Source: a bacterium
GTDB lineage: Bacteria > SZUA-182 > DTGQ01
Reading direction: 5' to 3'
DNA length: 24,223 nucleotides
NCBI GenBank assembly: GCA_040752695.1
Contig: JBFMGO010000092.1
Location: 1-24,223, forward strand
Shown here one piece after another: positions 1 through 24,223 of the stretch; positions within the stretch are counted from its first letter, which is position 1; each line of letters starts with the position of its first letter. Position numbers and translations under genes: made by a program. The notes beneath the pieces were generated by a model. It searched no databases. It was not told the origin of the DNA and saw only the letters and a list, made by a program, of their open reading frames with translations.

Positions 1-35
1 GTTGGCTTAACTACTGGTAGGCTTTCTTGATTCAT
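1..35 (-). CDS. 5' start of a gene running off the window edge (MNQESLPVVKP...); by position possibly the transposase of a Mu-like element
   Basis: ATG at 35 preceded by AAGGGAGG RBS (43-50, minus); frame open to base 1; product inferred from gene order only. Confidence 0.5.
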   Translation of the reverse strand, partial: MNQESLPVVKP

Positions 36-90
36 AGATTATCCTCCCTTATCTTATTCTCTTGGATAACCTATGATAATGCTTTCTTAT

Positions 91-1044
91 CTAATTTTCA
101 TGCACGCTTACCGGAAGCACACCAATGTTTATACCCAGGGCCCGGAGAGGGGAAAGGGAGGCAGAATACGATGCTGATGATGAGCGTTGATTTATCCTGG
201 AAGTATCGGCCATATCACTGTTCTCCTTTCTCCCTTCCCCCCTTACCAGGCTATCAGTGCGACACGCTCCGATGCCAAACCTAAGCTGAAAAAATCTATG
301 CTTCACCTCTTCAGGTAAGCATGAGATCGCAACCTGATAACTATATCCGAGCCCTCGGTTTACGGCGGGAGTAAGCTGCCCGCTGGGTGTATTTTGCGTT
401 ATGTTATTTTGTGTGTTATTTGCGTATACCTTGCGTACTGTTTTGAATTCGTTTTTCTCAATCTTTTTCCGGATAGCTCTCTCAGTTACGCTAAAGAGGT
501 TCCTTAATCCTTTTACCGTAATCCACCACTCTCCGGCTTCGAAAATTGATTCAATGCTTTTATTTTCATTGTCTTGGCAGTCATTTTGATTTAAGGAACT
601 AATGCCATTTTGAGTGCTCTGATTGTTCCTTAATTTTAAGGAACTGGCTCTTTCCGCCGCAGCGGGTAAATCCTGATTTGATTTTGTATTATCAATAGGT
701 TGGGAAGTGGAGAGGGTAGGGGAGGGGGCTGTCGGACTTGTCGCACTTGTCGCACTTCGCATGCTTTTACCTGTCGGACTTGTCGCACTTGTCGCACTTC
801 GCATGCTTTTACCTGTCGGACTTGTCGCACTTGTCGCAGTTCCGTTCTCATAGCCGTCAAAGATACCCAGAAATTCTTTTTTCATCCATGTCACCTGGGA
901 TAAAGTAAAAAATGCTGTTTTCCCACCCCTGACAACCCTCCAGCTTGCCGGATCTATCTTACTGGAAGAAATCCATCGCTGGACCGTCCTCTCCGCCACT
1001 CCCAGCACCTCAGCGGCCTCTTTTGTTGATAATAGATCAGGCAT
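91..1044 (-). CDS. Two-HTH DNA-binding protein: N-terminal excisionase-like HTH (HTH_17/MerR-like), low-complexity linker, Mu-type winged HTH
   Basis: LLSTKEAAEVLGVAERTVQRWI at N-terminus; WITVKGLRNLFSVTERAIRKKIEK...GLGYSYQVAISCLPEEVK resembles the Mu repressor/transposase N-terminal domain; ATG 1044 with GAAAGGG upstream preferred over the TTG at 1068. Confidence 0.7.
   Translation of the reverse strand: MPDLLSTKEAAEVLGVAERTVQRWISSSKIDPASWRVVRGGKTAFFTLSQVTWMKKEFLGIFDGYENGTATSATSPTGKSMRSATSATSPTGKSMRSATSATSPTAPSPTLSTSQPIDNTKSNQDLPAAAERASSLKLRNNQSTQNGISSLNQNDCQDNENKSIESIFEAGEWWITVKGLRNLFSVTERAIRKKIEKNEFKTVRKVYANNTQNNITQNTPSGQLTPAVNRGLGYSYQVAISCLPEEVKHRFFQLRFGIGACRTDSLVRGEGRKENSDMADTSRINQRSSSASYSASLSPLRALGINIGVLPVSVHEN
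729..838. repeat. 42-bp tandem repeat (2 full copies plus 26 bp) built from 9-bp TGTCG(G/C)ACT subunits; encodes ATSATSPTGKSMRS repeats
   Basis: CTGTCGGACTTGTCGCACTTGTCGCACTTCGCATGCTTTTAC at 729 and 771, partial at 813. Confidence 0.95.
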
Positions 1045-1073
1045 TGCTACCCTTTCCCCAGCGTTCAACGTTG

Positions 1074-1082
1074 TGATATACT
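1074..1082 (+). promoter_or_regulatory. Putative extended -10 promoter for the membrane-protein gene
   Basis: TGaTATACT about 40 bp upstream of ATG 1123; no good -35. Confidence 0.4.
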
Positions 1083-1122
1083 GTTAGAAAATATTCCATC
1101 TTGAAAGGAGGTGAAATTTATC

Positions 1123-1665
1123 ATGGAAAATGAATCCGAACCTAAACCTAAGCCAGTTGATTCATCGGTATTAGAAAAGGTCATCGACTTTTGCCTCTTA
1201 AACTTTCGAACTTATATTGCTGATATCCGCTCGGTGCAAATAGAGCTTTTAAAAACCTACCTTTGGATTTCTTCATTTCTTGTAACCGTTCAATTAGGAG
1301 TCTTTGAGTACTTTAAACCAGAGAAGCATTCCGGTTTATATTTCATTCCCTTTTGCCTGGGAGTTTCTTCTCTCATATTATCTCTTTGGGTTTTTGCTCT
1401 GGCCTTACTGAATCTGAGAGTCCCGAATAAGGAAATATTTTTTATCGATGATCCTGAAGTTTACTTTAATCAGGCTAATTCTCCGGATCAATGTCTACGG
1501 GCCTTCATTTATGATATTGATAAAACCAGCCGCAAAAATTTTGCTACCGATATTGAAACTGGGAAAAAAATCAGGAAATTAGCTTCTCCGTTAATTGTTT
1601 CTATTATTATTCTTATATTTTCAGCTATTTTTTACTATTTTCTAGGGTCTTATAACTTTCATTAA
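1123..1665 (+). CDS. Hypothetical integral membrane protein (about 3 TM segments), accessory gene antisense to the early operon
   Basis: AGGAGG RBS at 1106-1111; hydrophobic runs YLWISSFLVTVQLGVF, LYFIPFCLGVSSLILSLWVFALALL, LIVSIIILIFSAIFYYFLG. Confidence 0.75.
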   Translation: MENESEPKPKPVDSSVLEKVIDFCLLNFRTYIADIRSVQIELLKTYLWISSFLVTVQLGVFEYFKPEKHSGLYFIPFCLGVSSLILSLWVFALALLNLRVPNKEIFFIDDPEVYFNQANSPDQCLRAFIYDIDKTSRKNFATDIETGKKIRKLASPLIVSIIILIFSAIFYYFLGSYNFH

Positions 1666-1680
1666 ATTAAGGAGGCAGTC

Positions 1681-1836
1681 ATGGGAGATAAACCCCAAAA
1701 ACCCGACCAAGGTAAAGAATCTACCAACCATAAACCACCCCCTGTTACATCTAAAAAGGAAGAACTTATTATTGGAAAAAAGGATTTTCCCCTCTCACCC
1801 AAACAAAAACCACCAACTGATAATGACGAAGACTAA
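1681..1836 (+). CDS. 51-aa Pro/Lys-rich peptide (MGDKPQKPDQGKESTNHKPPPVTSKKEELIIGKKDFPLSPKQKPPTDNDED)
   Basis: AAGGAGG RBS 5 nt before ATG 1681, directly after the membrane gene; below the ORF-track cutoff. Confidence 0.7.
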   Translation: MGDKPQKPDQGKESTNHKPPPVTSKKEELIIGKKDFPLSPKQKPPTDNDED

Positions 1837-1860
1837 GAGAAATCCAATCATTGATCACCC

Positions 1861-2034
1861 CTACCCCTTATTCGTAGCTAATTCAACCAGTTCAAAGAAA
1901 TCTTCATACATGGTAAGCTTATGGCCCAATGGGTCCTTAAAGTCTAGCCATTGAAAATGGGCAATTATTTCATCCTTGCTCATCTCCTTAATTGGTTTAT
2001 TGGAGGGTATATATGATCCGGAAGTCTGTTTCAT
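1861..2034 (-). CDS. Small hypothetical protein (...DFKDPLGHKLTMYEDFFELVELA...)
   Basis: Open frame in the early-operon direction; start uncertain and overlaps the KTSC gene start head-to-head. Confidence 0.4.
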   Translation of the reverse strand: MKQTSGSYIPSNKPIKEMSKDEIIAHFQWLDFKDPLGHKLTMYEDFFELVELATNKG

Positions 2035-2225
2035 CTTCAAATATCCTTTCTGTTGGTTATGATAGAGAAACATCCATACTTGAAGTTAAATTTCATAGCG
2101 GTCATCTTTATCAATATGTTAATGTTCCTGAATCCGTTTACCATGCTTTAATGTCAGCTTCTTCTAAAGGTTCCTATCTCCATGCTCATATAAAAGACCG
2201 CTATCGTTGTCGCCAAGTAGGTTAG
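2013..2225 (+). CDS. KTSC domain protein
   Basis: VSSSNILSVGYD...LEVKFHSGHLYQYVNVPESVYHALMSASSKGSYLHAHIKDRY is the KTSC signature; GGAGG at 2002-2006, ATG 2013. Confidence 0.92.
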   Translation: MIRKSVSSSNILSVGYDRETSILEVKFHSGHLYQYVNVPESVYHALMSASSKGSYLHAHIKDRYRCRQVG

Positions 2226-2232
2226 GTCCGTA

Positions 2233-2264
2233 AACAAGCCCCTGGCTGTCTCCGGGGGTTTGTT
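2233..2264 (+). terminator. Stem-loop after the KTSC stop, probable terminator
   Basis: AACAAGCCCCTGG-CTGTCT-CCGGGGGTTTGTT, 13-bp stem with two G-U pairs; weak U tail. Confidence 0.55.
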
Positions 2265-2283
2265 CCCCTTCAAGGATTCGCCC

Positions 2284-2505
2284 TTACCCTTCAAATGTCT
2301 CTGTCTGAAATAAGGGAGGACGTCGATAGCCGGATTCTTTTTCTTCCAGGCACGAAACCCGCGATTGCAGTTCAGAAATATCTTTTTCAATACAATTGTG
2401 ATAAAAATTACGCAGGAAATAACCCATCATCAATCCGCAAAACAGTCCCAGGGTAATGAATAGATCAATCATAATAATATTTATTTTGATTAACTCTTGC
2501 ACCAT
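2284..2505 (-). CDS. Small single-TM/coiled-coil hypothetical protein
   Basis: GAGGAGAAGGA upstream of ATG 2505; hydrophobic LFITLGLFCGLMMGYFL followed by a heptad-like segment. Confidence 0.55.
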   Translation of the reverse strand: MVQELIKINIIMIDLFITLGLFCGLMMGYFLRNFYHNCIEKDISELQSRVSCLEEKESGYRRPPLFQTETFEG

Positions 2506-2518
2506 AGTCCTTCTCCTC

Positions 2519-2998
2519 TTACTTCAAAAACGCCAGCCTCTTCTTCTTTTCCTTTTGCAGATCCTTGATCCTCTCGTCGATGATCTGGATCTCGCTTCTT
2601 AATGCGTCGTCTCCTGGCATCAAAAACAGGCCCAGGTGACGACAGACAACCTCAAGGGGAAGGCTCGAACCGGTAGCGATGCAAAAGGCCGGTAAATACT
2701 CTGCCGGGAACCGGTGCGCCTCCTTGCTTTCAGCTACCCATGCATCCAGCATGAATTTGGAAACATCGGCTGCCAAAAGATCGCTCATCTTGCCCGCGAT
2801 CTCAAACCGCGATAGTCCTGAGCTAGACATAGCCCTGGCTATCGCTTCCTTAAATTCTGCCTGCACATTCTTACTTCCTGTCTGCTGCGACTGATTTTTC
2901 AGTCCTCCTCCCTCCTGAATTTTTGCTATTTCATCGAATAGCGTCAGTTGACGGCTTTTTGCCTTTTGAGTGTCTAATACATGTACGCTTTTTGCCAT
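2519..2998 (-). CDS. Mu-like early regulatory protein (CII-like HTH family) with a QLTLF clamp-binding-like motif
   Basis: SRFEIAGKMS...VSKFMLDAWVAESKEAHRFPAEYLPAFCIATG pattern typical of transposable-prophage early genes; AAGGTG RBS. Confidence 0.7.
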   Translation of the reverse strand: MAKSVHVLDTQKAKSRQLTLFDEIAKIQEGGGLKNQSQQTGSKNVQAEFKEAIARAMSSSGLSRFEIAGKMSDLLAADVSKFMLDAWVAESKEAHRFPAEYLPAFCIATGSSLPLEVVCRHLGLFLMPGDDALRSEIQIIDERIKDLQKEKKKRLAFLK

Positions 2999-3040
2999 TG
3001 TGTCACCTTCTTAAATTTGCTATTATAAAAGTGAAAGGTA

Positions 3041-3202
3041 TTAGGTATTGATATACTCTATATCAATCCTGACATGGTAAATTGGCAGCAGGTGTTTGGC
3101 CGCTGTTTCCAAAAGATCAACCAGCTTTCTGGAATCATCTTCTTTGGTGTAATGTTTCTTTAAGACCTCAATGATGTCTTTTAAAGCTTGCTCTCGATCC
3201 AT
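3041..3202 (-). CDS. 53-aa hypothetical protein (MDREQALKDIIEVLKKHYTKEDDSRKLVDLLETAAKHLLPIYHVRIDIEYINT)
   Basis: AAAGGA RBS; fills the gap in the leftward operon; not in the ORF track. Confidence 0.6.
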   Translation of the reverse strand: MDREQALKDIIEVLKKHYTKEDDSRKLVDLLETAAKHLLPIYHVRIDIEYINT

Positions 3203-3285
3203 TTATTTATCCTTTTTCTATTGAGAAATGAAGCATCTAAACTTGGTGGTTTGCCTGAATAATGAATCACTTAATTTCATTTTGA

Positions 3286-3633
3286 CTATCCCGGCATCAT
3301 GCTCTTTTTAAGCTTCGCCTGAGTCTCAAGGGCCTGCTCGACGACGATGGAATTGATTTCTTTTTCAATGAGCACCTTAATGCGCTGTTGATTCTGAGGC
3401 CCCCAAAGATCGTCGTAAGCTACGCCCAGGTGGTCTGCTACCTTAACTCGCAGCGCCTTATTTCTTTGTTCTTTATCGTAGTTATCAAATGATCGCTCAA
3501 GAATCTTATAGAGCGACCAATAGGAAACCCCGATTTCCTTCGCCAGATCAGGAAGATACATTCTTGATTTGAGCTGGACAAATTTAATAATCAGTAATTT
3601 TGTGTGATTTGTAGGAATTTTTTTCCTTTTCAT
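3286..3633 (-). CDS. Ner/Cro-like HTH regulator
   Basis: LPDLAKEIGVSYWSLYKIL HTH and KVADHLGVAYDDLWG (Ner-like C-terminal motif); first gene divergent from the repressor; GAGGA RBS. Confidence 0.7.
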   Translation of the reverse strand: MKRKKIPTNHTKLLIIKFVQLKSRMYLPDLAKEIGVSYWSLYKILERSFDNYDKEQRNKALRVKVADHLGVAYDDLWGPQNQQRIKVLIEKEINSIVVEQALETQAKLKKSMMPG

Positions 3634-3697
3634 TACATTCCTCTTAGATAAAAGGGAATAGACAAGGTAAAGACAATTTTTTTAAACCGTTAGTCAT

Positions 3698-3726
3698 AGT
3701 ATAATCTACATATAGATATTAGTCAA
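3698..3726 (-). promoter_or_regulatory. Sigma70-type early promoter with a palindromic operator in the spacer
   Basis: TTGACT (3726-3721), 17-nt spacer, TATACT (3703-3698); spacer holds ATCTA-CATA-TAGAT (3704-3717); overlapping plus-strand TATAAT at 3700-3705. Confidence 0.8.
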
Positions 3727-3738
3727 GCAAATATAGTT

Positions 3739-4173
3739 ATGCAGATAAAAAGCATAGGAGATAGAATCCGCGAATACCGTAAGGCAAAGGGAATAACTGT
3801 TTGGTATTTAGCTAAAATTATAAATATTTCTCAAGGTAGCCTATCCGGTATAGAGACAAACAAGACTAAACCATCAGCAGATACCCTTCAATCTTTATAT
3901 CTGCATACAGATATTTCATTCCATTGGCTCATGACTGGCGAAGGACCGATGTTCCGGGAGGGAGCCACCTCCCCTACCTTGGCCATTGAAGATATACCAA
4001 GAGAGCAATTGAAGGGGTGGATAGACGATTTCTGGGAGCATGCCAATCAGGAGGGCCGGACCTGGCTAATCTACGAGGTTAAGCGTCATTTCCCTGAATT
4101 TATTGAATATCTTAAAAAAATAGAGGCTGGACAGGCTAAGGACGAGGATACCCATATGGGCAAGATCGCCTGA
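3739..4173 (+). CDS. XRE-family HTH repressor (no S24 peptidase domain)
   Basis: IGDRIREYRKAKGITVWYLAKIINISQGSLSGIETNKTKPS...WLMTGEGPMF. Confidence 0.9.
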   Translation: MQIKSIGDRIREYRKAKGITVWYLAKIINISQGSLSGIETNKTKPSADTLQSLYLHTDISFHWLMTGEGPMFREGATSPTLAIEDIPREQLKGWIDDFWEHANQEGRTWLIYEVKRHFPEFIEYLKKIEAGQAKDEDTHMGKIA

Positions 4174-4317
4174 CTTCTTAATGAATTAGCTAAAGTTGGT
4201 ATCAATACGAATAAATTAGACATATTAATAATGAATTAACACATAGTAAGAATTACGTTAGACTTAGAACATACTAATAATAGGAATTTAAATGATATTT
4301 TTGATATGGAGCATATA

Positions 4318-4726
4318 ATGGCTAACGATGACTATATGAAAAGCGTCTGATATTTTTAAAGAAAGTGGTAATGTCTTTAGTGGTAGGCTCTCTTTTGAAA
4401 AAGCCTTTCCTCAAATTGATGATGTATTAGTTGAAGTAGAAGAAATCGGTTCTGGGTTTAAGGCAAGTAATACAAAGCGTGTATACAGGAAAGACAGGCT
4501 GGATGAATACATAAATTGTTCCAATCCTGTTTGTTATAAGGGAGGGTTTTCGATAGGAGAGATACTTCGTGAAATGGTTAATACAAAACAAACAGATGCA
4601 ACCTTTGATAAAGGATGCCGTGGATACGAAGGCACACCAAAAGGTCAAAGAAAAAGAAGTTGCCTTCATTCCTTCGAAATAAAAGTACACATTGGTTATA
4701 AAGACAATCATACAGTTAAAGAGTAG
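4318..4726 (+). pseudogene. Frameshifted gene for a ~135-aa four-Cys (putative Zn-binding) protein
   Basis: GGAG RBS plus ATG 4318 gives MANDDYMKSV-stop; removing one A from AAAA (4339-4342) joins it to a long start-less frame KASDIFKES...YINCSNPVCYKGGFSIGEILREMV...GCRGYEGTPKG...SCLHSF ending at TAG 4726. Confidence 0.75.
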
Positions 4727-4730
4727 ATTT

Positions 4731-5111
4731 TTATTTTACTTCCACTTTTTGAAGAATCTCCTTAACCTGTTGTATATGTTCAATGATGATTTGAGCATTA
4801 TGCTGCCGGTCTTCATGTTGCCGGTCATCATTATTGGATAATATTTTCTCAGCATAGTGGATGACCGTTTCCAGGTGGGCCATGGCACTATCTTTATCAT
4901 AGAACAGATTAAGAGATTGCTGAATATCAATCATCGATTTCTGGAGGATCTCATAGAATTTTATTCTGATATTCCGGTCTGCTGTAAGTAGCTGATTATT
5001 GTTAGAGTCTAATCGGAAAACACGTTCATTATTTATCTTGACTTCAGTATCCCATACTTCTATATCACTTGCCTTTTGAGTCTCAATTAGACTATCTGCT
5101 ATTGTATTCAT
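4731..5111 (-). CDS. Hypothetical 126-aa protein with its own promoter (moron-like)
   Basis: AAGGAG RBS; helical composition; short DDRQH/EDRQH duplication. Confidence 0.65.
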   Translation of the reverse strand: MNTIADSLIETQKASDIEVWDTEVKINNERVFRLDSNNNQLLTADRNIRIKFYEILQKSMIDIQQSLNLFYDKDSAMAHLETVIHYAEKILSNNDDRQHEDRQHNAQIIIEHIQQVKEILQKVEVK

Positions 5112-5159
5112 GGAGATTACTCCTTTGGTTTTGGTTAGGTTGATCTGAATCTTTTAGGT

Positions 5160-5188
5160 ATTATATAGGAAAAATATAGAAAAGTAAA
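5160..5188 (-). promoter_or_regulatory. Putative sigma70 promoter for the 126-aa gene
   Basis: TTTACT (5188-5183), 17 nt, TATAAT (5165-5160). Confidence 0.55.
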
Positions 5189-5220
5189 ATAGCGGAAATG
5201 TTAGCCGGTCATGGACATGA

Positions 5221-6060
5221 TCAAAGCCCTGGGCATGATTGCGGAAGCTCAACCTCACCCACAGGGATCTCCTGCCACCCTTGGTCCACGGCCAGGTCTA
5301 CGGAGGTACTACTGACCAGGAGTTCTTTTCCCTCCAGCACCTTACCCTTTGAGGCTGAATAAGATAATGTTATCGGTTTAACATTAAAACTTTTAAACAC
5401 TTCCCTCATCTCTGGGAGGTCATTGATACTTAAAATAAATTTTCCTTTGAGGTCTCCAATTACTCTGGCCATTTCTTCATAATCACTTAAGACCATATTA
5501 TGTCTATAGTAAGGAGCCTTATAATAGGGTGGATCCAGGTAAAAGAATGTCTCTTCTCTATCATAACGCTTTACAAATTCTTGCCATGGTAAATGCTCGA
5601 TCAACACTCTGGCAAGCCTCAGATGGACCTCTGAAAGCTCCTCTTCCATCCTCACCAGATTAATTCTGATGTTTCTATTTACCTCTACACCGAATGTCCT
5701 ACTCTTCACTCTACCGGCAAAGCTTTGCCTCTGGAGATAATAATACCTGGCCGCTCTCTGGATATCGGTCAATCCACCCGCCTCCTGCTGTCTTTTCCAG
5801 TCATCAAACCATTCCCTGGACGAAAGGAGCCACTTAAACTGTCTTAAAAATTCTTCTAAATGGTGTTGAAGTACCCGGTAAAAAGCAATGAGATCACTAT
5901 CAAGATCATTAACGACCTCATATTTGGACGGTTCTTTTCTAAAAAACACCCATGCCGCTCCGGCGAACACTTCGCAGTACGTCTGATGTTGAGGAATTAA
6001 ATCGATGATTGTTTTTGAGAGCTTGCTTTTACCACCGATATAGGAGAGGGGACTATTCAT
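5221..6060 (-). CDS. D12-class (Dam-family) N6-adenine DNA methyltransferase, orphan
   Basis: SPLSYIGGKSKL, YCEVFAGAAWVFF (SAM binding), EVVNDLD, FFYLDPPY (catalytic motif IV). Confidence 0.95.
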   Translation of the reverse strand: MNSPLSYIGGKSKLSKTIIDLIPQHQTYCEVFAGAAWVFFRKEPSKYEVVNDLDSDLIAFYRVLQHHLEEFLRQFKWLLSSREWFDDWKRQQEAGGLTDIQRAARYYYLQRQSFAGRVKSRTFGVEVNRNIRINLVRMEEELSEVHLRLARVLIEHLPWQEFVKRYDREETFFYLDPPYYKAPYYRHNMVLSDYEEMARVIGDLKGKFILSINDLPEMREVFKSFNVKPITLSYSASKGKVLEGKELLVSSTSVDLAVDQGWQEIPVGEVELPQSCPGL

Positions 6061-6132
6061 TGACTTTACCCTTTACAAAATGTGCCTTTGCCACTCTTTA
6101 CAAAGTGAACCACTGATGGTTTACTTATTTAT

Positions 6133-6210
6133 TGAGTAGCAGCTTCGGCTGTGGTTCACAGCGCCTACTGTGGGTTAGTGGGGGTGGTTCGCGTCACCCC
6201 CGCCTACTCG
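6133..6210. ncRNA. Cloverleaf (four-way junction) structured RNA upstream of the methylase
   Basis: Closing stem GAGTAG/CTACTC; hairpins CAGC-TTCG-GCTG, CACAG-CGCCTA-CTGTG and GTGGGGGTG-GTTCGCGT-CACCCCCGC; GC-rich island in AT-rich DNA. Confidence 0.65.
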
Positions 6211-6213
6211 CTT

Positions 6214-6654
6214 GCATTTTCTAAGTGATAATCTATTATTTCTAATAGAAATAAATTAGACGCAATAACATTCAAATATATTACATCAGTTTTCAATAAA
6301 TGTGATTTGATCGGTTAAAATAGAAGGTTATTTAGGGGTACATTTTTGTTCCCCTATAACCATAGAGAGGAATAATAGATTTAAAATAGTTTTATCAATA
6401 CGTTAAATAGTTTTAATATTGTTATAAACGGTTTCTAAACGCAGTCTAAACATCGATACCCTGTATAAATCTTCTCTAAAACAGAATGAGAAGTTTATGA
6501 GTTATCCACAGATATTGTACTTTAAAACTTCTCATTTCTCTCAACCATAGATTAACCTTTGTCTACGTCTATCTCATTGACTCTTTTTGTAAAATAACTG
6601 TAAAGTTAGTAAAATTAATTTCCGCTACTTTCTAGCACAGACACTTAGAAATGC
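6214..6654. repeat. Inverted repeat GCATTT(T)CTAAGTG bracketing a ~440-bp AT-rich non-coding block
   Basis: GCATTTTCTAAGTG at 6214-6227 and CACTTAGAAATGC at 6642-6654 (one indel). Confidence 0.55.
6485..6536. promoter_or_regulatory. 12-bp perfect inverted repeat flanking a consensus DnaA box
   Basis: AATGAGAAGTTT (6485-6496), TTATCCACA (6502-6510), AAACTTCTCATT (6525-6536). Confidence 0.6.
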
Positions 6655-8809
6655 CATCTTCTCCAATAAAAGTAGGTGCAATCGAACCTGAGGGAGATCC
6701 TGCATTTGTCCGGTATCCGATTTGACCAAAGTTCACCCATGTCCCGGGGGTTCCGGCACCGGTACATACCCACCCTCGTGGTGCCCCCGCAGAAGAGACT
6801 TTGTTCAGAACCGTGTCTCCTACGATCCAGGTTCCGGCAGTAGGTGCCTTATCTCCGATCAGGGTTTTAGGCATATCGGTGGGGTAGACGAATACTCCTT
6901 TTCTGATAAATTCAATGGCATCCTGCAATTTATCGAATGCCAGAATTTGCAGGGCCGAAAACCGTATGGTATGGGCAGCCGCGGTATTATTGAAAACATA
7001 GATTCTGACAGTAAAATCTGTGCCGGGGTCAGGGTTTTCCGGGTGCCCTAACCCGACAAAGGAATACCACTTATTGGCAGTCTGCAATTTAAGCGAGCAG
7101 GAAAGGGGCCTGTCTCCGACCAATTGGACAGTGAGATTATTGTCCGGGGTGGTTAGTGTCTTGATATCGAGGGACCACACGATATATTTCCCGTGGGGAA
7201 TGGTCGCCGCCATAGGGCTGGTCGATGTCACACCGGCAGGGAACTCCACCTCGACGCATCGAGGGAAAATAACACCATCTCTTACCGTGGTTTCGGTCGA
7301 GGGGTTGCTGAAATTGTACGTGTCTTCATCGGCAAAGCTTTCCGATAAGCACAAAGTGCCATTATATCCATTTGTTATTATAGACCTTGGGACAGTGTTC
7401 AGGCAGGTGGAATATCCACCAATGGGCCTTGTTGAATTAATTATGTTTTGTATAAAGTAGTTCTCGGAAAACTTAAGATAATCTACTCTGACATTATCCA
7501 GCAGCAGCAGGGAATCATTGTCTTTTATCACATCAAAACTGCCTATATTGGGACCGACGTTATTACCAAATACAACGCTATTCACTAACTCTATACTGTT
7601 TAACTTTGAATTTGTGATCGTGGCAACATTGGTATCCTTAAATCGCAGTTCCCTCGGTGTATAGGCGATGCTGTTAATGGTGACGCTGCCCGCCGTGGCA
7701 TTGGATTCAAAATGGTCGTTGTTAATAATCAGGCCAGGAGAGGTATAGCCATGATAATTTTCAATAAAGAAAGCAAATCCGGGGTTACTCTCATGGATAC
7801 AATTGGTAAAAACTGTCTGCCCTGTTTCATAAGGGGAACTGATGTAAATGGATGCCAATTTTGCGGCCTCGAAATGGCAGTCGTAGAACCAGTCGCACCC
7901 GCAGTGCATGGTATGGCCTGTGGGGTTATCCGCATAGTAGTGGTAATTACAGACATCGAAGGCGCAATTTCTGAAGGTATTGCCGATATTCCCCGATGGT
8001 TTGCGGATGGCGATATTCAGATTGTCGAAGAAGAGTTTGTCAAAGACGACCCGTCCTATGTACTCATCTCCTGCCACATACGATCCGGCCACCCCGAATT
8101 GGATGCCGCCATCTGCCAGGGAGATGGAATCCCCGACTATGCTTAAATTTTTAATCGTGTGGGGTTTCCATGCCTCGACACTGCCTTTTAAGGTTAAGGC
8201 ATACCCGCCAGGGGTATAGGTCCGGAGAATCGTTGAATCCGTCTCCTCCCCGACAAGGTCTTTACTGTAAAGGGTTCCTACAGTCAAAACGATATTCGCC
8301 CGGTAGTACCCTTTAGGTACAAAGAGGCAGCTTCCTTCCGTATTCATGGCATCGAGGGCATAATTGAAGGCTGCGGTGTCGTCCGTTGTCCCATCACCTT
8401 TGGCACCCCACCAGGCAGGATATACCTTTGTGACGCAAGCGCCCTGGAAGGACACCCGGCCGGTTCCGGTGTAGGAAAAGGCCTGGTTATTCGGTGGGCA
8501 ATCAAAATCCCCAAGGATCGTGAGGTTATAGTTGCCAAGCTGGATGAGACCATTTTCCCCAATCTCCAAAGCCAGATTTGCGGGAAGTGTGGCATTCGCG
8601 GTCAGTGTAACCGTGGTGTTAATATCGATCGTCCTGTGCTGGGCTCCGAGGCTGGAGATAGCCGTATTCAGACTGTTCGAGTAGGAGCCGATCGAGACCC
8701 GATCCCCGATCTGATAGACGGTTCCGGTAAATGCCATAGTGAGGATTGCAAGGGGAAGTAACAACATGATTATCGTTTTTTTACCTATGGTTATCGCTTT
8801 TTTCTTCAT
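6632..8809 (-). CDS. Tail spike/fibre with a pectate-lyase-like beta-helix (putative depolymerase); signal-peptide-like N-terminus; C-terminus probably truncated
   Basis: WWGAKGDGTTDDTAAFNYALDA beta-helix cap motif, Asn/Cys-ladder repeats, C-terminal APTAGTWIVGD...GWVCTGAGTPGTW motif; last gene of the tail operon. Confidence 0.8.
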   Translation of the reverse strand: MKKKAITIGKKTIIMLLLPLAILTMAFTGTVYQIGDRVSIGSYSNSLNTAISSLGAQHRTIDINTTVTLTANATLPANLALEIGENGLIQLGNYNLTILGDFDCPPNNQAFSYTGTGRVSFQGACVTKVYPAWWGAKGDGTTDDTAAFNYALDAMNTEGSCLFVPKGYYRANIVLTVGTLYSKDLVGEETDSTILRTYTPGGYALTLKGSVEAWKPHTIKNLSIVGDSISLADGGIQFGVAGSYVAGDEYIGRVVFDKLFFDNLNIAIRKPSGNIGNTFRNCAFDVCNYHYYADNPTGHTMHCGCDWFYDCHFEAAKLASIYISSPYETGQTVFTNCIHESNPGFAFFIENYHGYTSPGLIINNDHFESNATAGSVTINSIAYTPRELRFKDTNVATITNSKLNSIELVNSVVFGNNVGPNIGSFDVIKDNDSLLLLDNVRVDYLKFSENYFIQNIINSTRPIGGYSTCLNTVPRSIITNGYNGTLCLSESFADEDTYNFSNPSTETTVRDGVIFPRCVEVEFPAGVTSTSPMAATIPHGKYIVWSLDIKTLTTPDNNLTVQLVGDRPLSCSLKLQTANKWYSFVGLGHPENPDPGTDFTVRIYVFNNTAAAHTIRFSALQILAFDKLQDAIEFIRKGVFVYPTDMPKTLIGDKAPTAGTWIVGDTVLNKVSSAGAPRGWVCTGAGTPGTWVNFGQIGYRTNAGSPSGSIAPTFIGEDGISKCLC

Positions 8810-8848
8810 GATAGTGTGCCTGCCTTATGATTTTTCAGATTTACCAGT

Positions 8849-9127
8849 TTAGAGCGGTATGTCCAATCGACTGTGTTCACACCAGGTTCCCGAACCTACG
8901 TCCCAATAAGAAAATACCAGAGATGTTCCATCAAGGTTAATCCTCCATTTGTTTGGCCAGACAATGCAACCATCCGAAGCCAATGAAATAACCGATCGGT
9001 TCCCCATGATTTCAGCGATAGTGGTTTTTTTGGTAATCCCTGTCGATACATCGACGATAGCGGCAATGTCATTTTCACCGGGGCTCTCGCCCAAAGCCGG
9101 AAGTTCGCTTATTTTCGCCTTAGCCAT
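8849..9127 (-). CDS. Small tail-fibre adaptor-like protein (KISELP N-terminal motif)
   Basis: MAKAKISELPAL...DIAAIVDVSTGITKKTTIAEI motif common at phage fibre N-termini; GGAG RBS. Confidence 0.65.
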   Translation of the reverse strand: MAKAKISELPALGESPGENDIAAIVDVSTGITKKTTIAEIMGNRSVISLASDGCIVWPNKWRINLDGTSLVFSYWDVGSGTWCEHSRLDIPL

Positions 9128-9138
9128 GATTTACTCCC

Positions 9139-9822
9139 CTATAGAGAAGATGGGAGGAGTGGCAGCTCGATATAAGAGAGCTCTCCCCCTGCATCGACAT
9201 CGTTTAAATCTCCAAAGCCTCCGGAATTGGTACTGTTTTCGAATCCAAAAGCATCATCCGAGTCAAACACCGCGATGTACCCGACTCTGATTCCTGCACC
9301 AACAACTTCCTGAGCAAAATTAAAGATATACCTCACGTAGTTAGTCACTATTGCACTCATCGTGATGTCGTTTTCCTGTACCAGATCGGCACCGCCTTCT
9401 GTAGTAAGATCCCACGTGAGATCCACAGGAGCATTGGAATAAATGGCAATTTCGGCAGGAAAATGCTCCGTCACCCGGATAACGGTTGCATTCGTATTAA
9501 TCAGTTTCCATATCGAAATGACCCTCTCCATGTCGCTCTCGGAGACATTTTTCCCAATTTTGGCTTTCAGCCATATCCGATAAACAGGGTCATCGAGGCC
9601 CATCCTGGCCTGACCAACTATCGATCCAATCCTGTCAAGCTGCTCCCCTTCGGACCCGTCAATATCGAGCCTGGTCAAAAGGGGCCAGGATGCATCCTCG
9701 ATCCTCTGGACCTGCAAGCCAAAAAGGGCATCGAGCAAATCTTTCAGTTTCTTTTTATCCGCATACTGGTAAAGCAGCCGCTTGGCTGCATCTATACTAT
9801 GGCTAGTAATTGGGGTGATCAT
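9139..9822 (-). CDS. Baseplate wedge partner of J (DUF2612/gpI-like)
   Basis: RLLYQY, LDIDGSEGEQLDRIGSIVGQAR, LDDPVYRIWLKAKIGKN, AFGF motifs. Confidence 0.8.
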   Translation of the reverse strand: MITPITSHSIDAAKRLLYQYADKKKLKDLLDALFGLQVQRIEDASWPLLTRLDIDGSEGEQLDRIGSIVGQARMGLDDPVYRIWLKAKIGKNVSESDMERVISIWKLINTNATVIRVTEHFPAEIAIYSNAPVDLTWDLTTEGGADLVQENDITMSAIVTNYVRYIFNFAQEVVGAGIRVGYIAVFDSDDAFGFENSTNSGGFGDLNDVDAGGELSYIELPLLPSSL

Positions 9823-9831
9823 GCGATTTCC

Positions 9832-9970
9832 TTATTCGACCTGGCATTCCTGGCATCCATGTCATCCATGTCATCCATGTCATTCGTGCCATTCGAATCA
9901 TTCGAATCATTCGAATCATCCAGGTCCTCATCCGTGTCCTCATTCGTATCATCCGTGTCATTCAACCTGG
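9832..9970. repeat. Degenerate 9/12-bp tandem array (G[GA]ATGA core on the minus strand) filling the spacer
   Basis: TCATCCATG x3, TCATTCGAA x3 and variants; begins and ends with copies of the upstream gene's last codons (CAGGTTGAATGA and CAGGTCGAATAA). Confidence 0.9.
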
Positions 9971-10443
9971 TATGTACGTCTGGCTTTGCTGACAAGGTCG
10001 TTCACCGTGATAGTAAATTCAATATAGTAATACCCTTGCGCCGCAGCCGGGATTAGTGCAAACACATTTTGCCCCAGGACGTCTGGCGTGCCTTCATCGC
10101 CTTGGGGAGTCCCGTCGGTGCTGTAAATCCGGTACTTCACATCATCGAATTCTATGGGGATGCCATCTGATCTGGTGACCGAGATCCCGATTTGCTTCCT
10201 CTCTCCCGTGAGCATATTGGCAACCGGGAAAGAGGATACCCCACCCTCAAGGGAAAACAGCAGGGGTGCCTCCATCGGATGGATAAGCAGCTCCAGGGGA
10301 TTTAAGGCAATGTCGATAACAGGTGGCAGGATTATCAGTGTGCCGGCTACCGTATCGGGCCGGATAACAAAGCAAACGGTAACGTCAGAGTAATAATCAC
10401 GCCACCAGACCGCAAGGTAGCTCTCAGTGATTTTACTTTTCAT
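9958..10443 (-). CDS. Hypothetical tail-associated protein with a C-terminal Ig/BppU-like beta-sandwich
   Basis: In the tail operon; GERKQIGISVT...KYRIYSTDG...GYYYIEFTITV beta-strand pattern. Confidence 0.55.
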   Translation of the reverse strand: MKSKITESYLAVWWRDYYSDVTVCFVIRPDTVAGTLIILPPVIDIALNPLELLIHPMEAPLLFSLEGGVSSFPVANMLTGERKQIGISVTRSDGIPIEFDDVKYRIYSTDGTPQGDEGTPDVLGQNVFALIPAAAQGYYYIEFTITVNDLVSKARRTYQVE

Positions 10444-10496
10444 TGCGGTATCCCTTTTTTCATTGCGGCTACCTCATTTTCAATGCGGCTACCTCA
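10437..10496. repeat. Three 20-bp copies of the RBS-start junction
   Basis: Minus strand TGAGGTAGCCGCATTGAAAA / TGAGGTAGCCGCAATGAAAA / AAGGGATACCGCAATGAAAA. Confidence 0.9.
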
Positions 10497-11403
10497 GCAT
10501 TTCGTACCAGAGCCAGATATAAGTAAAAATCCCGATCGTATTTGCTTCCCAGACTGTCCGGACATTGTGAGAAAAGTATAAACCACCAAACATTTCCATA
10601 AGGTCCAGTGCAAGCATATAGCGACAACCTGAGTTATCACTTACAGATATCATCCGCCAGGGAATCGAAGGAGCCCTGCCTCCAAAATACCAGGCATCGT
10701 CGAACCAATCTTCAGTACCAGTGGTTTCCAATGTCGGAGTTTGCGCCCCGTCAATATAAATCTGCATATTGGATTCAAGGACAGGATTCATCGTACTGTC
10801 TACGGTCAAAGTGTTATACAGCAGCCATCCCTCAGTATTGGTCAAATTGATATGCTGATAAGGAGTTCCCAGGGACAAGGGGGTGATCCAGGGAACACAG
10901 CTTGATTTTAACCGTAATGGAAGTTCCAGATTCGGGACGTTATAAATCTGGCTCGACATGGCCGATGTATATGCCACCGGATTATAGACCGTAATCTTGA
11001 CCCCTGTTGAGTACGGAATAGGGTAGCGAAAAACCATGCCGGTCGGAGACGTAGCGGATGATTGTCCTACCCACATATGCTTACACCAGCCGCCCCTGAA
11101 TCCTTGTGTATAGTAGAATGCGACTCCAAGGGTTCCCATGTCTATGTCGATTGAGGGCGTTATCTCTCCATCAATATAGACCTTGAACCGAGCCGCCCGT
11201 GCAACATGCTCTTCGACGAATGAGAGCCAGATATTTTTTATGACTCCTGCCCCTGTGAGGTCGCACAATACTTTTTCTTCTGCTGGTGCAATCTCTGCCC
11301 CTGATAATACGCCGACTGTCTGGATAGGCTTATAGAGCAGCCCAAGGTGAAGGCCATGTAATTCATGGTTATGTATGGATGGCATGATTTTATTATAGTG
11401 CAT
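10489..11403 (-). CDS. DUF2961/GH172-like protein, catalytic motifs intact
   Basis: LTGAGVIKNIWLS, KVYIDGEITPSID, FRYPIPYSTGVKITV, LESNMQIYIDG...TTGTEDWFDDAWYF. Confidence 0.8.
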   Translation of the reverse strand: MHYNKIMPSIHNHELHGLHLGLLYKPIQTVGVLSGAEIAPAEEKVLCDLTGAGVIKNIWLSFVEEHVARAARFKVYIDGEITPSIDIDMGTLGVAFYYTQGFRGGWCKHMWVGQSSATSPTGMVFRYPIPYSTGVKITVYNPVAYTSAMSSQIYNVPNLELPLRLKSSCVPWITPLSLGTPYQHINLTNTEGWLLYNTLTVDSTMNPVLESNMQIYIDGAQTPTLETTGTEDWFDDAWYFGGRAPSIPWRMISVSDNSGCRYMLALDLMEMFGGLYFSHNVRTVWEANTIGIFTYIWLWYEMLR

Positions 11404-11411
11404 TGCGCTGC

Positions 11412-11471
11412 CTCTATATTTTCGCTGTATTTCGCTATATTTTCTCTATATCTTCATCTTCTCTATATCTT
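11412..11471. repeat. About five degenerate 10-11-bp copies of the stop region
   Basis: Minus strand AAGATATAGAG, AAGATATAGAG, AAAATATAGCG, AAATACAGCG, AAAATATAGAG. Confidence 0.8.
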
Positions 11472-12422
11472 TTGATAATAGAGCCAGATGTAGCTCATAT
11501 CAAAATCGGTGACCATAGTTGGCGCAGTAGTGTCCAGAACTGCCCGTGCACCGGATTGGAAATATATCCCTCCAAGGAACTTCATAATATCCAGGCCGAT
11601 GTTGACCCGGAAAGTAACATCAAATCCTGCGGGGGGAAATAGTCTCCAGGAATTTACGTATGTATGCATATTTGATAAGAATTGTTTGCTATAGGAAAAA
11701 TTTTTGCATTTCCCAAAAAAACCGGGGAAATCCGGAGATTCAATAGACGGGCTTGATTCTCCATCGATGTAAATTTTCATCTTCGATTCGGCGAATGAGA
11801 TCCCGGCAGCACCATCCAGGATGGTTGAAAACCATACCAGCCATCCTTCGATGCCAGTCAGGTTGAAATATTCATACTCTGTGGGGGATGAAGCAAGAAT
11901 GGTGGCCTTGTTAGACCAGGGGAGATTGATTGACTTTAACCGCAGAGGAATATCTATCCCTAACGTGCGGTAAGTCTGGCAGAAGAACGGGGCTGATGTC
12001 GCCTCCGGATTGTACATGGTGATCCGGATGTGAGTTGAATAGGGGATCGGGAACCTTGTGCTGAAGCCGCCTCCACCATCAGGCTGCTGGGTAAAATGAA
12101 AATGCGTGGCACAGTGAGACTGCTGAGATACGGCATTCATCTGTCTATACCCTATTGACCCGCAATCGAATTGAATAGATGGAATTACCTCGTTGTCCAC
12201 ATAGATTCTCAGGATACAATTGATAAACGTATCGTTAAGGCCGCCAACTGCAAACCAGAGAGTGTCTATAATACCCGGCCCGTCCTCATCGAGGACAAGC
12301 CTTGTTTCCCCGGCCTCGATATATTCCCACTCGATCCGTCCGACAATTTGCTTTATTTTTGGCCTGAGCCCGAAATTAAAACCATAAAATTCATGATTTT
12401 TCATGTAGTGATGTATACTCAT
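11463..12422 (-). CDS. DUF2961/GH172-like paralog, second catalytic motif degenerate
   Basis: EDGPGIIDTLWF, LRIYVDNEVIPSI, FPIPYSTHIRIT, AESKMKIYIDGESSPSI; SPDFPGFF in place of TGTEDxF. Confidence 0.78.
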   Translation of the reverse strand: MSIHHYMKNHEFYGFNFGLRPKIKQIVGRIEWEYIEAGETRLVLDEDGPGIIDTLWFAVGGLNDTFINCILRIYVDNEVIPSIQFDCGSIGYRQMNAVSQQSHCATHFHFTQQPDGGGGFSTRFPIPYSTHIRITMYNPEATSAPFFCQTYRTLGIDIPLRLKSINLPWSNKATILASSPTEYEYFNLTGIEGWLVWFSTILDGAAGISFAESKMKIYIDGESSPSIESPDFPGFFGKCKNFSYSKQFLSNMHTYVNSWRLFPPAGFDVTFRVNIGLDIMKFLGGIYFQSGARAVLDTTAPTMVTDFDMSYIWLYYQKI

Positions 12423-12430
12423 GAGAATAT

Positions 12431-12503
12431 CCTTACGCCGGTTGTGATACCTTACGCCGGTTGATACCCTTACGTCGGTTGATACCCTTACGTCGGTTGA
12501 TAA
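12431..12503. repeat. Four 17-20-bp copies of the gene end plus TAAGG
   Basis: Minus strand TATCAACCGACGTAAGGG x2, TATCAACCGGCGTAAGG, TATCACAACCGGCGTAAGGA. Confidence 0.92.
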
Positions 12504-13426
12504 TAGAGCCAGGTATGGCCAAAGGAAAAGTCAGTAGCCATTGCTGCCGGAGTTGTATCAAGGACAGCTCTTGCGCCTGAATCGAACCTGATTCCACCAA
12601 AAAGCTCCAACAGGTCCACTCCGACGTTAAATTTCTTTGGATAAAATAATCCGTTCGGGCAAATCGAGAGCATTTTCCAAGATGTGGACATTGGCCATTC
12701 ATTGAAGTCATTGGAATCCATAAACCAGTTCAGAAGGTTTACAGAATCAATCGAGGGAGTACCTTCTCCATTCAGGTTAATACTGAGTTTAGACTGAAGG
12801 TGCGAGTTGTCCGTCACCGGTTCCATTGCCATTGAATGCCATACGATCCAGCCTTCTCCGGAGAGGTTAAAAAATTCATAGACGGTATTTTCCGATCCCA
12901 GGATAGTGATTTTGCCATCATAGGGGACATTGACCGACTTTAACCGCAGGGGGATATCGGCATCCGGGACATAATAAGCATAAGTGCTAATAGAGCTGGT
13001 CTGCGCGACATTGCTTTTAATTTGGATAACAATGCCGGTCGAATACGGAATGGGAAATCTGAAACATACTACCTCGGCAGGATAAGAGGAATTGGTCTCG
13101 GTAAAGACATGCTCAGTCCAGCCATTGGTATAGCCACTCGAAAAATGCAGCCCCAAGGAGCCAAGGTCAAAGTTCAAAGAAGGCGTACTTTCCCCATCGA
13201 CAAAGACTTTCAGCCTGGCATTTTTCAGGAAGGTATTATTGACAGACATCCCAAACCAGAGAGTGTCTATGTACCCCTTCCCGGAGATAGAACAAATGGT
13301 CTTCTCCTCATAAGCGGCAAAGGCAAGTGTTTTATTCACTCCAGCCGTTCTGTGCCTGGCTTTCAATAATCCAAGGTTAAGGCCATGATATTGATGGGAT
13401 GTTATAAGGGCATTTTGAACCGACAT
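12488..13426 (-). CDS. DUF2961/GH172-like paralog, both catalytic positions substituted
   Basis: ISGKGYIDTLWF, LKVFVDGESTPSL, FRFPIPYSTGIVIQI; LQSKLSINLNGEGTPSIDSVNLLNWF. Confidence 0.75.
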   Translation of the reverse strand: MSVQNALITSHQYHGLNLGLLKARHRTAGVNKTLAFAAYEEKTICSISGKGYIDTLWFGMSVNNTFLKNARLKVFVDGESTPSLNFDLGSLGLHFSSGYTNGWTEHVFTETNSSYPAEVVCFRFPIPYSTGIVIQIKSNVAQTSSISTYAYYVPDADIPLRLKSVNVPYDGKITILGSENTVYEFFNLSGEGWIVWHSMAMEPVTDNSHLQSKLSINLNGEGTPSIDSVNLLNWFMDSNDFNEWPMSTSWKMLSICPNGLFYPKKFNVGVDLLELFGGIRFDSGARAVLDTTPAAMATDFSFGHTWLYYQPT

Positions 13427-13458
13427 GAAAACACCTCTTATGTAAAAACACCTCTTAT
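13427..13458. repeat. Duplicated 15-bp stop plus RBS unit
   Basis: Minus strand CATAAGAGGTGTTTT twice, 17 bp apart. Confidence 0.9.
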
Positions 13459-14246
13459 GGAATGGCCAGCGTTTTCACGGTAACAGAGCCACCTGAGACA
13501 GCGGTCAGTTCAGCACGAAAGGTCTTTAAACTCGACACATCCACCTGCCAGATTTCACCAAGATTGTTAACCACTGTGGCCAGGCTGAAGGTCTTCAGGT
13601 TTATGCCGGATATGGGGATAGAAGGCTCCCCATCGACAGCGCCAAGAAAGGCAAGGGAAAACGATGTCGCTGTGCCGGTGATTTGTAAATTCAAGGTACT
13701 CAGTGCTGTAACATCAATGTCTGTGCCTGGTCCCGGAACGGTTGCACTGTCGTGTAAAGTTTCTCCTGGCGTTTCGAACTGAAGCGAGACCCCTGAGTAT
13801 GATTTCGAGAAGTTAGCTTCTGTGGCGTCAAAAGACACACCGCTTTGATTTTCAATGATAACGCCCCACTTTCTCGGCATTACCTTGTTAAAGTAAGTCC
13901 CTACCGAAGGGACCACCGCAGTATAAACAAGACCGCCGCTGTCAGGGGTATTCAGCACGAACGGCCCTCGCCAGTTGGTGGGATTCCTCTTCACAATCGA
14001 TTGATCTAAACCGGAAGCGTTATCGAGGAAACCAGTTCCATCCTCGGATGCATAGAACCAGATATTGATAAGCTTTTGATCTACCGGAGAGCCAACGCCA
14101 AGCGGGATGCTTAAAGTCACCATCGCGTCCAGGAACCTGTTCACTGTATTATCGATGGCCAGACTCGACCTGGCAGACCCGGTCGGCAAACCGGCCAGGG
14201 AAATTGATATCAGTGTCGATGGGCCGTAAACGGTAATAAGTTTCAT
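13455..14246 (-). CDS. Two-domain beta-rich structural protein (263 aa), probably tail-associated
   Basis: Likely start ATG 14246 (ATGA overlap with the upstream stop); ISLAGLPTGSARSSLAIDNTVNRFLDA and LHDSATVPGPGTDIDV...LQITGTATS beta-sandwich-like halves. Confidence 0.65.
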   Translation of the reverse strand: MKLITVYGPSTLISISLAGLPTGSARSSLAIDNTVNRFLDAMVTLSIPLGVGSPVDQKLINIWFYASEDGTGFLDNASGLDQSIVKRNPTNWRGPFVLNTPDSGGLVYTAVVPSVGTYFNKVMPRKWGVIIENQSGVSFDATEANFSKSYSGVSLQFETPGETLHDSATVPGPGTDIDVTALSTLNLQITGTATSFSLAFLGAVDGEPSIPISGINLKTFSLATVVNNLGEIWQVDVSSLKTFRAELTAVSGGSVTVKTLAIP

Positions 14247-14677
14247 AGGGTAAAAACCCCTCCTTCTGACCAGATGATAGTCATATTGATTTCTTTCGGG
14301 GTGCATGGAAAGCCACCACTGTCGATCCACATAATCAATGGGGATGTGGCGTCATTTCCAGTGCTTTTAAAGATTATGATTCCGGCGATGGTGTCAGTCT
14401 TTAAGTTGGGATAAATGACAGAATCAGCATAGAATCTGATTTTATCAAACAAAACATCCTTGATAATGGACCTTCCGCTTATGCCTTTTCGAGCGTATCC
14501 CTGGCCTGAAATTTCATTGTGGGCAGGGTCTTCCACCATCCCCTCGTCAACGTAGGAATGATCCGCATCAGGAACATAGCCGGAGGTAACCATCATAACT
14601 TTGATATCATCATGAATAAGGTCGATAGTCCCATTCAGGATTCCCAATTTGCCAGCGTTATAGAGTAGATCCGACAT
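14243..14677 (-). CDS. Minor tail/fibre-anchor-like protein
   Basis: LYNAGKLGILNGTIDLIHDDIKVMMVTSGYVPDADH...EISGQGYARKG...SPLIMWID pattern common in phage minor tail proteins; AGGAG RBS. Confidence 0.7.
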   Translation of the reverse strand: MSDLLYNAGKLGILNGTIDLIHDDIKVMMVTSGYVPDADHSYVDEGMVEDPAHNEISGQGYARKGISGRSIIKDVLFDKIRFYADSVIYPNLKTDTIAGIIIFKSTGNDATSPLIMWIDSGGFPCTPKEINMTIIWSEGGVFTL

Positions 14678-14746
14678 ATGTACTCCTACATATATTCCTG
14701 CAAATTCCTACAAGCTCCGACATACTCCAGCACAAACTCCTACAAA
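14668..14746. repeat. About seven degenerate 10-12-bp TGTAGGAG-like units (stop plus SD)
   Basis: Minus strand TTTGTAGGAG TTTGTGCTGGAG TATGTCGGAG CTTGTAGGAA TTTGCAGGAA TATATGTAGGAG TACATATGTCGG. Confidence 0.8.
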
Positions 14747-16260
14747 TGATGAACAGCGATCCTGGAAGTGTCCCATCTGGACAACTCAACAGCACCATCT
14801 GCCCCATCATCAATATCGATGTTGTTATCAAGGGTTGGGCCTGGCGAGGTTCCGATTTTAATCGCGACATCCACGATGCCGGGGATCGAGGCAAGCTGGC
14901 TGATGAGCGCAGGATAAACGATTACATCCGCTCCGACTCCAAGGTTATTTCCCCATGCAGTCAAAGTCGTTTTCACCAGGTCATCGCCATTCATCGGATA
15001 GTCGTCTGTTACTTGTAAGTCAAGGTCTACATAGATATTGATTTCATTTGGCCTTGAAAAGCAAATGGTATGATTGAACCCCTGAGAGTCGGTTACCATT
15101 CCCGATACGTTTCCATAGGATTGTATTCCGGCAGGTTTGGCGGCATAAATTGCCTCGAATATCTCCTGGTCTCTGGTTGTCCCGCCAGCGGCCTGGTAGA
15201 CAATGACAAGGAAACTTTTCGCGGGAAGGCCTCTGGCATCCACTTCGTTGGTATAATTTTCAAATGCGTTCACCGACTCAAGAGCCGGTTTGCTCGAATC
15301 CTCATTTAATTTGAGTATGGATGCCAGGATGGCATCAAGGGGCCCTGCAACGCTCACTTGGAGAAGATTATTTCTCCTGACCCGCAGTTCCGTGTCAGTT
15401 TCGATATTCCTTCCCAGGGAGGCATCTTCAGGATTAAAAACCGAGACCAGGCCGGATATCGGGTTGTCGATGACCGTCAGGGTTTTGGCATTGGCCACCA
15501 AAGGGCCGGTCTCTGTGGCGGTGCAATCTACCTGCGCCTGGTATACACCAGTGACGGCATGGGCAATCGTGATCGCTACCGCGGTTCCCCCAGCCAGGAG
15601 AGTGCTATCGGTGGCAAGGAGAAGTTCCTGGGGTTGTTTGCCATCGGCCCCGCCAAAGGTGACCGTAAAGCCCCCTGGGAAATCTCCGGATACGGTCACT
15701 TCGGATAAGGCCGATAAGGCGTTCAGCGCATCCTGGAGGTCGCTGGATGAAGCATCAAAGCCTATGGCAGAGGTTGTTTCGCCGTTAAGATCCAGCTTAA
15801 AACTGCCGCTGGTTGGGATCGTATCGAAGGTGATAGCCTGCACAGCATCTGTCCCTGCACCCAGGGTCTTTTCTTCGCTGGTGGCAAACTTCACGTCCGG
15901 GTTATCCTTGACAGAGAAAACGGTTCCCGCAGGCACCACGGTCCCTACAGTCCCAAAGAGTGCCATGCCTGCGATTTGAGAAGGCATCGCAGCCAATCTC
16001 GTTATCCCGGTAAGAGAGCAGACCCGGTCAAGAGATACCCCTTCGGCAGTATCCGGATATTGACTGTAATAAATTGCTTCTATCAATTCCCACAGCAGGG
16101 ATTCTCTCTCGCTGAAGATTCCTGTAAGCTGGCCAAAAACACCTTCAGGGAGAAGATTAATCGAAGAGCCAAATGTCGCTTTGAGTGCATCTTCTATTTC
16201 GGACTGTATAATGTCCAGTGTCTTGGCATTGAATCCTTGGGATGTCAGCCCGTAGGTCAT
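14740..16260 (-). CDS. Baseplate J/gp47-like wedge protein with an inserted ~95-aa domain
   Basis: MTYGLTSQGF, PDTAEGVSLDRVCSLTGITR, GTVGTVVPAGT, GRNIETDTELRVRR, KPAGIQSYG. Confidence 0.9.
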   Translation of the reverse strand: MTYGLTSQGFNAKTLDIIQSEIEDALKATFGSSINLLPEGVFGQLTGIFSERESLLWELIEAIYYSQYPDTAEGVSLDRVCSLTGITRLAAMPSQIAGMALFGTVGTVVPAGTVFSVKDNPDVKFATSEEKTLGAGTDAVQAITFDTIPTSGSFKLDLNGETTSAIGFDASSSDLQDALNALSALSEVTVSGDFPGGFTVTFGGADGKQPQELLLATDSTLLAGGTAVAITIAHAVTGVYQAQVDCTATETGPLVANAKTLTVIDNPISGLVSVFNPEDASLGRNIETDTELRVRRNNLLQVSVAGPLDAILASILKLNEDSSKPALESVNAFENYTNEVDARGLPAKSFLVIVYQAAGGTTRDQEIFEAIYAAKPAGIQSYGNVSGMVTDSQGFNHTICFSRPNEINIYVDLDLQVTDDYPMNGDDLVKTTLTAWGNNLGVGADVIVYPALISQLASIPGIVDVAIKIGTSPGPTLDNNIDIDDGADGAVELSRWDTSRIAVHHL

Positions 16261-16616
16261 GATACTACCTCGTTGAAATCGATGATTCCTTCGTCGGTCC
16301 TGGCCTTGAACACCAGGTTCAGAACCCGGGTCGAGGAATTGATATTCAGGTTAAATTCTAAAAGTTGCACGATACCAGGGGTATTAATGATTTCCCGTTT
16401 GAAAATACTGTCGATAACCTGTAGGTTTGGATTCTTTACAAACACCTGCTGGAAATAGGGGACGCCTATGGCCATGTGCAGGAACCACTCTCCGTAAAAG
16501 GTTTTAATTTTTTGGGACAAGTGCTGCCTTATAGCATCGATTCCTGAAATGAGAACCAAATCCCCCTTTTGTATTAGGATATCCCCTTCGGTATCTAATG
16601 CCAAATCACGATTCAT
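16257..16616 (-). CDS. Baseplate gp46/gpW(gp25)-like sheath initiator
   Basis: DLALDTEGDI...AIRQHLSQKIKTFYGEWFL...GVPYFQ...IINTPGI; position before J. Confidence 0.8.
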   Translation of the reverse strand: MNRDLALDTEGDILIQKGDLVLISGIDAIRQHLSQKIKTFYGEWFLHMAIGVPYFQQVFVKNPNLQVIDSIFKREIINTPGIVQLLEFNLNINSSTRVLNLVFKARTDEGIIDFNEVVS

Positions 16617-16855
16617 AATATGACTCCAACCCCAGGCTGAGAGGTAATTGGCAAAGGGCCTCCATTGGGTCCTGTCCCCGTGGTTCCGGTCGTGCTCACC
16701 TGTACCTGGGCATTGGTTTGAATATAAGATACGATTACTCTACCGATAGCCTGCCATTTGTTTAACACAAGTGCCCGCTCTTCTGCTGACAGACCGGTTT
16801 GCCCTGCCAAAAGGACGTCGGTTAATTCCTGCCCTAACTGATCGCCATTCAACAT
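16613..16855 (-). CDS. Small baseplate/spike-tip-position protein
   Basis: 80-aa ORF coupled between the spike and gp46-like genes. Confidence 0.6.
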   Translation of the reverse strand: MLNGDQLGQELTDVLLAGQTGLSAEERALVLNKWQAIGRVIVSYIQTNAQVQVSTTGTTGTGPNGGPLPITSQPGVGVIL

Positions 16856-16859
16856 TTTG

Positions 16860-17507
16860 CTACCTCTTTAACGCAGTCAGTTGCACTTTATCCTGGGTGA
16901 AATTGGCGATTGTGTCTGCCGTGAAAGGGGATGCTCCCCAGGAAGTCAAAACCTTTGCACTGATCAGATGGGTAAGGACTTGGACCAGCACTGTTATCAA
17001 TTCGCTGCTTGTCCCCTCGATGCTTACCTTGCCAGAGGGGTCAAGTTCAATCCTGAGCTTATCGTTTTGAAGGACCATGTTGTTTGACGAAACGCCGGCA
17101 AGTGCTTTTTTAAAAGGCCTGATCCCAGGGACAAAGACAGCATCCGACAGATTGTGATGCCGAGGATCCTTGGGAGAGGTTATCTGGCCATCACCACAAA
17201 GCCATCCCTCCATCGTGCGCTCGCAGACAATTATTATCCCAAGATCGCCAGCCTTCAAAGGGAGGTGAAGATATGCTTTCCCGCCGCCTGCCGATGGCCA
17301 TTGTACCGGAACCGCCGGGATCACGGGGAACTCGGTATCGATGTCGCTGGCCTTATACTTTTTTCTCAGTAAGGGTTTCACATCCGCTTTCTGGCTGGCA
17401 GGATCGTATTTTTCAACCCTCGCAGGCATGGCGGTGTGAAGATCGAGGATCTGGGATCGGATCGCCTCCCGGATAACATGTGCAAGGGTAGGGGTTTCGT
17501 TTTCCAT
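16860..17507 (-). CDS. Baseplate central spike (gp138/gpV-like)
   Basis: LHTAMPARVEKYDP...VPVQWP..GG....PLKAGDLG...RHHNLSDAVFVPG; ATG 17507 in a TGATG overlap with the upstream stop. Confidence 0.85.
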   Translation of the reverse strand: MENETPTLAHVIREAIRSQILDLHTAMPARVEKYDPASQKADVKPLLRKKYKASDIDTEFPVIPAVPVQWPSAGGGKAYLHLPLKAGDLGIIIVCERTMEGWLCGDGQITSPKDPRHHNLSDAVFVPGIRPFKKALAGVSSNNMVLQNDKLRIELDPSGKVSIEGTSSELITVLVQVLTHLISAKVLTSWGASPFTADTIANFTQDKVQLTALKR

Positions 17508-18376
17508 CACTTTGCCTCTGCCGTGCAATACCACGGGTTGTCATGGGTATCGCCATTGAACCTGACTTTATTTATCCTGAAATCCCCATTGATGAACATG
17601 CTCTCTATCCTCACGGCCCGCCCTGGCTGTATTTTAGGCTGGATTAAAGCAGTGAACTCTATCCCTTCCTCTCGCCGCACAGGGGAGCCAACCAGGCCCG
17701 TCTTTGGGCTTAATAAAACAGCATCCTCAGTGGTCTTGCCATCTTTGGGGATGATCTGAAGCTTCTTATCCTGGATGCTCCACTCTAATCCTAAAGCACC
17801 CGTAAGGTTATCCATATTTACCGATGAGGAACCGGCAAGGGCAAGGCCTGTTTGAATTTTTTTGCTGTTAAATGTTCCGGTTTTGATAAAATCAAGTGCC
17901 CCATCGACAATGACCCCACCCATCTCTTTAAAGGTGTTGACGACGTCCACAAGAGGGGTTTTCATGTCTATCCCTTGGGTGTAGCTTTTATCGATCGTGG
18001 CTTTTTGGATGGCCTCGATCCCGCTGGCCGCCTCGATGGTGGTCACCGTATCAGGCCCCTGGGTTGAAAACGTTACCGGTGCGGCATTGTTTTTCGTGGC
18101 ATCCTCGTTGGAGAAAGAGCTCTTTTTGATATCCCCGAAGTAAATCTGCTCCAAGTTGCCGCCATATCCGACTTCTAACGTGACGGTCAGATTATCTTTT
18201 GATTCAAGCAATGGCCAATGTTTGGGATGCAGGTTATAGATGCAGATCCGTGCCGTATTAGGGTTGGGCTCGCTGGTTTTTTCAATTTCGAAGGCTATCC
18301 GTAGCCCAGTGACCTTGATCCCTTCCTCTCCTCTTTTTCCGAACGATACCGCTGCATACCGATCCCATAAAAGCAT
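17507..18376 (-). CDS. Baseplate hub protein
   Basis: LRIAFEIEKT..PNTARICIYNL, LEVGYG, WSIQD, LSPKTGLVGSP, GDTHDNPWY. Confidence 0.8.
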   Translation of the reverse strand: MLLWDRYAAVSFGKRGEEGIKVTGLRIAFEIEKTSEPNPNTARICIYNLHPKHWPLLESKDNLTVTLEVGYGGNLEQIYFGDIKKSSFSNEDATKNNAAPVTFSTQGPDTVTTIEAASGIEAIQKATIDKSYTQGIDMKTPLVDVVNTFKEMGGVIVDGALDFIKTGTFNSKKIQTGLALAGSSSVNMDNLTGALGLEWSIQDKKLQIIPKDGKTTEDAVLLSPKTGLVGSPVRREEGIEFTALIQPKIQPGRAVRIESMFINGDFRINKVRFNGDTHDNPWYCTAEAK

Positions 18377-18379
18377 TAC

Positions 18380-18706
18380 TCAAATCCCCTGATAGATAAG
18401 AAGCGCATTATTGCCAAGATCATCCCGGCCAGGACTGGCGTTTTCATCGACCGTATTGAGCAGAAAAAGAACTCCTTGTGGCAGTCTGGTATCAGCCCTG
18501 AATCCTGAAAGAAAATCGACCCCCGCCAACAAAGGGATTCCGGCTACCAGGATTTCTCCGCCATCGGTTTTGATATCCATGATCCATCGATCAGCCCTGG
18601 TATTGAAGCGAAAAGAAAAGGTATATTTCACCTTGTCCAGTTCCGTCTTGAGTTCGTAATGGCCGATATCCGATTTTACTGGTAATTGCAAAAGAGATAG
18701 AGACAT
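18380..18706 (-). CDS. Baseplate plug-like small protein
   Basis: YTFSFRFNTRADRWIMDI...GIPLLAGVD; position between the Dit-like and hub genes. Confidence 0.7.
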   Translation of the reverse strand: MSLSLLQLPVKSDIGHYELKTELDKVKYTFSFRFNTRADRWIMDIKTDGGEILVAGIPLLAGVDFLSGFRADTRLPQGVLFLLNTVDENASPGRDDLGNNALLIYQGI

Positions 18707-18708
18707 GG

Positions 18709-19530
18709 CTATAACCCGAATAAACTTTTCGCCGCGTTCCCACCAATTTTAAATAGAAGCGAGCCGCCTTTCTTGGCAACGGGGCTATCAGAAGAAATGG
18801 TTTTTGATTGCTGAGTTCCCAGGGATTTCTTTGGGGTTCCCCGATCTGCGGTCTGTTTATCTTTCATGGCGGGTATTACTACCGATTCGCTGAAAACGAA
18901 ATTCACCCTCCTGAAGGATGCCGTGAAAAACAGTGCCCGTGTCGTGCCAATATTACGTGGCATGGACAATGATTCCATAATCATGTTCTGATAGGCAGTC
19001 AGACCGGTAATGATGAGTACAGGGATTTTATTTTCATAAATCTGATCGAGGATATCATAGGCATCCTTAACCCTTACGATTGGCTGATATTGCATCTGGG
19101 ATGTGGGTCGCTGCTCGGATGCTTTTTGAAGTAAAGATCCACTGAGTTTGGAATAAGCCCCGGTTACCACAGCCCCACTGATTCCACCTCCAACCAAAGA
19201 TCCTGCCATGCCAGCAAATGCCCCGGACCCTATTTGCTGCAACCGCTCCCCTGTCCAGGCACTGACTTGGGGAGGGGTATCATCGATCCCGACAATGCGG
19301 GATTCCTGCGGATACGCATCCTCGGAGATGATCCCGGTCAATGTAAGCTGGGTGCCCTTTTTAATCACATGATCCGCAATGATATCCCCGCCCTCGATTT
19401 CATGGCTGGTGGCCTGAGCAGAGCGGGAATGATCCTCGTTGATCGTGGCATCGATGGGCAACAGGTGCCCGAAATCATCCTGGATGGTTACCAGTTTTTT
19501 GGCTTTTATCGAGACATTGACACTACTCAT
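18709..19530 (-). CDS. Dit-like/tail-tube initiator baseplate protein
   Basis: IDATINEDHS...TSHEIEGG..IADHV...LTLTGIISE; TGLTAYQNMIMESLS; follows the tape measure gene. Confidence 0.8.
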   Translation of the reverse strand: MSSVNVSIKAKKLVTIQDDFGHLLPIDATINEDHSRSAQATSHEIEGGDIIADHVIKKGTQLTLTGIISEDAYPQESRIVGIDDTPPQVSAWTGERLQQIGSGAFAGMAGSLVGGGISGAVVTGAYSKLSGSLLQKASEQRPTSQMQYQPIVRVKDAYDILDQIYENKIPVLIITGLTAYQNMIMESLSMPRNIGTTRALFFTASFRRVNFVFSESVVIPAMKDKQTADRGTPKKSLGTQQSKTISSDSPVAKKGGSLLFKIGGNAAKSLFGL

Positions 19531-19557
19531 TGCTTATCCTACTATTCATTGCTCATC

Positions 19558-21243
19558 TTACCATTCCAACCCTGGGGAGGTTGCCCAGTAAGTCTGCCTT
19601 AAGACTTCTCCGAGTGCATCCTTTACGCCTGCCCGCACCCTTGGGCCCACATCCTGGGCAGGGGTGCCTGGCGGCACATTGACCGTAATCGGAGAGTTGA
19701 TATTCATGTTCTGAGGTGCATTAACAGTATGTGTGCTTACCGATGATGCGATTGGAGCACTGGCCGGAGTGGATGAAAAGGGTTCCTGTGCTGGACCTGA
19801 AGTCCAGGCGAGGACATCGGATATTTTCCCGAATAGCCAGGATATGGATTTATAGGCAGAAGTGCTGCTGATAAAATCAAGTGCAGATGTCAGCGCATCT
19901 TTAATGACTCTGCCTATACTGGAAAAAACATTTGAGAAAATACTGTATACCTGATGCAATCCTTCTTTTATGGCACCTAAATCAAGGTGGAATATTCCGG
20001 CCCATAGTAAAGCCACAGCCTTAATCAGATTCCAGAAAATGATAATATCGGTCTTTAAGGCATTGATTACAGCTTTGACGACCTGGAATGCTGTGGGCAG
20101 TTTCTTTTGAAAAGCTTCAATGAGTAATCCCGTTATGGAATTTCGCCCTTGAAAATAGGCGATAACGTCTTCTAAAAGAAGAATCAGGGCGGCAATCCCT
20201 ATGCCGATCAAAAGAGGTACGGCAGCGATGGCAAGTTTTGACATAATCGCGGCAGCCCCAAGGGACATAAAGGCTGAGGTCAACTTCCAGATGGCCTGGA
20301 CCATGCTGCCCACAGCATAAAGGATTTCCAGCCCCTTAAATATAAGAAGTGCGGCAATTACGTACCGGATAACGGTATTGAGGCCTCCAAAGGCAGTGGC
20401 CAGATCCTTAACCGTATCCACAACGCCCCGGACTATGACATACATAGACCTCAGTATAGTAACCGTCTTTTGAATATACTCAGCCAGGGTGGATCGGACC
20501 AGTTCCCGATTGGCCATAATCCATCCCTGTGCTCCGGAAACGATCTCGGTTAAAACAGGAATAAGGCCAAGACCGATTTGATTCTTTATCCCCTTGATGG
20601 CGGCCATTAACCTGATAATGGAATCCCCAAAATCATCACTTGCGACGGCATCCTCGGTGCTCATGACGATGCCAAGATCCCTGGCCTCTTGTCTTAACTT
20701 GGCGATACCGGCAGATCCTTCATTCAAAAGAGGAATCAGGTATGCACCCGATCGGCCAAACAAGTCGTTGGCCAGTGCGGTTTTTTCCAGGCTGTTTGGC
20801 ATACGGGCAAATTTATCAGCGATCTCGGCCAGGAGCTGGTCGCTGGCCTTAAGGTTCCCATTGGCACCCATAACCGAGATCCCCAGGTTTTGAAAAGATT
20901 GGGAATCGGTCTTAATGCCTCGTGCCGCATTGCTGGCCGTATCGGCCATCCTGCGCATTGAGATTTGGAACTCTTCAGCACTCACTTCAGAAAGGGATGC
21001 CGCATATTCCAGTTCCTGGAAACTTTCGACAGTCAACCCGAGGGACTGGGACATTTTCTTGGCATATTCACCGGCATTGGCTGCACTTTTCGCCAAGGCA
21101 AAAAGGGATGCTCCGGCAGCGACAACCGCAGTCCCAATTTCAAGGATAGAGAACTTCAAATCCTTGATGCTCGATTCAAGCTGTTTGACTGGTTTTTCAT
21201 CTACATCGAACCCGATGCGGACGAATAGATCCCGAAGTTTCAC
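19558..21243 (-). CDS. Tail tape measure protein (561 aa)
   Basis: LRDLFVRIGFDVD N-terminus, Ala-rich helical repeats, DLFGRSGAYLIPLLNEG, hydrophobic central segments; GTG start with AAGGTG RBS. Confidence 0.9.
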   Translation of the reverse strand: MKLRDLFVRIGFDVDEKPVKQLESSIKDLKFSILEIGTAVVAAGASLFALAKSAANAGEYAKKMSQSLGLTVESFQELEYAASLSEVSAEEFQISMRRMADTASNAARGIKTDSQSFQNLGISVMGANGNLKASDQLLAEIADKFARMPNSLEKTALANDLFGRSGAYLIPLLNEGSAGIAKLRQEARDLGIVMSTEDAVASDDFGDSIIRLMAAIKGIKNQIGLGLIPVLTEIVSGAQGWIMANRELVRSTLAEYIQKTVTILRSMYVIVRGVVDTVKDLATAFGGLNTVIRYVIAALLIFKGLEILYAVGSMVQAIWKLTSAFMSLGAAAIMSKLAIAAVPLLIGIGIAALILLLEDVIAYFQGRNSITGLLIEAFQKKLPTAFQVVKAVINALKTDIIIFWNLIKAVALLWAGIFHLDLGAIKEGLHQVYSIFSNVFSSIGRVIKDALTSALDFISSTSAYKSISWLFGKISDVLAWTSGPAQEPFSSTPASAPIASSVSTHTVNAPQNMNINSPITVNVPPGTPAQDVGPRVRAGVKDALGEVLRQTYWATSPGLEW

Positions 21244-21249
21244 TTGGCC

Positions 21250-21321
21250 ACCTTTGGGGTATTCTTATCTTTTTAGGAATTCCTGCCCTCTTAGGAATTC
21301 CGGTCCCTTTGGGGATTCCTG
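21250..21321. repeat. Four degenerate 18-bp units spanning the stop of the frameshift product and the TMP RBS
   Basis: Minus strand GGAATCCCCAAAGGGACC / GGAATTCCTAAGAGGGCA / GGAATTCCTAAAAAGATA / AGAATACCCCAAAGGTGG. Confidence 0.75.
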
Positions 21322-21536
21322 TAGAGGTATTCTTCATATTCCTGCTGGATATCCAACGCCTCATGAGCATCCAGTAAATCGTTAAGAGACCAATGCCGCT
21401 CGACCTCTTCCAGCGTCGTGATCCTGGCCAGGATCGGCCTCCAGAGAAACCAATCCTCAGGGGTCAGGTTACTCAGGCCCGGGTTATAGCCTCGGCCAGC
21501 CGCTGCTTTATTCTGTCGAGCATGCCGTCGAAAAAA
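21291..21536 (-). CDS. -1 frameshift extension of the tail assembly chaperone (lambda gpGT-like)
   Basis: Slippery T TTT TTC at 21536-21530; -1 frame open for 79 codons (...DWFLWRPILARITTLEEVERHWSLNDLLDAHEALDIQ...) to TAA 21291. Confidence 0.8.
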   Translation of the reverse strand, partial: FFRRHARQNKAAAGRGYNPGLSNLTPEDWFLWRPILARITTLEEVERHWSLNDLLDAHEALDIQQEYEEYLYRNPQRDRNS

Positions 21537-21913
21537 CTGCCGTATTCCACCTCCAGGGCGGCAAAGACCACCTTGAAAAGATGCGGGAGGCGGCCCCCGA
21601 AATGCTCGTCAAACACCTTGGACACCTCACCCTTGCCATCGACAAAGACCTGGGACATCAGCGAATCAACGATAGCCTCGACCTCGTTCTCATCCAGATT
21701 TCGACACAGGTGGCCGACAACCGCCCCAAGATCGATGTCCAGATCAAAAAGGCTTTCCGCTTTCATGCTCATGCCATCCTTGCCAATGGCCGTACCAATG
21801 GGGCCTCCGATAATCTTCAAAATCCTGGTAAGCAGTTTCAGACTTTTCTTGGGAGCAAGTTGATAGAATGTATACTGCTCGCCATCGATGTCTTTCCTCA
21901 CGGGTTCACGCAT
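21473..21913 (-). CDS. Tail assembly chaperone
   Basis: Between tube and TMP; FDEHFGGRLPHLFKVVFAALEVEYGSFF motif. Confidence 0.85.
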   Translation of the reverse strand: MREPVRKDIDGEQYTFYQLAPKKSLKLLTRILKIIGGPIGTAIGKDGMSMKAESLFDLDIDLGAVVGHLCRNLDENEVEAIVDSLMSQVFVDGKGEVSKVFDEHFGGRLPHLFKVVFAALEVEYGSFFDGMLDRIKQRLAEAITRA

Positions 21914-22317
21914 CAGTTATTTCCTCCGACAACAAACGGGTCGATGACCTCTCCTTTGATGGTCCACTCTCTTTGGGTGGCCTCTTTCCCGAACTCCGAA
22001 TCGGGAACCTTGACCACGGTCCCCTCCGGCATTGTGGCCACAGAAGCGCCGCTTTTGTCCACGATCAGGCAGGGAATGAGGGTCCCCGCCATCTCGAATG
22101 CGCTTAAGGTGGCATTATCCTTGGACGCCTGCGGCAGTGTAAGAACGATGGCCCCCAACAGGCTGGCATTCTGGGTTCTGGTGACCTCTCCGGAAGTGCC
22201 TTCCGAAAAATTCCACCTGTCATTGTCCCTGCCCACTTTCACGGTATCCCACGATTTTATAATGCTCCCGCCGATAATTACGGAAACCTTTGCAGGAGTG
22301 TAGGTTTTAACGCTCAT
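21913..22317 (-). CDS. Tail tube protein (DUF3277-like)
   Basis: KTYTPAKVSVIIGG, G.SGEVTR, LTLPQASKDN, PDSEFGKEATQREWTI; follows the sheath. Confidence 0.85.
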   Translation of the reverse strand: MSVKTYTPAKVSVIIGGSIIKSWDTVKVGRDNDRWNFSEGTSGEVTRTQNASLLGAIVLTLPQASKDNATLSAFEMAGTLIPCLIVDKSGASVATMPEGTVVKVPDSEFGKEATQREWTIKGEVIDPFVVGGNN

Positions 22318-22352
22318 CGCTTAATCTCCTTCGCTCCTATCAGCGTTCAATT

Positions 22353-23687
22353 TCAGACACTCAGTTTGCCGCTGATGGTGGCCTTATGTACTGCACCGGC
22401 CAGGGTAGCCGAGAAAGTTATGCCATTCAGATACCGAGCGGCCTTCTCCAATGGGTCCACATTTTCAATATCAGGAACCGTCACGACGGCAGATCCTGCG
22501 GCCAAAAATCCTGCATCGACACCCTTGCCCAGTTGATAGCGGATCTCGGCCTCGATGACGGAGATCCCTTGAGTGGTAAAAGGGATCTTCTCGGAATTAA
22601 TCAACCGGGAGAAAATGCGCTCTGCGATCCTGGTCTGGAGCCAATCGGAACCATGCATGACGTCGATGTATTCCCCGGAAGCAACCACACCCTCTCCGGA
22701 TACGACACTCACTCCCGCAATCTCCTCGTAGAAGTTTGCCTGCTTGGTTTTCAGATAACCGACCTCGGATGCGGTAATGTCGTCGGCAGTGATACCTGCG
22801 AGGGTTTTGAACTTCCATGTGGTCGATCCTGGATCTTTGGGTAACTGCAATCCCACCCAGGCAGCGTCGGGGAAATTGGCATCATCTTTACTCCAGAGCA
22901 GGGCAGTCCGATCGAGGCTTTTCCCTTTCAGGATCGAAGCGATGTCACTGGATACGGAGGTGATTACATCGGCATCAGAAGAGCATGCGACGTAAATCTT
23001 AAGCAGGGGTTCTATAGCATCAGCCAGTGCTTCGATATCAGCAGCGACTCTGGTATCAGCCAGGAGGCAATACCAGCTATCATCGAAAGCCCGAACACCG
23101 GACAAAGCGGTCGCCCAGGTTTCAGTCGCAGATCCGTATTGGAGCACGGTCACCGTTACGGCCGTAACCCCAGTCAAAGAGGCAATGCTGACAGAGAAGG
23201 TATCGAAGTGCTTATTGACATCGGCCCCGGTGAATTCGATGACGAATCCTGTGCCCATGGTTCCTGTTACTGTTACTTCTGTAACGCTCGCGAGTGCCTC
23301 AATGGCCGATTTCACAGCAGCAGCGGCAGCGTCATAAGCGATCCCCGCGGTAGTCGCTCCGGCCAAGGTGACCGTCCAGGTTCCTGCGGTGGCAGTCCCG
23401 GTGAACACGATCTGCTGCTTGGCGTTGACGTTGGCATATTTTCTGCCTATTTTGAACTGCTCAGGGGATCGCTCCTGTGACATGAGGGCGACAGCCATTT
23501 TATACAGATTGTCACTCTCGCTAAACCCATCAGCAAGCATTCCATCCGTATCGGAATAAGTCACTACCCGATCGAAAATCCTGGACGTTTCTCCCAAAAG
23601 GAGGGGCGTCCCGAACCCGACCAAGGTAAGTTTAGCCGTCTCTCTGCTTATCGTTACGTTAACGATATCCTGCAATCTGGTTCCCAC
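22353..23687 (-). CDS. Contractile tail sheath protein (DUF3383-like)
   Basis: DIVNVTISRET, PGSTTWKFKTLAGI, GEYIDVMHGSDWLQ, KIPFTTQGI, FSATLAGAVH. Confidence 0.9.
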   Translation of the reverse strand: MGTRLQDIVNVTISRETAKLTLVGFGTPLLLGETSRIFDRVVTYSDTDGMLADGFSESDNLYKMAVALMSQERSPEQFKIGRKYANVNAKQQIVFTGTATAGTWTVTLAGATTAGIAYDAAAAAVKSAIEALASVTEVTVTGTMGTGFVIEFTGADVNKHFDTFSVSIASLTGVTAVTVTVLQYGSATETWATALSGVRAFDDSWYCLLADTRVAADIEALADAIEPLLKIYVACSSDADVITSVSSDIASILKGKSLDRTALLWSKDDANFPDAAWVGLQLPKDPGSTTWKFKTLAGITADDITASEVGYLKTKQANFYEEIAGVSVVSGEGVVASGEYIDVMHGSDWLQTRIAERIFSRLINSEKIPFTTQGISVIEAEIRYQLGKGVDAGFLAAGSAVVTVPDIENVDPLEKAARYLNGITFSATLAGAVHKATISGKLSV

Positions 23688-23698
23688 GTGGCACCTCC

Positions 23699-24223
23699 TT
23701 AAGTCTCGCCAATCGTCTGATGGAAAGTCAGATCCCCGCCCGTGTCATTAACTGCTCCGTCGATGGACACCCGCTGGATCTCCCCTGGCGTATCGTCTGC
23801 ATCAACAGCGTAAGCGATAAATATGTCAATAGATACTCTGTATTCATATTTTGTATCCAGAAGTGTACTTATATCAACGGGGTCCGAATGATCCCATACA
23901 GCCATTCCGGCAGCATATAATTTATCCTGAACCGAAGGTAAATTAATTGAATTAATTAACTTTTCCATGTACGCCAGATATGCATTATCAGCATATATAT
24001 TCACGGTCAGGGTCATTACCTTCCGGTTAGGGTACGTAAAGGTATCAAGGGCTTTATAGATTTCCTCAGGTGCCCCTGTGCTGCGAGACCCTAAAGAGAT
24101 ATTCATCGTGGCATAGGGCAGTGCTGGCCTTAAGGCGTTTGGCTTATCCCAGATGGTCTCGATCTTCAGCACCGAGGATATCCACTGATAGATGGCCGTC
24201 TCTTTGGCCTCATCGAGCCTGTA
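23699..24223 (-). CDS. Neck/tail terminator-like protein, 5' end beyond the window
   Basis: Frame open from 24223 (YRLDEAKETAIYQWISSVLKIETIW..PNALRPALPYATM); directly upstream of the sheath. Confidence 0.7.
   Translation of the reverse strand, partial: YRLDEAKETAIYQWISSVLKIETIWDKPNALRPALPYATMNISLGSRSTGAPEEIYKALDTFTYPNRKVMTLTVNIYADNAYLAYMEKLINSINLPSVQDKLYAAGMAVWDHSDPVDISTLLDTKYEYRVSIDIFIAYAVDADDTPGEIQRVSIDGAVNDTGGDLTFHQTIGET

Follow-up and report, generated by a model that had tools for sequence, protein, structure and literature searches.

The window, by which we mean the whole 24,223-nucleotide stretch of DNA that was analysed, is a stretch of prophage in which minus-strand genes for tail sheath, tape measure, baseplate and tail fibre run down to position 6632 and are followed by a 570-bp gap, a D12 adenine methyltransferase gene (6060-5221) and a repressor-like region. 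The last structural gene upstream of the methylase encodes a tail fibre or spike protein (6632..8809, minus strand; phrog_27367) and is the probable source of read-through transcription into the methylase leader. The methylase itself (5221..6060, minus strand, 279 amino acids; PF02086, E 9.5e-27; phrog_56) is a D12-class N6-adenine DNA methyltransferase and a relative of the Dam protein of phage B3. In B3 this Dam follows com; the gap before the window methylase (6061-6640) holds no com-like ORF of at least 20 amino acids. The DNA-modifying enzymes of temperate phages could harm the host if mistimed, hence the interest of any cassette that controls them, and to our knowledge it is little understood, outside phage Mu, how such enzymes are restrained.

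Several further features of the region are recorded here. The methylase runs about 27 amino acids (5221-5307, minus strand) past the usual end, at about 252 amino acids, of most homologs, possibly through a lost stop or a recombination join. The same genome carries a second prophage methylase, 74% identical (G000:C85:2415-3179; L012 and L175), which lies about 40 nt behind its upstream gene and is without a copy of the cloverleaf RNA described below; no second copy of that RNA was found in the window's own genome. An odd short tail closes the tail fibre gene (6632-6680, minus strand), perhaps through truncation or loss of cargo, and a 400-bp AT-rich gap separates the gene from the RNA. Beside the contig end, an HTH_17 protein with an internal tandem repeat of about 13 amino acids in three copies (91-1068, minus strand) may represent the first part of a gene for a transposase or an excisionase-like protein, and small genes opposing the direction of the early region (1111-2225, plus strand), among them a KTSC-domain gene (1992-2225) and a membrane-like ORF, are possible cargo. 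Within the tail module lie three neighbouring paralogous genes of about 310 amino acids each (10489-13426, minus strand), of which the one scanned is a DUF2961 gene, and short tandem repeats with low-complexity ORFs on both strands fall between the baseplate genes (9780-9995).

The cloverleaf RNA, its family and its strand

The gap before the methylase contains, on the plus strand, a four-way-junction core of four helices with zero unpaired junction bases (6134..6209), which scores 77.8 bits against a covariation model of which it is a training member and which extends to 78 nt with the flanking 6133/6210 pair. Its helices are P1 (6134-39/6204-09), P2 with a UUCG loop (6140-43/6148-51), P3 (6152-61/6168-77) and the 9-bp P4 (6178-86/6195-6203). 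A sequence-only reading of this DNA had placed a 78-nt four-way junction here and had pointed to a cUUCGg tetraloop and to a G-U pair in the 9-bp stem; the minimum-energy structure of 6133-6210 is indeed this cloverleaf (-36.9 kcal/mol, z -2.79, 2 of 200 shuffles equal or better), with the tetraloop capping P2 and the G-U pair at U6179-G6202. The longer segment 6105-6210 folds more stably than any of 200 shuffles (z -3.95), and at its 5' side lies a local hairpin (6103..6126, plus strand), which takes in 6105-6113 and whose position resembles that of an extra 5' hairpin in homologs. With the flanks included (6132-6222), a rival fold at -39.3 beats the cloverleaf at -35.8 by about 3.5 kcal/mol, coaxial stacking being outside the model, and the centroid structure of 6105-6210 loses P1-P3. 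The fold of this single sequence is thus indecisive, and the case for the cloverleaf rests chiefly on covariation among homologs.

We gathered 175 loci of related methylases with an upstream region. Of the 140 distinct ones, 133 reach 170 nt or more upstream of the gene, and 112 of the 133 encode a methylase with a protein identity of 55% or above. The cloverleaf RNA is present in 96 of these 112: 45, the window included, match one covariation model (R1), 51 match a second (R2) and 16 match neither, all matches lying on the antisense strand; 61 of the 96 are training sequences of the models (27 for R1, 34 for R2), and one locus (L112) is counted through its identical twin (L001). Below 55% identity 7 of 21 loci match R1. 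By eye, ten further loci below 55%, and also B3, VP882, phiE125, phiHAP-1 and TJ1, seem to have a comparable antisense layout that includes a U-run and a very short P2; of these only phiHAP-1 scored with a model at the site (25 bits); phiHAP-1, VP882, TJ1 and B3 are cultured phages. Both models also match weakly inside the B3 tape-measure gene (L176:2399-2494, minus strand; 19.4 and 13.8 bits), probably by chance.

The family divides into two subfamilies, A (to which the window belongs) and B, and R2, the model of subfamily B, cross-detects three members of A at 28-37 bits. The covariation upstream of homologous methylases that the sequence-only reading had proposed to look for is present: over 27 aligned sequences of subfamily A, 25 of 30 pairs show changes of both partners, covariation extends to each of the four helices, and 96% of 807 cells are paired, a figure equalled by none of 500 shuffles and set against 39-51% in slid controls, over which the structure is favoured through having been drawn by hand from the same 27-sequence alignment. 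These 27 were taken from 41 sequences, the 14 with a longer P2 being excluded for misalignment by MAFFT and later recovered by R1. In subfamily B, RNAalifold found the same four-way junction unaided, and the junction bases are almost invariant.

The strand is indicated in two ways. Consensus folding favours the antisense strand over the mRNA strand in both subfamilies, at -32.4 against -11.1 for the same 41 sequences of A and at -44.5 (34 sequences) against -28.0 (40 sequences) for B. In addition, G-U cells exceed A-C cells by 113 to 7 in the 27 members of A and by 104 to 8 in B; in the window 5 of 29 pairs are G-U on the plus strand, which would be A-C on the minus strand. An early reading as a sense-strand leader RNA was dropped after the consensus folding of the two strands, and the plus-strand RNA antisense to the methylase leader suggested at the outset is upheld. 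The loop sequences are free to vary from member to member, and many read UUNNNG, a form that resembles the U-turn loops of plasmid antisense systems. One earlier impression, a T-loop-like GUUCG loop, belongs to the window only, since the loop is not conserved among homologs and P4 loops vary in the 27 and the 34 aligned members. Taken together, the comparative evidence indicates that the conserved cloverleaf is a real antisense RNA family with a plus-strand gene. The family is apparently undescribed so far: the literature searched, which includes few subscription papers, contained no description of this RNA. No similar DNA turned up in the phage collection or, for the phiHAP-1 leader, in E. 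coli genomes.

Promoter-like signals accompany the RNA. By a simple custom scoring of 50 A and 42 B loci, the best antisense promoter of sigma-70 type reaches 8.4-8.5; shuffled sequences give 7.0-7.1 (sd 0.8-0.9) and the mRNA strand 7.1. Its -35 element adjoins the Shine-Dalgarno DNA. Its -10 element usually has an upstream TG and often ends in a base other than T, and at 60 of the 92 loci it lies 32-39 nt from the start codon; the distance between the two elements is kept across a variable spacer sequence. The best sites of subfamily B have the -11 A in 42 of 42 cases and TG in 35-37 of 42, letters that the scoring itself favours. Behind P1 the family loci carry U-runs, the T fraction there being 0.41 and 0.51 against a background of 0.27. 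The window has a candidate promoter (6097..6125, plus strand: -35 at 6097-6102, a 17-bp spacer, TG at 6117-18, a weak -10 at 6120-25 with T in place of the -11 A), which shares its layout with the closest match, L098, goes unlisted by a consensus promoter scan and predicts a start near 6132. A second, degenerate copy (6072..6097, plus strand: -35 at 6072-77, TG at 6089-90, a 14-bp spacer) would adjoin the Shine-Dalgarno site and give a start near 6104. Compared with L098 the window has some 25 nt of extra leader and two -35 copies, so that the RNA may start at either place. A U-rich 3' end (6210..6222, plus strand) is a likely terminator tail. Signals resembling a promoter and a terminator of its own thus appear to belong to the antisense RNA at the level of the family, and are weak in the window. 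The window's copy may be partly decayed, as judged by this weak promoter, by the G-U load of P3 (G-U at four of five G-U-prone positions) and by the slight hiding of the ribosome site described below.

Association with DNA-modification genes

A DNA pattern scan that made no use of the protein returned 71 loci, 19 of them with strong R1 matches (15 distinct, three of the 15 already known). Every one of the 19 precedes a methyltransferase or com: 13 stand before a D12 enzyme, one before a ParB-N6/N4 enzyme and five before com, which is followed in turn by an N6/N4 enzyme, by a C5 enzyme, by a gene truncated at the contig end and, at two loci identical to each other, by genes that include an ATPase. 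In these last two (L195:1328-2428 and L232), the RNA and com stand before a 75-aa ORF and an ABC-type ATPase (phrog_11143), with no methylase within the locus; the pair may be an unrecognised DNA-modification cassette. Among 151 genomes of the phylum of L006, R1 has four sites in three genomes, all four preceding a modification gene or com (three before D12 enzymes, one before the com-mom pair of L378), and R2 has one match, in the seed genome. Two strict pattern scans returned only contigs already collected, and a loose pattern for subfamily B gave one model match among the 80 loci listed of 119 stretches, on a known contig, so that the protein-independent association rests on subfamily A.

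The RNA tracks a shared function, DNA modification (D12, N6/N4, C5, Mom), rather than any single protein family, and is found together with Com. The idea that the lack of a Com protein accounts for the RNA is not supported by this comparison: com is absent here, yet the same RNA precedes com in five of the 19 loci and in the com-mom locus L378, and the RNA is no replacement for Com. What the association points to is a portable RNA control cassette common to unrelated DNA-modification enzymes, and we consider it probable, from these sequence comparisons, that the antisense RNA controls the downstream modification gene.

Such control need not involve pairing with the messenger. The RNA could act through a protein or in trans, for example as a junction-shaped decoy for the methylase or Com, or its promoter could simply collide with late transcription. 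The nearly invariant junction bases of subfamily B and a promoter that abuts the ribosome-site DNA are compatible with this, as is momP2, the divergent competing promoter of Mu (PMC3378877). A protein partner shared by enzymes of such unrelated folds or classes (D12, N6/N4, C5, Mom) is unlikely, however, and the free variation of the loops is what would be expected if the opposite strand is the target; we regard action of this kind as very improbable.

The messenger leader and the direction of the proposed control

The mRNA leader has folds of its own. Comparing each leader's own duplex energy with that of permuted partners (55 and 38 loci, in which kin are not independent), we found stronger own pairing of the P2/P1 strand with the promoter-spacer region in both subfamilies (-15.9 against -12.9 and -11.4 against -9.9), of P3 with the ribosome site and start codon in subfamily B (-17.2 against -13.9) and of P4 with the Shine-Dalgarno or ribosome site in part of subfamily A (-12.5 against -11.3). 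Two controls in which the partner was coding sequence gave a signal as well (p 0.004 and 0.018), a sign that kinship and GC content inflate the permutation p-values. At one locus with an unrelated enzyme (L220), P4 complements its own ribosome site over 13 consecutive pairs, ranking first of 55. These comparisons indicate that a fold-back of the mRNA leader is conserved and covaries in homologs. The window's version of the P2/P1-to-spacer helix (6084..6149, minus strand) pairs 6134-41 with 6089-96 and 6147-49 with 6084-86, at -17.3 (rank 7 of 55).

A leader with alternative folds had been foreseen, and more than one fold is possible. The particular pairing then proposed, a 9-nt complement between 6151-6159 and 6105-6113, does exist, 45 nt ahead of the methylase ATG (6060); an inverted repeat of at least 9 bp arises in 24 of 2000 shuffles of 6101-6212. 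It is not borne out as a conserved switch. The pairing is energetically disfavoured (6105..6159, -35.2 against -39.9), and the corresponding P3-to-spacer pairing of the family is hardly stronger than permuted partners (-10.96 against -10.57, p 0.12); the conserved long-range helix uses the neighbouring P2/P1 strand and not the P3 strand.

The leader might do all this by itself, as a kinetic switch that is briefly open during synthesis and then closed, its A-C mismatches being selected to weaken early hairpins and the structure and promoter of the opposite strand being by-products. The covarying fold-back is what such a switch would need, and in subfamily A the fold-back helix also engages the bases that face the extended -10, which offers another reason for part of their conservation. 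Mismatches other than A-C/G-U are, however, rare (25 and 23 cells against 113 and 104 G-U), the -11 A and TG of subfamily B fall in a stretch mostly unpaired in the mRNA folds, the spacing of -35 and -10 is held over a variable spacer, and U-runs stand behind P1. We therefore hold a role for the messenger alone to be improbable.

Our preferred proposal, to which we give about even chances, is that cis-antisense control holds methylase levels down until the late genes are transcribed. Its computed basis comprises the structure, the strand, the family, the gene association, the promoter-like signal and the covarying mRNA fold-back in homologs; transcription, pairing in vivo, the nuclease, direction and timing are what we infer. 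A small plus-strand gene with a housekeeping-type promoter over the translation-start region of the methylase would yield a U-ended RNA of 80-120 nt that adopts the four-way junction, complements the methylase leader along its whole length and starts 45-70 nt short of the AUG. Alone, the leader would either form local mirror hairpins, which A-C mismatches weaken, or fold back over spacer and ribosome site. The RNA would most likely meet the leader loop to loop and then zip into a long duplex, stray transcripts of the late operon in the lysogen would be removed by RNase III and convergent transcription, and methylase would be made only once late transcription outruns the antisense RNA.

As the direction of this control, silencing is favoured because of precedent and because of the harm of untimely modification: SymR represses its target (PMC1891008), as does IsoA1 (PMC5416894), and mistimed expression of Mu mom is cytotoxic (PMC3378877). 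By analogy with these systems, silencing is a reading that we would neither wager on nor against.

The base-pair logic points the other way, to activation, since it is the hiding strand that the RNA would cover, the ribosome site being left free. In loci whose promoter score is 7.9 or higher, hiding of the ribosome site exceeds that of shuffled leaders in all 25 from subfamily B and in 16 of 33 from A; in the window it is weak. When the stretch covered by the RNA is masked, the cost of opening the ribosome site falls in 22 of 25 B loci and 19 of 34 A loci and rises in 3 B and 10 A loci, a calculation biased in that removal of a partner lowers the cost trivially; that the cost falls in most loci points to activation and against silencing. 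The opposite notion, that antisense binding frees a strand which then hides the ribosome site, was set aside with little support, the opening values of the 3' fragment being 6.5 and 7.4 against 5.7 and 6.1 with a shuffled spacer (20 of 33 and 18 of 25 loci).

The RNA might accordingly license translation: the leader would be off by default, an upstream strand hiding the Shine-Dalgarno site or AUG, and the antisense RNA would dock on a free hairpin loop, pair with the hiding strand and free the ribosome site, output being capped by the antisense pool. We consider this possible and rather unlikely. The predicted RNA start lies 45-72 nt upstream of the AUG (45-52 nt in most loci) and leaves the ribosome site uncovered, the hiding strand falls within the complementary stretch, the opening cost drops on masking in 41 of 59 loci, and the folds of L097, L120, L014 and L019 keep a hairpin with a UUNNNG-type loop while the other arm pairs with the ribosome site. 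Weighing against it, a gene that may do harm would have its leaky transcripts translated if the activator were constitutive, RNase III acts on duplexes of the length expected here (about 100 bp), the computation is biased towards opening, and for the leader of the window itself masking is predicted to make no difference (4.3 kcal/mol free, 4.2 masked). An activating cis-antisense RNA has been reported for mazEF (PMC8749433). A broader form of this picture is of a widespread phage RNA that switches on translation of modification genes, output needing both late transcription and the RNA, the same cassette having come to stand before com and before D12, N6/N4, C5 and Mom enzymes, and the hiding strand being re-tuned for each start region, for which the chances also seem rather poor; if true, an activating cis-antisense RNA of this sort would be unusual and usable as a synthetic switch.

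Comparison with known RNAs and systems

The scan of Rfam that had been suggested for the window and related loci gave no family match. In the window no model reached its gathering score, 5900-6700 showing only two chance matches (E 2.5 and 6.7), and at the motif in 40 related loci the only match was to SymR, below threshold. The likeness to a tRNA first remarked upon falls away, with ARAGORN finding 0 genes, Rfam none, and variable P4 loops in place of a conserved T-loop. Rfam includes the models C4, c4-2 and c4-a1b1, none of which matches the window or the 40 related loci; it probably also includes one for the D12-methyl RNA motif, for which the same scans gave no hit.

C4 RNA, with which P4 CI is grouped as a multi-hairpin phage RNA, is encoded on the strand of its target, with which it pairs by way of conserved short loops. 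The RNA described here does not bear out the early analogy with C4 and CI, having no Rfam match to them and being fully complementary in cis from the opposite strand; its loops are variable and its P3-to-spacer pairing is not conserved. The likeness that remains is to the C4 RNA of P1/P7 as a multi-hairpin phage RNA that recognises its target by loops (PMC12197685). An automated candidate, DNAVirus_549 (85 nt, 9 sequences, Desulfuromonadales hosts, at most 25 bp from dam genes, listed as palindromic), may overlap this family (PMC10690425).

The com-mom system of Mu has the same genomic role, a late DNA-modification gene restrained at translation, and the RNA family precedes the com-mom pair of L378 and, by eye, com-dam of phage B3. 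The systems differ in that the window has no com, whereas Mu uses the Com protein, OxyR/Dam, C and Fis, and its momP2 is a divergent promoter competing with Pmom, not as a convergent structured RNA (PMC3378877).

SymR (RF01809), of E. coli symE, resembles the RNA in that its 3' hairpin is like P4, and the antisense strand of the phiHAP-1 relative scores 29.8 bits against it (E 0.11; gathering score 61). SymR is formed of two hairpins and overlaps the symE start codon, whereas the cloverleaf RNA is a closed four-way junction that stops before the ribosome site and accompanies DNA-modification genes. Identity with SymR was rejected: the window has no match, the phiHAP-1 relative falls below 61, the neighbouring gene is PF02086 and not symE, and the RNA as predicted does not overlap the start codon.

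Type I antitoxins, among which hok/Sok is a system of the same sort as IsoA1/aapA1, offer a parallel in mechanism. In the cloverleaf family the RNA would target an enzyme gene that closes a tail operon, and it is the hiding strand that would be covered. In IsoA1/aapA1 the fold of the mRNA is itself silencing, and kissing loops bring in the antisense RNA before a long duplex forms; IsoA1 differs in that the ribosome site is what it masks and in that it binds the mRNA only in its processed, active form (PMC5416894). By analogy, then, the RNA would work like SymR and the type I antitoxins, yet it lacks the marks by which their members are recognised; by its conserved structure on the antisense strand, as judged from sequence comparison, it is probably a cis-antisense regulatory RNA.
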